A stretch of DNA of 64,000 nucleotides from a virus (Duplodnaviria; Caudoviricetes). Below the pieces are notes generated by a model. It saw only the letters and a program-made list of their open reading frames with translations, searched no databases and had not been told where the DNA came from. Below are positions 1 through 64,000 of this stretch, piece after piece. How positions within the stretch are numbered: position 1 is the first letter of the stretch; each line of letters opens with the position of its first letter. The translations under genes and the position numbers were made by a program. The stretch covers positions 1 to 64,000 of IMG/VR virus record IMGVR_UViG_2706795974_000001, one strand, 5' to 3'.

Positions 1-13
1 GCGCACTTTTAGT

Positions 14-118
14 TTCGGTCACCCGAAAAGTCGTTGTACGTTGCAACGAAAATTATTGTTCGGCGCGCCGAAACTTTATTGTTCGGTGGGCCGAAACTTC
101 GTTGCGACTTGCAACTAA
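14..118. repeat. Phased array of TTCGG-N4-CCGAA palindromes (22-23 bp period)
   Basis: Exact palindromes at 14-27, 59-72 and 82-95, with degenerate copies at 37-50 and about 105-118. Positions 53-75 and 76-98 are tandem 23-mers differing at 2 positions. Confidence 0.85.
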
Positions 119-384
119 ATCGAGTTTACCAGCGTGAATCTGGGATGCAACTTTGGAAAGGGGATTGCGGCTAGCGAAGCTCTCTGCTCCACCCCCGGTA
201 CGAAAAAATTCTGAGACTTTTCCTACTAGTACCACTTTTCAAAATAGGGAAAGAATGCGCAGATAATGTCGATGTTCCGGCCACCAATGTCCGTCCAGTG
301 GAAAGGAATCAAGTCATAATTGTCAAAGACGAACGTATGTTCTAGGATTAGAGTATGTTATTGTTTGTTAGCGTTTTTTAGGCC

Positions 385-597
385 CCTGACCTGCGGTTAT
401 GTAATAACTATAAATAATAATACTATAATTTAGTATTACCACTATTACTTATCGTACATCTGGGTCTACTCCGTACTAGTACCGCGGGCAACCCGTACCC
501 GCGCCGTATGTACTGCCCCCCTCTCACCCCCGGCGCCCCCCGATTTGTGTTAGCGTATTGGAGTTAGCCCAAAAACACGTCCTGACCTGCGGTTATG
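385..597 (+). repeat. 17-bp direct repeat CCTGACCTGCGGTTATG x2 flanking an AT-rich tract
   Basis: Exact copies at 385-401 and 581-597, each preceded by GTTAGCG (367, 549). Positions 401-450 are 84% AT. Confidence 0.85.
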
Positions 598-776
598 GGG
601 TATGTTAGGGTTTCGGTTTTCGATGTTTGCGTTTTAGCGTTATCCGCATTTCCCCAGCACTGGTTCTTGTTTTCACCCGCTGGCCGGTATTCGTGTGGTA
701 CTAGGTGTCAGGTGCACCAGTTAACGCTAACAACTATAATCGCCGTGTTAGAGTTTTCTTCGCTAGAAGATCAACA

Positions 777-803
777 ACCCCCGCCGCGTCGAGCGACGGG
801 GGT
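777..803 (-). terminator. Probable intrinsic terminator of the leftward replication operon
   Basis: ACCCCCG..CGGGGGT stem with an inner CGC/GCG pairing, followed on the minus strand by TGTTGATCTTCT. It lies 60 bp after the last minus-strand ORF. Confidence 0.55.
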
Positions 804-808
804 GCTGA

Positions 809-835
809 AAACCTTACAAACCTTACAAACCGTAC
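809..835 (+). repeat. Three tandem 9-mers AAACC(T/G)TAC
   Basis: aaaccttac aaaccttac aaaccgtac. Confidence 0.8.
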
Positions 836-862
836 ATTGTATGGTTGTTTACGGTTTATAGT

Positions 863-1132
863 TTATGCAACCTGCGTGCCTTTCTTTAGGGACTCTTTGT
901 ACTCCTCCATCCGCACCTTGAGGTAGGCGTCCCGGAAGGGATTGCTCGACTTCTGCCCCGGCTGGCGCTGCCGTTCGCGGTGTTGCATCAGGCACAGAGG
1001 GCCTCGGCAACCGTCATGGTAACCGATCGGTCGGCCGTGCTTGTGCTTCGCAATCTCTGGGTTGGCGAGCTCGGCATCGACTTCCGCGGCGAGCTTGGCG
1101 ATGATCTTGGCAAAGGGATCGGCGGTGCTCAT
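863..1132 (-). CDS. Small hypothetical protein with a His/Cys metal-binding-like motif
   Basis: HKHGRPIGYHDGCRGPLC motif; ATGA overlap with the upstream gene. Confidence 0.7.
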   Translation of the reverse strand: MSTADPFAKIIAKLAAEVDAELANPEIAKHKHGRPIGYHDGCRGPLCLMQHRERQRQPGQKSSNPFRDAYLKVRMEEYKESLKKGTQVA

Positions 1133-3432
1133 TTGCTGTCCTTCTTGTTCTTGGTGATGTTCGTGACGGTAGGGTACTTCTTGTGGCGAGCGGTCTCAGG
1201 GTGCACATACCGCGCAGCCTTCGGTCCCCGACGACTCTCCGAAGGCGCAACGACGATCTCGCCTCGCTCAACCAGCATATCCAGCCGACGCCAGACGTCT
1301 GCAGGGTCCCAGCCATTCTTCTTGACTCGGGCCTTCATGTTTATATCTCCCTGTGTGGCATATCCCTTGCGGGCGGTGTAGTAGGAGACAGCGCTGGTGA
1401 TCGCATCCTCAATCTCTCCACCCTGAGTAACAACAGTGCGCTCACCAGTGATGGTGGTGGAGCGGTTAAGATACTCCATCACCCACATCGCGCACTCGAT
1501 GTCCTCGCGCATTACGAGATCCGCTTTACGGTTCACCGCGAACAGGGTGGCGAACTTGAACAGCTTCAGATCAAACCGGCTCTTGATGTCGTCGTCATGC
1601 TTCCACTGCTCGATTGTGTGGTAGTACTGACGCATCAGATCGCGGGCGGACTGGTGGACATCTAGGTAGACAAGCTTACGAACACCCTTTCCCTCTGGGT
1701 CCACCTTGCCTAAGTAGTAGGCTGCGATGTCAGTGTAAAGCTCCTGACAGTGATCAGTGTCCTTCATCTTGTCATCGAATGGGTCCGACGCAATGAGCTT
1801 ATTGCCTGTAACAATCTCGAAGCGAGCAAGCAGGCCGTTGCCAATGTTGCCCCGGCCAATCAGCTGCGGGAGCGCCTTGGGCTGCACACCTGCACTGAAT
1901 ACAAGGTTCGGGTTTGTGGCGATAATCGTACCGCCCGACCTTGAGCCGGCTCTGATCTCGGCGTTGAGCCCAGGGTCGTTGTCCATCTCCTGAAAGATGC
2001 CAACCAATGAGCTGCCAACCATCGCGCCCTTACCCATAAACCGCGAGAGTTCGTCAACCTCGAGGTCGGCCATCACATCCTGAATCTTGTACGGGACTCC
2101 GGCCTCGACCTCTTGACTGAGCTCCTGGAGCAAGTACTCGCCCGAACCCGGCTCGATCAGTCGCTTGACTCCGGTGTGAGTCCCGTAGGGCCGACCGCTG
2201 GGCGGGTTGGGCAGCCAGTTGTACACGATATGATCGAGCACCTGGTTCATCGGCTTGCGTGACTGGGACTTACCGGCGCCGGTGGCTCCGACGAACAGGA
2301 CGGACAGGGTGGTCTTGAAAGGCCGACCAACCCTTCCGCGGACATAAGGCCCCGCCGAGAGAGACAGAAGTTGCAGCCCGCGGAACAGGCTGAACTCTTT
2401 GGGAATACTCATCTCCTCGACCACACGCATGTACTCGTACAGTGCGGTGCCCTTGGGGATGTTCTCGAATACACCGCTGATCTCGGGGAGCAGATCGGCA
2501 GTGTCGATGTCAGGGTCGAGCGCGGGAGACTCAACCCTGGGTTCTTCGTGCACCCCAACCGCATCGCCGCTGGCCGGCTTTGCCTCGGCCTGGTCGGCGA
2601 TGTGACTAGACTGGTCGGAGGTTGGGGTAGGCTCGGCGTGTGGCTCATCTTTATCGGAGTCGGCTCCAAACTCCTTGCGGCTAAAAGACGTCGGGCCGAT
2701 CTCCGGAAGGTCGTCGTCCACCGCTGCGAGATTGAACCCCAGCTCCTCGGCAACCTCCTGTGCGGATTTCTTCTTGACAGGCTCCTCGGCAGGCTCCTCG
2801 GCAGGCTCCTCGAGGGGGACTCCGTACTCCTCGGAGAACTCCTTTGCCTCCTGTGCCAGGCGCTCAGGCGACTTGCCGACGTAACCCTTACCATCCTTGA
2901 CGAACTCCCATCCACAGAACTGCTCGAGGGTGATCTGCTTCGCCTTGGCGAAGTCCTTGCCCTTGCTCTGCTTGCCGTAGACCAGGCCGTTGGCGGCTGC
3001 CACCATATCAACAACCCCGCCGCCGTTGTCGCACTGACCGTAGCAGACCCAGGTGTTCTTCTGGATGTTGATGCAGGCAGCTTCGGTGTTGGTGTTGTGG
3101 TGATCGCTCGAGGGGCAGAACACGAGAATCTCGTTCTTGCCGCCGGTGCGCTTAGGGTTGACCTTGTTCCCGGTGAGCTTCTCGTACACCTCGCGAATGC
3201 GGAGCGCGTTGAGGGCATCGTCCTCCTCGGCCTGCTGTTCAGCCTTGCGCTTGCGCCAGGCCTCCTTGTCGCTCCAGACGTCGGGGGCGGCTTCCTTGAA
3301 CTCGTCAGGTACGACGGCATCGGACTCGACGACCTTGAGTTCCTGCTCTTGCCGCTCTTGCGCCTCCTCTTGCTCGACCTCCGCAATGAGTTTGGCGAGG
3401 ATCGGGTGTTGTGAGGCTTTGCCGTTTGTCAT
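1129..3432 (-). CDS. Primase-associated helicase-like protein: N-terminal CHC2-like Zn finger and C-terminal DUF3987-like P-loop NTPase
   Basis: FCPSSDHHN..WVCYGQCDNGGGVVDM resembles the DnaG zinc-binding domain. Walker A GATGAGKS, acidic EVDELSRF motif, and a GLLARF motif. Confidence 0.7.
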   Translation of the reverse strand: MTNGKASQHPILAKLIAEVEQEEAQERQEQELKVVESDAVVPDEFKEAAPDVWSDKEAWRKRKAEQQAEEDDALNALRIREVYEKLTGNKVNPKRTGGKNEILVFCPSSDHHNTNTEAACINIQKNTWVCYGQCDNGGGVVDMVAAANGLVYGKQSKGKDFAKAKQITLEQFCGWEFVKDGKGYVGKSPERLAQEAKEFSEEYGVPLEEPAEEPAEEPVKKKSAQEVAEELGFNLAAVDDDLPEIGPTSFSRKEFGADSDKDEPHAEPTPTSDQSSHIADQAEAKPASGDAVGVHEEPRVESPALDPDIDTADLLPEISGVFENIPKGTALYEYMRVVEEMSIPKEFSLFRGLQLLSLSAGPYVRGRVGRPFKTTLSVLFVGATGAGKSQSRKPMNQVLDHIVYNWLPNPPSGRPYGTHTGVKRLIEPGSGEYLLQELSQEVEAGVPYKIQDVMADLEVDELSRFMGKGAMVGSSLVGIFQEMDNDPGLNAEIRAGSRSGGTIIATNPNLVFSAGVQPKALPQLIGRGNIGNGLLARFEIVTGNKLIASDPFDDKMKDTDHCQELYTDIAAYYLGKVDPEGKGVRKLVYLDVHQSARDLMRQYYHTIEQWKHDDDIKSRFDLKLFKFATLFAVNRKADLVMREDIECAMWVMEYLNRSTTITGERTVVTQGGEIEDAITSAVSYYTARKGYATQGDINMKARVKKNGWDPADVWRRLDMLVERGEIVVAPSESRRGPKAARYVHPETARHKKYPTVTNITKNKKDSK

Positions 3433-3620
3433 GCGTACTCCAGAGGACTGATCATAATGCGACCTTCTGGAACACCGAGCGCCGTCGAGGCAGCCAGTGT
3501 AGCGGTCGTAGCGACATTGGACTTGCGGAGGCAGCTGGTCTTCGCTAGAAGGCCGGCTCGGTCGTAGACCGAGATGCTGTACCCACTGGAATCCCGCTCC
3601 GCGAGCACGCGGACCTGGAT
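3429..3620 (-). CDS. Small hypothetical protein (start uncertain)
   Basis: Fills the gap between neighbouring genes; its stop overlaps the ATG of the helicase gene. Confidence 0.45.
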   Translation of the reverse strand: MQVRVLAERDSSGYSISVYDRAGLLAKTSCLRKSNVATTATLAASTALGVPEGRIMISPLEYA

Positions 3621-3624
3621 TCGT

Positions 3625-3750
3625 TTATTGCGCCTTTTCTGCGGCAATGCGCTCTGCCTCCTCGCGAGTGCGGACCACACCGAGCTCCTCCTTGTAAGCC
3701 AGGGCTTCCTCCCTGGAGGGAACAGGTTGGGTGACTTCTTCTTCGCTCAT
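3625..3750 (-). CDS. 41-aa hypothetical protein (MSEEEVTQPV...AEKAQ), not in the ORF track
   Basis: AGGTGG RBS upstream of the ATG; G/C-ending codons. Confidence 0.6.
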   Translation of the reverse strand: MSEEEVTQPVPSREEALAYKEELGVVRTREEAERIAAEKAQ

Positions 3751-3873
3751 ACTTACCACCTAAAGGTTACGGTGGGGATTCCCCACCTGTTGACGTACTC
3801 GTGTGCGCCCGCATGGCCCCGTTGGAGTTGACACTTAATTCCGAAGTACAGTGGGGCACGGCACCGATGTTTC

Positions 3874-4782
3874 TTAGGAAGCAAATGGGTTACCACTTTC
3901 GAGAAGAGTGACCGGGTCGGGGTGGGGCTTGAGTTCGTTGGGCGCGAGCCGCTGGTCGATCAAAAAGGTAGGGTCTTTGACATGCTTGAGGTTCTTGCCC
4001 AGCGGTAGGCGGCATAGGTTGCCGAGCTCCTTGTTCTTCATGGACGCTTGCTTCGGGAAGATTTCCACCGTGAGGTTCTGGTAGTTGTAGTACGGATCGG
4101 TCTCGGCGTGCTTGAAGAAGTTCGATCCGTGCACCGGCTCGAACCCGGCATTCGGTGAGATGAGTTTGCCAGCATACTCGAGGGTCAGCAGAGCTGCCTT
4201 GCGGGCGATGCGGGCGTCGATAGGCTCGGGGAAGAATGCGTAGACGTGGCATCCCTTGTTCCCCGAGTACGCAGCAACGGATTCGAGCTGCATGTGGTTC
4301 TGGATGCCGGAGGTGATGAAGTCCACCATCGAACGCATCTGGTACTTGAGCCAGGGGCGTGCGGGGCTGCGGCGATCATGCCAGGCCTCGCGCGGACGGA
4401 TCGGGTGGATGTTGAGCTTCTCGTAGAACTCGGCATCGCTTGTGACCTCGGCGAGGTCTTCGTCGGACACCTCAACCCAGGTGCCGTGACCAATCTCGCA
4501 GCAAGGTGGCAGCGGTTGGTCGTTCTTTTTCTTGGAGCAGTAGCCGGTGTCGAGGTCGATGTCGAACACCACCAGCTTCGTTAGCCCATCTGCGTCGCAG
4601 GTGTAGTGGCCGAAGGTCTGCTCGCCCGTTACGTGCGAGATGAAGTCGCCCATCTTCCAGGGTTCTCTGACCGGACGGTACCCACCGTCTGCTACCTGTA
4701 CCGCTTTGACATCCTTGCGTTGGACGAAGCGCTTGGCTAGTAGTTTGGCAAGTGCGGCGTCTCTGGCGTTTACCTCAGGCAA
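3874..4782 (-). CDS. Archaeo-eukaryotic primase/polymerase (AEP superfamily), stand-alone
   Basis: Motif I VVFDIDLD, motif II YSGNKGCHVY, motif III GNLCRLPLG. The TTG start at 4782 follows an AAGGAGG RBS. Confidence 0.8.
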   Translation of the reverse strand: MPEVNARDAALAKLLAKRFVQRKDVKAVQVADGGYRPVREPWKMGDFISHVTGEQTFGHYTCDADGLTKLVVFDIDLDTGYCSKKKNDQPLPPCCEIGHGTWVEVSDEDLAEVTSDAEFYEKLNIHPIRPREAWHDRRSPARPWLKYQMRSMVDFITSGIQNHMQLESVAAYSGNKGCHVYAFFPEPIDARIARKAALLTLEYAGKLISPNAGFEPVHGSNFFKHAETDPYYNYQNLTVEIFPKQASMKNKELGNLCRLPLGKNLKHVKDPTFLIDQRLAPNELKPHPDPVTLLESGNPFAS

Positions 4783-4825
4783 GGTATCCCTCCTTGTTTG
4801 TGCCCGTCGTTGTGGCGGTCCGTAG

Positions 4826-4854
4826 ACCGTAACACATTTGTCCACCGTTGTCAA
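4826..4854 (-). promoter_or_regulatory. SigA-type promoter driving the AEP/helicase operon
   Basis: TTGACA-17 bp-TACGGT with an extended TG at -15/-14. Confidence 0.75.
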
Positions 4855-4887
4855 ACATTACCCTGAGCTGCGTGTTTGCCGATTCCA

Positions 4888-4915
4888 TAGACTCTGGCAA
4901 CCTACGTGGTACTAT
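4888..4915 (+). promoter_or_regulatory. Promoter for a probably leaderless rightward transcript
   Basis: TAGACT-16 bp-(GTGG)TACTAT, 6 nt before ATG 4922; no SD sequence is present. Confidence 0.6.
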
Positions 4916-4921
4916 TCGCTC

Positions 4922-6319
4922 ATGCCCAAAATGCACGAAGGTCGCCGGTACGATCTGTGGTGGCAGAACCCATTCAAGTATGCAGATCACCTGAAAGAGT
5001 GCGGCGAATCGCAGGTAGTGTTCGACTTCTCTTTGTTGCACAAGTACAAGATCGACGCACGCGAGTTCATGCGTCAGTACTTCCGCGGCTTTCCGTGGCG
5101 CTGCTACGTTGTGCACTCGCACGTCGCCACGCTCATCGACTACACCTGTGGACCGGAAGAGTCCCTCGGCTCCTGGCCGGTGTGGAACTTCCAGGACTAC
5201 GATCTCCAGGAACTCAAAGACCTCGTGGAGGTTCCCTGGAAAGAGCGGACCCCAACCGAGCACGCCGACTGGTACGACATGCCTTCGCCCAACCAGCCGC
5301 ACCGCGTGTTCGTCAAGGACATCCTGCGCGGTAGCGACAGGTTTGTCAGCAAGCGGCGGCAGCGCCTCACAAAGATTCAGAGGCTGTACCCCGAGTGCGA
5401 GCTGTTCCTCAAGCCAAAGAGTTTCTCGATGGGACTGATATTCGGCTGTGGATTCAGCGCTGCGTGCATCGACCCCTACGAGTGGCGGTGGTTCCAGCGC
5501 GGGAAGATCGTGCTACCCAGCGGGAGGCACGTGCACTTGGAGGACGTGCCTCAATACAAATGGGAGATCGAGTACTTCGGATTCGATCCACACGAGGTGC
5601 GGTACGATCAAGACGTTGGATTGCTTTACTGCATCACCGCGATCCGCTACGCTGCACATCATTGGGATGATCCGACCGGGCCTTTCTATGCGAAAAAAGG
5701 CGTATTCGCTAGGCCGGACTTTCATAACCCTGACATGTATGCGCCGATGCCTTCGTACGAAAGGGTCAAAATCCCGCTCGACAAGGTTAAAGATACCGAC
5801 AAAGTTCTATGTGACTCATGCTCGCTGTGGCGCTTGTGTCCGTCCTATCGTTCCGGGGAGGTGTGTGGATTGCCCAGCTCAGAAACCAGCCGACTTGCCA
5901 AGTTGGCACTGTCGCGCAATGCAGATGATGTGGTCGAGATGCTTGCATCTGTCGTGTCGAAGCAGGCCGAGCGCGTTGAGAGAAAGATTGACGACGAGCA
6001 GTTCCTTGACTCGGGATTCGACAAGGACATCGACAAGATGCTCAACAACCTGTTCAAGAACGGCGCGACGCTCGCCAAGCTGCGGAACCCGAACCTTGGC
6101 CGACCGCTTGTGCAGATCAACGCCGGTCCGCAGGCAGAGCAGGCGAAGGCCATCGAGCAGGCCGACCCGCGCGCGCTCGCAATGGCGGTCATTCAGGAAC
6201 TCGAGGAGTCTGGCGTATCCCGCGACGACATCACCGAAGAGATGATCGAGGAGCACATGCAGAAGCACTACGCTCCGAAGCAGCTCGAGGCGGTAGACGC
6301 GGAGGTTGTCGATGGCTAA
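4922..6319 (+). CDS. Large protein upstream of TerL; candidate terminase small subunit with an extra N-terminal domain
   Basis: Overlaps the TerL start. C-terminal part has a Cys cluster (CDSCSLWRLC..VC), a helical region and a VQINAG tail of the kind seen in TerS proteins. Confidence 0.5.
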   Translation: MPKMHEGRRYDLWWQNPFKYADHLKECGESQVVFDFSLLHKYKIDAREFMRQYFRGFPWRCYVVHSHVATLIDYTCGPEESLGSWPVWNFQDYDLQELKDLVEVPWKERTPTEHADWYDMPSPNQPHRVFVKDILRGSDRFVSKRRQRLTKIQRLYPECELFLKPKSFSMGLIFGCGFSAACIDPYEWRWFQRGKIVLPSGRHVHLEDVPQYKWEIEYFGFDPHEVRYDQDVGLLYCITAIRYAAHHWDDPTGPFYAKKGVFARPDFHNPDMYAPMPSYERVKIPLDKVKDTDKVLCDSCSLWRLCPSYRSGEVCGLPSSETSRLAKLALSRNADDVVEMLASVVSKQAERVERKIDDEQFLDSGFDKDIDKMLNNLFKNGATLAKLRNPNLGRPLVQINAGPQAEQAKAIEQADPRALAMAVIQELEESGVSRDDITEEMIEEHMQKHYAPKQLEAVDAEVVDG

Positions 6320-8288
6320 CGCCGCCCTCGAAGAGGCGATATGGCTGAAGGATAACCCCGAGTTCCGTATGCGGCCAGCCAACATCCGCGAGTTCTGCGG
6401 ACCCGGCTACCTCAACGAGCGCAACGTGCGCCCGGGCATCATGCAGGCACTGGTGGAAACCTTCGGCGAAGAGGTCAACGCCTACTCGATCAGCAACAAG
6501 CGACGCGCCCTGCTGACGGGCGCAATCGGCATCGGCAAGTCTACCTACGCCGCAATCGCGCTGAGCTACATGGTGCACTGGATCAAGTGCCTGAAGAATC
6601 CCAAGGAGTTCTACAACCTCTCGGAAGACTCGGTCATCGGCTTCATGATGATGAGCACCACCGAGAAGCTGGCCCAAGAGGTTATCTTCCAGAAGGTCAA
6701 GAAGCGAATCCAGAACTCCAAGTGGTTCCAGCTGTACGCACCACTCGCCGAAGAGAACAAGCGTATGCAGAAACAGATGCGCTTCGAGGGCGACATCTGG
6801 ATCGTGCCAGGCTCGTCGGCGGAAACCTCCTTCGAGGGCTACGACATTCTCGGCGGCATCGTTGACGAGGGCGACTCCCACCAGGTTACCGATCAGAAGG
6901 ACTACGCTGAAGCTGGCTACAATACCATCGAGAGCCGCATCGAGTCGCGGTTCACCGATTTCATGACTGGCCAGCACCGCGGCCTGATGATCTGTATTGG
7001 ACAGGCGAAGCGCAAAAACGGCTTCATGCTTCGGCACTACGATGAGTTCAGCAAGGACCCAGACTCGGTTGCGGTCCGCATGACCATCTGGGAATCGTTC
7101 GGCTGGCACAACTACACCTTCGACAAGAACGACATCAAGCTCGGCAGGGAAACCGCCGAGCGCGACAGCTTCTACTACGACATGCGAAAGCGTGAACTGT
7201 ATTCGAAGGAAGCTGCCCAGCTCATCATGAACAAAGACCTCATCGAGGTGCCGACTCAGTACAGGAAGAGCTTCGAACGTGATCCGGTTAAAGCGCTCCG
7301 AGACCTTGCGGGAATACCTCCAGAGGTCGACGACCCATTCATCTCACGGCCCGACTTCATCCTGGACAACCAGGAGCTATGGCACCAGCGATACCCAGAG
7401 TACGATTCGCCTGTTGGTCCCGAGTATCGACTCGATCGTATCGTACTCCCTGATTGGTTCGTGCCTGGCAATCTGGGCGGGGATTACCGCAGGGTCATTC
7501 ATATTGACACAGCCTACTCGCCAGACGGCGATGCTCTCGGTTTTGCAATGGCGCATGTCCCGGAGAAGGTAAACGAATACGAAGAGGAACGACCTGTCAT
7601 CGTATTCGACCTGCTGCTGCGGATCAAGGCTACGCCATCAGTGGAGATCAACTTCGGAGAGATTCGCAAGTTCATCTACCAGCTCCGCGACGAGCGCGGG
7701 TTCGAGATCGACCTGGTTACCATCGACGGATTCAACTCGTTCGACTTCATTCAGCAGCTTCGGAGGAACAAGGTCAAGTCTGACTACCTATCCGTCGATA
7801 AGACCAAGGCGCCCTATGAGGACCTGCGCGAAGTCATCAATGATCGGCGGTGCTACCTGCCGAAGTACATGGTGCCGTACCACCGAGGTGACACCAAGCT
7901 CATCAACATTGCATACAAGGAATTGTCCGAGGTTCAGGACGTCGGCAGGAAGATCGACCACCCGAAAGATGGATCGAAGGATGTCGCCGACGCGATAACC
8001 GGCTGTGTGCATACACTGGTGTCGATTAGTAAGTTCACACGCGAGGCGCGCACCATCGAGCGCGAGGGCGTGCGTGCCCCGGGCGCACCAAAGAAGGCCG
8101 AGGTGCTGTCCGACGCCAGCGACTTCTTTGGCGCACCCAAGGCTATGCAAGCTTCGCTCGACGCGCATAGCCCCATCTCGTTCGAGGAGTTCGCACGAGC
8201 GCAGAACGACCTGCTGGCTGGAGGCGTTAACTTCAGCACACTGCTCAACGGGTTAGGTCCGGCTGGATACGAGGACCGTATATTGTGA
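6312..8288 (+). CDS. terL: Terminase large subunit
   Basis: Walker A GAIGIGKS, Walker B IVDEGD, RNase H-like IHIDTA and KIDHPKDGSKDVADA. GGAGG RBS before ATG 6312. Confidence 0.92.
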   Translation: MANAALEEAIWLKDNPEFRMRPANIREFCGPGYLNERNVRPGIMQALVETFGEEVNAYSISNKRRALLTGAIGIGKSTYAAIALSYMVHWIKCLKNPKEFYNLSEDSVIGFMMMSTTEKLAQEVIFQKVKKRIQNSKWFQLYAPLAEENKRMQKQMRFEGDIWIVPGSSAETSFEGYDILGGIVDEGDSHQVTDQKDYAEAGYNTIESRIESRFTDFMTGQHRGLMICIGQAKRKNGFMLRHYDEFSKDPDSVAVRMTIWESFGWHNYTFDKNDIKLGRETAERDSFYYDMRKRELYSKEAAQLIMNKDLIEVPTQYRKSFERDPVKALRDLAGIPPEVDDPFISRPDFILDNQELWHQRYPEYDSPVGPEYRLDRIVLPDWFVPGNLGGDYRRVIHIDTAYSPDGDALGFAMAHVPEKVNEYEEERPVIVFDLLLRIKATPSVEINFGEIRKFIYQLRDERGFEIDLVTIDGFNSFDFIQQLRRNKVKSDYLSVDKTKAPYEDLREVINDRRCYLPKYMVPYHRGDTKLINIAYKELSEVQDVGRKIDHPKDGSKDVADAITGCVHTLVSISKFTREARTIEREGVRAPGAPKKAEVLSDASDFFGAPKAMQASLDAHSPISFEEFARAQNDLLAGGVNFSTLLNGLGPAGYEDRIL

Positions 8289-8289
8289 G

Positions 8290-8339
8290 CAATGGCCCAT
8301 GACTAGCGCAATGCTAGACATGGGCCATTGTCGTACAGT
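8290..8339 (+). promoter_or_regulatory. Interrupted inverted repeat followed by a TACAGT -10-like box, upstream of the portal gene
   Basis: CAATGGCCCATG-A-CTAGC-GCAAT-GCTAG-A-CATGGGCCATTG, then TACAGT at 8334-8339. Confidence 0.5.
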
Positions 8340-8380
8340 AGTGTTACCAGCTAACTTCCAACGCGGCGTTTCGCACCAGT

Positions 8381-11197
8381 GTGATCCCCCGCTCGATAGG
8401 AGATATAGTGAACGCAGGACTTCTCGGCCCAAACGGGCAGCCGATGGAAAAGTACCTTGAGCACGCGGGGCGACCCAAGAATCCGAAGCCGGTCGTAGGC
8501 GACGCATTCGCCGACTGGGGTGGGATGAGTCGAGACTTCATTCACCTTCCAGGTGGCGGTGTGATCGGGTTCGACACCTCCAAGCTCGGTATCAAAGACT
8601 TCCGGCGAATGCGCGAGCATTACCAGATCGGTTCCAGCCTGCATGTCCTGACGTTCATGCTCCATCAGCTGGACTGGCGCGTCGAATGCGACGACCCAAA
8701 GGTTGCCGCGTGGTGCACCGTCAACCTCGAGGCGATCTGGACTCGACTGGTCCGCGCTATGTCCACTGCCTTCGCGTTCGGCTTCTCGGCCAACGCTGTC
8801 GAGTGGGAGAACGACAGCAACGAAGGAAAGCTGCGCCTCAACAAGATCAAAGACCTTGTCCCCGAGGAGTGCGAGGTTAGCTGGAAGTATGTTGATTCAG
8901 CGATCAAGCCGAACGGAAACGTGGCGGCTCCAAAGGTTCCGATTTTCGATGGCATCTCAAAGCGGGGAACGTCCTACAAAATACCTGTAGAGAACTCGTT
9001 GTGGTATCCATTACTTATGGAGAACGGCGACTACAGGGGACGTCAACTACTGCGTGCCGCATTCCAGCCTTGGTTCTTCAGCACTCTTATTCACCTCTAC
9101 CAGAACAAGTACTTCGAGCGGTTCGGCGAGCCGGTGCCGATCGGACGTGCACCTTACAATGACAAGGTCACCAAGGACGGCAAGACCGTTTACGGCTATG
9201 ACCTCATGGCGACTATCCTCTCAAACATTCGCTCGCGCAGCGCTGTCGTTCTACCGAACTCGCGTAGCAAAGAGGGAATGAATGACCAGCCCGAGTACGA
9301 CTACCAGGTCGAGTACTTGGAGTGCGTAGACACCGAGACGGAGATTCTTACGCGCCGCGGGTGGAAGCGCTACAACGAGGTTTCCGTTGGCGACGAGGTG
9401 ATGACGCTCAACAATGATCTCGGCGTTTCGGAGTGGCAGCCGATTCAAAAGATGAACGTGCATGAGGCAAAGGATCGCACCATGCTCAGTATGGAAGGTG
9501 CGAGCCACTCTTCGCTGACCACCGAGAATCACCGCTGGCCGACGCGCTACACTACATCACAGGTGAAAGGCGGAAAGAAGTTTACTTCAGATTATCGGCG
9601 GTTCAGGCACTCGAGTGACCTGACTCTCGGTGATCGCATTCCACTGTGTGCGCCACCTGTCGATCTGCCAACCGAACAGAAGTACACAGACGCATTTGTG
9701 CAGTTGGTGGCGTGGTTCTGGACCGAGGGGTGGATTAACCAGAAGACAAAGAACTACGGCACAATCACCCAGCGTCGTCATCCTGAGATGATTCGCGCAG
9801 TTCTCAAGAGTCTTTACGGCGATCCGGTTGAGAAGTTTGATCGCAACAACTACGCGATCAAGTCGCCGCAGTGGCGCGAGTCGTCTAAGTGGACCGAGAA
9901 CTCGGGCGAAGAGATTCGAGAGTTCCACCTGAACCACACTATTATGCAGGAACTCAAGGGCGTTATGGACACAAACAAGATTGTGTCTTATGAGTTTCTG
10001 AACAGCCTTACAGAGTCACAGCTTGCTGCATACCTTCGCACGTCACTTGTGTACGCGGATGGCAACCACACCGTGCGCCAGGATTCTCTGATGCAGAAGT
10101 CTCGCGAGGCTGCTGAACGATTCCAGTACGCTTGCACTCTGTATGGAATTGCAACAACGCTGTATCACCAGAAGCCTGATGCTCGGTTCCCGAACGACAC
10201 CGGCATGTGGGTTGTGAGTATTCGCCGCAAGGAGTACTTCAATCCGCGCCAGGCCTCACAGTCGCACCGGGGCGGCAGGTTCAAGTCCGAGTGGGTAGAC
10301 TACTCTGGAATCGTCTGGTGCCCCACCACCGCGAACGCGACCTGGCTGGCCCGGCGTAATGGCACGGTGTATTTCACCGGCAACTCACAGATGCGTGGCG
10401 CGGACTTTGAGCGCTACCTGACGCGCCTCGACGAGGAGATGAGCCTTGCACTCTTTACGCCCCTTCTGCTGCTGCGGACAGCCGATGCAGGTGGATTTAA
10501 CCAGGGGGTTGCTCACACTCAAGTGTACCTGTGGATGCTCAACGCTGTGGCGGGCGACATGGCAGAGTATATCGACAAGTACGTTCTGCGGTACATGGCA
10601 ATCTACAACTTCGGTCCCAAAGCCAAGCTCCCACGAATCCGCTTTCGGAAGCTAGGCACCGCGCAGCAGGAGACCCTGCGTGCAATCGTCCAGGCGATGA
10701 TCGGCAAGGGTCAGGTCAAGCCAGATGTCACCGAGCTCGGCCAGCACATCGGCCTCACCCTCGAGGAAATTGAAGAGGTTACTGAGCCCGGTCCCGATCC
10801 AGACGCTGTAGACGAGGACGACGAAGAGCTCGGCGACAACGGCAACAAGGACGGGCGAGTCGGTCGACCTGAGCGATTGAAGGATCAGGACGGAATCAAG
10901 CCGGGGTCCACCACCAAGCAGATCAGCGCTCGTATTGCGGAACAGATTAAGCGCGCATACAAGCGGAACGATTTGCTCGATTGGAAACCGGCTCCGGGAT
11001 TCCATCGGCAATTGACGGGCGAACTACAAGCAATGGGCCACATGGACGCCCGGCGTGCGGCGTCGGTGTTCAACGACACCGTGATCGGCGTGCTGTCCGA
11101 ATCGGCAAAGTTGGACTGGTCATCGGCAGAGGAGTTCATTGCCTACGCCGAGGGCATCATCAACGCTGAAGGAGAGAAGCTCTATGCCTCTGCCTAG
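8381..11197 (+). CDS. Portal protein (Mu gp29/DUF935-like) precursor containing an intein; about 584 aa after splicing
   Basis: Follows TerL. FERFGEPVPIGR and YLTRLDEEMSLAL portal-like motifs flank a 354-aa insertion. Confidence 0.88.
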   Translation: MIPRSIGDIVNAGLLGPNGQPMEKYLEHAGRPKNPKPVVGDAFADWGGMSRDFIHLPGGGVIGFDTSKLGIKDFRRMREHYQIGSSLHVLTFMLHQLDWRVECDDPKVAAWCTVNLEAIWTRLVRAMSTAFAFGFSANAVEWENDSNEGKLRLNKIKDLVPEECEVSWKYVDSAIKPNGNVAAPKVPIFDGISKRGTSYKIPVENSLWYPLLMENGDYRGRQLLRAAFQPWFFSTLIHLYQNKYFERFGEPVPIGRAPYNDKVTKDGKTVYGYDLMATILSNIRSRSAVVLPNSRSKEGMNDQPEYDYQVEYLECVDTETEILTRRGWKRYNEVSVGDEVMTLNNDLGVSEWQPIQKMNVHEAKDRTMLSMEGASHSSLTTENHRWPTRYTTSQVKGGKKFTSDYRRFRHSSDLTLGDRIPLCAPPVDLPTEQKYTDAFVQLVAWFWTEGWINQKTKNYGTITQRRHPEMIRAVLKSLYGDPVEKFDRNNYAIKSPQWRESSKWTENSGEEIREFHLNHTIMQELKGVMDTNKIVSYEFLNSLTESQLAAYLRTSLVYADGNHTVRQDSLMQKSREAAERFQYACTLYGIATTLYHQKPDARFPNDTGMWVVSIRRKEYFNPRQASQSHRGGRFKSEWVDYSGIVWCPTTANATWLARRNGTVYFTGNSQMRGADFERYLTRLDEEMSLALFTPLLLLRTADAGGFNQGVAHTQVYLWMLNAVAGDMAEYIDKYVLRYMAIYNFGPKAKLPRIRFRKLGTAQQETLRAIVQAMIGKGQVKPDVTELGQHIGLTLEEIEEVTEPGPDPDAVDEDDEELGDNGNKDGRVGRPERLKDQDGIKPGSTTKQISARIAEQIKRAYKRNDLLDWKPAPGFHRQLTGELQAMGHMDARRAASVFNDTVIGVLSESAKLDWSSAEEFIAYAEGIINAEGEKLYASA
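9323..10384 (+). mobile_element. Intein with a LAGLIDADG homing endonuclease, inserted in the portal
   Basis: Block A CVDTETEILTRRGW; block B TTENHRW; LAGLIDADG-like LVAWFWTEGW and LRTSLVYADG; C-terminal VWCPTT..WLARRNGTVYFTGN followed by Ser. Locally lower GC (9961-10020 = 24/60). Confidence 0.93.
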
Positions 11198-13694
11198 CCT
11201 AACGGGCAACCCGGTCAAATACGGTAAGGTCACATGGACTGGCCTTGTGTCCGCAATGGACTCTCTCGATGAGGACGACAATCCAGACATCGACGCGATC
11301 ACCGGCACGATTATCTTCAAGCCGAGTGCGCCGTACCTGAAGTCTCCTTCGTCCACTCCGAAGTTCACCGTCGCACTGATGAACCGTCAGGTCAACATCG
11401 CCGACGCGCAGATTGACGAGCAGGGTCGCAAGTACATCAAGCTGGAAGCGAGCGTCGGCGATGTACAGCCCGACTCCTTCACATGGACTGCGGTGTTCAA
11501 CCTCGCATACAAGGGCGTATTCGTCACCATCCCGAACGCAACCTTCCAGCTCCTGGAAGGCCAGGAGATCGACCTCACCGACCACATCCCGCCAGCGGAC
11601 TCGGCAGCCCCGACGTCGCCAATGGTCAACGATGTATTCATCGCTCGCAGCCAGGCCGTCGCAGCCCGCGACGAGGCGATTGAGGCGCGCGACGAGGCGG
11701 TAGAAGCGGTGTCGGGCATCCCGACTGAAGTTTTGACCATACCAGTCGCCGACGCTACGTATGCCCCGACCTACGGGGCGATCCTCGCCGCCAGCTACGG
11801 GGTGTCGCCGTCGGCGACCCGCGCCGAGAACGTCGCCCGGTTGCAGGCGGCGGTGAATGCGGCGATCGCGGCGGGCACGAACCTCATCCTGCCCACCACC
11901 GGGCCGGGCGAGACGATCAAGGTCAACGGCACCGTCACCATCGGCGGCGCGGGCGGTATCGAGATTCAAACCCCGGGCCGGTGCGTGTTCGACCAGTCGG
12001 TGCGTGAAGCGGTGTTCAAGGTGTCCGCGCCGAACGTCATCATCCGGCCCGGATTCGAGTTCGTGGGCACCGGCCTGAACATGACCGGCTCGGGCGGTCC
12101 GCTGGAATACGTGCGGTTCGCCGCCGTGTGGCTCGACGGCGGCTCACACGGGGCGCGTGTCTACAACATGAAAGCCACCGGCTTCCACCGCGCCCTGCGG
12201 ATCGACGCCTCACTCACCGAAACCCCCGAGGTGGTGCCGAACCTGCGCGACATCATCGTCGACGGCGTGCTCGCTGTGGATTGCTGGACTGGTGTGTCGG
12301 TGGCCGGTGTGACCGACCTGGCGCTGTCCAACATTCGCGGCAACTACAAGAAAGCATTCGCTACCGACGACACCGACACCGCGCAGCCGCCGCACCTCAT
12401 CTACATCATCGACCGCGAATCGGTAGGCCGCCTCAACTACAACGTGTCCATCCGCCAGTGCCACGCCTGGGACGGTGCCGACGGTGCCGCCTATGCCCTC
12501 AAGGGTATTCGCGGTTACTCCTACGACGGACTGTTCGCCCGCAACTGCGAGGGCATTCTCGACCTGATCAACCTCACCGACGGCAAGGCTGGGTCGGCGG
12601 TCTCCATCGACGACGTGTATCCGGCCGCCGGGGCGCGGGCGTCGGTGGCGATCAAGAACTCTGTCCGCGCCGAGGTGCGGGCTGTGGTGACCGCCAAGAC
12701 CGGCAACTACGGACGGCTGCTATACGTGGAGGGCGGCACCGAGGACTCGTTCATCGACGTCGACCTCACCGTCAACAAGACGACCGCCGTCACCGGCAAC
12801 AACAACGGTGTTGGGCGGGTGTCGGGCAAGCGCAACGAGGTGCGGGCACGGGTCACCAACCTCGGAGCCTCCATGCAGGCCGCGCTGTCGGTGTCGTCCT
12901 CAGGGTCTGAACGCAACACCATCCACGATCCGGTCACCGCCGGTTCATTCCGGTATCCGATCGAACTGCTGCAGGGCTACAACCACGTCGTCGAATACGA
13001 CGCCCGCCGCCTGGTCCCGGATGCAGTGGCCGGGGCTGGGGCGACCTCCGTGTTTGTCGATGCCGGTGCGGTGCGCCCGCTGCTGCGCAACCGGGCCGTC
13101 GGCGACGTACTCGGCACCGGATGGTTCGACAACTTCAACCGCACCGACGGCGCCAGCCTGACCTTGACGACCGACGGGCAGGCGTACACCATGCTCAACG
13201 GCGCCAAGTTCACCACCGTGGGTAACGCTTCGTTCTGCAACCTCGCCAATATCGGGGGTGCGTTCGCGCTCCCGGCGGGGGGCACCCCGAACGGCACCTG
13301 GCGCGTCAAGATTGGTACACCCGGTGTCGGCACCGACGGGTTCGTCTTCCGCACCGACTACGCCCCAGCGGGCGGGTCGGCGTTCCCGGTCGACGGTATC
13401 CGCCTGGGCTACAACACCTCCACCTCGGATGCGAGGCCCCGGTTGCAGACCCGGCTAGGTGGGGGGTCGTGGACGACGGTGGCGACCGCACCGAATGGGA
13501 CGGCAGCGGTGGCGGGGTCGGAGTTCGTGATCACGGCCTCCGGCACGGCGATCACGGTGACGTTGGACGGTACGTCGATCTTGACCTACACCGACAACGA
13601 TCACGGGTCGCGGGTGGCCTCGGGTCTGTTCGTGAACACCCCGGCGACGGATCAGTGGAAGATCGACGAAATCCAGTTCACCCCGGCCGCCTGA
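11184..13694 (+). CDS. Virion fibre/depolymerase-like protein (beta-helix plus C-terminal lectin-like domain)
   Basis: Actinophage-like structural N-terminus, then ENVARLQAAVNAA (typical start of a pectate-lyase-like beta-helix) and repeated beta-strand motifs. C-terminal FDNFNRTDG..IDEIQF region resembles a concanavalin-like domain. AAGGAG RBS. Confidence 0.65.
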   Translation: MPLPSLTGNPVKYGKVTWTGLVSAMDSLDEDDNPDIDAITGTIIFKPSAPYLKSPSSTPKFTVALMNRQVNIADAQIDEQGRKYIKLEASVGDVQPDSFTWTAVFNLAYKGVFVTIPNATFQLLEGQEIDLTDHIPPADSAAPTSPMVNDVFIARSQAVAARDEAIEARDEAVEAVSGIPTEVLTIPVADATYAPTYGAILAASYGVSPSATRAENVARLQAAVNAAIAAGTNLILPTTGPGETIKVNGTVTIGGAGGIEIQTPGRCVFDQSVREAVFKVSAPNVIIRPGFEFVGTGLNMTGSGGPLEYVRFAAVWLDGGSHGARVYNMKATGFHRALRIDASLTETPEVVPNLRDIIVDGVLAVDCWTGVSVAGVTDLALSNIRGNYKKAFATDDTDTAQPPHLIYIIDRESVGRLNYNVSIRQCHAWDGADGAAYALKGIRGYSYDGLFARNCEGILDLINLTDGKAGSAVSIDDVYPAAGARASVAIKNSVRAEVRAVVTAKTGNYGRLLYVEGGTEDSFIDVDLTVNKTTAVTGNNNGVGRVSGKRNEVRARVTNLGASMQAALSVSSSGSERNTIHDPVTAGSFRYPIELLQGYNHVVEYDARRLVPDAVAGAGATSVFVDAGAVRPLLRNRAVGDVLGTGWFDNFNRTDGASLTLTTDGQAYTMLNGAKFTTVGNASFCNLANIGGAFALPAGGTPNGTWRVKIGTPGVGTDGFVFRTDYAPAGGSAFPVDGIRLGYNTSTSDARPRLQTRLGGGSWTTVATAPNGTAAVAGSEFVITASGTAITVTLDGTSILTYTDNDHGSRVASGLFVNTPATDQWKIDEIQFTPAA

Positions 13695-13761
13695 CCCCGC
13701 CCATATCTCCCGGTATGCCGCGCGCGGTTTGTTATTGACTCACAATAGAAAGACTGGTGCC

Positions 13762-14067
13762 ATGAAACCAGAGTCGAGACACCCACTGAGGTGTACGTGC
13801 AGAACACAGCCGCTGCTTGCTTACTACGGCAGAAACAGCAGGGGTCGGGCGTTTGTTCACGTAGCTTCATTCAAGAACAAGCGTCCGATCTCGCAGGTGT
13901 ACACCACGGCACCCATATCCGTATGGTGCCCGGTGTGCGGTAAGTGGTGGAACATCTTCGTGAAAAACGAGAAGCTCACTGCCGAAGAACGCCAGAGCGC
14001 TCCCCCGGTTCCGGAGCAAAAATCCAAATCGCGGGTATTGCTGGACAACCCGCCGAACGACCAGTAA
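13762..14067 (+). CDS. Small Zn-ribbon protein (Mu Com-like spacing)
   Basis: LRCTCRTQPLL..VWCPVCGKW; located in the head module. Confidence 0.55.
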   Translation: MKPESRHPLRCTCRTQPLLAYYGRNSRGRAFVHVASFKNKRPISQVYTTAPISVWCPVCGKWWNIFVKNEKLTAEERQSAPPVPEQKSKSRVLLDNPPNDQ

Positions 14068-14081
14068 GGTTTGGTGACATT

Positions 14082-15296
14082 ATGACCAACGCAACGCTAT
14101 CGCCCGCGCAGCGCAGGAACTGCGTCTTCGTTCGGAACCTGGGCGCCCCAGTCAAGACCTACGAGAAGAAGGTCGATGACAAGTCGGGCAACGGTGGGAC
14201 GGTAGATGCACTGATCATCGAGGGCAAGCCGATCTTCCGGAGCGGCACGTTCTCTGACAGCATGGGCATCGAGCACACGTGGGAAACCCTGCACTTGCAG
14301 CAGATGGTGGATCACGCAGCGCTCCTGTCCAGCCGTGGCATCTTCGAGGACGTGCCGGTTCGCAAGGGTCATCCCGACTGGGGTGGACTGTTCAGCGATC
14401 CCGTCCGCAATGCGATGGACGAGCTCATTGGGTACATGGGCAACTTCCGAACGGAAGAGAGGGTCAACCCAGCCGACGGTCAGACCTACACATACTTGCT
14501 CGCAGACCTCGAAATTCTCGAAGAGAACGCGATCAAGAACATCAAGAGCGGTCTGTGGCGGAACGTCTCCGCTGAGATCAGCACATACGTCACCAACGGG
14601 AACGCAGAGTACTGGCCAGTCATGTACGGGGTGGCCTACGTAGACATCCCGGCTGTCGAAGGGCTCAAGTCTCAGCACTCGAAGGCGGCGAATCAGTTCA
14701 GCATCATCCTGGAGGAAGACATGGGACAGACGCCCAACAACCCGAACCCGCCGGTCCCCGGCGCTGGCGAGGCAAGCAGCGAGGGGAACAACAACACCGT
14801 GAGCAGCCACAGCGCCCCGGCTCAGCAGCCCTTCGCGTTCAGCATCGGCGGCAAGACGACCACCGACTTCGCTGCCGTGCAGGCACACATCAACACCCTC
14901 GAGACCAGCATCGCCGGGCTCGAGCAGTTCAAGCGCGAGTCCCTCGAGGCTGGGCGCGTCGCCTACGTCAAGTCGCTGATCGACGCCAACAAGGTGCCGG
15001 CCACCGAGGAGGCGAAGTTCATCGAGTACGCCAAGAAGCAGACCGAGGAAGGCTTCGCCGAGTGGAAGTCCATGATGGACTCCATTCCGGCCATGTCGAT
15101 CACCGCCAAGCAGGGCGCGGGCTTCTCGCAGAGCCCCGAGCAGACCCAGCAGGTTGACGCGACCGCCGAGCGGATCGACGTTCTGAAGTCCATCGTGGCA
15201 TCGCACTCGATGGGCAACCGCATGACGAAGGAGCAGATCATGGAGCAGCCTTCGTACAAGGAGCTCAAGCAGCTCGACCCGAGCTTCGTCCTCTAG
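14082..15296 (+). CDS. Capsid maturation protease/scaffold (Mu I/Z-like)
   Basis: WRNVSAEI..GVAYVDIPAVEGL protease-like motif followed by a helical scaffold region; directly upstream of the decoration and capsid genes. Confidence 0.8.
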   Translation: MTNATLSPAQRRNCVFVRNLGAPVKTYEKKVDDKSGNGGTVDALIIEGKPIFRSGTFSDSMGIEHTWETLHLQQMVDHAALLSSRGIFEDVPVRKGHPDWGGLFSDPVRNAMDELIGYMGNFRTEERVNPADGQTYTYLLADLEILEENAIKNIKSGLWRNVSAEISTYVTNGNAEYWPVMYGVAYVDIPAVEGLKSQHSKAANQFSIILEEDMGQTPNNPNPPVPGAGEASSEGNNNTVSSHSAPAQQPFAFSIGGKTTTDFAAVQAHINTLETSIAGLEQFKRESLEAGRVAYVKSLIDANKVPATEEAKFIEYAKKQTEEGFAEWKSMMDSIPAMSITAKQGAGFSQSPEQTQQVDATAERIDVLKSIVASHSMGNRMTKEQIMEQPSYKELKQLDPSFVL

Positions 15297-15332
15297 GTTC
15301 GCGGCCACCCACAACAAGAAGGAAGATACACG

Positions 15333-15803
15333 ATGGCTGATTTCGTGAAGGGCCGCGAAGAGTACGCGGTCCACGGCAAGCGAAACATCCTGCGCCACGC
15401 GCACCCCGGCAGCTACACGGTCCAGTCGAAGACCATCTCGCACGAAGCCTTCCCGGTCGCCGAGGATGCTGACGGCAACCCCGACTACGTCCTGCAGGAG
15501 GGCGAGGTTCTCGCCGTGCTGACCTCCGGCGCCCATGCGGGCAAGGTAGTTCCGTTCCAGCTCGACGGTACCGAAGCCTTCACCGACGGTCGCTCGACCA
15601 CGGACAACCTGGTCGGCGTCTGCAAGGACTACTTCGGCTGGGAGCTGTCCGAGCGCGACGTGGAGGCTGGCGTCCTGAATCGCGGCCACCTGGTTCAGGC
15701 CTGGTGCACCATCCGCGACGCGGACGGCAATCGGGTCGCCCTGACCAACACGGTCGCCGATGCGCTCCGTGGCAAGAAGAACCTCGACATCCTCTTCTCG
15801 TAA
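15333..15803 (+). CDS. Head decoration protein
   Basis: Sits between protease and capsid; VLQEGEVLAV..GKVVPF..LVGVC pattern; size fits. Confidence 0.7.
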   Translation: MADFVKGREEYAVHGKRNILRHAHPGSYTVQSKTISHEAFPVAEDADGNPDYVLQEGEVLAVLTSGAHAGKVVPFQLDGTEAFTDGRSTTDNLVGVCKDYFGWELSERDVEAGVLNRGHLVQAWCTIRDADGNRVALTNTVADALRGKKNLDILFS

Positions 15804-15815
15804 GGAGACATACAA

Positions 15816-17015
15816 GTGACCGCATCACTGGGCATGTTCAACAAGCCCCAGCCGTCCGCCCACGGAGCGCAGCCGCTGGACAAGCTGATCCGCAAGGAGG
15901 TGGCACTCGGCGTCATCAAGGAGATCGTGAAGCCCGAGGATCACATCGGACTCACCCTCTTCCCCTTCAAGGAAGTCCCGACCGACGACTACATCTTCTC
16001 GTACGTCAAGGGTCTGACAACCGGCCTGGCCCCCGCCATCGCCGAGTCGGCCGAGTCAGAGCTCGCCCAGAAGGACAGCGGGCTCGCCAACCAGGGCCGT
16101 GCGTCGATCATCGACTGGCGACTCAAGGACCACTACGACGCCGCCGACGTGCAGCGCTTCCTGGACCTGCAGCTCCTGGCCGAGGCGAATCAGTTCGGCC
16201 CGTACGGCCTGCCGAACACCCTGATGGGTGACGTCAACCAGCTTCCGCAGCGCATCCAGCGTGACACCGAGGAGCGCCGTCGCCGCCTCGACAACCGAGC
16301 TGAATGGCTGATCATGCAGTCGCTCAGCAATGGCGGCATCGCCTACAACGACGGCAACATCAAGTTCTCCGTCGACTGGAAGCGCCCCGCCGATCAGCAG
16401 GCACAGGCACCCGCCTCGGGCACTTACGCAGGCACCACGCACGATCCCATCGGCGACATCAACAAGATCAAGCGACTGATCTACAACCGCTACGGCGTCC
16501 TGATCACTCGCGCGATCTGCTCGAACAAGTTCCTGCTGAGCCTCGTCAACTCGGACAAGTTCATCCTCCGGGCCGGTCTGGGCACCGCCAGCAACTCGGG
16601 CATTTCGCAGTCGGACATCCCGTACCTCATCAACGGCTGGGGTCCGCAGGTTGCAATCGACATTGTCGAGCAGCAGACCGGCGTGAAGTTCATCGAGTAC
16701 GATTCGGGCTACCGCAGCAAGCCCGACTTCGCGCAGGGTCCGGTGACCTTCAACCGCTACCTGCCGGAGAACCGGGTCATCTTCCTGCCGGACGACAACG
16801 CGATGGCCGAGTACGACTCGTCGGACATCGGCCTCGGCAAGATGCTGACCAGCCCGCACAGCATGGGCAACGGTAGCGCGGGCTTCTACATGTGGGAGCA
16901 GGACACCACCGACCCGTGGGGCAAGAACATCGGCACCGGCATCAAAATGTTCCCCCTCTTCCCTCACATGGAGCTGACGTACACGATGGACGTCACGCTT
17001 CCGTCCGATCTCTAA
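15816..17015 (+). CDS. Major capsid protein (HK97 fold, gpE-like)
   Basis: 399 aa, strongly biased codon use and AAGGAG RBS. RRRRLDNRAEWLIMQSL and DPIGDI motifs; synteny. Confidence 0.88.
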   Translation: MTASLGMFNKPQPSAHGAQPLDKLIRKEVALGVIKEIVKPEDHIGLTLFPFKEVPTDDYIFSYVKGLTTGLAPAIAESAESELAQKDSGLANQGRASIIDWRLKDHYDAADVQRFLDLQLLAEANQFGPYGLPNTLMGDVNQLPQRIQRDTEERRRRLDNRAEWLIMQSLSNGGIAYNDGNIKFSVDWKRPADQQAQAPASGTYAGTTHDPIGDINKIKRLIYNRYGVLITRAICSNKFLLSLVNSDKFILRAGLGTASNSGISQSDIPYLINGWGPQVAIDIVEQQTGVKFIEYDSGYRSKPDFAQGPVTFNRYLPENRVIFLPDDNAMAEYDSSDIGLGKMLTSPHSMGNGSAGFYMWEQDTTDPWGKNIGTGIKMFPLFPHMELTYTMDVTLPSDL

Positions 17016-17024
17016 GGAGGAGAT

Positions 17025-17219
17025 ATGGCGAACAAGAGCACGGTCGTCTTCCGCAAGAAGGGTGCACGCGGTGGAGTGAACCCCGGCACCGCTGGCACGA
17101 ACGCAGGGCTCCTGCCCTACGGCGCGCAGACCGGCGGGCAGTCCAGCGCCGATCCGGTCAAGTCGGTGAAGGCGATGCAGGACAAGAACCGACGCGCCAT
17201 CGGCTACGGCCAGCGCTGA
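17025..17219 (+). CDS. Small basic hypothetical protein
   Basis: AAGGAGG RBS; biased codons. Confidence 0.75.
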   Translation: MANKSTVVFRKKGARGGVNPGTAGTNAGLLPYGAQTGGQSSADPVKSVKAMQDKNRRAIGYGQR

Positions 17220-17225
17220 GAACCC

Positions 17226-17263
17226 GTCCAGCCAGGGTTCACCCCCGCGACCCCTGGCTGGAC
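17226..17263 (+). terminator. 12-bp hairpin after the capsid genes (terminator or mRNA stabiliser)
   Basis: GTCCAGCCAGGG-N14-CCCTGGCTGGAC; no U-tract. Confidence 0.55.
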
Positions 17264-17285
17264 GCCCTCACCTTCAAGGAGAATC

Positions 17286-17570
17286 ATGGCAGAGAACGAA
17301 GTGACCATCGAAGCCGAGACCGAGGAAGGTCTGGCCATCGGTCGGCCCGACAATCCCGAAGCCGCCGTCGAGGCCGACAAGCCGGTCTACTCGGACGAGG
17401 AGCGTGACGAGTACGCACGCTTCGGCGCGACCCCGCTGCCCGAGGCTGGCTCGTTCGGAGCAACCCTCGAGTCCGACAAGGACGAAGAGGTCAAGGAAGA
17501 GAAGAAGCCGGAGCCAAAGAAGTCGAGCACCCCCTCGACCCCGACTCCGCCGTCGAGCCCGAAGGCCTGA
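17286..17570 (+). CDS. Acidic hypothetical protein
   Basis: AAGGAG RBS; biased codons. Confidence 0.75.
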   Translation: MAENEVTIEAETEEGLAIGRPDNPEAAVEADKPVYSDEERDEYARFGATPLPEAGSFGATLESDKDEEVKEEKKPEPKKSSTPSTPTPPSSPKA

Positions 17571-17576
17571 TAAAGG

Positions 17577-18095
17577 ATGCCGACTAACCGCGCAGTGTAC
17601 TGCACTGATGCTGCTATTAAGACGCACGTGCAGAACATCAAGCTGCCTACAGGTGTAACCTGGGACAGCCTTGCCGAGACCGCCTCGAATGAGGTGGACT
17701 CGAATCTCGGTGTGCGGTACGTCACTCCAATTCAGGTTTCGGCCAATGATCCGACGCAGAAGGCCGCCGCCTACTGGCTACAGAATGTGACCAGTATGGT
17801 GGCGGCCGGGCGTCTGATGCTTTCTATTGCAGCACCCGGTTCGCAGGACACCGCCAACAGTTACGGTCAGTACCTGCTGCGTAACGCGCAGCAGTTGATG
17901 AACGACGTAATCAGTGGCAAGGTAGACCTCCCGGGCGCAGAGGAAGTCCCCGCGAATGGCTCGACCATTCAGGGTCCGACCGTCCTCAACCAAGATGCTT
18001 TCTCCCAGGTGGACTTGTTCTACGACAACTTCATGCCTGAAGGAATTGTGCCAGGCCGCACAGTGCGACCGGGAGGTACGCCGTGGCCGATGTGA
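17577..18095 (+). CDS. Head-to-tail adaptor (Mu gp36-like)
   Basis: YCTDAAI..ASNEVDSNLGVRYVTPI..MNDVISGKVDL pattern; synteny. Confidence 0.7.
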   Translation: MPTNRAVYCTDAAIKTHVQNIKLPTGVTWDSLAETASNEVDSNLGVRYVTPIQVSANDPTQKAAAYWLQNVTSMVAAGRLMLSIAAPGSQDTANSYGQYLLRNAQQLMNDVISGKVDLPGAEEVPANGSTIQGPTVLNQDAFSQVDLFYDNFMPEGIVPGRTVRPGGTPWPM

Positions 18096-18577
18096 TTCTC
18101 GAAACGATTGTCGATGTACGTCGGCCGACGCTTCGGATCAAAGCGTTCCAGGACAAGGTCGAGGGCGCGAGCCTTGCAGGTTTCATGCAAGGATTCGCCG
18201 CCCCGCTTCTTCAGGATCGCGCCTCTGACCGCTTCGATCAGGACGGTGACAGCGCTTCGGGAAAGTGGAAGCCGCTGCAGGAGTCCACGATCCAGCGCCG
18301 CGAGAAGGCGGGCTACGTCCCGATCAAGATCAATGAGCGCACAGGAGCCATGCGGGCCTGGGTGGAAAGTGCGCAAGGCAGAATTACTGCAGTGAAGTAC
18401 GCCGCCGTTCTGGAATGGCCTGGCACTCCGTCTAACCGCACCATCGGCCGAAAGTTGAAGGTAGCGCAGATGGGCCTGCCCGAGCCGTATACCCCAAAGC
18501 GGCCTGTCGTTGCAGTTGAAGGTGAAGACTTGCTGACGATTCTCGTCGCAATGGAGAATTGGATTGGAGCGCCGTGA
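18083..18577 (+). CDS. Virion morphogenesis/tail completion protein (Mu gpG-like)
   Basis: RFDQDGD..GKWKPLQESTIQRR motif. Confidence 0.65.
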   Translation: MADVILETIVDVRRPTLRIKAFQDKVEGASLAGFMQGFAAPLLQDRASDRFDQDGDSASGKWKPLQESTIQRREKAGYVPIKINERTGAMRAWVESAQGRITAVKYAAVLEWPGTPSNRTIGRKLKVAQMGLPEPYTPKRPVVAVEGEDLLTILVAMENWIGAP

Positions 18578-19059
18578 TAGACAATCCCGGTGACATCTTC
18601 TTTCCATACAACGCCATCGCGGTTCTGGAGAACGCAACTCGGGCGGTCATCGACCCCACACTCAACTTCGAGCGACGCAGACTTCTGGTAACCGATCCCA
18701 ACGATACCGTAGGCTTTGTGCCTGTGAGTTGGAATCCGGTAGCAGGAGAAGTGGGCAGACACGAGTCTTCGATTCAGCTCTACACGCTTTACGTTCAGAC
18801 GCTCATCGTTGATCCAGATGAGGCGCGAGGACTGCAGACCCATTCCTACTTCGCAAAACGCATGAGGGAAATGCTTGTGCGGAACGGGGCTCTACGTGTA
18901 GCGTTGGGTTCACTTGAGACGGTGGACCCGGCGGGCGTCAGAGAGAAGACTCTACAGTTCCGAGTGGGCGAGCAGGTCTTCCATAACCAGGAAACCGACG
19001 GCAACTGGCGGTACCTGAGCACGCTCGAGCTTCGGCTCGAAACCCAGATCAGTAACTAG
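18574..19059 (+). CDS. Probable tail terminator
   Basis: Position before the tail tube gene, size, and GTGA overlap. Confidence 0.55.
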   Translation: MIDNPGDIFFPYNAIAVLENATRAVIDPTLNFERRRLLVTDPNDTVGFVPVSWNPVAGEVGRHESSIQLYTLYVQTLIVDPDEARGLQTHSYFAKRMREMLVRNGALRVALGSLETVDPAGVREKTLQFRVGEQVFHNQETDGNWRYLSTLELRLETQISN

Positions 19060-19073
19060 CAAAGGGAGTTGTA

Positions 19074-19394
19074 ATGGCTGAAGCGCCAACACCCGACGAG
19101 CTCGAGGCCAAGCGCCGGGAGCTCGCCGAGCTGCGTAAGGCAAACGCAGAGAAGGCCTCGGGACGTGACAACGAAGCTTCGGACAAGCGCCGCCAGGCCG
19201 AGTACGAGGCACTGCAGGCCGAGATCAACTACGAGCTGCAGGCCCAGGCCATCCTGGATGGCAAGCCGCTGCCCGTGTTCGAGGAGTCCGAAGTGAACAC
19301 TCCGCCGGATAACTCGACCGTCTCCACGCCGCCCAGCCCGCCGAGTGCCTACAGCTCCTCGGCGTACAACGACGACGACGAGAACGGAGAGTAA
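19074..19394 (+). CDS. Hypothetical coiled-coil protein
   Basis: AAGGGAG RBS; biased codons. Confidence 0.7.
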   Translation: MAEAPTPDELEAKRRELAELRKANAEKASGRDNEASDKRRQAEYEALQAEINYELQAQAILDGKPLPVFEESEVNTPPDNSTVSTPPSPPSAYSSSAYNDDDENGE

Positions 19395-19397
19395 GTC

Positions 19398-20417
19398 ATG
19401 GGTGTCAGTTCACAGCAGGGCGTCTTCGCTCTCAAGACCCAGACCGCACGCGGAGTCACAGCCACCGACATTGGCACGACTGGTGTCGCCATGTACCGCA
19501 CCGGCGGCTCGATGACCCCGAACCGCGAGCTGATGATCCCCGACGCGGAGATCGGCGGAGGCCGCGACGTCCCCGACGCACTGCTCGGTCCCATCTCGTT
19601 TGGCGGTGACATCGAGTTCTACACTCGATTCACCTCTATCGGTGTTCTACTCAAGGCCGCGCTCGGTGCGCCCGTCTCGGCTGCGGGCACCGCTACCGGC
19701 ACGACGGTTCACACCTTCACCCCAACCGACGCGACGACCTTGCCGTTCCTGACGGTGTACGAGCGCATCGGTGCGGATCTGGAGCGCATCCTCTACACCG
19801 ACTGCGTGGTCAACACACTGCACCTCGAGTCGGATGCAGATGGCTACCTGACCGGCACTGCTGGCCTCATCGGCTGCCGTGGTCTGTTCGGTACGCCGGA
19901 TGTGGATGTCTCGGACGTGCTGGACGAGACCACCATCACGGTCGGTACCAACATCCAGGTGCTCTACGACTCGGCCAACATCAAGCCGAAGTCGTTCAGC
20001 ATCGACATCAACAACAACTTCGAGGACGACGACTTCCGTCTCGGTTCGTTCTACCTCGAGGACCTCACGCCGAAGCGTCGTGAGATCAACGGGTCTCTCA
20101 CCCTGCGCCACGAGACCAAGGACCTCATGCGGCAGGCGCTGCTTGGTTCTTCGTCCGCGACTCAGGCCGGCGGTCTCACTACGAAGAAGCCGATCAAGAT
20201 CGTTATCTCCACCTACGGCGAGATTCCCGACTCCGATCCGGCAACGCCGTTCGGTCTCGAGCTGGAGTTCCCCGAGACCGTGTTCGAGCCCTTCGGCTTC
20301 GAGCCCTCGGGTGACGACATCCTCGAGTCGGATGTGACTTTCCAGGCGGTGCGCCCCGTCTCATCGACCCCGGTTATGACGGCGACGCTGACCAACGGCG
20401 CTTCTGCCGTGGTCTAA
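19398..20417 (+). CDS. Major tail (tube) protein
   Basis: 339 aa; HTFTPTD..LPFLTVYE..DCVVNTLHL phage tail tube pattern; synteny. Confidence 0.85.
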   Translation: MGVSSQQGVFALKTQTARGVTATDIGTTGVAMYRTGGSMTPNRELMIPDAEIGGGRDVPDALLGPISFGGDIEFYTRFTSIGVLLKAALGAPVSAAGTATGTTVHTFTPTDATTLPFLTVYERIGADLERILYTDCVVNTLHLESDADGYLTGTAGLIGCRGLFGTPDVDVSDVLDETTITVGTNIQVLYDSANIKPKSFSIDINNNFEDDDFRLGSFYLEDLTPKRREINGSLTLRHETKDLMRQALLGSSSATQAGGLTTKKPIKIVISTYGEIPDSDPATPFGLELEFPETVFEPFGFEPSGDDILESDVTFQAVRPVSSTPVMTATLTNGASAVV

Positions 20418-20442
20418 GCCCCCCCGGTTACCTCCTGGGGTC

Positions 20443-20490
20443 AGAGTCCCCTGCACCAAAGTCGGCGAACCCTTTGGTGCAGGGGACTCT
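20443..20490 (+). other. Perfect 19-bp hairpin immediately 5' of the tRNA
   Basis: AGAGTCCCCTGCACCAAAG-N10-CTTTGGTGCAGGGGACTCT. Confidence 0.85.
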
Positions 20491-20494
20491 CCAG

Positions 20495-20566
20495 TGGTCC
20501 GTAGCTCAATGGCAGAGCGCCCGACTGTTAATCGGGTGGTTGAAGGTTCGAGTCCTTCCGGTCCAG
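20495..20566 (+). tRNA. tRNA-Asn(GTT)
   Basis: Full cloverleaf: D arm GCTC/GAGC, anticodon arm CCCGA-CTGTTAA-TCGGG, T arm GAAGG-TTCGAGT-CCTTC and G73. One T:T mismatch in the acceptor stem; CCA is not encoded. Confidence 0.92.
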
Positions 20567-20615
20567 CTATACAACTGAATAAAGAAGTCAACTAAGACCA
20601 GTGAAAGGGTCACCA

Positions 20616-21209
20616 ATGACACACGCAGGAATCCCCACCCGCGAGCAGGACACCTCGGACTTCGAAGGTCGGCCCGAAGCGGAGCGCGCCAATGCCGCCG
20701 CACTGGCTGCGGGCGAGGTTGTCGAGGAGAAGCAGTTCGTTGACTACTTCGCGGCCCCGCTCCCGCAGCGCTGGTACCTGCCGGACGGCGTTCAGTACTT
20801 CGAGTACCAGGAACTCCGCGAGGGCGGCAAGGCTGCCTACGAGAAGCTGACCAACAAGGACATCCGCGTTCAGCGCTCGACCGGAGACGCTCGCCTGTCG
20901 GTGGACCCCGCGATCCAGCGACAGTCTCTGATCCGCCTGTCGGTCACCGACGTGCACCTGATCCAGAAGGACTCGGGCGGTCGCCCGCAGGTGGTGCCCT
21001 TTAACAAGGAGCGCCCGGGCAAGTTCTGGGATAACCTGTTCACCTTCTTTCCGGCCGTGCTCATCGACAAGCTCCACCAGGAGATCGTGAAGGCCAACTC
21101 CTGGCTGGCAGCCGACGACGACGTCGAGGCGCTGAAGGAAGAGCGCGAGCGCCTTGACGAGCGCATCCAGCGCGCCGAGGAGGAGCAGGCAAAAAAGCTC
21201 TCCTCGTAG
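20616..21209 (+). CDS. Tail assembly chaperone (G)
   Basis: Lies between tail tube and tape measure; ends just after a slippery heptamer. Confidence 0.8.
   Translation: MTHAGIPTREQDTSDFEGRPEAERANAAALAAGEVVEEKQFVDYFAAPLPQRWYLPDGVQYFEYQELREGGKAAYEKLTNKDIRVQRSTGDARLSVDPAIQRQSLIRLSVTDVHLIQKDSGGRPQVVPFNKERPGKFWDNLFTFFPAVLIDKLHQEIVKANSWLAADDDVEALKEERERLDERIQRAEEEQAKKLSS
21191..21197 (+). other. -1 programmed frameshift site A AAA AAG
   Basis: In-frame GCA AAA AAG; the -1 frame stays open to TGA at 21484. Confidence 0.85.
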
Positions 21210-21484
21210 AGCAGGCCGCCGACTTCGTCAAGGGGAACAAGATAGCCAATCCCCACCCAGCCCTGCTGATATACAGCAGGCTGGAGGCGATGAAGTGGTC
21301 CATCCCCTACGCGCGGGGCGCACTCGAGGATCAGAGCGTGATGCTGCTTCGGTGCTTCGACATCATCAACAGGGTTAAGGCTGAACACCAGCGGCAAGAA
21401 CAAAAGCGTCGCGAGCAGGAGTCCAAGTCTAAGAGACCATCACCCAGGGGTGGGTCTAGACCAACGGGGCGACGGCGACGCTGA
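21191..21484 (+). CDS. Tail assembly chaperone G-T extension (read in the -1 frame)
   Basis: Contains PYARGALEDQSVMLLRCFDII, resembling G-T extensions; includes track ORF 21290..21484. Confidence 0.8.
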   Translation, partial: KKALLVEQAADFVKGNKIANPHPALLIYSRLEAMKWSIPYARGALEDQSVMLLRCFDIINRVKAEHQRQEQKRREQESKSKRPSPRGGSRPTGRRRR

Positions 21485-21530
21485 CACAACGAGGGCAGTG
21501 CTTGCGGGCACTGCCCTCGTTGTGTATAGT
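21484..21530 (+). promoter_or_regulatory. 18-bp inverted repeat containing a SigA-like promoter for the tape measure gene
   Basis: Arms at 21484-21501 and 21508-21525; loop TTGCGG (-35-like), then 17 bp, then TATAGT. Confidence 0.65.
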
Positions 21531-21593
21531 AATGCCTACTTGCACGGGCACACGAGGCCCATTCAAATGGACCTCGAAGTCTGGGAGTAGGCG

Positions 21594-24500
21594 TTGAACA
21601 CGACCGCGGCGAATATCCTCATCACCGCTCAGGCCCGTCAGGCACAGGCGCAGCTTGCCCGTATGCAGGCCGCGCTTCGTGGACTCCAATCAACCGCCCA
21701 GGGCGCCAACGCGGCGCAGGCGACCGCTGCTAACGCAGCCGCAAAGCAGATCGAGGCTGCCGAGGCAAAGAAGGCTAACGCCGCCGCCCGCGCAGCGCTC
21801 GCGATTGAGAACTCCAAGCTTCGGGAGATCAAGGCCGAACAGGCATCCCAAGTCGCCGCCGCAAAATCAGCTGCGGCTATATCTGTAGCTCAAACAAAGG
21901 CAGCGCAAGCCGCCGAGGTGGCCGCGGCCAAACAAGAAGCCTCGGCAGCGAAGATCGCAGCCGCTGTCGAGGCGGGTGCGATTAAGCAGGCCCTCGCTGC
22001 CGAGAAGATGGTTCTCGCACAGCTCCGGGTTGCTGCTGCAACCGAGGCCGCGCTCGCACGTCAGATTGCTTCGGATAACGCCGCAGCCCTGTCCGCAGAG
22101 AAGAGGGCGGCGGCGGAGATCGCAGCACGCGAGTCCACCAACATCGCCACAATGCGGGCTGTCGCATCAGCCGAAGCTGCCGCCGCGCGCAAGATTGCAT
22201 CGGACGCACGCGAGGCGCTGCAGGCTCAGGTGCTCGCCAACGCGGAGACAGGAAGCGCAAACAAAGTTGTTACCGCTCGACTGCGACGCGCAGCGCAGAT
22301 TGCGGCCGCCAACCTGCAGACGATCAACTCGAACAACGGCGCAGCCATCGCCGCTGAGGTGGCCGCATCCCGCGAAGCTAAGGCTGCCCGCGATGCTGCA
22401 CTCGCCAAGATCGAGTCGGCGCTAAAGGCCGAGACTTCTAACGCTCGCACTTCCGCGTCCAATGCAGCGGCTGCTGTTAGCGCACAGGTGGCTGCCATCA
22501 AGGAGATCGAGTCTAGGGCTGCCGCCGACATGGCGCGCGTCAACAGCGCGGCCATCGCGGCAGCAGAGAACGCCAAGATCGTATCGTCGGATGCAGCAGT
22601 CGCAAACGCTGCTGCCATCGCGGCCGCCAAGGTTAAGGTGTCAGAGGCCGAGCAGGCGGCGGCAGCGCAGATCTGCGCGCAGCGCACCGCAGTCGCTGAG
22701 GCGGAAAAGACTGCGGCTCGCACTGCGGCCGCAGCCGCCGCCGCGGTCGAGAGTTCGAAGATTGCTGCATCCGAGGCGCGCGCCGCCGCCGCAGCCGAGA
22801 CCGCGGCCCTCAAGATTCAGGCCGCAAACGAGCGTATCGCTGCGTCGAACGTCACCGCCGCCGCGAGCACCCGCTCCTGGTCGGCAAGTATGACGGCCGC
22901 AGGTTCGCGTATGCAGTGGATCGGCAAGCAGTTGTCGCAGAACTTCACCGCACCGATGCTTCTCGCAACAGGCATTGGAGTCAAGTTCGGGCTCGATCTC
23001 GAGAAGGGCATGACACGCCTTCGCAAGGTCTATGGCGACCAGGAGATGGAGCAGTACAAGCTCCGCACTGGCATCGACCTGGTGAAGCTTGAGACTGATG
23101 CTTTGCGTGGAGCGGTCATCGCGCTCTCGAACGCATATGGCATCCAGGCCGACGAGGTTGCCAACGTTGCAGCAGAGTGGGCCGCAGCTGGTAGCTCGGG
23201 TGCGGCGCTTGCCAAGCAGACTGAACTCACAATGAAGACAATGGTCCTCGGCGAGATGGACGCCGAGGAAGCAACCAAGTCCCTCATTGCCATCCAGGCG
23301 CAGTGGGGTGCTGTCACTGAGACTGTCACCGACAAGCAGAACAAGCTGTCGCTAAGCTCGCGCCAGGGTGCGAAGGATCAGCTGTCGCTGACCACCATCC
23401 TCCGTCAGCTGAACGCAGTGGAGAACGAGACCGGCACCACCATGAACGACCTGGTGGTGGCGTTCTCCCGTGCCTCTGGTGTTGCGCGCACTGCCGGTCT
23501 TGATACCGCAACCCTCGCTGCAGCAACCGCCGCCCTGGTCCCCGCAGCCGGTACCGCAGCCGAAGCCGGTAACGCCCTCAAGACGATCATCAGCCGAACG
23601 CTTACGCCAACCCGCGAAGCTTCGCAGATCATGAATCTGATGGGCATTAACACCAAGGGCGCTGCGTGGCAGAGTATGAATGCCGCCCAGCGACTTGCTG
23701 AACTGTCGAAGCGGTTTGGCGAGTTGACTGGTGCACAGAAGGCCCAGGTCTCCGCGTCCCTCGGTTCGCGCTACCAGGTTAACAAGCTTGAGGTGTTGTT
23801 TGCATCCCTCGCCAACACCACTGGTTATTACCACAAAGCTCTCGGACTGCTCGCTAATCAGTCCGAGGTTGTCCGCATCGCGGAGCAGGAGCTTAACGAG
23901 GTCCTGACATCGCAGCCGCAGATGCTCCAGCAGGCTGGCGTCATCATCCAGAACAGCTTGATGAAGGCTATGGTGCCCATGATCCCGGTGGTCATTCAGA
24001 TCACCCAGTGGATCGGTAAGATGTTCAACGCCTTTGCTAGCCTCCCCCCGGGTATCCGAACAACCATCGTTGCTGCAGGACTTTTTCTCGCGACGGTCGG
24101 CCCCATCATCATCTTCCTTGGCATTTTCAAGCTCGCCCTCGGTCAGCTGACCCCGGCGATTATCTTCTTTGGCAAGATGCTTCTGTCCCCGATCACGGGA
24201 CTCGTTCGACTTGCAGCTGCAATGCTGCTGCCGCTGGCTAACGTCGCACGGCTCGGCGGAGTGCTTCTCGGGCTGGGCCGAATCTTCATGGCTATCCCGG
24301 CAATCGGAATGCTCATGGTTCGCGGTGTCGGCTTTGCGATGACAGGTATGCAGGCCGCGACCGTCGTCGGCATGGCAGGTGTCCGCGCCGCGTGGGCCAC
24401 CTCCTGGGCGGCAATGATTACCTTCCAGACCGTCGCTGGAATCGCAATGACGACGCGGCAGGCGGTCATCTTCACGCTGATGCTGGCCGCGCAGAACGTC

Positions 24501-27500
24501 TGGGCTGCCGCGTCGCTCGCAATCCAGAAGGGCTGGGGCGCAGCGTGGGTTGCACTCACGGCCATCTGGAAGGCCGCTGACCTCGCTATTCGTTCTACCT
24601 ACGCCGCCACGGTGGTTGCTGCTCAGGCGACGTGGCAGGCCCTCTCGTTGGCTGGCCAGCGCGCATGGGCAGCGGCGTGGATTGCACTCACGGCAGGCTG
24701 GGCAGCGGCCGGTCGCATGATGGCGGTCGCCTTCGGGTTCGGCCAGCTCGCCATTCAGAAGGCGTGGCAAGCCGCATCGCTCGTTCTGTCCGCAGCATTC
24801 TGGAAGAAGGCGTGGGGAATCTTTGCCGCAGGCAACCGTGGCCTGCTGGCAATCGTAGCCGGTGGAGGAAAGGCGCTGCTGGCGCTGTTCGCTTCGCCCT
24901 GGGCTATCGCCATCGCGGTTGTCATCGGCCTGCTGGTTCTGTTCCGCAAGCAGATCAAGGCCGCGTGGAACAACATCCTCAACTACTTCCGCAACATCCC
25001 CAAGGAAACTGCGGCAAGTCTGTCGCCGCTGACGAACCTGTTCGTCAAGGCCAAGAACGGTATCGTTCGAGCATTTAATGCGCTCCCCGAGGGCGTAAAG
25101 AACGCGATGCTCAAGGTCGTCTCCATTGTTGCAATGGCGGCGCGCAAGGTCTACGAACTGTTCAGCTACCTAAACCCGTTCGCGCGCCACTCGCCTTCCT
25201 TGGTTGAGAATGTCACGAACGGTATGGCAGTTGTTAACCAGCAGTTCGCCAATGCTGCGCGCAATGCGACGAGCCATATCAACAGCATCCACAAGGCAAT
25301 CAAGAGCCTCGACGGTGCCAGTATCGGACTGAAGAATCAGAACTCGCAGGCAGACCGCGCCGAGTTCGAGGACACCGCCACAAAGGCTGGCGTGGGTGCA
25401 GCACTGCCTGCATACGATGCACTCCAGCGCGAGGTCGAGCAGTCCAAGAAGTACATGGACCAGCTCAACGCCTCGATCAAGGCGCAGGAGGCGCACCTCA
25501 AGCGAATCAAGACTGCGGTCGAACAGTACGATGCTGTCATCGAGGAGATGAACTCGTCGCTAGAGACCACCAAGGCCATCCAGGATTCGGTCAACACCGC
25601 CCTGGACGGAGCCAAGGCTCGCTATGAGCGCTTCTCTAACGCGCAGATCGAGGGCACGCAGGCAGCCGAGGACGCCATCTTCAGCAACACGATGGCCCAG
25701 AAGCGACTGCAGCTTCAGATCGCCAAGATGGAAGAAGAGTCCGGCACGATCGACAGTGTCACCGACTCCTACTCCAAGCTGCAGGGCGAGATCGAGAACC
25801 TCACCGCCAAGCAGACCGAACTTCGAAAGGCTGGCGCAGGGTCCGACATCCTCGGTACATACGACAAGATGATCGCGGACCTCAAGAGCCAGCAGTCGGG
25901 GCTCATCACTGGCGGAGCTGACAGCCCGGCAGGCAAGATCGCCGCACTGCAGTCTTCCCTGGAGAAGCTGCAGAAGCAGGCCGAGATCATGGACCTAGAG
26001 AAGGCCCTCAAGTTCGACAGCCTGAATCGTAACCTCGAGAAGTTCAAGTCGAACGTCGAGGAGATGCCTTACGGGCAGATCATGTCGGGGCTCGATCAGT
26101 CGCGGCAGTCGGTCAACTCCCTGCAGTTCGCCTACGATACCCTCGACACGGTGATGGCGGGCCAGCAGGCTCGCATCGACGCGATGCAGGCGCAGCGCGA
26201 TGCACTGCAGAAGACCTATGATGCCGAAGAGAAGAAGCTCGAAGCCGTCCGCGAGCAGTACAGCTCGGTCGAGGAAGCTGTTCGCAGTGGCGAACAGGCT
26301 CTTGATGATTTCTCGTCGGCTGCGGAAGAGGCCGTTCGCCGACAGGAGGAAGCTGCACGCGCTGCCGAGGAGACATCAAAGAAGCTTAAGGAGAAGAAGG
26401 GCGGCGGTGCCGGGGACGGAGAGAGTGACCTCTCGCCCGGCGCGCAGAACTTCATCGACGCAGCTGCAGGAGACTTCGAGACCTTCGGTGGTGGTGCAAC
26501 CATCAGCCGCGAGGGTGGGCCTGGGTCGCAGGTTGCTGAGATCGACCAGTTCACCAACGACCTGACCAAGGGGCTTGAAGAATCCCTCGGCTCCATGAAC
26601 CCGTTCACTCCTCTAAAGAACGCATGGAACAAGACGGTCTCTTGGTTCCAGGGTGTCGCTCCAGGTATTGGTGACGTTTTCAGTAACGTCGGCTCGTCCA
26701 TTCGCGGAGCCTTCGGTGGCAACCAGGAGGAGGGCATTCGGAAGATCACCGAGGCCTTTAAGAACTCCAACATGAGTGTCGAGGAATACAAGAAGGCACT
26801 CGACGCGATCGGTGCCGACTCCTCGTACAACGCTCGAATGAAGTACATCCAGGAGGACACGTCATTCTTTGGCAGCCTCTGGGATAGCGTCTGGGGTAAG
26901 ATCGGCGGGCCGGTCAAGAAGGTCTGGGGTGTCGTCGAGAACTTCGGCAAGCTTATTGGCGGACTGTTCGGAGACGATCTCAAGACAACCCTCTCCGAAC
27001 TCGGTAATGGGTTCTCGGGCATCTTTGATAAGATCAAGGGTCCGATCCAGAACTTTATCGACACGATCATTCCCGCACTCTCGGTTGCGGCACAGCACCT
27101 TGCGCCAGTCTTTGGTGCGGTAATTCTTGTGCTCGAAGTTCTGTGGGAGGTGATTAACGGCGCGATTGGCCCGGTGTTCAGTTGGCTCGGCGACATCATC
27201 GGTGCTGTCATCAACATCATCACTGGCGTCATCAAGGTCATAATGGGCGCCATGAAGGTTATCCAGGGTGTCGTCCAGGTCATCATCGGACTCTTCAAGG
27301 GTCTGTTCACGATGGACTGGGGCATGTTCATCGACGGCCTGAAGAATATCTTCGGTGGGTTTGGCGACATGTTCGGCGGCATCGTTGACATCGTTAAGGG
27401 CATCTTCGTCGCCATCTGGAGCACCATCAAGAACGCTGGTAAGCTGATCTGGAATGTGGTCTGGGGCCTAGTCAAGGGCGTCATCGACTTCTTCGTCCAC

Positions 27501-30500
27501 CTGTGGGATGTCCTGGTCGGACACTCGATTATTCCTGATATGGTCAAGGCGATCATTGATTGGTTCCTCCAGCTGCCGGGCAGAGTGCTCAGCATGGTCT
27601 GGAACTTCATCCTGAAGCTGATCGGATTCTTTGCTAGCCTGCCAGGGAGGATTCTCTCGGCAATCGCTACACTCGGCTCGATCCTTTGGAACGGGATCAG
27701 CGCTGCGTTCACCTGGCTTGTGGATAACGGACCGGGGCTGCTGCTTGGGTTCTTGACATTCATTGGAACTATCCCACTCAAGGTCATCGAGACCCTCGCC
27801 GGCTTCGGCATGAAGCTCTTCGAGTGGGCCAAGGCCGGATTCCAGTTCATGGTCGACAAGGGTCCAGACATCCTCATGGGTGTTCTGAACTGGATCGGCG
27901 GCATCGAGTGGAAGCTCATCAACGGGCTCCTCGGCTTCGGCCAGAAGCTGTGGGACTGGATGAAGGGCGCATGGCAGTGGGTCGTTGACAAGGGCGGCGA
28001 CATCATCGCGCCGGTCCTGAATTACTTCAAGGAACTGCCTGGCAACTTCATCCGCGGCCTGGGTAACATCGGCTCCAAGCTTTGGGAGTGGATGAAGGGC
28101 GGCTGGGACTTCCTTGTCAACGATTTTCCGAACATCATCAAGGGTGCGCTGGACTTCATCGGTGGAATCCCCGGCAAGTTCCTTCGCCGACTCGGCAATG
28201 GCCTTACCGTGATGTACAACTACGGCAAGGACATCATCCAGGGTCTGATGAACGGAGCTGGTGAGCTGCTCAAGAAGCTTGGCGACTGGTTCCTCGATAA
28301 GGTCCCCGGCTGGATCAAGACGCCCTTCAAGAAGGCGCTCGGCATTGCATCGCCGTCGAAGGTGTTCGCTGGCTACGGCGAGAACATCGGCGAAGGTCTG
28401 ATCGTCGGCATCGGAAACATGCAGGGCCAGGTCGAGCAGGCTTCTATCGCAATGGCTGCCGCAGCCGACAAGGGCGAGGTCGGTGGCATTTCGGTCTCGG
28501 CCGTCGCTGACACTTCATCCGTGGGTGGCACCGTGTCCGCATTGGAGGGTGCCGTTGCAGCATCCGGCCCGGTGGGGGTCGATACGGCGGCATCCGGCCC
28601 GGCGGACATCCAACCCATGCTCGACGCCGCAATTGCAGCGTTTGAAAGCTTTGATTCCACCATGCAGTCGAAGATGGCTGCGTTCATCGCTGCCGTCCAG
28701 GTCATGTTCGCCTCGATGGTTAGCGCGGTCCTGGCAACCCTGTCGCAGGTTAGCATCGGCGGAACCACGTCGTTCACCCAGCTGCAGACGTCGGTACTCG
28801 CCATCGTCACCGCGATGGTCGCTGCGGTCAACGCACAACTCCAGCAACTGATCAGCTACGTGAACCAGTTCGGCGTGCAGCTGACCACAGCGTGGGCGTC
28901 CGCCTGGTCGGCGTGGCGTTCGGAGACCACAGCCGGAGTTGACCACACGCTCGACGAGTGGCAGCGCATGGCAGATGGTATGCGGAGCGTCTTCGATAAC
29001 GGTATCGCGCCGATCTTCGAAGACATCGGGACCATGTACACCACCCTCGAGGGTGCGACTCGAACCACTGTTGATAACGTCGGAACCACCTGGGCTGAGG
29101 TTGAGACCAAGACCAAGAAGCCTGCCGGTATTGTTATCAATGAGGTCTACAATAAGGGCCTTCGTGGAGCATGGAACAAGTTCAACAAGTTCCTCGGGGT
29201 AGACGAACTGCCCGAGTTCACTGTTGCATACCGCACTGGCGGTCCCGTCTGGGGCTCCGGAAACGGCACGTCCGATAGCGTGAACGCGCGCCTGTCGCGT
29301 GGCGAGCATGTCATCACCGCCAAGGAAGTCGAGGGCGCTGGTGGCCATAAGGCTGTCATGCAGGTTCGACAGATGTGGCGAGCTGGTTTGCCAGCCTACG
29401 CGATGGGTGGACCAGTCGACCCGAAGGCTCCGCCGTGGCCCGGCGAGGCGAACCTCAAGCCAGCAGCTATCCTGGCTCGGCGCAACATCCACAAGTACTG
29501 GCCGATGGTTCGCGAGATTGGCGGTTACCGCCCAAGCGATCCGTACCCCGATCATCCCTCGGGACTCGCGCTCGACATTATGGTTGGCAACTCGAACCCA
29601 GTGGGCGACGAGATTAATGAGTGGCTGCATCGGAACATGGTTCCGCTTGCGCTGAACTACACCATCTGGAAGCAGTTCTACCGGCCAGCCGGTGGGGTTG
29701 GCAACCTGATGGAGGATCGCGGCAGCATAACCCAGAACCACTTCGATCACATTCACGCACTGTTCAACGATAACGGCGTGCCGGGCATTAAGACGGGCGG
29801 CATCGGCGGATCGAGTGGTGGAGCTCCCATCGATTACGAGAAGATTGTCCGCGAGTCCTTCAAGGCTGACATGGACGAGGTTCGCAAGAGCCTGCCGGTC
29901 ATCCCCGGAGGGATCGGCCAGTGGCCGAAGGTGTCTGCAGATGTGGCAGAGAAGATGGCACTCAAGCATCTCCTCCCCATCGCAAAGAAGATGAGCATCT
30001 CGACCGGATCGACCGCCTCCGCCTGGGCGGGTGCGCCAGATGCATCCGTTGTGGAGAAGGTCAAGGCTGCGGTCGCAATGTACGGCTGGGATCAGGGTGC
30101 GGAGTGGGAAGCGCTTAACCAGCTGATCGGTCACGAGTCTTCGTGGAACCCGAACGCGCAGAACCCGAGCTCGACTGCGTACGGTTTGTTCCAGTTCCTT
30201 GATTCGACCTGGGCTACTGTTGGCGGCACCAAGACTTCCGATCCCTACCTGCAGGCTGTCTACGGTGCGCGCTACATCAAGAACCGCTATGGAAGCCCTT
30301 CGGCGGCCTGGGCATTCTGGCAGAACCCTCAGCCCAATCCCTATGGTGGAAACTGGTACGACAACGGCGGATACCTGCAGCCCGGCTCGCAGATTGTTCA
30401 CAACCAGACCGGCGGACCCGAGCCTGTTCTCACCGCCGTCCAGTGGGCCGCTATGTTCGACCTGGCGAGTCGTCCGCCCGTTACCGAGGACACGCTGCAG

Positions 30501-31562
30501 GATGCGGTCGAGAAGGCCAACATTGCAACCGGCAACACAGACGATGCAACGACCACCGCCATTATAAAGGGCATGGATGTCTGGTCGAAGGCCTGGACTC
30601 CGGCGATGGTGGATGCGTCTGACGCGACAACTGTTGCCGCGGACAAGGTTGCCGAGGCTGCCGACAAGCAGACCGCAGGTACGGTCATGCTCAGCAAGAG
30701 CCTCGGCAAGTACGACCAGCAGATCAGCGCACTGTCGAAGGCCCTCGTGGCATTCTCCAACAGCGCACAGCAGTCTGTGAAGGTCACGGTCAACGTCAAG
30801 ACTGGCGAGTCTACCACCACAGGCACCAGCAGTGTGGGCACTAACGAGCGTGGCGAGCAGGTCATCACCGTTGAGGCTCCGACCTTCGAGGCCTGGGCTC
30901 CGACGCTCAACGCGATCGCAGACCTCATCGAGGTTCTGCCGAAGGCTGAGCGTGACTGGGCTGCCGACAATCCGGTCGCTGGCGAGACTGAGCAGCAGCG
31001 CAAGATGCGTATTGCCCAGAACAACTTGACCAACTACGCCAAGGGAACCTACGGAGTTCTTCAGGAAGTCGGCCCGGTCGCCCTGCGGCACACCGCGATC
31101 ATTGGCACCGCAGTGGAGAAGCTTGTCAAGGAGGACGCCGCCGCCTGGTCGGCAGCCCTCGCGGCAATCGCGTCGAACAACCCAGCGGGTTACGCAGTCG
31201 CCGTGTTGCTGGTTCTCAAGGAAGTCGCAACGTTGCTTCCCTTGATTTTGGCAGCCATCCTAGACATTGTTCCCGCGCTAATCCGTGCTATTGTTAGGTT
31301 CCTCACTCAGTTTATGCCTGATTCAGTGTTCGCATACGCGGACATGGCTGCAGCTGAGGCAGCTGTCCAAGAACAGCAAGAGGGCGGAGCGACCGCGATG
31401 GGGCAGGGCCAGCGGTACCCGACTGATGCAATGTCAACTTCGAATGGCAACGAGAGTATCACACTGAACATGTACGGAGACTTGGTTATGCCGAACGTCA
31501 GCGACGGCAGCGATGCCAGTGACTTCATTGACCAACTGCGAATCCTGGCAGGTGGCTCGTGA
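21594..31562 (+). CDS. Tape measure protein (3322 aa) with C-terminal peptidoglycan-hydrolase-like domains
   Basis: TMP core around 22900-23900; periodic Trp/Phe amphipathic repeats. GGYRPSDPYPDHPSGLALD..NHFDHIH domain at about 29500-29770; SLT/Rpf-like HESSWNPNAQNPSSTAYGLFQFL domain at about 30100-30330. Confidence 0.95.
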   Translation: MNTTAANILITAQARQAQAQLARMQAALRGLQSTAQGANAAQATAANAAAKQIEAAEAKKANAAARAALAIENSKLREIKAEQASQVAAAKSAAAISVAQTKAAQAAEVAAAKQEASAAKIAAAVEAGAIKQALAAEKMVLAQLRVAAATEAALARQIASDNAAALSAEKRAAAEIAARESTNIATMRAVASAEAAAARKIASDAREALQAQVLANAETGSANKVVTARLRRAAQIAAANLQTINSNNGAAIAAEVAASREAKAARDAALAKIESALKAETSNARTSASNAAAAVSAQVAAIKEIESRAAADMARVNSAAIAAAENAKIVSSDAAVANAAAIAAAKVKVSEAEQAAAAQICAQRTAVAEAEKTAARTAAAAAAAVESSKIAASEARAAAAAETAALKIQAANERIAASNVTAAASTRSWSASMTAAGSRMQWIGKQLSQNFTAPMLLATGIGVKFGLDLEKGMTRLRKVYGDQEMEQYKLRTGIDLVKLETDALRGAVIALSNAYGIQADEVANVAAEWAAAGSSGAALAKQTELTMKTMVLGEMDAEEATKSLIAIQAQWGAVTETVTDKQNKLSLSSRQGAKDQLSLTTILRQLNAVENETGTTMNDLVVAFSRASGVARTAGLDTATLAAATAALVPAAGTAAEAGNALKTIISRTLTPTREASQIMNLMGINTKGAAWQSMNAAQRLAELSKRFGELTGAQKAQVSASLGSRYQVNKLEVLFASLANTTGYYHKALGLLANQSEVVRIAEQELNEVLTSQPQMLQQAGVIIQNSLMKAMVPMIPVVIQITQWIGKMFNAFASLPPGIRTTIVAAGLFLATVGPIIIFLGIFKLALGQLTPAIIFFGKMLLSPITGLVRLAAAMLLPLANVARLGGVLLGLGRIFMAIPAIGMLMVRGVGFAMTGMQAATVVGMAGVRAAWATSWAAMITFQTVAGIAMTTRQAVIFTLMLAAQNVWAAASLAIQKGWGAAWVALTAIWKAADLAIRSTYAATVVAAQATWQALSLAGQRAWAAAWIALTAGWAAAGRMMAVAFGFGQLAIQKAWQAASLVLSAAFWKKAWGIFAAGNRGLLAIVAGGGKALLALFASPWAIAIAVVIGLLVLFRKQIKAAWNNILNYFRNIPKETAASLSPLTNLFVKAKNGIVRAFNALPEGVKNAMLKVVSIVAMAARKVYELFSYLNPFARHSPSLVENVTNGMAVVNQQFANAARNATSHINSIHKAIKSLDGASIGLKNQNSQADRAEFEDTATKAGVGAALPAYDALQREVEQSKKYMDQLNASIKAQEAHLKRIKTAVEQYDAVIEEMNSSLETTKAIQDSVNTALDGAKARYERFSNAQIEGTQAAEDAIFSNTMAQKRLQLQIAKMEEESGTIDSVTDSYSKLQGEIENLTAKQTELRKAGAGSDILGTYDKMIADLKSQQSGLITGGADSPAGKIAALQSSLEKLQKQAEIMDLEKALKFDSLNRNLEKFKSNVEEMPYGQIMSGLDQSRQSVNSLQFAYDTLDTVMAGQQARIDAMQAQRDALQKTYDAEEKKLEAVREQYSSVEEAVRSGEQALDDFSSAAEEAVRRQEEAARAAEETSKKLKEKKGGGAGDGESDLSPGAQNFIDAAAGDFETFGGGATISREGGPGSQVAEIDQFTNDLTKGLEESLGSMNPFTPLKNAWNKTVSWFQGVAPGIGDVFSNVGSSIRGAFGGNQEEGIRKITEAFKNSNMSVEEYKKALDAIGADSSYNARMKYIQEDTSFFGSLWDSVWGKIGGPVKKVWGVVENFGKLIGGLFGDDLKTTLSELGNGFSGIFDKIKGPIQNFIDTIIPALSVAAQHLAPVFGAVILVLEVLWEVINGAIGPVFSWLGDIIGAVINIITGVIKVIMGAMKVIQGVVQVIIGLFKGLFTMDWGMFIDGLKNIFGGFGDMFGGIVDIVKGIFVAIWSTIKNAGKLIWNVVWGLVKGVIDFFVHLWDVLVGHSIIPDMVKAIIDWFLQLPGRVLSMVWNFILKLIGFFASLPGRILSAIATLGSILWNGISAAFTWLVDNGPGLLLGFLTFIGTIPLKVIETLAGFGMKLFEWAKAGFQFMVDKGPDILMGVLNWIGGIEWKLINGLLGFGQKLWDWMKGAWQWVVDKGGDIIAPVLNYFKELPGNFIRGLGNIGSKLWEWMKGGWDFLVNDFPNIIKGALDFIGGIPGKFLRRLGNGLTVMYNYGKDIIQGLMNGAGELLKKLGDWFLDKVPGWIKTPFKKALGIASPSKVFAGYGENIGEGLIVGIGNMQGQVEQASIAMAAAADKGEVGGISVSAVADTSSVGGTVSALEGAVAASGPVGVDTAASGPADIQPMLDAAIAAFESFDSTMQSKMAAFIAAVQVMFASMVSAVLATLSQVSIGGTTSFTQLQTSVLAIVTAMVAAVNAQLQQLISYVNQFGVQLTTAWASAWSAWRSETTAGVDHTLDEWQRMADGMRSVFDNGIAPIFEDIGTMYTTLEGATRTTVDNVGTTWAEVETKTKKPAGIVINEVYNKGLRGAWNKFNKFLGVDELPEFTVAYRTGGPVWGSGNGTSDSVNARLSRGEHVITAKEVEGAGGHKAVMQVRQMWRAGLPAYAMGGPVDPKAPPWPGEANLKPAAILARRNIHKYWPMVREIGGYRPSDPYPDHPSGLALDIMVGNSNPVGDEINEWLHRNMVPLALNYTIWKQFYRPAGGVGNLMEDRGSITQNHFDHIHALFNDNGVPGIKTGGIGGSSGGAPIDYEKIVRESFKADMDEVRKSLPVIPGGIGQWPKVSADVAEKMALKHLLPIAKKMSISTGSTASAWAGAPDASVVEKVKAAVAMYGWDQGAEWEALNQLIGHESSWNPNAQNPSSTAYGLFQFLDSTWATVGGTKTSDPYLQAVYGARYIKNRYGSPSAAWAFWQNPQPNPYGGNWYDNGGYLQPGSQIVHNQTGGPEPVLTAVQWAAMFDLASRPPVTEDTLQDAVEKANIATGNTDDATTTAIIKGMDVWSKAWTPAMVDASDATTVAADKVAEAADKQTAGTVMLSKSLGKYDQQISALSKALVAFSNSAQQSVKVTVNVKTGESTTTGTSSVGTNERGEQVITVEAPTFEAWAPTLNAIADLIEVLPKAERDWAADNPVAGETEQQRKMRIAQNNLTNYAKGTYGVLQEVGPVALRHTAIIGTAVEKLVKEDAAAWSAALAAIASNNPAGYAVAVLLVLKEVATLLPLILAAILDIVPALIRAIVRFLTQFMPDSVFAYADMAAAEAAVQEQQEGGATAMGQGQRYPTDAMSTSNGNESITLNMYGDLVMPNVSDGSDASDFIDQLRILAGGS

Positions 31563-34090
31563 GTCGGATCATCCATCGGCCCAACCAGGCCGTAGACTAC
31601 GGCACGGTAGAGACCAACGGGTCAGGCAACGTCCTCGGCGACAACAACAACAGTACCCGCAAGCAATACTACGAGGACTCGGGCAGCATCCTGCTGTACC
31701 CGACCTTCGATCCGGGTGCTGTGCCCACAGGGCGAAGCATCATTGCGGTCCGAGCGGGACACAAGCAGCAGAACGGTGGTTCGCTGCTGGTACTGCACAA
31801 CGGCTGGGTGATGGGCTACCTCCGCATCAACGGTCAGCGGTACGGCAAGACGCGCGCTTACAAGCAGGACGGCTACAGTACCAGCGTGCGCGAGGTCGAG
31901 GGCGAGGCGCTGTACAATACGGGGTTCAAGCCCTGGACGGCAGCCGACATCAACAAGATGACGACCGATGTCGGCGCAGCCACCGGCGAGTTCGGTCCGA
32001 ACAAGAAGAAGTTGTGGTGTATCTGCAACGAGTCGTACATCATCTTGGTGATCGACGACGACGTTCAGGTTCCCACTATCAACTACCCCCCGCACGCCTC
32101 TACCATTGCAACGAGCTCGGTTGACTTTAAGGGCAACGTCGTTGTCACCCAGCCCGAGCAGCCGGTGGGCTGCGTGTTTCAGGTGAGCCGCTCGCAGTAC
32201 TTTGATGACGACACGGTACAGACGTTCGTCGGCGGGCTCGTGCAGACCAATGGCAACACTAGCAACTTCGACTCGAAGGTTGGCGAAGACTCGTACACCA
32301 ACCTAGGCCCCGGTCGCTGGTATGTCCGAGTCAAGGGCAAGGACTACCGAGGCGTCGAGTCCCCGTGGGGCGACACGACATACTTCGACATCGTTCACGC
32401 AGCGCTTCCTGTTCCACAGGTGAACAACCCTGGGCCGGACTCCATGAAGAATACTCCATACGGATACCGGGAGGCGACCTTTGCAATTGACCCTCCAGGC
32501 GAGCGTTACGTCGGCATTGAGTGGCAGTTTAGCAAGGTGTCTGACTTTAGTAGCGGTGTTATCTCGTGGAAGAATAACGCCGTCGGTCGGTACAACAAGG
32601 GTCCTGTCGGTTACACCGCAGACCCTGATCCCAGTGTTACCCCCGGTCTGCACGGAGACAAGGTCTCGACCGACGACCCAGACCAGTACCTGACACAGGG
32701 AACTTGGTACGTGCGCGCCAGAGCTGTGGACGTGTGGGAGCAGACCGGCAACTGGTCTACCCCGCACTCGTTCACCGTCTCGCACCCGCCGACCGTGCAG
32801 CAGCCCTGGCCTGACGCGGGCAAGGCGTTCGACGACGATGCCTTCCCGGTGCGCTGGCAGTTCGGCGACGCCTGGAAGGGTGACGTGCAGAGCGCATATC
32901 GAGTCATCGTGCGCGATCCCACGAACACCACAGTCATCCACGACACCACCAAGATCGAGAGTCCGTTCAACACGGCGAAGGTGACGATCCCCGACGCCTG
33001 GCTAGAGCAGACGCTGAACCTGTCGATTCAGGTGTGGGACCGCGACGACGTTGCGAGTACAGTCTGGACAGGTACGTTCCGTCATTCGAAGGCCCCCTTC
33101 ATCACCCTGCCGTATCCAGAGCCTGACGAGGCCATCATCACCGGCCAGCCGAACCTGACCTGGTCGGCAACCTTCGCGCCTGGGCAGTCGCAGAAGTCTT
33201 ACCACATCGCGTTCATCCGAAGGGATACCGGGGTGATCGAGTGGAAGATGAAGACCCCAGCCCTCTCATCTGACATGTTCTGGAACGCCCCCTCGGTGGT
33301 CCTGAAGAATGTCAGCGCCTACCAGTTGGCGTTGACGGTTACAGATACGCAGGACCTGTACACGACGCTGCTGCGGAACTTCAGCACCGATTACGTGCGG
33401 CCTCCACAGATATACTGCTCGGTGTTCGTGGCGAACTACGAGGAAGATGGATACGTCAAGCTGCTGTGGCCAGCGACTACCGTCGACCCGCAGTTCGTAG
33501 AGTACCGTCTCTACCGTCGCAACGTGGACATCGAAGATGCTACGTGGGAGCAGATCGGAACAGTTACTGATCCCGAGCAGTGGGAGTTTCACGACTGGAG
33601 CACGTCGGGTCCGTACCGCTACCAGTTCGCCATCACGCAGGTGGTCATGCTCTACGGAGCGCTGGTGGAATCTCTGCCAGACGAGTACGGAGAGATCGTG
33701 CAGGTTCAGTCCAGTCACTACTGGCTGATCTCGCCGAACAACGAGGAGCTTAACACCAAGCTCTACCACATCACCGACGACAAGTATGTCAGCAAGCTGG
33801 AGTCCAGCTCGCACGACATCATCGGTGGTGGCACTCGGTTTAACTTCGGAAAGCCAATTGGCATTGAGGGCTCCCTGTCTGGTTCCATCAAGGGTGGCTC
33901 GCCTGTCACAGTGAAGCAGGCCCGCGAGCGGATCGAGCGAATCCAGACCGAGATGCAGTGGTGCTACCTGCGCGACCCTTTCGGTAACTACACCAAGGTG
34001 GCACTGGGGGAGATCTCGATCGGTCGCATACCGGGTGTCGGTACATCCGAGTTCGTTGACATCGAGATTCCTTACACCGAGGTGAAGTGA
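31559..34090 (+). CDS. Minor tail protein with Ig/FnIII-like repeats
   Basis: Follows the TMP; recurring WYVRVKG/WYVRARA..GNWS beta-sandwich motifs. Confidence 0.75.
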   Translation: MSRIIHRPNQAVDYGTVETNGSGNVLGDNNNSTRKQYYEDSGSILLYPTFDPGAVPTGRSIIAVRAGHKQQNGGSLLVLHNGWVMGYLRINGQRYGKTRAYKQDGYSTSVREVEGEALYNTGFKPWTAADINKMTTDVGAATGEFGPNKKKLWCICNESYIILVIDDDVQVPTINYPPHASTIATSSVDFKGNVVVTQPEQPVGCVFQVSRSQYFDDDTVQTFVGGLVQTNGNTSNFDSKVGEDSYTNLGPGRWYVRVKGKDYRGVESPWGDTTYFDIVHAALPVPQVNNPGPDSMKNTPYGYREATFAIDPPGERYVGIEWQFSKVSDFSSGVISWKNNAVGRYNKGPVGYTADPDPSVTPGLHGDKVSTDDPDQYLTQGTWYVRARAVDVWEQTGNWSTPHSFTVSHPPTVQQPWPDAGKAFDDDAFPVRWQFGDAWKGDVQSAYRVIVRDPTNTTVIHDTTKIESPFNTAKVTIPDAWLEQTLNLSIQVWDRDDVASTVWTGTFRHSKAPFITLPYPEPDEAIITGQPNLTWSATFAPGQSQKSYHIAFIRRDTGVIEWKMKTPALSSDMFWNAPSVVLKNVSAYQLALTVTDTQDLYTTLLRNFSTDYVRPPQIYCSVFVANYEEDGYVKLLWPATTVDPQFVEYRLYRRNVDIEDATWEQIGTVTDPEQWEFHDWSTSGPYRYQFAITQVVMLYGALVESLPDEYGEIVQVQSSHYWLISPNNEELNTKLYHITDDKYVSKLESSSHDIIGGGTRFNFGKPIGIEGSLSGSIKGGSPVTVKQARERIERIQTEMQWCYLRDPFGNYTKVALGEISIGRIPGVGTSEFVDIEIPYTEVK

Positions 34091-35829
34091 TGGCGAACCC
34101 ACCTCGCGAGGATATTCAGCGCGCGTTCCTCGAGCCCACCGTCCAGGTCATCCGCCGCCTGGAGATTTACGAAGAGGACGGCGAGACCCCCTGGCGGCAG
34201 GACATCTGGGACGATCTGCTTGTTAGCGGTTCGGTGAGCCTTGACTACAACCGAGACGAGCGCCGCGCATTCGATGTAGAGCTCGACAATAGCTACGGGG
34301 ACCTCAACCCCAAGGCCGGTGAGCTGTGGTACGACAAGCGATTCAAACTGTACTACGGCATCGAGCTCAACCAGAGTGACCGTGGCCCGAGGGTCGCAAT
34401 CGTTGAGCAGTACCTGGCCAACGGGCAGGCCGAGGAACTCAAGAGACACCTGTCAATGAACGGGATCACCGAGGTTCACTACCTACCGTCGGCGACTGAC
34501 TACGAGCACGTGCAGAACTATGACGTGCTCGTAGCCATCTCTTCTACCAGCATTCAGAAGATCGCTTTCCTAAATCAGTGCTACAACCGTGGCAAGGGAA
34601 TCGTTACCTTCTCTAACGATCAGACATCATCGTCAATGCCGTCTATCATCGGTAATGCGGGTGTGGAAACGGTCGTTCCCGCGTCGGAGCGCAATTATGC
34701 TCCAATTGCGGGCGCGTCGGACCTATCCGTAGGGTGGGACGATTGGAGTACGGATGATGTTAAGGCGTTCCGCAAGGTGCTCGCACCAGCGTCGGGCGCA
34801 AAGACAATCGCAACAGTTGATGACGGCACCGGCCAGTGGGTTGGGGCTGTCGCTCGGGAGGACTCCAACAATAGGCGGTGGGTGCACACCACGCTCTCGC
34901 ACTTCGGGGAGGGTGTGCTTGGGTCTGACTACGAATCGTTCGGACGCTATGCGTCTCGAATCGTGTCGTGGACTTCAGCGTACGAGGCCCTCGACTTTTG
35001 GGAGATTCAGCTCGGCGAGTTCATGGCCGACTCAATCTCGGTGGGGGGTTCCTATGCAACAGTCAGTATCAGTGGACGTGATCTAACCAAGCTTTGTCAG
35101 CAGTCGAAGTTCGTAACCTCGACTACATTTACCAAAGACACGCCTATCGAGAGCGTCGTCAAGACTGTCGCAACGAACGCAGGAATCTCCAAGTTCAGAT
35201 TGCCGATTACCGGCAAGGCTCTAGACAAGGACATGACTTGGGAGCGCGACACTGCTCGCTGGGATGTGATTCGTGATGTCAGTAACTCTAACAGCTACGA
35301 GGTCTTCTTCGATAACGAGGGCTATCTCGTCATGCGTGAGTTCCGTGATCCGCTCACCACTCCGGCCACTCTTGAGCTTAGCACTGGCGTGGGAGGTAAT
35401 CTCGTATCTCGTGGCGGGAAGACCTCCGACTCAAATCTTTTCAATCACATTGTTGTTGTTGGCGAATCTTCTGATTCATCGACTCCACCTGTGTATGCAG
35501 AGGCGATTAATACTTCTCCGACTTCGCCAACGAGTGTGTCAGAGATCGGGGACCGAGTCTCAATCATTACCTCGAGCCTCGTAACCACCATCGCCAAGGC
35601 GCAGGAGTATGCTGACGCACTGCTCGCGGTGTCGGCGCTCGAGGAGTTCGAGCTATCATTCGAGTCCACACTCCTGCCGTGGATTGAAGTCGGAGACATC
35701 GTAGAGATGGCGCGCTCCGACGACCGTTACTGGGGGCCAGACCGTTACCTGCTTACGAGTCTGTCGTTCCCGCTGGACCTGTCCCCGATGTCTGGGTCCG
35801 GTAAGAGAACAGAAAAGGTAGAGGGCTGA
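34090..35829 (+). CDS. Minor tail (hub/Tal-like) protein with an inserted domain
   Basis: SGSVSLDYNRDERRAF..; LSSLVTTIAKAQEYADALL..LEVGDIV tail-hub-like motifs. Confidence 0.7.
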   Translation: MANPPREDIQRAFLEPTVQVIRRLEIYEEDGETPWRQDIWDDLLVSGSVSLDYNRDERRAFDVELDNSYGDLNPKAGELWYDKRFKLYYGIELNQSDRGPRVAIVEQYLANGQAEELKRHLSMNGITEVHYLPSATDYEHVQNYDVLVAISSTSIQKIAFLNQCYNRGKGIVTFSNDQTSSSMPSIIGNAGVETVVPASERNYAPIAGASDLSVGWDDWSTDDVKAFRKVLAPASGAKTIATVDDGTGQWVGAVAREDSNNRRWVHTTLSHFGEGVLGSDYESFGRYASRIVSWTSAYEALDFWEIQLGEFMADSISVGGSYATVSISGRDLTKLCQQSKFVTSTTFTKDTPIESVVKTVATNAGISKFRLPITGKALDKDMTWERDTARWDVIRDVSNSNSYEVFFDNEGYLVMREFRDPLTTPATLELSTGVGGNLVSRGGKTSDSNLFNHIVVVGESSDSSTPPVYAEAINTSPTSPTSVSEIGDRVSIITSSLVTTIAKAQEYADALLAVSALEEFELSFESTLLPWIEVGDIVEMARSDDRYWGPDRYLLTSLSFPLDLSPMSGSGKRTEKVEG

Positions 35830-37850
35830 TGGCTACAGGCTTTGGCGAATGGGGCAATAGCGTCAAGGTCCACCAGGTGCTGCAGCAGATCGCTCGCAAT
35901 GAAGTAGAGCGTTTGCGACCGGCGTCGCGGTTGGCCGAGGTGACGAGCATTGACCAAGAAGCAAAGAAGGTGATGGTCAAGTTCGTTGGTGAGACCAACG
36001 AGGTTCCAGTACCCTTCAATTCCACTGCGCCTGCGAACATCGGGCAGTGGGTCCGAGTTGGTGGAACAACTCACGATCGCTATGTGGAAGATGTCATCGG
36101 AGAGAGTGCAACCGACCGCAGACTTGGGTTCGCCGAGGAGCAGATCGGCGCACTGCTAGCCGAGGTTGTCGGCCCGGACTACTCGCAGAAGGATGCCGAG
36201 GAGTTGGGCACCACCATCGGCGAGTACTTCGAGAGCGTCGGCGGGGACGTAGACCTCACAGGGTTAGAGCAAGCGATCGGCGGTGGCTACTCCGGCAGCG
36301 ATGAAAAGCTCAACAGCATTCAGGGCCTAATCGCCCGCATCCGCCGACTGGCTGGCGGTATCGTAAGTCCAAACCGCATTCCCCAGCTCAACGTCGGAGC
36401 TATCACCAATGAGCCGGGTGCGAACCTGCTGTCCTCCTTCGGTGGTTTCAACAGCGCTGATGCAATCACCGGGGATGGCATCTGGGCATTCGATCCAGAC
36501 GTCGGTAAAGAACAGCCCGGTTCCGCTCGGACCACTGGTAACGGCACACTGCGAATCCTTTCATCCGAGGCTATCGCAGTATCCCCCGGCCAGGTCCTAG
36601 AGATTGGGGGCTGGGTCAAGTGGCAAGACGTCTCGGCAACCGGCTCCGCGTTTCGACTGCTCGTAGTTCCCTACGTCGGTGTGGGCTCCTTGTCTCCAGT
36701 AGAGATCGGCAAGGTTACCTCCCCGGCTGCCAGCGGAGAGAACACCTTCGCCCCGACGAGCTGGACAGTACCTGCGAGCGTTGACTATGTGCGCGTTCGT
36801 ATCACGGTCGAAGCAACTGTTGCCTCGGGCACGGTGTGGTGGGATGATCTGGTTCTTCGCAAGGCTGGCACAACACTCCCTCAGACTTATGTTGGAGGCT
36901 TGGCGCAGAAGCTGATTGAACTTGATGACAACGACACTGGGCTCGACGACGCAATCGGCAACCTCGCAAAGAACATCAACGATGCTGTGAACGCAACCGT
37001 CGAAGATGTTGGTGAAGGTGTTGGCGACATCCTCCAAACCTTCTTTACCATCTTCAACCTTAACCGTCAGTCCAAGGCTGCTGAGGCTGCTGCCCTCGAA
37101 GCGAAGCAGATTCTCGCCGCGATGAACAATCAGGAAGAGACCGGCGGCGAGGGCATGGCCTGGGCTGTAGACTTCCCCAACGGCAACAACGATCCCCTGC
37201 CATCAGGCGATTGGCAGAACGTCTACAACATCGTACTTCGCACCGAGGGCGGAGCAGGCGCTCCCGGCTCGGGTGGCGCAACCCCCGGCTGGGCGGTCAC
37301 GACGCGCACCACAAACTCGGATGCCCAGAAGTGTTCGTTCATTATCTCGTATATCAACGGCTCCGATCAGGAGTCGGGCTGCATGGTCAGGGCCACGTCC
37401 AACCTGTCATCGGCAGTGATGTGTACAGTTCGAGAGAATGGCAAGCTGTTCCTTGGTCGCGTCTCGGTGTCGGGCACTTCGATCAGTGTTCTGAATACAT
37501 TCCTGAATGTCACCCACTCCGCAGGCTTCAAGGTGGGCGACCAGGTGGAGGTTAGGTGTAACGGTACTTACTACTACATCTACAAGAACGGCAAGCAGAT
37601 CTACTCGTACAACGACACCGGCAACGTGGTTCCAGTCGGAGCCTCCAATCGCTACTGCGGTATGTACATGGAGCGCGAGCAGGTTCTGCTCATCATGTAC
37701 ACGTCGCCTCGGTTCGCTTCGTTCTACATGTCAGACTGGTACATCCCGCCAGGCGGTCCGATCAACGGACTCTGGCAGGGGTCGCTGATTCAGTACAACG
37801 CCCTAACCACCAAGCTGGACACGGTGGCCTACTTCATCACCCCGGCGTAG
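35829..37850 (+). CDS. Minor tail/receptor-binding protein with carbohydrate-binding-like domains
   Basis: NLLSSFGGF..WTVPASVDYVRVRITV..VWWDDL CBM-like region, a coiled-coil, then a lectin-like C-terminus. Confidence 0.7.
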   Translation: MATGFGEWGNSVKVHQVLQQIARNEVERLRPASRLAEVTSIDQEAKKVMVKFVGETNEVPVPFNSTAPANIGQWVRVGGTTHDRYVEDVIGESATDRRLGFAEEQIGALLAEVVGPDYSQKDAEELGTTIGEYFESVGGDVDLTGLEQAIGGGYSGSDEKLNSIQGLIARIRRLAGGIVSPNRIPQLNVGAITNEPGANLLSSFGGFNSADAITGDGIWAFDPDVGKEQPGSARTTGNGTLRILSSEAIAVSPGQVLEIGGWVKWQDVSATGSAFRLLVVPYVGVGSLSPVEIGKVTSPAASGENTFAPTSWTVPASVDYVRVRITVEATVASGTVWWDDLVLRKAGTTLPQTYVGGLAQKLIELDDNDTGLDDAIGNLAKNINDAVNATVEDVGEGVGDILQTFFTIFNLNRQSKAAEAAALEAKQILAAMNNQEETGGEGMAWAVDFPNGNNDPLPSGDWQNVYNIVLRTEGGAGAPGSGGATPGWAVTTRTTNSDAQKCSFIISYINGSDQESGCMVRATSNLSSAVMCTVRENGKLFLGRVSVSGTSISVLNTFLNVTHSAGFKVGDQVEVRCNGTYYYIYKNGKQIYSYNDTGNVVPVGASNRYCGMYMEREQVLLIMYTSPRFASFYMSDWYIPPGGPINGLWQGSLIQYNALTTKLDTVAYFITPA

Positions 37851-37852
37851 CC

Positions 37853-38440
37853 ATGGCAGAGCCGATTGAAACTGGGTCACGAACATCGAGTGGTTCCTAC
37901 TCTCTCGCTGTTCCAAGCTGGGCTGATGTCATCGACTATGTTATAGTAGGCGGCGGCGGGGCAGGCAGCGATGGAACCTCGTACGGTTCCGGCTCGGATG
38001 GTCCGGATGGTGAGGTTTACTTCGGTTCAGTGAGGGTTCGTCCTGGATCGACGCTGGCCTGCTCTGTGGCAACGAACAGCGCGAGCAGTAACACTACGAT
38101 CAACTTCGTCTCCTACACTGCCAGCTCCGCTTCAGGTCCGAGAAAGTCCAGCAACATTGTCAATGTCACACCAGTAATCGAGGGTGATCCGGCATCTGGG
38201 GCTTGGGCGTGCGACATTGGCACTGCTGGCAACGGCGGCGCTGGCGGATCAAGCGGCGTCGTCGGCGAGCCAGGGTCCGGCTCGCCTGGTAGAGCCGGCG
38301 GTCTGTTCTGGAGGTTCAGGAAGGCCGCCCAGGTGCCGAGGCTGGGATCGAAGCGTGCGCAAGATATATACATCGGCACAAAGAAAGTCGATGCTATATA
38401 CATAGGCACGAAGAAGGTCTGGGAAAAGCCAGTCAACTAG
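37853..38440 (+). CDS. Glycine-rich minor tail protein
   Basis: IDYVIVGGGGAG and GNGGAGG motifs; C-terminal IYIGTKKV duplication. Confidence 0.7.
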   Translation: MAEPIETGSRTSSGSYSLAVPSWADVIDYVIVGGGGAGSDGTSYGSGSDGPDGEVYFGSVRVRPGSTLACSVATNSASSNTTINFVSYTASSASGPRKSSNIVNVTPVIEGDPASGAWACDIGTAGNGGAGGSSGVVGEPGSGSPGRAGGLFWRFRKAAQVPRLGSKRAQDIYIGTKKVDAIYIGTKKVWEKPVN

Positions 38441-38449
38441 GAGGTAACA

Positions 38450-38620
38450 ATGTCTGACATCACTTTCACCCACCCCGAAGTCAACGGGGTAACGTTCACG
38501 CTCAGCGCTGACCAGGGGCAGCAGTCAAGTATGCTGACGCTTCGTGGGTACAGCGATGACATGAAGGACGAGTTCGGCAACCCGAAGCTCCTCCTCGAGG
38601 TAGGCTTCCCGAACCCATGA
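38450..38620 (+). CDS. 56-aa hypothetical protein, not in the ORF track
   Basis: GGAGG RBS, ATG at 38450, ATGA overlap with the next gene. Confidence 0.7.
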   Translation: MSDITFTHPEVNGVTFTLSADQGQQSSMLTLRGYSDDMKDEFGNPKLLLEVGFPNP

Positions 38621-39519
38621 GTCTGTGGTCGCCCGAGGGTCCTCCGATAGATGAGGGCTACGAGGTATCTTGGGAAACAGGCGAAGGCCCAGCGCTGCCG
38701 AACTGGGAGGCCGGGTGGGGTAACATCTTTCCTGGTACCGCTGTAGATGAGATAGTGTTCGAGGACTCTGCCCTGGTTCGCAGCAAGGCTGCTATCATTG
38801 ACTCGGTTGTCTTCGAGGATGCTGTGTCTGCTTGGATAACTCGCCTGCCAAAGGATGCGGTCGACGAGTTTGTGGTAGAGGACAGTGTCTCGGCCTACAT
38901 CTCTCGACTGCCTCGAACGTTTGCCGATGAGTTTGTGGTAGAGGACTCCGTATCTGCTGCATTCACAGCGATGCCGCCAGCGACCACAACCTTTACTTCC
39001 GTTGGCTCGTTCACCTATACCATACCACCCTGGTGCAAGTACATTGACATCATCGCACTCGGCGGCGGCAAGGGTGGGCAGACCGGCTCGGGCGCAATTA
39101 ACCTGGCAGGTTCGGGTGGCCTTCCTGGACAGTGGGCTGCGGCAACCCTGCGACGAGGGGCTGACATTCCCTGGAGTGAGGCGCAGCTTACTGGAACCGT
39201 CGGAGCTGGCGGTGCAGGTGGTGCAAACTCTGATAACGCACCTGGTGGAAACGGAACGGCCTCAACCGTCACCGCCTCGGCTGGAACGCTTTCCGCTGCG
39301 GGCGGAACTGGAACGAACAGCGGGCGCGATGGCCCCGGTCCTGGCAATTACATATATCTTGGTACCGAGTACGAGGGCGGCGCGACCGCGGTGAATAACG
39401 GACAGGCTGGCAACCCACCCGGCGGCGGCGGAGCTGGCGGTAACGGTGGCATCTTCGGAATCAGAACTCGTGGTGGCGCTGGTGCGCGGGGTCAAGTGTG
39501 GATTCGAGCATACCAGTGA
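38617..39519 (+). CDS. Glycine-rich minor tail protein
   Basis: YTIPPWCKYIDIIALGGGKGG..PGGGGAGG..GARGQVWIRAY; N-terminal repeats with a 21-aa period. Confidence 0.75.
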   Translation: MSLWSPEGPPIDEGYEVSWETGEGPALPNWEAGWGNIFPGTAVDEIVFEDSALVRSKAAIIDSVVFEDAVSAWITRLPKDAVDEFVVEDSVSAYISRLPRTFADEFVVEDSVSAAFTAMPPATTTFTSVGSFTYTIPPWCKYIDIIALGGGKGGQTGSGAINLAGSGGLPGQWAAATLRRGADIPWSEAQLTGTVGAGGAGGANSDNAPGGNGTASTVTASAGTLSAAGGTGTNSGRDGPGPGNYIYLGTEYEGGATAVNNGQAGNPPGGGGAGGNGGIFGIRTRGGAGARGQVWIRAYQ

Positions 39520-39764
39520 TAGTATCTGGCACCATGACAATGGACGTAAGCGAAGGTTCGGTCATCATTCCACTAGGGTCTTCGACTACTGCCTCGAATC
39601 ATCCAGAGTACGACATTCAGTTCTCCTACGATTACGGGCCGTTCGCAGACCCCAACGCTCCGGCGTTCGACTTCCTTGCCGACAGGCTAGAGACTGACGG
39701 AACAATCACACGCAACCTGGAATGCACAAGCCTTCCAGGTCGAGTCACGATAGCGAAGGTATGA
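39516..39764 (+). CDS. Hypothetical protein
   Basis: GTGA overlap with the preceding gene; same operon. Confidence 0.6.
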   Translation: MIVSGTMTMDVSEGSVIIPLGSSTTASNHPEYDIQFSYDYGPFADPNAPAFDFLADRLETDGTITRNLECTSLPGRVTIAKV

Positions 39765-39765
39765 G

Positions 39766-40131
39766 ATGGCAAAAACGAACGTCCACAAGCGGGCCTTGGC
39801 CGACGCCGCTGCGGCGATGGGCAACCGAGTTAAGCTGCACTCGGGAGACCCTGGCACCAGCGGAGCAAACCTCATCACCACAACTCCCGCTTACGCTAAC
39901 ACCACCTGGGCGGCAGCGGTTGATGGCACTGGTAGTGACACAGGCAAGGCGGTAGTTGTGGGCTCGGCTGTGAGCTTGCAGATTCCACCCAACACGACTG
40001 CATCTCACTACGGAATATACACTTCGGGTGATGTGTTTTTGCGTGGCGGAGCACTTGCCGAAGGTGCTATATCCTCCACCGCATCTGGCGCCGTCACCAT
40101 CGACGTGTCACCTGTACTCAAGGTGAGCTAG
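39766..40131 (+). CDS. Small tail-associated protein
   Basis: VKLHSGDPGTSGAN..HYGIY motif seen in actinophage tail regions. Confidence 0.6.
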   Translation: MAKTNVHKRALADAAAAMGNRVKLHSGDPGTSGANLITTTPAYANTTWAAAVDGTGSDTGKAVVVGSAVSLQIPPNTTASHYGIYTSGDVFLRGGALAEGAISSTASGAVTIDVSPVLKVS

Positions 40132-40147
40132 TTGCCGAGTTCAATGC

Positions 40148-40176
40148 TTGACCTGTAGTACCAATCACTGTATAAT
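40148..40176 (+). promoter_or_regulatory. Near-consensus SigA promoter for the lysis cassette
   Basis: TTGACC-17 bp-TATAAT. Confidence 0.8.
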
Positions 40177-40201
40177 TGGGCCATCTCAAACTGGAGGTAG
40201 C

Positions 40202-40639
40202 ATGACCAACAACTTGCCACTGGCACCCGGTTCGGTGCCCAGCGCACCGCCGAACATCTTCAACATTCGCTCGAAGAACGACGTCATCGCACTGTTGTAC
40301 TTCGCCATCCCGATGGTGCTGGGCATCCTTGTTATCTATGGTGCCATCGACAACAACACCGCACTCTTCTGGGGCGGCGCAGCGACCTCGATCATTCAGC
40401 TGATCTTCCAGTTCGTCCGCACACAGGAATACGCGCGTCGCGCAATCTACACAATCTTGAACCTCGTCAACGCAGGACTCCTGATCTACGTCGCGGGCTG
40501 GAGCCCCGAGCACCTCGAGAATCTGATGCCACTGCTGGCCCTCCTGCTGGGCGGCACCGCAGCCGGTATCGGCAGCCAGAACGTCAACACCACCGGAGAC
40601 GGCACAGCTCTCCGCGTCGTTGACGGAGAGGTTGTCTGA
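40202..40639 (+). CDS. Holin-like membrane protein
   Basis: About four hydrophobic segments; GGAGG RBS; first gene of the lysis cassette. Confidence 0.65.
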   Translation: MTNNLPLAPGSVPSAPPNIFNIRSKNDVIALLYFAIPMVLGILVIYGAIDNNTALFWGGAATSIIQLIFQFVRTQEYARRAIYTILNLVNAGLLIYVAGWSPEHLENLMPLLALLLGGTAAGIGSQNVNTTGDGTALRVVDGEVV

Positions 40640-40659
40640 CCCGCGCATCCGCATTGCAG

Positions 40660-40697
40660 AGCGCGGGCCTGGAGTCTTACTCCTAGCCCGCGCTTTT
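40660..40697 (+). terminator. Hairpin with a short U-tract between the holin and lysin genes
   Basis: AGCGCGGGC..GGAG-TCTTA-CTCC..GCCCGCGCT-TTT. Confidence 0.5.
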
Positions 40698-40714
40698 GCA
40701 GATTGGAGATAAGA

Positions 40715-41035
40715 ATGATCGTCTACCACAGGAACAACTTCCGCCAAGAGTCCTACCCAGAAACCGAAGATCATGTTCGCCGACACATCTCCTCGATCGC
40801 CAGCGCAACCGATGATGAGTTCGAGTTCTACGACCAGGTGAAGATCGAGACGACACAGATCGACCACGGCTGGCGCGTGTACGGGGAGCTCGACCGCGAT
40901 CCGGCCTACGACTACACGGTGCCAGAAGACTTCGAGATGCCCGGCGAGGACGAATACCAGAGAGGGTTCGGCGAGCGCTGCATGACACCAGAGGAGCTCC
41001 AGGAGCACCTGCTCAAGAAGGAGGGGCTCGCGTGA
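40715..41035 (+). CDS. Hypothetical protein
   Basis: GGAG RBS; GTGA overlap with the amidase gene. Confidence 0.7.
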   Translation: MIVYHRNNFRQESYPETEDHVRRHISSIASATDDEFEFYDQVKIETTQIDHGWRVYGELDRDPAYDYTVPEDFEMPGEDEYQRGFGERCMTPEELQEHLLKKEGLA

Positions 41036-41667
41036 ACGGAGCTCAAGTCATTGGCGCCATTGCCAGGCGCAATGTAGAACTCGGCGGCAGGTCTGTCTAT
41101 ACCAGGGGCTGGGAGACTCGGGGTAACGGTCAGTCGCCCGCCTACCAGGGCCTGCTCCTGCATCACACGGCAGGAGGGCGCAATGTCAACATCGACCAAA
41201 TCCTCATCGACGGACGCTGGGACCTTTCGGGACCGCTGTGCAACTTTTGCATCATGTACGATGGGGACCTTGGGGTCATTTCTGCAAACCCTGCGAACCA
41301 CGCTGGCGCGAGCGGAGGCTGGGATACGTCTCCGTTTCCGCGCACTGGTCTCTTCAATCGCCAGATCATTGGCTGCGAAATCCAGTACCCAGGCGTCGAG
41401 CCCATGTCCAACGCTCAGTACGAGACCGCGAAGCGACTCTCCATTGCCACGCTAGAAGTACTCGGCAAGCCCCGTGATACCCGCTGGATTAAGTTTCATC
41501 AGGGTACGTCCATAGAGGGCAAGTGGGACCCTGGTTACGCAAATGGTAAGACCTACAACATCTCGGAGTTCCGCAAGGACGTACTCGGGATGCGGCCGAC
41601 AGGAGAGGATGAGAACAGCGCGGCCTGGCTCGACAACTATCGCCAGCTGTTCGGGTACCCAGAATGA
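41032..41667 (+). CDS. Endolysin: N-acetylmuramoyl-L-alanine amidase (Amidase_2)
   Basis: LLLHHTAG, ANHAG, IGCEIQ, KFHQ..GKWDPG Zn-amidase motifs. Confidence 0.88.
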   Translation: MNGAQVIGAIARRNVELGGRSVYTRGWETRGNGQSPAYQGLLLHHTAGGRNVNIDQILIDGRWDLSGPLCNFCIMYDGDLGVISANPANHAGASGGWDTSPFPRTGLFNRQIIGCEIQYPGVEPMSNAQYETAKRLSIATLEVLGKPRDTRWIKFHQGTSIEGKWDPGYANGKTYNISEFRKDVLGMRPTGEDENSAAWLDNYRQLFGYPE

Positions 41668-42497
41668 CCACTCGCTACCATCCCCTCAAGAAGGGGTACA
41701 TCATCACCAGCCCCTTTGGCTGGCGAGCGTTCGATAACGCGGTGCACCAAGGTATCGACTTCGGAGCCTCTAACGGGACCGCCGCCGGATGGGACGTGCA
41801 CGCCATACAGGCTGGGACCGTGTTGTACATAGGGGCAGCGCAGGGGTACGGTGGACCCGCGCCGCACGGGTGGATCGTGATTGATTCCGACGATTCGCAG
41901 GGTTCAGGTGTGTTCGAGTACGGACACATCACCGCAGTCAGCGAACTCAGGGTTGGCTCCAAGGTGAGTGCCGGACAGAGGATTGCCACCGTCAATCCAA
42001 ACAAGGCTACCAATGGTGGAGTTGCCCCTCACCTGCACGTCTCGTATATGCCCTACGAGTACAACCCGAGCAAGAAGAAGGACTTCGCCCCCCTTCTCAA
42101 CGGAGCTCTGTACCCAGGTCAAGCCGCGACACCAGAACCTGCACCTGCACCATCAACCGGAGGGACCAACATGTCTCATGCATCTGATGTACGAGTTCAG
42201 CTGAGGGGGCCAGGCGATAACGGCTGGACCCAGCTAGCACCGCAGCCCGATGAAAAGGGCAATCGGTTCAGCATCTTCAAGGGCAAGAACGTCACCGCCC
42301 AGACGGTGGTCGAGGCACTAGCCACTGTCGTCTTCGAGTTGACCTACCGCCTGCCGAGCGCTGGACGCGGGTTCAACGACTACAAGGCTCGCAAGGGGGA
42401 CACAGTCCTCGGCCTGGCTGGAAACGCAGCAGCCATCGCCGCCGAAAACCAGGTTATCCTCAAGGACATTCAAGCCAAGCTCGACGCCAAGGGGTAG
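41664..42497 (+). CDS. Endolysin: M23 peptidase with a C-terminal actinophage lysin domain
   Basis: HQGIDFG, FEYGHI and PHLHVS motifs; C-terminal DVRVQLRG..GWTQL. Confidence 0.88.
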   Translation: MTTRYHPLKKGYIITSPFGWRAFDNAVHQGIDFGASNGTAAGWDVHAIQAGTVLYIGAAQGYGGPAPHGWIVIDSDDSQGSGVFEYGHITAVSELRVGSKVSAGQRIATVNPNKATNGGVAPHLHVSYMPYEYNPSKKKDFAPLLNGALYPGQAATPEPAPAPSTGGTNMSHASDVRVQLRGPGDNGWTQLAPQPDEKGNRFSIFKGKNVTAQTVVEALATVVFELTYRLPSAGRGFNDYKARKGDTVLGLAGNAAAIAAENQVILKDIQAKLDAKG

Positions 42498-42502
42498 GGG
42501 CT

Positions 42503-42955
42503 ATGGGCTGGCGGTTCAGGCCCCTCGAGGATAGCAGCCCAGCTGTTCCCGACAAGGTGGAGGCCATGAAGCTCTACCTTGCGATAGAGTCCTATGCGTT
42601 ATCAGCGTTCGCCATCTACTATGGTCTGTTGACCTACAGGTTTGGAGAATCCCTCTGGCCACCAGGACGCAGCGCGCTGTCGGTGCCTTATGCGCCGCAG
42701 TCGTGGGGAACTGCAATGATCGTACTTGCGATCCTCACCATGATTGTCTCTCACAGGAGAATCAGATGGTCCAAGTATGTATCACTGACGATGAAACTGA
42801 TGTGTCTAGTGTGGGGAGTGTTCTCCGCTACGTTCGTCATAGACATCGTCTTTCACAGCGCAGGCCCCAATGCGTACCCGCCGATGGGGGTGTACTTTCT
42901 CCTGGCAGTAGCCTGCGCGAACCGATCAAGTCTGGAGGATCAATGGCGAGCTTGA
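42503..42955 (+). CDS. Membrane protein (lysis cassette)
   Basis: Four hydrophobic segments. Confidence 0.7.
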   Translation: MGWRFRPLEDSSPAVPDKVEAMKLYLAIESYALSAFAIYYGLLTYRFGESLWPPGRSALSVPYAPQSWGTAMIVLAILTMIVSHRRIRWSKYVSLTMKLMCLVWGVFSATFVIDIVFHSAGPNAYPPMGVYFLLAVACANRSSLEDQWRA

Positions 42956-43491
42956 GGCGTGCCACCCTGCATGGCACTGCTGCTATTCGCACTACATTAC
43001 GAGCAGTATTAGGCCACACGAGGGTCGTCGCTTCAGGCTCATATCCATTGTACAGACTGGTTTGTCTGTTCGGAATCATAAGCGCACTCTTGGCGTTCGC
43101 ATACCGGCAGTGGCCTCCATCATTTGCGGAGTCTACCGATGGGAATCTTTTTGCAGGGATCGTGTTCTCGGGTATGCAACTCGTCGGATGCACTTCCATC
43201 ATCGTTGGTATGTACCTTCACGGCGAGGTCAACCCTAAGCCGACCAGGGTCCAGACGTCACTGGCTGTTGAGCGATTCGGGACAGTACTACTCATTCCGG
43301 TCATCGCTACCTACACATACGGAGTGATACTGAACAACCAGGGACCGCCCACGACCTGGGCAACGAGCGCGCTGTTTGCGTTCGGCCTGTACCTGGTGAT
43401 CCGGTTCTTTGAGATCGGTCGAGCACTGAAGGAAGTTCAAAGGCCGCTTGAAGAATGCCGCCGCGATCCACAGGGAGATGAGTGTGAATGA
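42943..43491 (+). CDS. Membrane protein (lysis cassette)
   Basis: GGAGG RBS before ATG 42943; about four hydrophobic segments. Confidence 0.7.
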   Translation: MASLRRATLHGTAAIRTTLRAVLGHTRVVASGSYPLYRLVCLFGIISALLAFAYRQWPPSFAESTDGNLFAGIVFSGMQLVGCTSIIVGMYLHGEVNPKPTRVQTSLAVERFGTVLLIPVIATYTYGVILNNQGPPTTWATSALFAFGLYLVIRFFEIGRALKEVQRPLEECRRDPQGDECE

Positions 43492-43816
43492 CGTCATCAC
43501 TCTGCTGCTTGGTGGAGGGCTTGCAGCGAGTATTATCGAAATCGTCAAGTTTGTTGCAACTCGTCAGCAGGTAAAGCGCAAGGACGAGGCGGCCTCCAAC
43601 AACGAGAATGCTAGCGCACAGGCAACCATCGGCGGCGCCTGGAGGGAGCTGTGGCAGACCAACGAGCAGTGGTCCAGGGAACTAGAAAAGCTTGTGAAGC
43701 ACGAACGGGAGAAGAGCGAGAAGCTTGTGGACCTTGTCCAAAAAGCAGCCCGCCTTCTCCCGTCGGATCAGGCCGATCCCATTCTTGATGAGATGCATGT
43801 GATACGGAGTTCTTAA
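43484..43816 (+). CDS. Membrane-anchored coiled-coil protein (lysis cassette)
   Basis: N-terminal ITLLLGGGLAASII segment followed by a coiled-coil. Confidence 0.65.
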   Translation: MNDVITLLLGGGLAASIIEIVKFVATRQQVKRKDEAASNNENASAQATIGGAWRELWQTNEQWSRELEKLVKHEREKSEKLVDLVQKAARLLPSDQADPILDEMHVIRSS

Positions 43817-44058
43817 TACTCCGAGTCCATTCGGTGGCGAGGATGGGGAGTCTCGTCACCTACGAGCGGCCCATGACGACTGAAGTCATGGGCCGCTCCT
43901 TCTTCTTTGCACGGCTTGTCTGTGCCTTCGAGCCGACCGCACTTGCTGCAGTACTTCTTCATAACGGTTACTCCCAACACGCGGTTGAGGAACCAACCCA
44001 GTACAACGAGACCGCCAACGATCAAGCTGTACAGGGTCCACTCAGCCACTGTATTCAT
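43813..44058 (-). CDS. Small membrane protein with a CxxC motif
   Basis: N-terminal TM helix, then YCSKCG; converges on the lysis operon. Confidence 0.55.
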   Translation of the reverse strand: MNTVAEWTLYSLIVGGLVVLGWFLNRVLGVTVMKKYCSKCGRLEGTDKPCKEEGAAHDFSRHGPLVGDETPHPRHRMDSEY

Positions 44059-44059
44059 T

Positions 44060-45262
44060 CTACTCCTTGATAAGCCTCGGCACCACCTTGGGCCGGGGTT
44101 CGCCGATACTCTCTCGGACTGACGAGCGCAACCTTGACTTCTGGATGGGAGTCAAGGCGTTGCCCTTCAGCAGCTTATCGACTTCGCTGTTGTTAATCTT
44201 TCCCATCGAAGAGAACAGATTATCACCAATGATCTCGCGCACCGTTGCCGGATCATAAGACTTGCGCCGGGACGACTTGAACGCAACGTGGAAGTTCTCC
44301 GTGTCGAACTCGATCTCGTCAGACTCAATGGCGGACTTGAGGAGTTCTTCCTGGACTTCCTCGATGGCTTGCCTGATTGCCTTCTGCGCACCTTCGAGTT
44401 CTGCATACCGGCGAGCCATTGCGTCGCGGTCGCCAGCCAGCATCATAATTCCGCCCGCCTCAATGTTCTTTGTGAGCTCAGGACAGGTTGCTTTGACCGG
44501 GCAGAACTGGCACTCCGAGTTGAGCGTGCGCTTGCCAGGCTCTGGCTCAGCGATAATACGCTCAGCAACCTTGCGGATGTACTTCCAAGTTGCAACGTTG
44601 TCGTCGCGTGTGAACTTCACTTCGACTGGGTCGTAGCGGAGCTGATCGAAGCAGACCCAAATCTCATCGGGGTTGAGCTCGAAACCCAGCTCCTTCTCGA
44701 TCTCCTTCTTGGCTAGCATGATTGCCATACCATAGAGTCTGCCCTGCGGCTTCTGTCGAAGTGCTTCGGGGGTGAGGTGCTGTCGCCAGGTCTTGTAGTC
44801 CACAATGCGAACGATGGACTTTCCATCTTCCTCGAACCGATCGAGCCGGTCGAAGATGAAGGTGTAGGGCTTAGGTCCTGCCGACGTCTTGATCTCCACT
44901 TTAATCTTGCGCTCGACCATGAGCACCTCGACGTTTTCGAGTTGGGTGCGCTGGAACCAACGCTCCAGCATCTCAATTCCGTCTGCGTACCAAGGGTCTT
45001 TGGGGTCGGGCACCCGGTTGAACTGCTTCATGAAGTTCTGCTTAAAGAACGCCACGATGTCCGGCCAGTCCATGTCGTGAGTCTTGTCGATGTGCGCGCG
45101 CTGAACGATGATCTCCAGCGTGTCGTGAACCGCGGTGCCCAGACGCGCTGGCTCTGAACTACCTCCTGGGGTGGGCACGCGGTCAACCATCTCGACCTGG
45201 TACCGATAGGTGCAGCCCTCGAACACCTGGATGGACGATGCCGAGATGGATCGAAGTTCCAC
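44060..45262 (-). CDS. Cas4/RecB-like PD-(D/E)XK exonuclease
   Basis: SISASSI..C, LGTAVHDTLE, FDRLD, IVDYKT, QGRLY and C-terminal CQFCPVKATC. Confidence 0.85.
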   Translation of the reverse strand: MELRSISASSIQVFEGCTYRYQVEMVDRVPTPGGSSEPARLGTAVHDTLEIIVQRAHIDKTHDMDWPDIVAFFKQNFMKQFNRVPDPKDPWYADGIEMLERWFQRTQLENVEVLMVERKIKVEIKTSAGPKPYTFIFDRLDRFEEDGKSIVRIVDYKTWRQHLTPEALRQKPQGRLYGMAIMLAKKEIEKELGFELNPDEIWVCFDQLRYDPVEVKFTRDDNVATWKYIRKVAERIIAEPEPGKRTLNSECQFCPVKATCPELTKNIEAGGIMMLAGDRDAMARRYAELEGAQKAIRQAIEEVQEELLKSAIESDEIEFDTENFHVAFKSSRRKSYDPATVREIIGDNLFSSMGKINNSEVDKLLKGNALTPIQKSRLRSSVRESIGEPRPKVVPRLIKE

Positions 45263-45606
45263 TACTTGGCTCCTCTCTTAGTGGTTACGCCGCCCCAGAT
45301 TCCGTCGGTCGAACCAGTGCGCTCGCGGTAGTCGAGGCACTCCTGTCTTACTGGGCAGCTCATGCAAATCTTCTTCGCGCGATTGGCGCGGGCCGCTTGT
45401 CCCCGGCCAGGGAAGAATGCGTCTGGATCGTGGTACCCTACACAGAGGGCGCGCTCGGTCCATTCTTCGGGGATGAGACTGAAGGAGGCTTGGGGCCCGG
45501 TGTCGCCGGGGCTTCCGAACTCTTCCCCTTCTCCGCAGTCGCAGGCTTCTCCGGTCCTGTCGGGTCGAAGAGAGAGGGCTGCGCAGATTCCGTTGCATCT
45601 AAAGGG
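45262..45606 (-). CDS. whiB: WhiB-family Fe-S transcription factor domain in a frame lacking a start codon (reached by a -1 shift from ORF 45438..45860)
   Basis: Translated by hand: WTERALCVGYHDPDAFFP..AKKICMSCPVRQECLDY..GIWGG, with four Cys and GIWGG. Its TAG overlaps the nuclease GTG (TAGTG). Confidence 0.9.
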   Translation of the reverse strand, partial: PFRCNGICAALSLRPDRTGEACDCGEGEEFGSPGDTGPQASFSLIPEEWTERALCVGYHDPDAFFPGRGQAARANRAKKICMSCPVRQECLDYRERTGSTDGIWGGVTTKRGAK

Positions 45607-45860
45607 CGGCGCCCCCCGCGCATTTCGAGCTCGAATGCTGTGGTTGGTTCGCCCTCTCCGAACAGCTCGCTGGCGTCACGCTCGGCGTCGGTCTTGGCGT
45701 TGCTCTCGTTGGAGAAGGCCGTCTCCTGAAGGTGCGACTCGAAGGCCGTTTGGGTCGGTGCCTTCGCTCGAAAATCCTGGAACCCCTCCTGATCCATACC
45801 TCCGCGGATCGGGTGCATCTCGTCGGGCCCAGCCGGGCGCTTGAATTGCTGTTCAGTCAC
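45438..45860 (-). CDS. Hypothetical acidic protein; N-terminal partner of WhiB (unshifted product)
   Basis: AAGGAG RBS before the GTG; strong codon bias over about the first 85 codons. Confidence 0.75.
   Translation of the reverse strand: MTEQQFKRPAGPDEMHPIRGGMDQEGFQDFRAKAPTQTAFESHLQETAFSNESNAKTDAERDASELFGEGEPTTAFELEMRGGRRPLDATESAQPSLFDPTGPEKPATAEKGKSSEAPATPGPKPPSVSSPKNGPSAPSV
45600..45606 (-). other. Candidate -1 slippery heptamer C CCT TTA
   Basis: 0-frame CGC CCT TTA; -1 frame CCC TTT AGA leads into WhiB. A G6 run lies 5 nt upstream. Confidence 0.6.
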
Positions 45861-46211
45861 AGTGACTCCTTGACGTCGGTGGTGGTGCTAGGTCACGATA
45901 CCATGACGGGCACGGCATCGGGCCATCGGTTAGCGCGCCGGTCGCGGGTAATGAAGTCGAAGAAGTACTCGTCGAATAACTCTGCGATCATTACTGTCGC
46001 TCGGTGCTCGATCTTGGTCCACCAGTGCTTGCGGTGCTTGCCGTTACGCTTCATCTACAGCCTTCCCATCTTGATAAGTCGAACTATCTCGAACACTCCG
46101 AGCTGCCTCCAGCCCTTCATTCGCTTCCAGTATGACCCGCAGACGGGGCACTTGACTACCGTGCCCTCGCCTGCGGACTCACTGCCCATCACCACCGAGT
46201 CGCAGCATTCC

Positions 46212-46931
46212 CTAGAGGTCGGCGAACAGGTCATCGCCTTCGCTCTCTAGCTTTCGTGCTGACGCTTCGTACCGCGCCGGATCGAGCTCGATGGCAACGG
46301 CATTTCTACCACAGTTCCGAGCCGCTCGGACGAGACTCCCCGACCCTCCGAAGGGGTCCACAAGGAAGGCACCCTCCTTTGTGGAATGCCTGATAAGAAT
46401 CTCAAGCAGAGCCGTCGGCTTTTCGTGCGGATGGATGAGCTGATTCGGCCTGAGCTGCGGGATATGTAGTACACCGTTGCGCCGCTTGGCATATCGAGGC
46501 GCACGACCCTTCTTGAAGTACAGGATAAACTCGTGACCCTGACCCCACGACTCCAGATCGCCCATGCCAGGGCCATCCTTCTCCCAAACGAGGACAGCCT
46601 TGCGGTTGAACCCGAACTGGGGGGCGAACTCGTCGAGCATGACCAGCCAGTCCGAGAGAACCTGATACGAAGTGAACACGTAAAGGTCGGAGTGCTCCTT
46701 CGTCTTGGGCAGGAGGACTGACATGACATCCTTGAAGACCTTGATGGCGACCTCGGGGCTCTCATCATTAGCGATCTTTGTGGCATACTTCTTTCCGGCC
46801 TCGGTCACTGCCATGTTCGACAGGTTATCGACACCAAAGGGCGGGTCTGTGATAATGCAGTCCACCGACCCTTCTTTGAAGCGCTGGCAGAGCTCAACAG
46901 AATCGCCCTGCCAGATCTGATGTACTTTCAT
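46212..46931 (-). CDS. DNA methyltransferase (N6-A/N4-C, beta class)
   Basis: Motif IV TDPPFG precedes HPHEKP and motif I DPFGGSGS. Confidence 0.9.
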   Translation of the reverse strand: MKVHQIWQGDSVELCQRFKEGSVDCIITDPPFGVDNLSNMAVTEAGKKYATKIANDESPEVAIKVFKDVMSVLLPKTKEHSDLYVFTSYQVLSDWLVMLDEFAPQFGFNRKAVLVWEKDGPGMGDLESWGQGHEFILYFKKGRAPRYAKRRNGVLHIPQLRPNQLIHPHEKPTALLEILIRHSTKEGAFLVDPFGGSGSLVRAARNCGRNAVAIELDPARYEASARKLESEGDDLFADL

Positions 46932-47053
46932 ATCACCTTCTATAAGAGGTAGTGATGGGGGTCATATGGATCAGAGTCGTCAGAACCGCGCCCAATACTC
47001 GCCTAGCGCGCTGATCCGTATCGTTACCGCGAGTTCGACCACCATCCCAGCAA

Positions 47054-47323
47054 CTACTGGAAGACGATCTCGTCGTCGTCTGCGAACTCCACCTCGTCCA
47101 GCTCGATACCTACGATCGTGCCGCCAAGCTCTGCAACCAGAGTCTCGACGTCGGGGATGCTGCTGACGAGGTCATCGACAGCATCTTCGGCAAGTTCGAT
47201 CTTGTCGTCACTCTCCAGCTCGGAGACGTCCTCGAGTTCGAGCTCCGTGAGCTTCTCTTCCAGCGCGTCTTCGTCGATCTTTACGGATGCGTCCTCGAGC
47301 TCGATCTTCAGGGTCACGATCAT
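47054..47323 (-). CDS. Highly acidic small protein
   Basis: GGAGG RBS; very rich in D/E. Confidence 0.75.
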   Translation of the reverse strand: MIVTLKIELEDASVKIDEDALEEKLTELELEDVSELESDDKIELAEDAVDDLVSSIPDVETLVAELGGTIVGIELDEVEFADDDEIVFQ

Positions 47324-47325
47324 GT

Positions 47326-47553
47326 TCAGTTACCTCCTGCGTTGGTTTCGTCCTGTTCGATTGACTTGACACTGATGGCGACGTCGCCGCCGAAGTTGTA
47401 GATGACGTCCTCGAGTGCAACCTCGCCAGCAGTGAACAGTTGCAGGTCGTACTCGACCGCCTCCTGGATGGATGTGACCGGGGTCTCTGACATCTTGTAG
47501 TTGTCGAGGTCGATCTTTGGATCGTCAATCTCGATGATTAGGTTGATCTTCAT
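47326..47553 (-). CDS. Acidic hypothetical protein
   Basis: ATGA overlap with the upstream gene. Confidence 0.7.
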   Translation of the reverse strand: MKINLIIEIDDPKIDLDNYKMSETPVTSIQEAVEYDLQLFTAGEVALEDVIYNFGGDVAISVKSIEQDETNAGGN

Positions 47554-48053
47554 GCGATCTTTCCATGCTTGAACGGTCGGCTCAGGTTGTACCTGAACTT
47601 GAAGATGAACGATTCGGCGAGTGAAGCGTGGACGCCGTTGCGCTGCAACTCCTCCGCGTTGTCACCTAGGCGAATGATCTCGTCGGCGAACTCTGCGAAC
47701 ACTCCCTCTGGCTTGCGGATGGAGCCGTCTTCGTTGTATGGGTCTGGGTGGTAGCCGCCCCCCTTCTTGTCGTTGAACCACAGCGGCGGCTCGTTGGCCC
47801 GCCAGGATTCGAAGGCCTCGCTGATCTCCGAGTGGAGCAGGGCGGTAATCTGCCCGAAGTTGCGGGCGCCTCCCTCCTCGTGGAAGCCGTGGGCCTCGGC
47901 GTTTGTCCAGCAGGCTGCCTGGATCAGGTCTAGCGCTTGTGCGATGAGGGTCTCGCCCTCGGTGGTGAGCTCACCAGTCTTGTGGTTGTACATGTGCTGG
48001 ATGCTCGCACCTCCAATAAAGGGGGCTGCCTGCTGCTCTGATGGGTATGTCAT
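47550..48053 (-). CDS. MazG-like nucleotide pyrophosphohydrolase
   Basis: ALLHSEISEAFESWR..EFADEIIRLGD acidic helix motifs; AAGGAG RBS. Confidence 0.75.
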   Translation of the reverse strand: MTYPSEQQAAPFIGGASIQHMYNHKTGELTTEGETLIAQALDLIQAACWTNAEAHGFHEEGGARNFGQITALLHSEISEAFESWRANEPPLWFNDKKGGGYHPDPYNEDGSIRKPEGVFAEFADEIIRLGDNAEELQRNGVHASLAESFIFKFRYNLSRPFKHGKIA

Positions 48054-48063
48054 TGTGCTCCTT

Positions 48064-48633
48064 CTAAGGTGTCCACACATTATCGGAGATGTTTCCACCG
48101 CCGAGTTCTCTGTTCAGCATAGTCTCCCATGCCTCCCGTCCCTCCGGCGAGAACATTTCATCTGCTGGACAGATTGCAGTCTCTGCTGGAGAGAAGCCTT
48201 CGATGCTGTGGCGAATCTCGATCACCACGTAGGGAAGAGTTGATTGCCTTTGTGGGCCGATCAACCGCGCTAGGTTCTGGATTACCGCCCGGTCGTTGGG
48301 CAGGAACACACCCTGGAGCGCGTCCTCCGTTCCCTTTTGCATGTTGGTAACGTCGGCCCAATTTCGAGTTACAGTTTTCCCCTGCCGCGTCTTGTATTGA
48401 ATGAGCTGGCGGCTGAATGTGTACCGAATCGAATAGTAAGGGCCAGGCAAGATGGATGACCGCCCCTCGAGCTCGGCAACAAGCGCGTCCTGGTATTGCT
48501 TGAGCGTCTTGTTGGGCGAGACCTTGGGGAATGGCTTGCGGCCTGCGGTCACAACGTAGATACTTCCCATAGCCCAGGGCTCAGGGTTGAGCGGAAGGGC
48601 TGCAGCCACGACGTTGGGGTACGGTTCAGACAC
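48064..48633 (-). CDS. rusA: RusA-like Holliday junction resolvase
   Basis: DVTNMQKGTEDALQG..NDRAV catalytic motif. Confidence 0.8.
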   Translation of the reverse strand: MSEPYPNVVAAALPLNPEPWAMGSIYVVTAGRKPFPKVSPNKTLKQYQDALVAELEGRSSILPGPYYSIRYTFSRQLIQYKTRQGKTVTRNWADVTNMQKGTEDALQGVFLPNDRAVIQNLARLIGPQRQSTLPYVVIEIRHSIEGFSPAETAICPADEMFSPEGREAWETMLNRELGGGNISDNVWTP

Positions 48634-48991
48634 GAGTATCTCCGTAGCTGGTGCGAATGAGGCGGTACGTTTCGCTGACCTCCCAGACCCGCATGTGCAG
48701 GAACTCTGCGATGTTCAGCTCCATCATAGCTCCGCGTGATCCGCGCCAGCCAGGCATGAGTACCAGGTCGGTACACTCCAGCAGGCCCTTGAGGTCCTCC
48801 CGAACGTAGACCTGGTAGGGCAGATCGCCAGGCTCGCCCGGCAAGGTGCGCGCAATCTCCGCCGGGCTGACAACCTCGTAGCCGAACTTGCGTAGCTCCC
48901 TGGCGAACAGGTCGAATCGCTCGAAGTTGTGCCCCTCGACGCCGGTCATTGGACCCGCAAGGTAATACTTCTTGGGTAGCTCAATTGGCAT
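48626..48991 (-). CDS. DUF4406 / nucleoside 2-deoxyribosyltransferase-like protein
   Basis: YLAGPMTG..SPAE..LMPGWRGSRGAMMEL. Confidence 0.8.
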   Translation of the reverse strand: MPIELPKKYYLAGPMTGVEGHNFERFDLFARELRKFGYEVVSPAEIARTLPGEPGDLPYQVYVREDLKGLLECTDLVLMPGWRGSRGAMMELNIAEFLHMRVWEVSETYRLIRTSYGDTRV

Positions 48992-50124
48992 CAGGCACCT
49001 CGATCCTTTGGAATGTCAACGCGGGGCATGACTGCCGCCTCGAAGCCCTCGGCTGCGGTGAACTTCACCATCGAGGTGGTCTTGCTCGGGTTGTACATCA
49101 TGGTGATGTCTTTGCCCGGGGCCTTGGTCATGACTTCAGTGAATGTTTCGACCGAGAACAGGTACCTGACCATGTCATCATGCTCAGCTTCCGCGTGTAG
49201 CATGAGCGACTCCTCGATCTCCTCGGCAGAGTCGCGGTCCTTGATTGCCAGAGTCATCATGTCCCCGGCGATGTACAGGTCCAGGGCAATTTGTCGGTCT
49301 GACGAACCGATCTTCGACACCCTAGATAGTACACCCACGATAGTTTCCTTGTCAAACGAACACGAGGCTTCGTGCTCCTTCGACATCATTCTGTTCACCG
49401 GGTCAAACCGTTCTTCGAACAGTCCACATTTTATGTAGATGTCCTCGGTTGGGCTGATGATGAGGTTGTTCCCAAGTACGCCGACCTCGAGCTCTTCGAT
49501 ACTGCGGAGGATCGGGCCGATGATGCTGTAAGGCATCACCACATTGCTGCGCCCGTCAGCAAAGCTGTACTCGTTGGGCACACGAACAGCCAGCTTGCCG
49601 TTCGATGCGCAAAGGTATTCTTCGTCCATGTACACACCCGCCCTGGGCGGCAGCCCATCAGACGACACAGCCCAGCCGACCAGGTCGAGGCGCGACCCGA
49701 AGCCCTTCATCTGGAACATACCCTCGGGCTCGAACATGAACGACGCCTGATCGGGGTAGTCGCCACCTCGGATCAGAGGAGTGCTAGCCCTCATGCGACC
49801 GCTGGTGATGCGGAGCTTGCCGCCCTCGTCCTTGAACTTGCATGTACCGCTCATCGGCAGGTTCGAGACGATACCGTGGGTCGAGGAGGAGGCGACGCGC
49901 CAGGTCGTGGGCTGGTCAACCTCCATGTCCTTCGGGTACAGGAACTCAGTGTAGAACAGCTCGCCGTTGGTGGTCCGCAGGATGACTGCCTCCTCCTCGG
50001 GGTCGAGGTCGAACACGAAGCCCTTGTACATATCCAGCTCGCGCCCGCGAGTAGGGGCAACGATGTTGGCACGCTTAATTGCGTCTGCCAGTGTTGCGTT
50101 GTTGAACTCTACAACAGTCGCCAC
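48991..50124 (-). CDS. dnaN: DNA polymerase III beta sliding clamp
   Basis: 377 aa three-domain size; DYPD, LCASNGKLA and C-terminal AAVMPRV clamp-like motifs. Confidence 0.8.
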   Translation of the reverse strand: MATVVEFNNATLADAIKRANIVAPTRGRELDMYKGFVFDLDPEEEAVILRTTNGELFYTEFLYPKDMEVDQPTTWRVASSSTHGIVSNLPMSGTCKFKDEGGKLRITSGRMRASTPLIRGGDYPDQASFMFEPEGMFQMKGFGSRLDLVGWAVSSDGLPPRAGVYMDEEYLCASNGKLAVRVPNEYSFADGRSNVVMPYSIIGPILRSIEELEVGVLGNNLIISPTEDIYIKCGLFEERFDPVNRMMSKEHEASCSFDKETIVGVLSRVSKIGSSDRQIALDLYIAGDMMTLAIKDRDSAEEIEESLMLHAEAEHDDMVRYLFSVETFTEVMTKAPGKDITMMYNPSKTTSMVKFTAAEGFEAAVMPRVDIPKDRGA

Positions 50125-50125
50125 A

Positions 50126-50323
50126 TCACGTCCTTACCGAAAGAGTAACTGTCACCTGATCCACGCCACCACGGTCGTCCTTGACCACGCTGACATTGAA
50201 GTCAATATCCTGATCCCCGTCGAGCCCTGCAATGAGTGACTCGAGGTGAGAAACCTTGAGACCTCGGTACTGGGGATGCTTGTTGCTGAACTTGAGCTCC
50301 CTGCTGGAGCAGATCGCAGCCAT
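50126..50323 (-). CDS. Small hypothetical protein
   Basis: Fits the operon gap. Confidence 0.55.
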   Translation of the reverse strand: MAAICSSRELKFSNKHPQYRGLKVSHLESLIAGLDGDQDIDFNVSVVKDDRGGVDQVTVTLSVRT

Positions 50324-50325
50324 CG

Positions 50326-50952
50326 CTAAGCTCCCTGCAGGTCGGCGCAGGCTGCAGCCGGTCCGGTGACCCACTTGGCAATGCGACGCTCGAGGTCCAC
50401 CGAGTGACGCAGGTCCTCGAGTGCGCGGTGGATCGGCGCATCCGGCGGACTGACGTACTTACTCGGATCGTTGTCGATCTTATTCCACAGGTCGGGGCGG
50501 GTTGCCTTGAGCCGCTCCATGTCCGAGCTCGAGTCCACCACCCGGTAGTGGAAGTAGTCGTTGAGTTTCGGCATCTTCTGCTCGAGGAACTTGCGGTCGA
50601 AGTGAACCGAGCTTCCCCATACCGGCAGGCCCTTGATCTGGAAGTCCTTGAGACGCCCGAGGATGCGGGCCTCGACTTCCTCGTAGGTGCTGGTGGCGGT
50701 GCCGCTGTCGATGAACTTGCGGAGCTTAGGGAACAACCCGTTCTTGTTGTGCATTTCCCGCACCGGCTTGACAAAGCTGTCGTCATTCAGGCGCTGGACG
50801 ATCTGCGGAGTGAAGACAAGACCAGCCAGGGTCTGACCCTCGACCTGTTCCCAGGTGTCTGTGTCCACCACCATGATGGCGAACTCGATGATCTCCTCGG
50901 TTACCGGGTTCAGGCCGGTGGTCTCGAGGTCGATAAACACTGCCTTGCTCAT
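50326..50952 (-). CDS. orn: Oligoribonuclease (DEDDh exonuclease)
   Basis: FIDLETTGL..IIEFA, MHNKNGL, WGSSVHFDRKFL..YFHYRVVDSSS, HRALEDL; AAGGAG RBS. Confidence 0.88.
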   Translation of the reverse strand: MSKAVFIDLETTGLNPVTEEIIEFAIMVVDTDTWEQVEGQTLAGLVFTPQIVQRLNDDSFVKPVREMHNKNGLFPKLRKFIDSGTATSTYEEVEARILGRLKDFQIKGLPVWGSSVHFDRKFLEQKMPKLNDYFHYRVVDSSSDMERLKATRPDLWNKIDNDPSKYVSPPDAPIHRALEDLRHSVDLERRIAKWVTGPAAACADLQGA

Positions 50953-51143
50953 CTGCTCTCCTTGTCCCTGCTGACGATGTAGTCGCGCACGTCCTGAAGT
51001 GGAATCAGATACCCCTTCCCTGGCCGGTGCGCGTTCGGAAACTTGCCCGCCTTCACCAGCTCGCGCACGTGTCCGGTCGTGACGTTGAGGATCGCCGCCA
51101 CTTTCTTTGTGTCGAGCATGTCTCGCTCGGGTGCGACGTTCAC
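50949..51143 (-). CDS. Excisionase/MerR-like helix-turn-helix protein
   Basis: MLDTKKVAAILNVTTGHVRELVKAGKF..GKGYLIP; AAGGA RBS. Confidence 0.8.
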   Translation of the reverse strand: MNVAPERDMLDTKKVAAILNVTTGHVRELVKAGKFPNAHRPGKGYLIPLQDVRDYIVSRDKESR

Positions 51144-51414
51144 TGTCCATCCTTTCGTAGTAAGCGTCTGTCTTGGTACTCTCGGTGCGCTCGACGAGCA
51201 TGTACTTCCACAGAACCTCCGCGCACTGATCGCATATCTTCCTGGTTCTAGTAGAGGCTGGCGCGTTCCTGTAGTACCTGTCCCATTCGCACGAGTACTT
51301 GAAGTCCCACCGGCCCAGCTTCAACATCTTCACATCGAGGGGCACGATGTCGGCGTATTGGTCCTTTGGAAACTCGCACCCCCGCGTCTTCCAAGCGCAA
51401 CCTTCAGCCCTCAT
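51140..51414 (-). CDS. Cys-rich hypothetical protein (3' end ambiguous; frame runs into orn)
   Basis: ATGA overlap with the upstream gene and coding-like codons, but no in-frame stop before 50326. Confidence 0.5.
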
Positions 51415-51710
51415 GCCCCGAGATACACTTGCAACTTGATCGCGTTGAGGTCGTTGAGCACAGACTCGAGTGTTTCCACCCTCGCCTTGGCCTCGACATA
51501 TCGAGCTTCGGGCACGACGACCGAACCGTTGTTGGCCTTCTTGCGGAGCAAGTCTTTGTGGTTCCGCTGCTCGTCGGCGAAGATGCGACGTGCATCTACC
51601 AACTGGGCTAGCAGTGTGAACTCGATCTTGTCGAGAACGCGCTGCGCCTTGCGAGACTTGAACCACCCGGTGAACAGAGGCTGGTGTGCCTCGTATTGCT
51701 CTTGCGTCAT
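51411..51710 (-). CDS. Hypothetical protein
   Basis: ATGA overlaps on both sides. Confidence 0.75.
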   Translation of the reverse strand: MTQEQYEAHQPLFTGWFKSRKAQRVLDKIEFTLLAQLVDARRIFADEQRNHKDLLRKKANNGSVVVPEARYVEAKARVETLESVLNDLNAIKLQVYLGA

Positions 51711-53248
51711 AGCGTTCCCTCCAGTGCGGCGTTGAGCTTATCCATGAAGCTGCTTCCATCAGGACCCTTCGCCGAGCCGTTTCGGATGATCGTATCGAAG
51801 GAGTGTTCCTTGTCCTTGATGATCTGTTCGACACGATACTCCGCCGAGTTGCGGACCATGTAGTCGAAGACATGGATCGACTTGTGGCGCTCCGATCCGA
51901 CACGACGCAGGCGTCCGACGCACTGGTCGTTGAGTCCGGGGCTAAACTCCTTGCCGATGAACTGTGCGTGATTCGCAGCAGTCATGTTCAGGCCCACGCC
52001 CATAGCCTTGATGATCCCGATGATGACTCCAGGCTCCTTGTCGGCTTCCCACTCCTTGACGATGCCCTGTCGCTTGTCCTTGTCAACCCTGCCGTGAATC
52101 TCGTAGACCGGGGTGCCTGGCCGGGCAGCTTCGAGCCGACGCTTGTACGCTTCGAGCACCGGCGTGAACTGACTGAACACAATCAGCTTGTGGCCGTTGT
52201 CCAGAATCTCACAGGCGTCCTCGATGGCGAGGTCTAGCTTGGGGGACTCATCCCATTCCGGCACCAGCGTGCATGTCGAGGCGCAGATCTGACGAAGCCG
52301 CAGCTGTCGGACCATCGGCCACTCCAGCTTCTCGTCATCCTCCTCGGTCATGCCGGGAACGTACTTGGATAGCTTGTGCTCGGTGGCGAGGTAGTTGTAC
52401 ATCTCGCGGGGTCGGTCTACCAGAGACACCATGCGCTTAACGATCTGCACCTCGGGCAGGTCGATGACGTTGTCGATCTCACGACGCAGCATAACCTGGG
52501 ACAGTCGAGCCTTGAGCTGCCGGTCGTTCTTGATGGACATGACTTGCTTGCCGTTGAACCCGCCGAGTACGCAATACTTCGCCTTGAATCCAGCGAACGT
52601 TCCCCATTCGCCGGGGGTCACCCAGTCGAGCAGGGTCCACAGGTCATCGACCTGGTTTGTCATTGGTGTGCCAGACATGGCGAGCCGACTGCGTGCAGCA
52701 ATCTGGCTGATGTTCTTGTATGCGTTCGTCTCTTTGTTCTTGATGACGTGAGCTTCGTCGGCCACAAGGTAGTCGATGGTCATGGAGTTGAGCTGCTGGA
52801 TGTGGTCACCCAGTGCCTCGTAGTTCAGGACCAGAATCTTGTGGTTGTCAATCTTCTTGAACTCTTCGATCTGCTTGAAGCGGTCGATCATGTTGCCAGT
52901 CGCAACACAGTATGGGAGCTTGGTGAACTTGACGATCTCGTCCGCCCAGTTCATGCGGAGGGATGCGGGGACCACCGCCACCATGATGCAGCGCTTCTCG
53001 GGATTCTTCTTTACCGAAGCCCAGATGCGGACGCCGAAGGTGAACAGCGCCTGAATGGTCTTGCCGAGTCCCATCTCGTCACCGAGGATCGCGCCCCGCT
53101 TGTCCTTCAGCCACTTCACGCCCTCCTCCTGGTAGGGCTTCAGCTCGATCTCGGGACGAATCCAGTAGTCGAGCGAGCCGCGCGAACGGGGCTTAGCTGG
53201 TACGAAGGATGCTGGGGACGAAGGGGGTGCGCTTGCCGGTGCGCTCAT
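51707..53248 (-). CDS. SNF2-family (SF2) helicase
   Basis: GDEMGLGKT, LVADEAH, SGTP, GVGLNMT and QCVGRLRRVG motifs. Confidence 0.92.
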   Translation of the reverse strand: MSAPASAPPSSPASFVPAKPRSRGSLDYWIRPEIELKPYQEEGVKWLKDKRGAILGDEMGLGKTIQALFTFGVRIWASVKKNPEKRCIMVAVVPASLRMNWADEIVKFTKLPYCVATGNMIDRFKQIEEFKKIDNHKILVLNYEALGDHIQQLNSMTIDYLVADEAHVIKNKETNAYKNISQIAARSRLAMSGTPMTNQVDDLWTLLDWVTPGEWGTFAGFKAKYCVLGGFNGKQVMSIKNDRQLKARLSQVMLRREIDNVIDLPEVQIVKRMVSLVDRPREMYNYLATEHKLSKYVPGMTEEDDEKLEWPMVRQLRLRQICASTCTLVPEWDESPKLDLAIEDACEILDNGHKLIVFSQFTPVLEAYKRRLEAARPGTPVYEIHGRVDKDKRQGIVKEWEADKEPGVIIGIIKAMGVGLNMTAANHAQFIGKEFSPGLNDQCVGRLRRVGSERHKSIHVFDYMVRNSAEYRVEQIIKDKEHSFDTIIRNGSAKGPDGSSFMDKLNAALEGTL

Positions 53249-53474
53249 CAAGTAGCTCCCACTGGATCGGTTCGTAACTTCCTTCTTCGTTTCTGCCCTC
53301 GAGGAACTCGACAGGATAGCCGGGGAAATGTCGCTCAACCCAGTCGATGTACGCCAGAGCCTCGGCGACAGAGGAGGGGACTGAGGTACTCCAGACCTCG
53401 AACAGGTCTCCTTCTCGGTAACGGTAACCTCGGAAGACTCGGTCCGCTTCTTGATTAGTTGGAACACGCCTCAC
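53193..53474 (-). CDS. Hypothetical protein overlapping the helicase start
   Basis: GTGA overlap with the upstream gene; biased codons; 56-bp overlap with the helicase gene. Confidence 0.65.
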   Translation of the reverse strand: MRRVPTNQEADRVFRGYRYREGDLFEVWSTSVPSSVAEALAYIDWVERHFPGYPVEFLEGRNEEGSYEPIQWELLDERTGKRTPFVPSILRTS

Positions 53475-53761
53475 CCCCACTTCGTTTTGTGAAAACAACC
53501 GACGCACCCTCCATCTCGATCCAACGTATTGACTGCTTCTTCGAGACTGACGAAGTCGATGCCGCACCCTCGACAGGTGTGAGTGTCGGATCGAATGCCA
53601 GTCTTTTCCAGGTTGTACTGCCTGCGCTTGCTCTCCCGCTCGGCCTCCGTCCAGGCGGTGACGGCGGTTGTCTCTAGTAACTTCCGCAATGAATCGCGCT
53701 GCTCCTCGTTGAGCTGGTCAACGAAGTTCTTGAACCGCTCTTCTAGGCTTTCCGATGCCAT
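53471..53761 (-). CDS. Hypothetical protein with CxxC pairs
   Basis: GGAGG RBS; HTCRGCG..GCVGCFH. Confidence 0.7.
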   Translation of the reverse strand: MASESLEERFKNFVDQLNEEQRDSLRKLLETTAVTAWTEAERESKRRQYNLEKTGIRSDTHTCRGCGIDFVSLEEAVNTLDRDGGCVGCFHKTKWG

Positions 53762-53785
53762 TGTTTCCTCCGTCCTGTGGGCACT

Positions 53786-53827
53786 ATGAAAAGGGAACCG
53801 CCGCCAAAGTGACGGTTCCCTTTTCAT
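53786..53827. terminator. Bidirectional intrinsic terminator
   Basis: 15-bp inverted repeat ATGAAAAGGGAACCG-N12-CGGTTCCCTTTTCAT with U-tracts on both strands. Confidence 0.75.
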
Positions 53828-53877
53828 CCTATCCTACTGATCAGCGAGTGATCGGCACTCTAGCAGGGGAAGCCTGA

Positions 53878-54942
53878 TCAGAAGGGAGGCTCCTCATCTT
53901 CGTCGATCTGCACCGTGCCCGCTGCGGGAGCGGTGTCGGTGACCGGGGGACGAACCTTGCCCTTGGTGGAGATGACTACGTCCTCTGACTCCGGCTGCGG
54001 CTGCGGGCGAGCAGACTCGGGCTTGGGCTGCGGACGAGCGGGCTCTGGCTTGGGCTGCGGGGTTGCCGCAACCTCTTCGACCTCGGCGTCGATCACGTTG
54101 TTCTGGATGTCTCCATCGGGAACTGTGGCAGCTTCGGCCTCGGCGTCGTCATCGACACGCGGCATCGGGTACTGCAGGAGGTAAGCCTGCGCCGACTTGA
54201 ATGAATCGAAGTAGTCCTTGTAGGACTCGGGCGAGGTCTTGGCAACCTTGGTGAACACCGGGGTGCAGAACTTGACCATGCCGCGCTTGTTCACGTCGAG
54301 CGTGAGCTTGGTTGCGACCGTGAAGATCGGGGTCTTCTTGGCCGCGAACGGCGTGACGTAGGAGCGAGCGTTCTTGATACCCGACCGGCGAATGGTGAAC
54401 AGTGCCGGGAACCAGGCATCAGCATCCTCGGGGTCCTGGTAGAGCAGCGGGAAGGTCCACTCCTCGGAGCACCAGGGCTTCTTGCCGGACGGGTCGGTGT
54501 TCCACTCCTTGAAGTGGCAGTCACCACAGCCGATGCTGGGCATCGTGAGCAGGTTACCCTCGGGTCCGACCTGCAACGGCTTGGCATCTGCCGGAGTGTA
54601 CACGTCCTGGGCGGCCCATGGGAACTGCTTGGACTCGGGAAGCTCCGGGTCCATGTTGGGGAAACCGTTGCGGAAGTCGGGAGACTTGCACAGCGGCGGG
54701 TCTCCGTCGGGTCCGTCCGACATCTCGCCCCACATGATGCGCGACTTGTGAAGGCCGAGCAGGATGACGGTCAGCTCGGAGAACAGTTCCTCCGTCTGAC
54801 TGTTCTTGAATGCCGCCTCGGGATGGTCGATCGAGAGGCGGGGCATCGTCAGGTCGCGGGTGTCGAAGTCCTCGAGGCCGGTCTCCCCGCCCCACTCGAC
54901 AACGTCAGTACCCGTGGTCTGACTGGGCTGCAAAGAAGTCAT
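53878..54942 (-). CDS. Probable single-stranded DNA-binding/annealing protein
   Basis: Zn-like CGDC..WC insert, Pro-rich linker and acidic C-terminal tail DEDEEPPF typical of SSBs; strong codon bias. Confidence 0.55.
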   Translation of the reverse strand: MTSLQPSQTTGTDVVEWGGETGLEDFDTRDLTMPRLSIDHPEAAFKNSQTEELFSELTVILLGLHKSRIMWGEMSDGPDGDPPLCKSPDFRNGFPNMDPELPESKQFPWAAQDVYTPADAKPLQVGPEGNLLTMPSIGCGDCHFKEWNTDPSGKKPWCSEEWTFPLLYQDPEDADAWFPALFTIRRSGIKNARSYVTPFAAKKTPIFTVATKLTLDVNKRGMVKFCTPVFTKVAKTSPESYKDYFDSFKSAQAYLLQYPMPRVDDDAEAEAATVPDGDIQNNVIDAEVEEVAATPQPKPEPARPQPKPESARPQPQPESEDVVISTKGKVRPPVTDTAPAAGTVQIDEDEEPPF

Positions 54943-55021
54943 GCGATGATCTCTTTTCTTGTTGGCTTACTGGTTCATATGTTTCGCGGTGTTTCGTGAC
55001 GGTATCCCTACCGACCTGTTT

Positions 55022-55050
55022 ATATTACTACATATTGGGTGGTTTGTCAA
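55022..55050 (-). promoter_or_regulatory. SigA promoter for the SSB-like gene
   Basis: TTGACA-17 bp-TAATAT. Confidence 0.8.
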
Positions 55051-55370
55051 CCGAAACTTTGCGGACGTTTCTTTGCCATCAATCGGCTGTTCACCTTTTC
55101 TGAATATCTGATCCCCTTATGCTTAAGCCAGAGCTTGAAGTCCGTTTCGGCTACGCGCCAGATGGGCTTCTGATCCGGGGCGGCGATGTTGATTGCCCTC
55201 AATCGGTTCTTCATCGAGCCGACTGAACGGCCCGCAAGGAACAGCACTCGCTCCTCGAGGTACTCGGTCGAACAGTCGAGCATGAGCCCGACCTGCTGAA
55301 TGGTATAGAAGAACTCACGCGCCGGGAAGTGAACCTCCGACGTCATAACGTCTTCGTCGAAGGAGCTCAT
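55047..55370 (-). CDS. HTH DNA-binding protein
   Basis: FYTIQQVGLML..PIWRVAETDFKLWL MerR/Xis-like pattern. Confidence 0.6.
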   Translation of the reverse strand: MSSFDEDVMTSEVHFPAREFFYTIQQVGLMLDCSTEYLEERVLFLAGRSVGSMKNRLRAINIAAPDQKPIWRVAETDFKLWLKHKGIRYSEKVNSRLMAKKRPQSFG

Positions 55371-55726
55371 ACCGGAGTGATGGCGGACTGGTCGGCAGTG
55401 CGGATTGGCTTCCAGTGCCGACTGCAAACTTCCTCCATGTTCACGCCAGCTCGGGTGACCCCGAACATCAGTGCGTTGCAGTAGTTGTACACCTGCTCCG
55501 CCGCCCAGGGGTTGAGGAGCAGTGCGTACGCTCCGCCGTTGCCCTCGGGGGTACGGCGCTTCATGCTCTCCTGCTGGAGCTGGAGCATCATAGTGCGGAT
55601 GCTCTGAGGTGCGGCGATGCTGACGCTGTGATCTTCAAAGCGCACGTACACGTACCGGCAGTCGCCGAAGATTTCGGTGCCGGTCCAGACGACATTCTCG
55701 GGTGCCTGTGGGATGGTGATGCTCAC
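55367..55726 (-). CDS. Hypothetical protein
   Basis: GAGG RBS before GTG; ATGA overlap. Confidence 0.7.
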   Translation of the reverse strand: MSITIPQAPENVVWTGTEIFGDCRYVYVRFEDHSVSIAAPQSIRTMMLQLQQESMKRRTPEGNGGAYALLLNPWAAEQVYNYCNALMFGVTRAGVNMEEVCSRHWKPIRTADQSAITPV

Positions 55727-55728
55727 GG

Positions 55729-56025
55729 TTACCTCGCTTTCTGATATGCAGAGTACGCTTCGTGTGGTCGTGCGGCGAACAGTATCGAGCGTACTTCCTG
55801 TGTCTGTCGATCCCTTTCGATGATCGTCCAGTAAAAGATTTCCTTGCTGCTTACGAACAACCTGCACACCGACTCGATGCAGTGGCGTGGGGTGTACTCT
55901 CCCCAGCCCCTGCCGACTGGGTCACCTTCGCTGTCGTGCACTGACCAGTACCAGTGGCTAGCCTTCTCGCCGGCGGTGGTTGAGGACCCCGGCTTGATCT
56001 TGATGTGCCGGTAACGAGTGGTCAA
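55729..56025 (-). CDS. Hypothetical protein (YegP/DUF1508-like pattern)
   Basis: WYWSVHDSEGDPVGRG..EYTPR..CIESV. Confidence 0.5.
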   Translation of the reverse strand: MTTRYRHIKIKPGSSTTAGEKASHWYWSVHDSEGDPVGRGWGEYTPRHCIESVCRLFVSSKEIFYWTIIERDRQTQEVRSILFAARPHEAYSAYQKAR

Positions 56026-56149
56026 CGCCCAGTCCGCTTCCTCTTCTTGCGGGCCTTCTCCTTCTTCTTGAAGAAGCGTTCAGCTTTGGCCTGCGCCTTG
56101 CGATCCTCCTTCTCTACACGAGCTATGTAGTCGTCGAAGCTGTCCTTCA

Positions 56150-56776
56150 TCACTTACCTTTCGCACGGCGACGGCAGGCCTCGAGCCCGTCGCGCATTCC
56201 CTCGACAGTCAGGTGCTGGAAGTACAGGGGCTTGCGATGAATCTTCGCGTAACCGATCCGCTCCCAGCGGTTGAACACAGCGCCAATGGCTCCGGTGCTC
56301 GGGGGATTGTCTGGGTCGATCTGCTGGGCAATGAACTGTGGTGTGAGGAACTCGTCGAACTCGCCCATCATGCCTTGGTGGCACACGCGCTGGACCTCTG
56401 CTTCGAGTTGTCCCCGCCGCCGCTGGCCGGTGGGCGTTGCGGTGTAGGTGGGTGCCAATTCCACTAGCCCAGGAGCAATTTCGCTCGGACGTTCCCGTAC
56501 CACGGTGGTAGTGGTGACCCCCGACAATGGAGCACCGTCAAGTTCTTCTGTGGGTTGTAGGTATTCCGACAGATCTGGGTACACTGCCGGAATGTAGTTT
56601 GGGTTCTGGTGCAGCCTCCGCTCGGCACCTGCCGCCTCGTACATCTTGTTGAACTTGGTGTGGCAACTGCACTGGCAGACATCCAATAATGTACACACCT
56701 TCATCGGCTTGCCAGACGGGCTGACCGGAGCAGTCCCTTCGCAATGGCCGATGCCACAGAACCCCGTCTTGTACAT
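56150..56776 (-). CDS. Cys-rich N-terminus plus a probable winged-helix DNA-binding domain
   Basis: GFCGIGHC..CQCSCH; PSTGAIGAVFNRW. Confidence 0.65.
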   Translation of the reverse strand: MYKTGFCGIGHCEGTAPVSPSGKPMKVCTLLDVCQCSCHTKFNKMYEAAGAERRLHQNPNYIPAVYPDLSEYLQPTEELDGAPLSGVTTTTVVRERPSEIAPGLVELAPTYTATPTGQRRRGQLEAEVQRVCHQGMMGEFDEFLTPQFIAQQIDPDNPPSTGAIGAVFNRWERIGYAKIHRKPLYFQHLTVEGMRDGLEACRRRAKGK

Positions 56777-56787
56777 GTTATCTCCCT

Positions 56788-57303
56788 TCAGTCGTCGGTT
56801 GGTGTATCCCTAAAGGAGGTGTCCTCCTTCAGCTCTTCCTTTGATGCCCTAAGAGCTTCCATGTTAGGCACGTGAGTCTTGGTGACAATACTCGGGTCGG
56901 GGCCTTCCCATTCTCGCCGGAGTGTCTGGTGTCCACCCTCCGCCCAGCGTTCGCCCTCGCGGGTCCACAGTGTGACGTTGTCTCGGTACACGCGAGCGAA
57001 GTCTCCCGACCCGTTCTCGAATGCCTCGAGTGCCATCGCGTCACGCTGTGCACACACTGGGTACGCCTCGGCGAATGCCATGTCGAACAGTCCCTTGAGT
57101 GCGGTCAGCTCGTCCACCCTGAGTCGGGTCAGCTCTAGGCTGATCTTCCCGAACTCGTTGTTCATTGTCACCAGTACATCAGTGCCAGGCTCCATGCCTC
57201 GCGGCTTGGGCATGAGCTTGAGTACTGCGGTGAGGGTGAATGCCCTTGTCCATGCCCGGCGCGACTCACCGAAGACGCCCGGTGCGTTGCCCTTATACTT
57301 CAT
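56788..57303 (-). CDS. Hypothetical protein
   Basis: Operon fit; coding-like codons. Confidence 0.65.
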   Translation of the reverse strand: MKYKGNAPGVFGESRRAWTRAFTLTAVLKLMPKPRGMEPGTDVLVTMNNEFGKISLELTRLRVDELTALKGLFDMAFAEAYPVCAQRDAMALEAFENGSGDFARVYRDNVTLWTREGERWAEGGHQTLRREWEGPDPSIVTKTHVPNMEALRASKEELKEDTSFRDTPTDD

Positions 57304-57544
57304 TCTGGAGGTTTTGTGCCCGCCTGGCGCGCGCATTCCGCATCCTTTCAGTGCGAGACATATCGCGTGGGTAGTTGTAGTCCTTGTCCTTGCCGAGGCA
57401 ATCGTCGCACATCCACTCGACAACGCGAGACCTGAACACGGTCGAAGCGTTCCCGATGCCAGCGAACATAGCCTTCTTGCTGGTCAACTCGTCTCGGCGC
57501 TTGTCCTTGCCGCACACAGTGCAGCAGTATATCGGTTCAGCCAT
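57293..57544 (-). CDS. Small Zn-finger protein
   Basis: CCTVCG..WMCDDC. Confidence 0.7.
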   Translation of the reverse strand: MAEPIYCCTVCGKDKRRDELTSKKAMFAGIGNASTVFRSRVVEWMCDDCLGKDKDYNYPRDMSRTERMRNARARRAQNLQNEV

Positions 57545-57558
57545 TGTTCTCTTTCTAT

Positions 57559-58452
57559 CTAGAAGGGTTGAGGAAGAATGTCGTCATCGAATGATGGCCG
57601 CTCGCCAAGGACGCAGGTACGACAGCCGCCAACGACCGACAGGACCGCACGGTCGCTACTCATGGGGTCGAGTGCGGAGTAGCTCACATTGCACCAGTGG
57701 CAGTCATAGTCGAACCCGATGCCCAAGTCAATAACTCCATCCAGGGCGGCCATGTATGCGCACACCAGCGTCTCTGGTTGGAGTCTGTAGTCGCTGGGAA
57801 ACTCGCCTATGTTCAGGGCGATGGTGTCCACCACCCTGATGGGGGCTGACGGCGGTTCTGGATCGAGGAAGAACGGGCGGCACAAACCGATCACCTTGTA
57901 GGTATTGGTGTCCTCCTCGAACTTCGCACGGAAGCGTGCGTAGTGCCACACTACATCTGAATCATCGTTCAGAGTGTATGCGATCGGCCAGTCGAAGTAC
58001 GCCTCACTGATGATCGCCGCCATTAGAGTGTCAGCTATGACGCAGTCGGTTGGATTCGGAGTATCTGCTACAAAGTTTGGATCAGTGATCCGCTCACCGG
58101 CGATCTCGAAGCGGTACACAGCAACCGCTCCCGCCCCTCCGAATGCACGGGGATACATGAAAGTGCCGTACACCCGGTTTACTGCCTCGAGTGGCACATT
58201 GAACAGAACACCTTGCGCTTTGGTGTCATCGCGCCAGATTGTGATCTCACCGTCAGCCACCGCGCTGAGCCCCCGCGAGTCCACAATGGGAAACTTGCCC
58301 GAAGTCATACTGACTTTCGAGGAATAAAAGCCCCCGTGCATCGTCAGGTAGTTAGCCATGTTAGAGGGGTTGCGGTAGTGCCCCTCTTCCTCGGGCTTGA
58401 ATAGTGGCTCCTCAAGCTGGGCCAGTGCTTTCTTCAGGCCAATCACAGACAT
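57559..58452 (-). CDS. Hypothetical protein with C-terminal CxxC pairs
   Basis: GGGAGG RBS; DCHWC..GCRTC. Confidence 0.7.
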   Translation of the reverse strand: MSVIGLKKALAQLEEPLFKPEEEGHYRNPSNMANYLTMHGGFYSSKVSMTSGKFPIVDSRGLSAVADGEITIWRDDTKAQGVLFNVPLEAVNRVYGTFMYPRAFGGAGAVAVYRFEIAGERITDPNFVADTPNPTDCVIADTLMAAIISEAYFDWPIAYTLNDDSDVVWHYARFRAKFEEDTNTYKVIGLCRPFFLDPEPPSAPIRVVDTIALNIGEFPSDYRLQPETLVCAYMAALDGVIDLGIGFDYDCHWCNVSYSALDPMSSDRAVLSVVGGCRTCVLGERPSFDDDILPQPF

Positions 58453-58888
58453 GTTCATCCCTCCCTTCGATGTACTTGGTGAGACTCCCGCTGAGGGGCG
58501 GGTTAATCTTGTCAGCGTGCCGCCTGAGTTCATCACGACTCAGCATCCCAAGATCGGCGAATACTCTTATTGCCCTGGCCTCGGGGATACTGGATTGCGG
58601 AATCTTGCGGCGGCGTCGCCGCGACTTGCCCTGCCCTGCAGAACCCCATAGTTCTGATTGTACAGGTTCGACAGCTCGAACAACAGGTTCAGTTGCTTCG
58701 TCTTTTTCCGGGACGGTTTCTCCGGCTTCCTGGGCGGCAGTCGCTTGAGCTGGCGCTACTTTTCCTGCCTTCTTTGCTCGGCGGCTTCCTGCAGCTGCTT
58801 TCTTTTTGGCCTTCGGCTTTGCCACCCCATCGCATTCGCAGGGCGCCGCCTCGCAGAACATGCACAGCTCTGGTCCCTTCTTCGCCAA
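58412..58888 (-). CDS. Basic hypothetical protein
   Basis: CMFCEAAPCEC N-terminus followed by a Lys/Ala-rich region. Confidence 0.7.
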   Translation of the reverse strand: MAKKGPELCMFCEAAPCECDGVAKPKAKKKAAAGSRRAKKAGKVAPAQATAAQEAGETVPEKDEATEPVVRAVEPVQSELWGSAGQGKSRRRRRKIPQSSIPEARAIRVFADLGMLSRDELRRHADKINPPLSGSLTKYIEGRDEHVCDWPEESTGPA

Positions 58889-58890
58889 GG

Positions 58891-59136
58891 TTAACCTTCC
58901 ATCATCCTTGCGGAGTAGAAGCCGCTGGCGTAGGTGGCGAGCCCGATCCCCTCTGCGTAAGTACCTCCAACCAGTGCGGCGCGGTAGGCCTCCGCCTTGT
59001 TGAAGGGCGATGCCAGCCGCAGTGAGATGGACATGCAGGCAACGACGTCACTCTCATCAGCAGCGCCCGCTGCGATCAGCCACTTGTGAACAGCAGCTGT
59101 TGCGTCTGACTCCAACTGCTCGAGGTTCTCGCTCAA
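58891..59136 (-). CDS. Hypothetical protein
   Basis: AAGGAG RBS downstream of a promoter. Confidence 0.7.
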   Translation of the reverse strand: MSENLEQLESDATAAVHKWLIAAGAADESDVVACMSISLRLASPFNKAEAYRAALVGGTYAEGIGLATYASGFYSARMMEG

Positions 59137-59164
59137 ATGTATGCTCCTTTGTTTGTGTCAGCTA

Positions 59165-59193
59165 ATAGTACCACATGCACGGGTAAATGTCAA
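59165..59193 (-). promoter_or_regulatory. SigA promoter (extended -10)
   Basis: TTGACA-17 bp-TACTAT with ATGTGG immediately upstream of the -10 box. Confidence 0.85.
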
Positions 59194-59196
59194 ACG

Positions 59197-59934
59197 CTAG
59201 AGCTTGGCGACTTCGTGTTCGTACTGTTCTTCGCTGATCTTCAACATGCCGATGATGGCACCGGCGGGTATGTTCTTGCGGACCATGTTGACCAGGTGCG
59301 TGCGCTCGTCGTCGGTGAGGGCCTTGTACTTCCCCGTCTTGGGGTTGTCGCTGGGGGAGGATGACACGACCCCAGTCGGGCTAACCTTCTTCGGCTTGCC
59401 CACCTCCCTGGACGGCAGAGGCATTGGATTGTATCCCTTGCAGCCCGGGGTGTCCATGAACTCGATGTCACCAGTGTTCATGCGGTAACGCTTGAGCGCC
59501 CACTTGCTCACGGCAGTGACGTCCTCGAAGTGCGGAACACTCAGCAGGTGAATGGCGTGGGCCAGCCCCTGCGCCTGACCCTGCAGCTTGAAGTAACCCT
59601 CGAGCTCGGGCTCGGTCATCTCGTCGTTCTTGAATCGTGGCCGCTGCTCCATGATGGACTTCGTCACCCTGTCCAGCTGGTCCCAGATCTTCTCGATGAT
59701 GCTAGCTCCCGCAGGCATGAGCCTCCCTTCGTCGTCGAGGATTCTTCGAACCTCTGTGTATGGGCATGTGCCGTTATCGTGATGGCGCTCGCGCTCTGCC
59801 TGTGCGCCTGCATTGCTTCGGTGGTAGGTGACCCAGGTGCAGCCATGAGCACCACACTCGAACGTCCAGTCGAGGTGGTGCTCATGGTCTGGCTGGTTCA
59901 CCGTGGGGAATATCTCCGGCCAGGTGGGGTACAT
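59197..59934 (-). CDS. Hypothetical protein with a C-terminal HTH-like segment
   Basis: N-terminal CGAHGC..HHDNGTC; C-terminal IPAGAIIGMLKISEE. Confidence 0.7.
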   Translation of the reverse strand: MYPTWPEIFPTVNQPDHEHHLDWTFECGAHGCTWVTYHRSNAGAQAERERHHDNGTCPYTEVRRILDDEGRLMPAGASIIEKIWDQLDRVTKSIMEQRPRFKNDEMTEPELEGYFKLQGQAQGLAHAIHLLSVPHFEDVTAVSKWALKRYRMNTGDIEFMDTPGCKGYNPMPLPSREVGKPKKVSPTGVVSSSPSDNPKTGKYKALTDDERTHLVNMVRKNIPAGAIIGMLKISEEQYEHEVAKL

Positions 59935-60128
59935 CAGAACTCCGTTGCCTCCACGATCTCTTCCTCTTCGGGAAGGAGTGGGACCTCTAGCTCGTCCCAG
60001 ATCGGGATGAGCCTTGATCGTATCCGGTAAGCGAGCTCGTCCATGTCGGAGTCGGGGTAGGTGTAGTACCCCAGCTCCTCAGGACCTGCGTAGTACGGGG
60101 GCCCCTGCATCAGGCGTCCAACGTCCAC
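59934..60128 (-). CDS. Hypothetical protein
   Basis: TGATG coupling with the next gene. Confidence 0.6.
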   Translation of the reverse strand: MDVGRLMQGPPYYAGPEELGYYTYPDSDMDELAYRIRSRLIPIWDELEVPLLPEEEEIVEATEF

Positions 60129-60343
60129 ACCCGGAAGGCCTGCTCCCAGGCCGCAGGCACTCGGAAACCACCGACCGTGTTGAACACGAGTCTATTGCCC
60201 TCCATGATGAACACCGACTCGACAATGTCCTTGATGAACTTGCCCTGGTACTGGAACTCGATCTTCGTTCCGGGCAGGACACGACGTGCCTTCCGGGTGC
60301 CACTGAAGCTGTACTTCTTGGGTGCGAGCGCTGTCATTTGCAA
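60110..60343 (-). CDS. Hypothetical protein
   Basis: GGAGG RBS upstream; biased codons. Confidence 0.65.
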   Translation of the reverse strand: MQMTALAPKKYSFSGTRKARRVLPGTKIEFQYQGKFIKDIVESVFIMEGNRLVFNTVGGFRVPAAWEQAFRVWTLDA

Positions 60344-60369
60344 GGGGTTACCTCCTGGTGTTGTTGGGA

Positions 60370-60774
60370 TCAGTAGCAGCCGGCGCTGCTGTAGTAGTCG
60401 CTGTTGTCCTCGGCCTCGGAGACCTTGCGACCGTTGAGGAAGATGGCACAGTTGACGTAGCCGCCATCATTGTCGGTGACCCAGGCGTGGATGTAGCTTC
60501 CGTACTCGTCATAGACTCGGTAGTCATTCGAGATGCAGTGCACGTTCCCGTCCTGGGAGACATGACCTCGGACGAAGCGGACGTTGGTCTTGCTGACGCT
60601 GTTGCCGTAGCTGTTGGTGTAGTCAATATCCACTGTCGCTCCATTGTTCGAGCACATCCAGATACGCACGTCATCGTACTGGTCGGCCGATACTGCCTGC
60701 GCAGGGGCGGCGATGATGCCTGCGGCTGCGACGGTTGCGCCCAGGGCGGTGGCGATCTTGGCGGTGATGTTCAT
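60370..60774 (-). CDS. Secreted protein (Sec signal peptide)
   Basis: MNITAKIATALGATVAAAGIIAAPAQA; beta-rich mature domain with paired Cys. Confidence 0.75.
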   Translation of the reverse strand: MNITAKIATALGATVAAAGIIAAPAQAVSADQYDDVRIWMCSNNGATVDIDYTNSYGNSVSKTNVRFVRGHVSQDGNVHCISNDYRVYDEYGSYIHAWVTDNDGGYVNCAIFLNGRKVSEAEDNSDYYSSAGCY

Positions 60775-60775
60775 G

Positions 60776-61099
60776 TCAGTTCTCCTCGGGGGTCTCGGTC
60801 TCGACGGGTGCGGTGGGCTCGGGCTCGGGGGTCTCGGTCACGACGACCTCCACCTCCTCGGTCTCGACAACCGTCTCCACCACGGTCTCGGGTGCAGCGG
60901 GGGAGCCGGGGTCCTTGGCGACCGGGCCACCGACCTGCTCGACCTTCGGCGGACAGGGTGCGAACTGTCCCGGTCCGATCTCGATTGCGCAGGGCATGGG
61001 CACCTTGGCCGGTGCGTGCGTGGGCTGTGCGATGGCAACAGCGGGCGCTCCGAGCGCGATGCCCAGTGCCGCTGCGAGTGCGATCTTCTTGATGTTCAT
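60776..61099 (-). CDS. Secreted protein with a Pro/Thr/Glu-rich tail
   Basis: MNIKKIALAAALGIALGAPAVAIA signal peptide; AAGGAG RBS. Confidence 0.75.
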   Translation of the reverse strand: MNIKKIALAAALGIALGAPAVAIAQPTHAPAKVPMPCAIEIGPGQFAPCPPKVEQVGGPVAKDPGSPAAPETVVETVVETEEVEVVVTETPEPEPTAPVETETPEEN

Positions 61100-61152
61100 A
61101 CGGTACTCCTTCGGTTGTCGGTTGAGATATAACTGGTACTACCTTGGGTCCG

Positions 61153-61195
61153 AATGTAAGCCCGAGCCAAGATCCATTTGGCTCGGGCCTACATT
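61153..61195 (-). terminator. 18-bp hairpin between gene blocks
   Basis: On the minus strand AATGTAGGCCCGAGCCAA-N7-TTGGCTCGGGCTTACATT, with one G.U pair. Confidence 0.6.
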
Positions 61196-61248
61196 ACTCT
61201 GCCCCGAATGCCTGGCAGTTGTCCCGTGGAGGACCAGGCATTACCGAG

Positions 61249-61674
61249 TCAGTCTTCGTCGCCCTCGCTGGTGGCGTCGGACTCGCGCTTCGAAGGCGGG
61301 TCCGCATGGAAGTGCGACAGCGGGGCGTGGTCGATCTCGTCGTGGAAAGCCAGCGCATTCTCCGGCGACATCTGGTTGATATCTGCCAGCGCGTAGCCGT
61401 GGCGATCCACGAGGTGACGCTTCACCGTGTCGAGGTTGACGAGGTTCAGGCGACGCGCCTTCATCTCGGGCTCGGTCTCGAGGGCGATGCGGATGTCTGC
61501 GATGTTCGCCTTGGTGATGAGGGTAAGGGAAGCGCGACCCTTCTCCTTGAAGGCGATAGCCTCGGGCGAGGCGCTGGCGACGGTGCCGACGACGTACTCG
61601 TCGGACTCGGTGGTCTTTAGCTCGACCCGCTTCTCGGCGTAGTCGGTCAATGCGAGCTCGGTGGCCGCGGTCAT
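61249..61674 (-). CDS. Hypothetical protein
   Basis: AGGAGG RBS; strong codon bias. Confidence 0.8.
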   Translation of the reverse strand: MTAATELALTDYAEKRVELKTTESDEYVVGTVASASPEAIAFKEKGRASLTLITKANIADIRIALETEPEMKARRLNLVNLDTVKRHLVDRHGYALADINQMSPENALAFHDEIDHAPLSHFHADPPSKRESDATSEGDED

Positions 61675-61733
61675 GGTGTCCTCCTGGGTGGTGTTTGCGG
61701 TGGTCAGGGTGGTGGTCCGCCCGGTATGTGTTC

Positions 61734-61763
61734 ATAGTACCACATAACGGACGGACCACACAA
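61734..61763 (-). promoter_or_regulatory. SigA-type promoter (extended -10)
   Basis: TTGTGT-18 bp-TACTAT with the same ATGTGG element as the promoter at 59165. Confidence 0.65.
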
Positions 61764-61795
61764 CCCGTCCCCCGGGGACTTTCGGCTGGGCGAAC

Positions 61796-62359
61796 TCACC
61801 CGGCGCGCAGGACCTGCAAGGTCTCGAGTCCGCCGACCCCCATGAACTTGATGAGCTCCGACCACTCCACCGGGTCGTACCTGGCGGAAGACCCCGAGCT
61901 CAGGTGCCACCGGAGGTGGACCTCTGTCTCTCCGGGGCACGATGTGTCCCCGCAATTCGGAGTACCCTGCACCTGTCGAGTCTCGGGGATGCCGATGGCG
62001 GCGTAGTGGTATGCCTTGTCTGGCGTACTGCGCCATGTCTTGCGAAAGGCGATGACCGGAGGCTCGCCGTCCGCGGTGAGCGCAGGCTCCATATGCAGCA
62101 TCCGCTCTGTCAGCGACTCCTGCACAAGTTCGACGGTGACCTCCGCCTCCTCGAGTCGGCGCTCAACATCACGCTTCTCCTCGAGTGCCTGCGCCAGCAG
62201 ACCAGCAAGCTCGCTGATCCCCATCTCTCGAGGCGGCGGGTTCAGTCCGCCCTTGAGCTCGAGCTTGCGGAGCTTGGACTCGCGGCACTTGGCCCGAGCT
62301 GCGCCGGTGTTCTCATGCCTGCAGTCCCGGTGACTGAAGCGAAGATTGCTGTCTGTCAT
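61796..62359 (-). CDS. Hypothetical protein
   Basis: GGAGG RBS; HRDCRH..CR motif and a coiled-coil. Confidence 0.75.
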   Translation of the reverse strand: MTDSNLRFSHRDCRHENTGAARAKCRESKLRKLELKGGLNPPPREMGISELAGLLAQALEEKRDVERRLEEAEVTVELVQESLTERMLHMEPALTADGEPPVIAFRKTWRSTPDKAYHYAAIGIPETRQVQGTPNCGDTSCPGETEVHLRWHLSSGSSARYDPVEWSELIKFMGVGGLETLQVLRAG

Positions 62360-62362
62360 GTG

Positions 62363-62602
62363 TTACCTCCTGGTAGTTCTGATTCGTTCGTCCAGCAGCC
62401 TTATCTTCAGGCCGATGTACTCATGGTCGGGCACCTCTTCGTACCGACCAGTCTCGGGATTCTTCCGCTCGATGGTGGTGAAGATGTTGGCACGGTCGAT
62501 CTCGTTCATCGCCCGCACTGCATCTTCGAGTGTCGCCCAGGTGTTGGGGGTCACCAGCTTGTAGGGTGTGTGCAGGATGGCACACCGAAATGACTCAGCC
62601 AT
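62363..62602 (-). CDS. Hypothetical protein
   Basis: Operon fit. Confidence 0.7.
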   Translation of the reverse strand: MAESFRCAILHTPYKLVTPNTWATLEDAVRAMNEIDRANIFTTIERKNPETGRYEEVPDHEYIGLKIRLLDERIRTTRR

Positions 62603-62843
62603 CCTTCTTGCCCTTCCCCTTGTCCTCGGATGGGGTGCGCCCGGTGATGCTTTCGAGCATCCGCTCGGCCTCCGCAGCGCGCTCGGCTGCGGTCTTCAGT
62701 TTGTACATCTTGGATACAGCCTCGGCCGCGATCACTAACACCTCACTGGCCTGCAGGTCCTGGTTCGAGAACATCTCCACCCGGTATTCCCGCTCGATCT
62801 CATCCTGGTTGCTGTCGTCTTCGATCTCGATGCTGACTCTCAC
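62595..62843 (-). CDS. Hypothetical protein
   Basis: GTGA overlap; GGAGG RBS. Confidence 0.7.
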   Translation of the reverse strand: MRVSIEIEDDSNQDEIEREYRVEMFSNQDLQASEVLVIAAEAVSKMYKLKTAAERAAEAERMLESITGRTPSEDKGKGKKDG

Positions 62844-63130
62844 GACTTGAAACCTCCATCCTTCATTACCTGTAGTCGAATCTTGCCCAGCTCTTGACGG
62901 GTTACGCCGCCCTTGATCTGGTACCCCTTTGGGTAATTGTACCTGCGCCGTTTAACGTAACCAGTGCCACGCTCAATCAGTGCTGTACGCCGCACACCGC
63001 AACGGTCGCAGAGCAGGGTCTCCCAGTATCCCTCTGTGGTGAACACGATGTCACCAACTGCATCCCAGTCGTGACCGTAGATGCGGCAGCGCAGGTGCGC
63101 GGGATTAACGTCAGGCCCCTTTTGGTTCAT
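62840..63130 (-). CDS. Small Cys/His protein
   Basis: HLRCRIYGHDW..LLCDRCG; ATGA overlap. Confidence 0.7.
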   Translation of the reverse strand: MNQKGPDVNPAHLRCRIYGHDWDAVGDIVFTTEGYWETLLCDRCGVRRTALIERGTGYVKRRRYNYPKGYQIKGGVTRQELGKIRLQVMKDGGFKS

Positions 63131-64000
63131 CGCAACCTCTTTCCCAGATGCTCAACCACCTTTCGGTAGTCCTTGGGGCTATTCACCTGGCAGGTGTCAA
63201 ACCCATACTCCGTAGGCGAGTCAACGCCCATGCCTACTGCCATCAGCGTGATGCGGTTCTTCGCGCAGTATGCGATCTCCGACTTAAGAACCTCGAGCTC
63301 CTCGTCGTAATTGGTGGCAGGCATCGCACCGTCTGTGTAGTACATCAAGATGCGATCCGTTGCCCGCATTGCTTCGAGTCGCTTGCGGTAGAACTGCAGG
63401 CTGTGTCCGTCCAGGTTGCCGCCACCCGAACCGAGTCGGCGCAGCGTGTCCCGCTGCTTGTCGCCCCATGTCTCGTCGGCTGTCTTGATTTGGTACATCT
63501 CGGGGTACAGCTTGTAGCCGCTGGCGTACCCGGTGGTGTGCGCCCAGACCTCGAACTTGATACCGAGTCGCCCGAGCACATCGGCCATTGCCAGTGCTGC
63601 GAACTTCTCTTCCTCCAGTGTCGAGCCCGTGGTCGAACCGCTGATGTCGATGCCGATGACCACAGCGTAATCCCGCTTGTCCGGCGTGATCTTCTTGCCG
63701 AAGATGCGGTCATCACCAAACGGCACACGCTTTGCGATGGTCTTGCCCACGAGCCTACCGCTGCGCTGGTTGCGCATACGCTGGGTGCGTGCGTTCTCAC
63801 CGAACGCAACACGTGCCGCCGACAGTGCCGGCACAAGGTTGCGCTCGTCAGACTTGAAGCGATCACGCTCGATTGTTCCGCGATAGCTGTTCGATGACTC
63901 GCCACCGCCGGGCGGTATGATACGAGGCGGAGCCACGTTCACAGGCACACGGTCGAGATGCTTCAGTGCCTCCAGCGCCTCGGCAATGTCCTCGGGGCGC
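63127..64000 (-). CDS. von Willebrand factor A (CobT-like) domain protein, 5' end beyond the window
   Basis: MIDAS motif VIGIDISGS, GGNLDG and YYTDGAMP; the frame stays open to the window edge. Confidence 0.8.
   Translation of the reverse strand, partial: RPEDIAEALEALKHLDRVPVNVAPPRIIPPGGGESSNSYRGTIERDRFKSDERNLVPALSAARVAFGENARTQRMRNQRSGRLVGKTIAKRVPFGDDRIFGKKITPDKRDYAVVIGIDISGSTTGSTLEEEKFAALAMADVLGRLGIKFEVWAHTTGYASGYKLYPEMYQIKTADETWGDKQRDTLRRLGSGGGNLDGHSLQFYRKRLEAMRATDRILMYYTDGAMPATNYDEELEVLKSEIAYCAKNRITLMAVGMGVDSPTEYGFDTCQVNSPKDYRKVVEHLGKRLR

What the first reader, a model, noticed from the sequence alone, without database searches (positions are those of the whole stretch)
45262..45860. Hidden WhiB transcription factor reachable only through a -1 slippery site
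Seen in sequence: the minus-strand frame ending at TAG 45262 encodes a complete WhiB domain (ALC-x25-C-xx-C-x5-C..GIWGG). Between the upstream in-frame TGA and the domain there is no ATG, GTG or TTG, which is why the ORF track misses it. The upstream RBS-bearing ORF (GTG 45860) has CGC CCT TTA at 45608-45600, a canonical X XXY YYZ heptamer (C CCT TTA); slipping -1 gives CCC TTT AGA, which is the WhiB frame. Codons just past the site look more typical of this genome in the -1 frame (judged by eye). The WhiB TAG overlaps the nuclease GTG (TAGTG coupling). Established knowledge: WhiB proteins are Fe-S regulators that bind SigA, and phage -1 recoding is mainly known from tail chaperone and capsid/tail genes. 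Inference: one gene yields a 140-aa unshifted protein and an about 199-aa fusion with an extra C-xx-C/C-x-C linker plus WhiB, so recoding could set the WhiB dose and the translation of the coupled nuclease. Alternatives: a sequencing indel or phase-variable slippage in the G6 run at 45612-45617, or a non-canonical start codon.
Basis: partly seen in the sequence, partly recalled or inferred. Interest (0 to 1): 0.85.

Follow-up and report, generated by a model that had tools for sequence, protein, structure and literature searches.

The report
Frameshift-made WhiB regulator in Gordonia phages
In this Gordonia phage and at least two dozen related phage lineages, a WhiB-type regulator with an extra four-cysteine module most likely can be made only when the ribosome slips back one base at a conserved slippery heptamer. 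Public annotations have missed this recoding event and list a 33-residue stub or an internally started gene instead.

Summary
On the minus strand, ORF1 (GTG 45860 to TAG 45438, 140 aa) overlaps a -1 frame that is open from 45675 to TAG 45262. That frame encodes a complete WhiB domain (Pfam E 2e-17) and has no ATG, GTG or TTG before the domain. C CCT TTA lies at 45606-45600.

The layout is conserved in all 25 lineages examined, from Gordonia, Tsukamurella and Rhodococcus phages and metagenomic contigs. Each has an in-phase heptamer at the same place: CCCTTTA in 5 lineages and CCCAAAA in 20. It is followed in the -1 frame by invariant residues (P, C-x-G-x-C, then in most lineages C-x-C-G-E-G) and the WhiB domain.

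- In 7 lineages a -1-frame stop lies 0-1 codons before the heptamer, and 24 of 25 have no start codon there.
- Substitution periodicity changes from the 0 frame upstream to the -1 frame downstream.
- TTA makes up only 0.5% of this phage's Leu codons, yet it is kept in the heptamer.
- Independent DNA runs show no indel.
- None of the 150 best hits among 1.84 billion predicted proteins carries the whole module in an ordinary ORF.
- I found no paper describing this.

Best reading: a programmed -1 ribosomal frameshift gives a 140-aa protein and a 199-aa fusion. No conserved downstream RNA structure was found. An upstream SD-like element is likely. Efficiency and function are untested.

The parts
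45866..45871 (-). Shine-Dalgarno AAGGAG of ORF1, 5 nt before GTG 45860
   Evidence: Read directly from the sequence.
45438..45860 (-). ORF1, the 0 frame, 140 aa including its stop TAG 45440-45438. It is annotated 'hypothetical protein' (Teal gp43) and belongs to PHROG 6890. The first 87 codons (45860-45600) are shared by both products and contain a conserved N-terminal motif ([NQH]P..F ... DF[RST]P).
   Evidence: N-terminal alignment A5. Variable columns upstream of the heptamer fall at 0-frame positions 3/1/2 as 53/17/15.
45612..45617 (-). G6 run, an SD-like G-rich element 5 nt 5' of the heptamer and a possible upstream stimulator
   Evidence: Anti-SD duplex energy lies within the best 7% of background positions in 11 of 17 lineages. 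The same spacing, GAGGAGGAG + 5 nt, precedes the tail-chaperone slip site of this genome. The stimulator role is inferred.
45600..45606 (-). Slippery heptamer C CCT TTA (0-frame codons CCT TTA, -1-frame codons CCC TTT); the next -1 codon is AGA
   Evidence: It is conserved in 5 genera and replaced by C CCA AAA at the homologous site in 20 other lineages. TTA makes up 0.5% of Leu codons and CCT 14.7% of Pro codons in this phage.
45262..45675 (-). The -1 frame open stretch, from just after TGA 45678-45676 to TAG 45264-45262. It would be translated only from the heptamer onward (112 codons after the slip).
   Evidence: There is no ATG, GTG or TTG before the WhiB domain.
45526..45597 (-). Four-cysteine module in the -1 frame (C-N-G-I-C ... 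C-D-C-G-E-G), of unknown fold and probably a metal site
   Evidence: The columns P1 C4 G6 C8 C22 C24 G25 E26 G27 are invariant across 12 lineages at 39-88% identity. All third positions vary after the CCCAAAA heptamer (12/12, against 4/12 second positions). AlphaFold2 pLDDT is below 50.
45277..45462 (-). WhiB (Wbl) domain: C-x25-C-x2-C-x5-C, then GIWGG
   Evidence: Pfam PF02467, E 2.1e-17. PDB WhiB, WhiB1, WhiB3, WhiB4 and WhiB7 match down to E 6e-17. Variable columns at -1-frame positions 1/2/3 are 2/3/25.
45262..45363 (-). The 33-aa ATG-started stub that GenBank records annotate as 'WhiB family transcription factor' (for example Teal gp42). It holds only 2 of the 4 cluster cysteines.
   Evidence: PHROG 11832, a 33-aa profile.
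44060..45262 (-). Downstream Cas4/PD-(D/E)XK exonuclease. Its GTG overlaps the WhiB TAG by one base, and it has its own GAGGAG.

Best explanation
This is a programmed -1 ribosomal frameshift. Ribosomes start at GTG 45860 behind a strong SD and translate ORF1. Most of them terminate at TAG 45438 and give a 140-aa protein. A fraction slip back one base at C CCU UUA (45606-45600) and continue in the -1 frame to TAG 45262. The result is a 199-aa protein made of the shared 87-aa N-terminal part, a conserved four-cysteine module and a complete WhiB Fe-S domain.

Shown here:
- the anatomy of the two frames;
- its conservation, with two different canonical heptamers;
- purifying selection on the -1 frame starting right at the heptamer;
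- the lack of any other way into that frame.

Inferred:
- The slip is ribosomal. It could be simultaneous slippage of tRNA-Pro and tRNA-Leu, or slippage of the P-site tRNA-Pro alone while the very rare UUA waits for its tRNA.
- A G-rich SD-like element 5-6 nt upstream helps the slip.
- The long form acts like other Wbl proteins, that is, by binding the principal sigma factor to redirect host or phage transcription. The short form shares its N-terminal targeting peptide.
For: 1. The same two-frame layout, with an in-phase heptamer at the homologous position, is present in 25 of 25 lineages. CCCTTTA occurs in Woesvirus, Montyvirus, Tinduovirus, GTE7/GMA7 and Demosthenesvirus. CCCAAAA occurs in ReqiDocB7, Perlina, Gmala1, GMA3, Orchid, Jumbo, Camerico, Mbo2, Reynauld and 11 IMG/VR contigs.
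2. In 7 lineages a -1-frame stop lies 0-1 codons 5' of the heptamer. In 24 of 25 there is no ATG, GTG or TTG between that stop and the first Cys pair.
3. Residues are invariant in the -1 frame directly after the heptamer (P, C-x-G-x-C, C-x-C-G-E-G) at 39-88% identity. Mean pairwise identity there is 0.62-0.64 in the -1 frame against 0.46-0.51 in the 0 frame. Third-position variation is 12/12 and 11/14 in -1 phase.
4. Periodicity switches. Upstream, variable columns fall at 0-frame position 3 (53 against 17 and 15). After the 0-frame stop they fall at -1-frame position 3 (25 against 2 and 3).
5. The heptamer uses disfavoured synonymous codons (TTA 0.5% of Leu, CCT 14.7% of Pro, AAA 9.2% of Lys) yet is invariant, while neighbouring third positions vary.
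6. There is no indel in 22 near-identical genomes or in DNA runs at depth 159, 434 and 3.
7. In a profile search of 1.84e9 predicted proteins, none of the best 150 covers the first Cys pair. The best hit is an internal GTG call in an Orchid-like phage.
8. The same genome uses an annotated -1 slip at A AAA AAG for its tail chaperone, with GAGGAGGAG 5 nt upstream. That spacing matches the G6 run at the WhiB site.
Against: - There is no direct evidence for the trans-frame protein. No RNA or proteomic data were available.
- No conserved downstream hairpin or pseudoknot was found, and Rfam gave no hit.
- The SD-like element sits closer to the heptamer (5-6 nt) than the roughly 10 nt I recall for dnaX, and it is absent in some lineages, for example Reynauld.
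- In the overlap itself, periodicity (11/11/15) and codon usage do not favour one frame.
- Most CCCAAAA lineages and Demosthenesvirus have an in-frame ATG or GTG 5-10 codons before the first WhiB cysteine. A short WhiB could therefore also be made there by ordinary initiation.
- Eight of the 25 lineages were found with a pattern that contained the heptamer, so they cannot reveal exceptions.
Confidence: 0.85

Rival explanations
1. WhiB is translated on its own from an internal start, either non-canonical here or the ATG/GTG just before the domain in other lineages. On this reading the heptamer and the upstream -1-frame conservation are incidental.
For: Demosthenesvirus and most CCCAAAA lineages have an ATG or GTG 5-10 codons before the first WhiB cysteine, and annotators use it. 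Actinobacteria tolerate weak or absent SD sequences (general knowledge).
Against: - The window, Montyvirus, TIN2-4, GTE7/GMA7 and UViG_3300032074 have no canonical start before the domain.
- This reading does not explain the invariant -1-frame Cys module that starts right after the heptamer, nor the -1-frame stop 0-1 codons before it in 7 lineages.
- It does not explain why rare synonymous codons are kept in the heptamer.
Confidence: 0.07
2. The frame change is made by RNA polymerase. Transcriptional slippage at or near the heptamer or the G6 run adds one base to a fraction of the mRNAs.
For: A one-base insertion in the mRNA would give the same protein architecture. The window has a G6 run 5 nt upstream.
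Against: The conserved runs are only C3+T3 or C3+A4. From what I recall, known slippage tracts are much longer, about 7-9 or more A or T. The G run is not conserved: G5, GGTGG, GGAGG or none. What is conserved is the X XXY YYZ pattern in phase with the 0 frame, which matters to tRNA re-pairing and not to a polymerase.
Confidence: 0.05
3. The frame break is an artefact or decay: a sequencing or assembly indel, a phase-variable indel, or a pseudogenised WhiB remnant.
For: Before checking, a homopolymer next to a frame break is a typical source of error.
Against: - The frame structure is identical in 22 genomes at 99% identity or more and in relatives at about 76%.
- No indel appears in runs X1 (depth 159), X2 (depth 434) or the X5 contig.
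- The WhiB part shows a strong purifying signature, 2/3/25.
- The layout is conserved down to 39% protein identity.
Confidence: 0.02

Closest known systems
Tail assembly chaperone G/GT-type -1 frameshift of tailed dsDNA phages (Xu, Hendrix & Duda 2004, as cited in PMC4524720). In this genome it lies at A AAA AAG, window 21191-21197.
   Same: Both are conserved -1 slips at an X XXY YYZ heptamer in a dsDNA phage, and both give a short product and a C-terminally extended fusion that share the N-terminus. In this genome both sites have a G-rich SD-like element 5 nt upstream.
   Different: The gene class differs: a regulatory or early-region WhiB gene rather than a virion assembly gene. The heptamers differ (C CCU UUA or C CCA AAA). 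The site is unannotated: no joined CDS appears in the 14 records inspected at this locus, whereas the chaperone CDS is annotated as joined.
E. coli dnaX gamma/tau -1 frameshift (A AAA AAG with an upstream SD and a downstream hairpin; recalled from the literature)
   Same: Both combine a heptamer with an upstream SD-like element as a likely stimulator, in a bacterial translation system.
   Different: In dnaX the shift leads quickly to a stop and gives a shorter protein, whereas here it unlocks a 112-codon extension. No conserved downstream hairpin was found here. The SD spacing is about 5-6 nt here, against about 10 nt in dnaX.
IS3-family orfA/orfB transposase frameshift (described in PMC13313380 for phage Sleepyhead)
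   Same: In both, the downstream domain lies in the -1 frame and is expressed as a trans-frame fusion to an upstream ORF, with an X XXZ ZZN heptamer in the overlap.
   Different: This is not a mobile element, and the fusion partner is a Wbl Fe-S domain. In the window's group the downstream frame has no start of its own.
Ordinary phage WhiB genes, such as mycobacteriophage TM4 WhiB (recalled), and the many annotated WhiB genes of cluster F, K and other mycobacteriophages
   Same: They share the Wbl domain with four Cys and the G[IV]WGG turn.
   Different: Those genes are single ORFs of about 65-130 aa with their own start. This one carries an extra conserved four-Cys module and an N-terminal peptide that are reached only through recoding.

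Membership tests
Programmed -1 ribosomal frameshift site (simultaneous-slippage type) | X XXY YYZ heptamer in phase with the upstream (0) frame | tested here: met
   C CCT TTA lies at 45606-45600, in phase with ORF1.
Programmed -1 ribosomal frameshift site (simultaneous-slippage type) | A long open -1 frame that overlaps the 0 frame, is under purifying selection and has no initiation site of its own | tested here: met
   There is no ATG, GTG or TTG before the WhiB domain. Periodicity is 2/3/25 in the -1 phase. 24 of 25 lineages have no start before the Cys module.
Programmed -1 ribosomal frameshift site (simultaneous-slippage type) | The heptamer is conserved among homologues, including at synonymous sites | tested here: met
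   25 of 25 lineages carry it, and only two variants occur, both canonical. The heptamer keeps rare codons while flanking third positions vary.
Programmed -1 ribosomal frameshift site (simultaneous-slippage type) | A stimulatory element: downstream hairpin or pseudoknot, or upstream SD-like sequence | tested here: inconclusive
   No conserved downstream structure was found. An upstream SD-like element is enriched (11 of 17 lineages within the best 7% of background) but is not universal.
Programmed -1 ribosomal frameshift site (simultaneous-slippage type) | The trans-frame protein is detected and depends on the heptamer | not testable with these tools
   No RNA holder was listed and no proteomics were available.
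WhiB-like (Wbl) proteins, Pfam PF02467 | Profile match above the curated cutoff | tested here: met
   63.9 bits against a cutoff of 23.6, covering profile positions 1-60 of 65. PDB WhiB proteins match with E 6e-17 to 8e-6.
WhiB-like (Wbl) proteins, Pfam PF02467 | Four cluster-binding cysteines (C-xn-C-x2-C-x5-C) and the G[VI]WGG turn | tested here: met
   C55, C81, C84 and C90 and G-I-W-G-G are invariant or nearly invariant in alignment A4.
WhiB-like (Wbl) proteins, Pfam PF02467 | Binds a [4Fe-4S] cluster and region 4 of the principal sigma factor | not testable with these tools
   Expected from homology only. AlphaFold2 gives pLDDT 70-88 for the domain.
Zinc-ribbon / known Cys4 metal modules (for the linker) | Match to a described family or a confident fold | tested here: not met
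   Pfam gives no hit on residues 1-49. No PDB sequence match covers the linker. pLDDT is below 50 in both models.

The most novel reading that the evidence does not exclude
The frameshift could work as a translational sensor and not only as a fixed-ratio device. The 0-frame A-site codon of the heptamer is the rarest codon of the genome (UUA) or a disfavoured one (AAA). The share of ribosomes that slip would then rise when the matching host tRNA is scarce. That would tie production of a two-metal-centre regulator (Cys4 module plus the WhiB Fe-S domain) to the host's physiological state. The unshifted product shares the N-terminal targeting peptide and would act as its competitor. If so, this would be a recoding-controlled switch for host takeover, conserved across a whole group of roughly 70-83-kb phages of Corynebacteriales.
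Probability: 0.2. Interest if true: 0.85.

Novelty: new variant of a known kind. Interest (0 to 1): 0.72.

Why it matters
Conserved programmed frameshifts in tailed phages are known almost only from virion genes such as the tail chaperone, capsid and tail proteins. This one sits in an early or regulatory gene.

- It defines a new Wbl subfamily: an N-terminal peptide, a Cys4 module and the WhiB domain.
- It corrects the annotation of this locus in on the order of 100 deposited phage records, which list a 33-aa stub, an internally started WhiB or nothing at all (108 records carry most of the -1 product, RefSeq duplicates included).
- The two natural heptamer variants and many sequence contexts make it a ready comparative system for studying -1 frameshifting in high-GC Actinobacteria.
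- It flags a probable host-takeover factor in phages considered for control of Gordonia foaming.

Tried and rejected
- **Downstream stimulatory RNA.** Single-sequence folds of 80 nt after the heptamer in 18 lineages and RNAalifold on the two groups gave no conserved helix. The consensus energies were -4.5 and -0.6 kcal/mol, with essentially no covariation. Rfam at E 1 or below gave nothing.
- **Structure of the Cys module.** Two AlphaFold2 runs, with the window protein and with the Orchid protein as first sequence of a 12-row alignment, left the linker at pLDDT below 50. I therefore ran no fold search.
- **Protein Atlas.** It had no usable hit for ORF1, and the service was busy for the linker.
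- **Expression data.** No RNA holder was listed. The contigs laid cannot show RNA variants.
- **Wider locus searches.** Prophage or bacterial copies were therefore not surveyed.
- **0-frame tail.** A synonymous-shuffle test asked whether the 0-frame tail is kept open. It was suggestive only, in the low-GC lineages (fractions 0.035-0.16, and those lineages are not independent).
- **Promoter and terminator scan.** It gave nothing above the level of shuffles.
- **Chance hit.** L123 (CCCTTTA pattern, 31% GC contig) was discarded as a chance match.
- **Literature.** Five searches and four papers opened turned up no description of a WhiB frameshift. Subscription-only papers are not covered.
Full report
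**What is in the window.** The window is a Gordonia terrae phage of the genus Woesvirus. It is 99.9% identical to phage Teal, and 22 deposited genomes match it at 99% or more. The features below are all on the minus strand.

- ORF1 starts at GTG 45860, 5 nt after AAGGAG, and ends at TAG 45438 (140 aa).
- The frame one base behind it (-1) is open from 45675, just after TGA 45678-45676, to TAG 45262.
- That frame encodes a complete WhiB domain: C-x25-C-x2-C-x5-C followed by GIWGG. Pfam PF02467 gives E 2e-17 and 63.9 bits against a cutoff of 23.6. Solved WhiB, WhiB1, WhiB3, WhiB4 and WhiB7 structures match down to E 6e-17.
- The -1 frame has no ATG, GTG or TTG before the domain. The first is ATG 45363, which gives a 33-aa stub with only two of the four cluster cysteines.
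- C CCT TTA lies at 45606-45600, in phase with ORF1. A slip there gives 87 + 112 = 199 aa.
- GenBank annotators call the stub 'WhiB family transcription factor' or 'hypothetical protein'. None of the 14 records I inspected at this locus carries a joined CDS.

**The frame break is real DNA.** The two-frame structure is the same in the 22 near-identical genomes. It is also the same in Montyvirus relatives at about 76% nucleotide identity. Contigs from three DNA runs cover 45600-45617 without any inserted or missing base. Their depths are 159, 434 and 3.35; the third is a metagenome contig.

**Comparative evidence.** I collected the locus from 25 lineages.

- Every lineage has an in-phase X XXY YYZ heptamer at the homologous position.
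- CCCTTTA occurs in Woesvirus, Montyvirus, the Tsukamurella phages TIN2-4, GTE7/GMA7 and Demosthenesvirus.
- CCCAAAA occurs in ReqiDocB7, Perlina, Gmala1/GordTnk2, GMA3, Orchid, Jumbo, Camerico, Mbo2, Reynauld and eleven IMG/VR contigs.
- In the -1 frame the heptamer is followed at once by P-[FK]-R, then C-x-G-[IVA]-C, usually C-x-C-G-E-G, and finally the WhiB domain.
- In a 12-lineage alignment spanning 39-88% identity, P1, C4, G6, C8, C22, C24, G25, E26 and G27 are invariant.
- In seven lineages the -1 frame is closed by a stop 0-1 codons before the heptamer. These are Gmala1, GMA3, Orchid, Jumbo and three UViGs.
- In 24 of 25 lineages no canonical start lies between that stop and the first Cys pair.

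The conserved module can therefore be entered only from the 0 frame, at the heptamer. Two different canonical slippery heptamers at one homologous site, each keeping both reading frames meaningful, are hard to explain except by selection for slippage.

**Selection signatures.** Three measures agree.

- *The window against four Montyvirus genomes, ungapped.* Upstream of the heptamer, variable columns fall at 0-frame positions 3/1/2 as 53/17/15. After the 0-frame stop they fall at -1-frame positions 1/2/3 as 2/3/25. In the 53-codon overlap the pattern is flat (11/11/15).
- *Across genera, directly after the heptamer.* The -1 phase shows the coding pattern. In the CCCAAAA group the variable positions 1/2/3 number 8/4/12 of 12. 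In the CCCTTTA group they number 7/5/11 of 14. Mean pairwise amino-acid identity is higher in the -1 frame (0.62-0.64) than in the 0 frame (0.46-0.51).
- *Codon choice in the heptamer.* In 33 long ORFs of the window, TTA is 8 of 1551 Leu codons (0.5%), CCT is 14.7% of Pro codons and AAA is 9.2% of Lys codons. The heptamer nevertheless does not vary, while the third positions around it vary almost everywhere.

**The module is absent from ordinary ORFs.** I searched a profile of the -1 product against 1.84 billion predicted proteins. It found 39,865 WhiB relatives, but none of the best 150 covers the first Cys pair. The top hit is a gene call that starts at an internal GTG in an Orchid-like phage. 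This fits a module that gene callers cannot reach.

**Stimulators.** I found no conserved downstream hairpin or pseudoknot and no Rfam family.

A G-rich SD-like element usually lies 5-6 nt upstream. It is GGGGGG in the window, GGAGG in Demosthenes, GAGGTG in ReqiDocB7 and GGTGGAG in Orchid. In 11 of 17 lineages its predicted pairing with the anti-SD is within the best 7% of positions in the same locus. Reynauld and a few others lack it.

The tail assembly chaperone of this same genome is annotated as a joined CDS in relatives. It slips at A AAA AAG (21191-21197), which is preceded by GAGGAGGAG plus 5 nt. The spacing is the same. I regard an upstream SD-like stimulator as likely but unproven.

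The rarity of UUA suggests a second, untested contributor. A slow A-site might let the P-site tRNA-Pro slip from CCU to CCC.

**The two products.** Both share the N-terminal part, which carries a short conserved motif ([NQH]-P-x-x-F ... D-F-[RST]-P). In the window's group that part also has a roughly 50-aa insertion with three TAF[EQ] repeats.

The 0 frame runs on for 32-102 codons after the heptamer in every lineage, as a Pro/Ser/Glu/Thr-rich tail. In the lower-GC lineages it stays open longer than synonymous shuffles of the -1 frame predict, with fractions of 0.035-0.16. This is only suggestive.

ORF1 has no Pfam family. The 'endonuclease' label in RefSeq and PHROG 6890 has no support that I could find.

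AlphaFold2 models the WhiB domain at pLDDT 70-88 and leaves the Cys module below 50. The fold of the module and its metal are unknown.

**Rivals.**
- *Independent initiation.* This is possible as an additional route in lineages that have an ATG or GTG just before the domain. It cannot work in the window's group, and it does not explain the conserved module.
- *Transcriptional slippage.* It would need runs far longer than C3T3 or C3A4, and the G run is not conserved.
- *Artefact or pseudogene.* The evidence above excludes both.

**Function (inferred).** By homology the long form should hold a [4Fe-4S] cluster and bind region 4 of the principal sigma factor, as Wbl proteins do. The locus lies between a DNA methylase or RusA gene and a Cas4-type exonuclease in all lineages, among early or replication genes. 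A role in redirecting transcription during infection is plausible.

The nuclease has its own GAGGAG, and the stop-start overlap is not conserved.

**Novelty.** Five full-text searches and four opened papers gave no report of a frameshifted WhiB or of any non-structural programmed frameshift in these phages. The 2026 Rhodococcus phage paper discusses only tail-chaperone and IS3 frameshifts (PMC13313380). The search library does not include subscription-only journals.

The mechanism is canonical. What is new is the gene class, the Cys4-WhiB architecture and its dependence on recoding.

**Limits.** There is no direct evidence that the protein is made, and the efficiency is unknown. Eight lineages were found with a heptamer-containing pattern and so could not have revealed exceptions. 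Bacterial and prophage genomes were not surveyed.

Noticed in passing
window 21191-21197 (+), ORFs 20616-21209 and to 21484: The tail assembly chaperone slip site of this genome is A AAA AAG, preceded by GAGGAGGAG and a 5-nt spacer. This is the same SD-to-heptamer spacing as at the WhiB site. Relatives annotate the CDS as joined.
   Followed up: partly
window 45438-45599 (-), and the same region in all related loci: After the heptamer the 0 frame stays open for 32-102 codons in every lineage, as a Pro/Ser/Glu/Thr-rich tail. In the lower-GC lineages (Orchid, Jumbo, GMA3, Gmala1) this is longer than synonymous shuffles of the -1 frame predict.
   Followed up: partly
window 45600-45860 (-); alignment A5: A short N-terminal motif ([NQH]P..F, an acidic stretch, then DF[RST]P) is conserved across all lineages. 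The window's group has an extra roughly 50-aa insertion with three TAF[EQ] repeats. It looks like a linear binding peptide, but its partner is unknown.
   Followed up: no
window 45438-45860 (-): RefSeq and PHROG 6890 label ORF1 homologues 'endonuclease'. There is no Pfam match, and I saw no nuclease motif. The label looks like a propagated error.
   Followed up: partly
window 45353-45774: A 422-nt contig with a single difference from the window occurs in a food-fermentation metagenome run (X5, depth 3.35). This is an unexpected habitat for a Gordonia terrae phage isolated from soil.
   Followed up: no
L038 (UViG_3300020034) 1426 onward; L107, L115, L119: There are variant Cys modules behind the same CCCAAAA site: C-x2-C ... 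C-x-C-P-G-N in L038, and C-G-[QL]-G-[EQ]-W with extra cysteines in L107, L115 and L119. The second Cys pair is therefore less fixed than the first.
   Followed up: no
window 20495-20567 (+): The only tRNA gene in the window is tRNA-Asn(GTT). The phage carries no tRNA-Leu(UAA) or tRNA-Lys(UUU) that could relieve the rare A-site codon of the heptamer.
   Followed up: no
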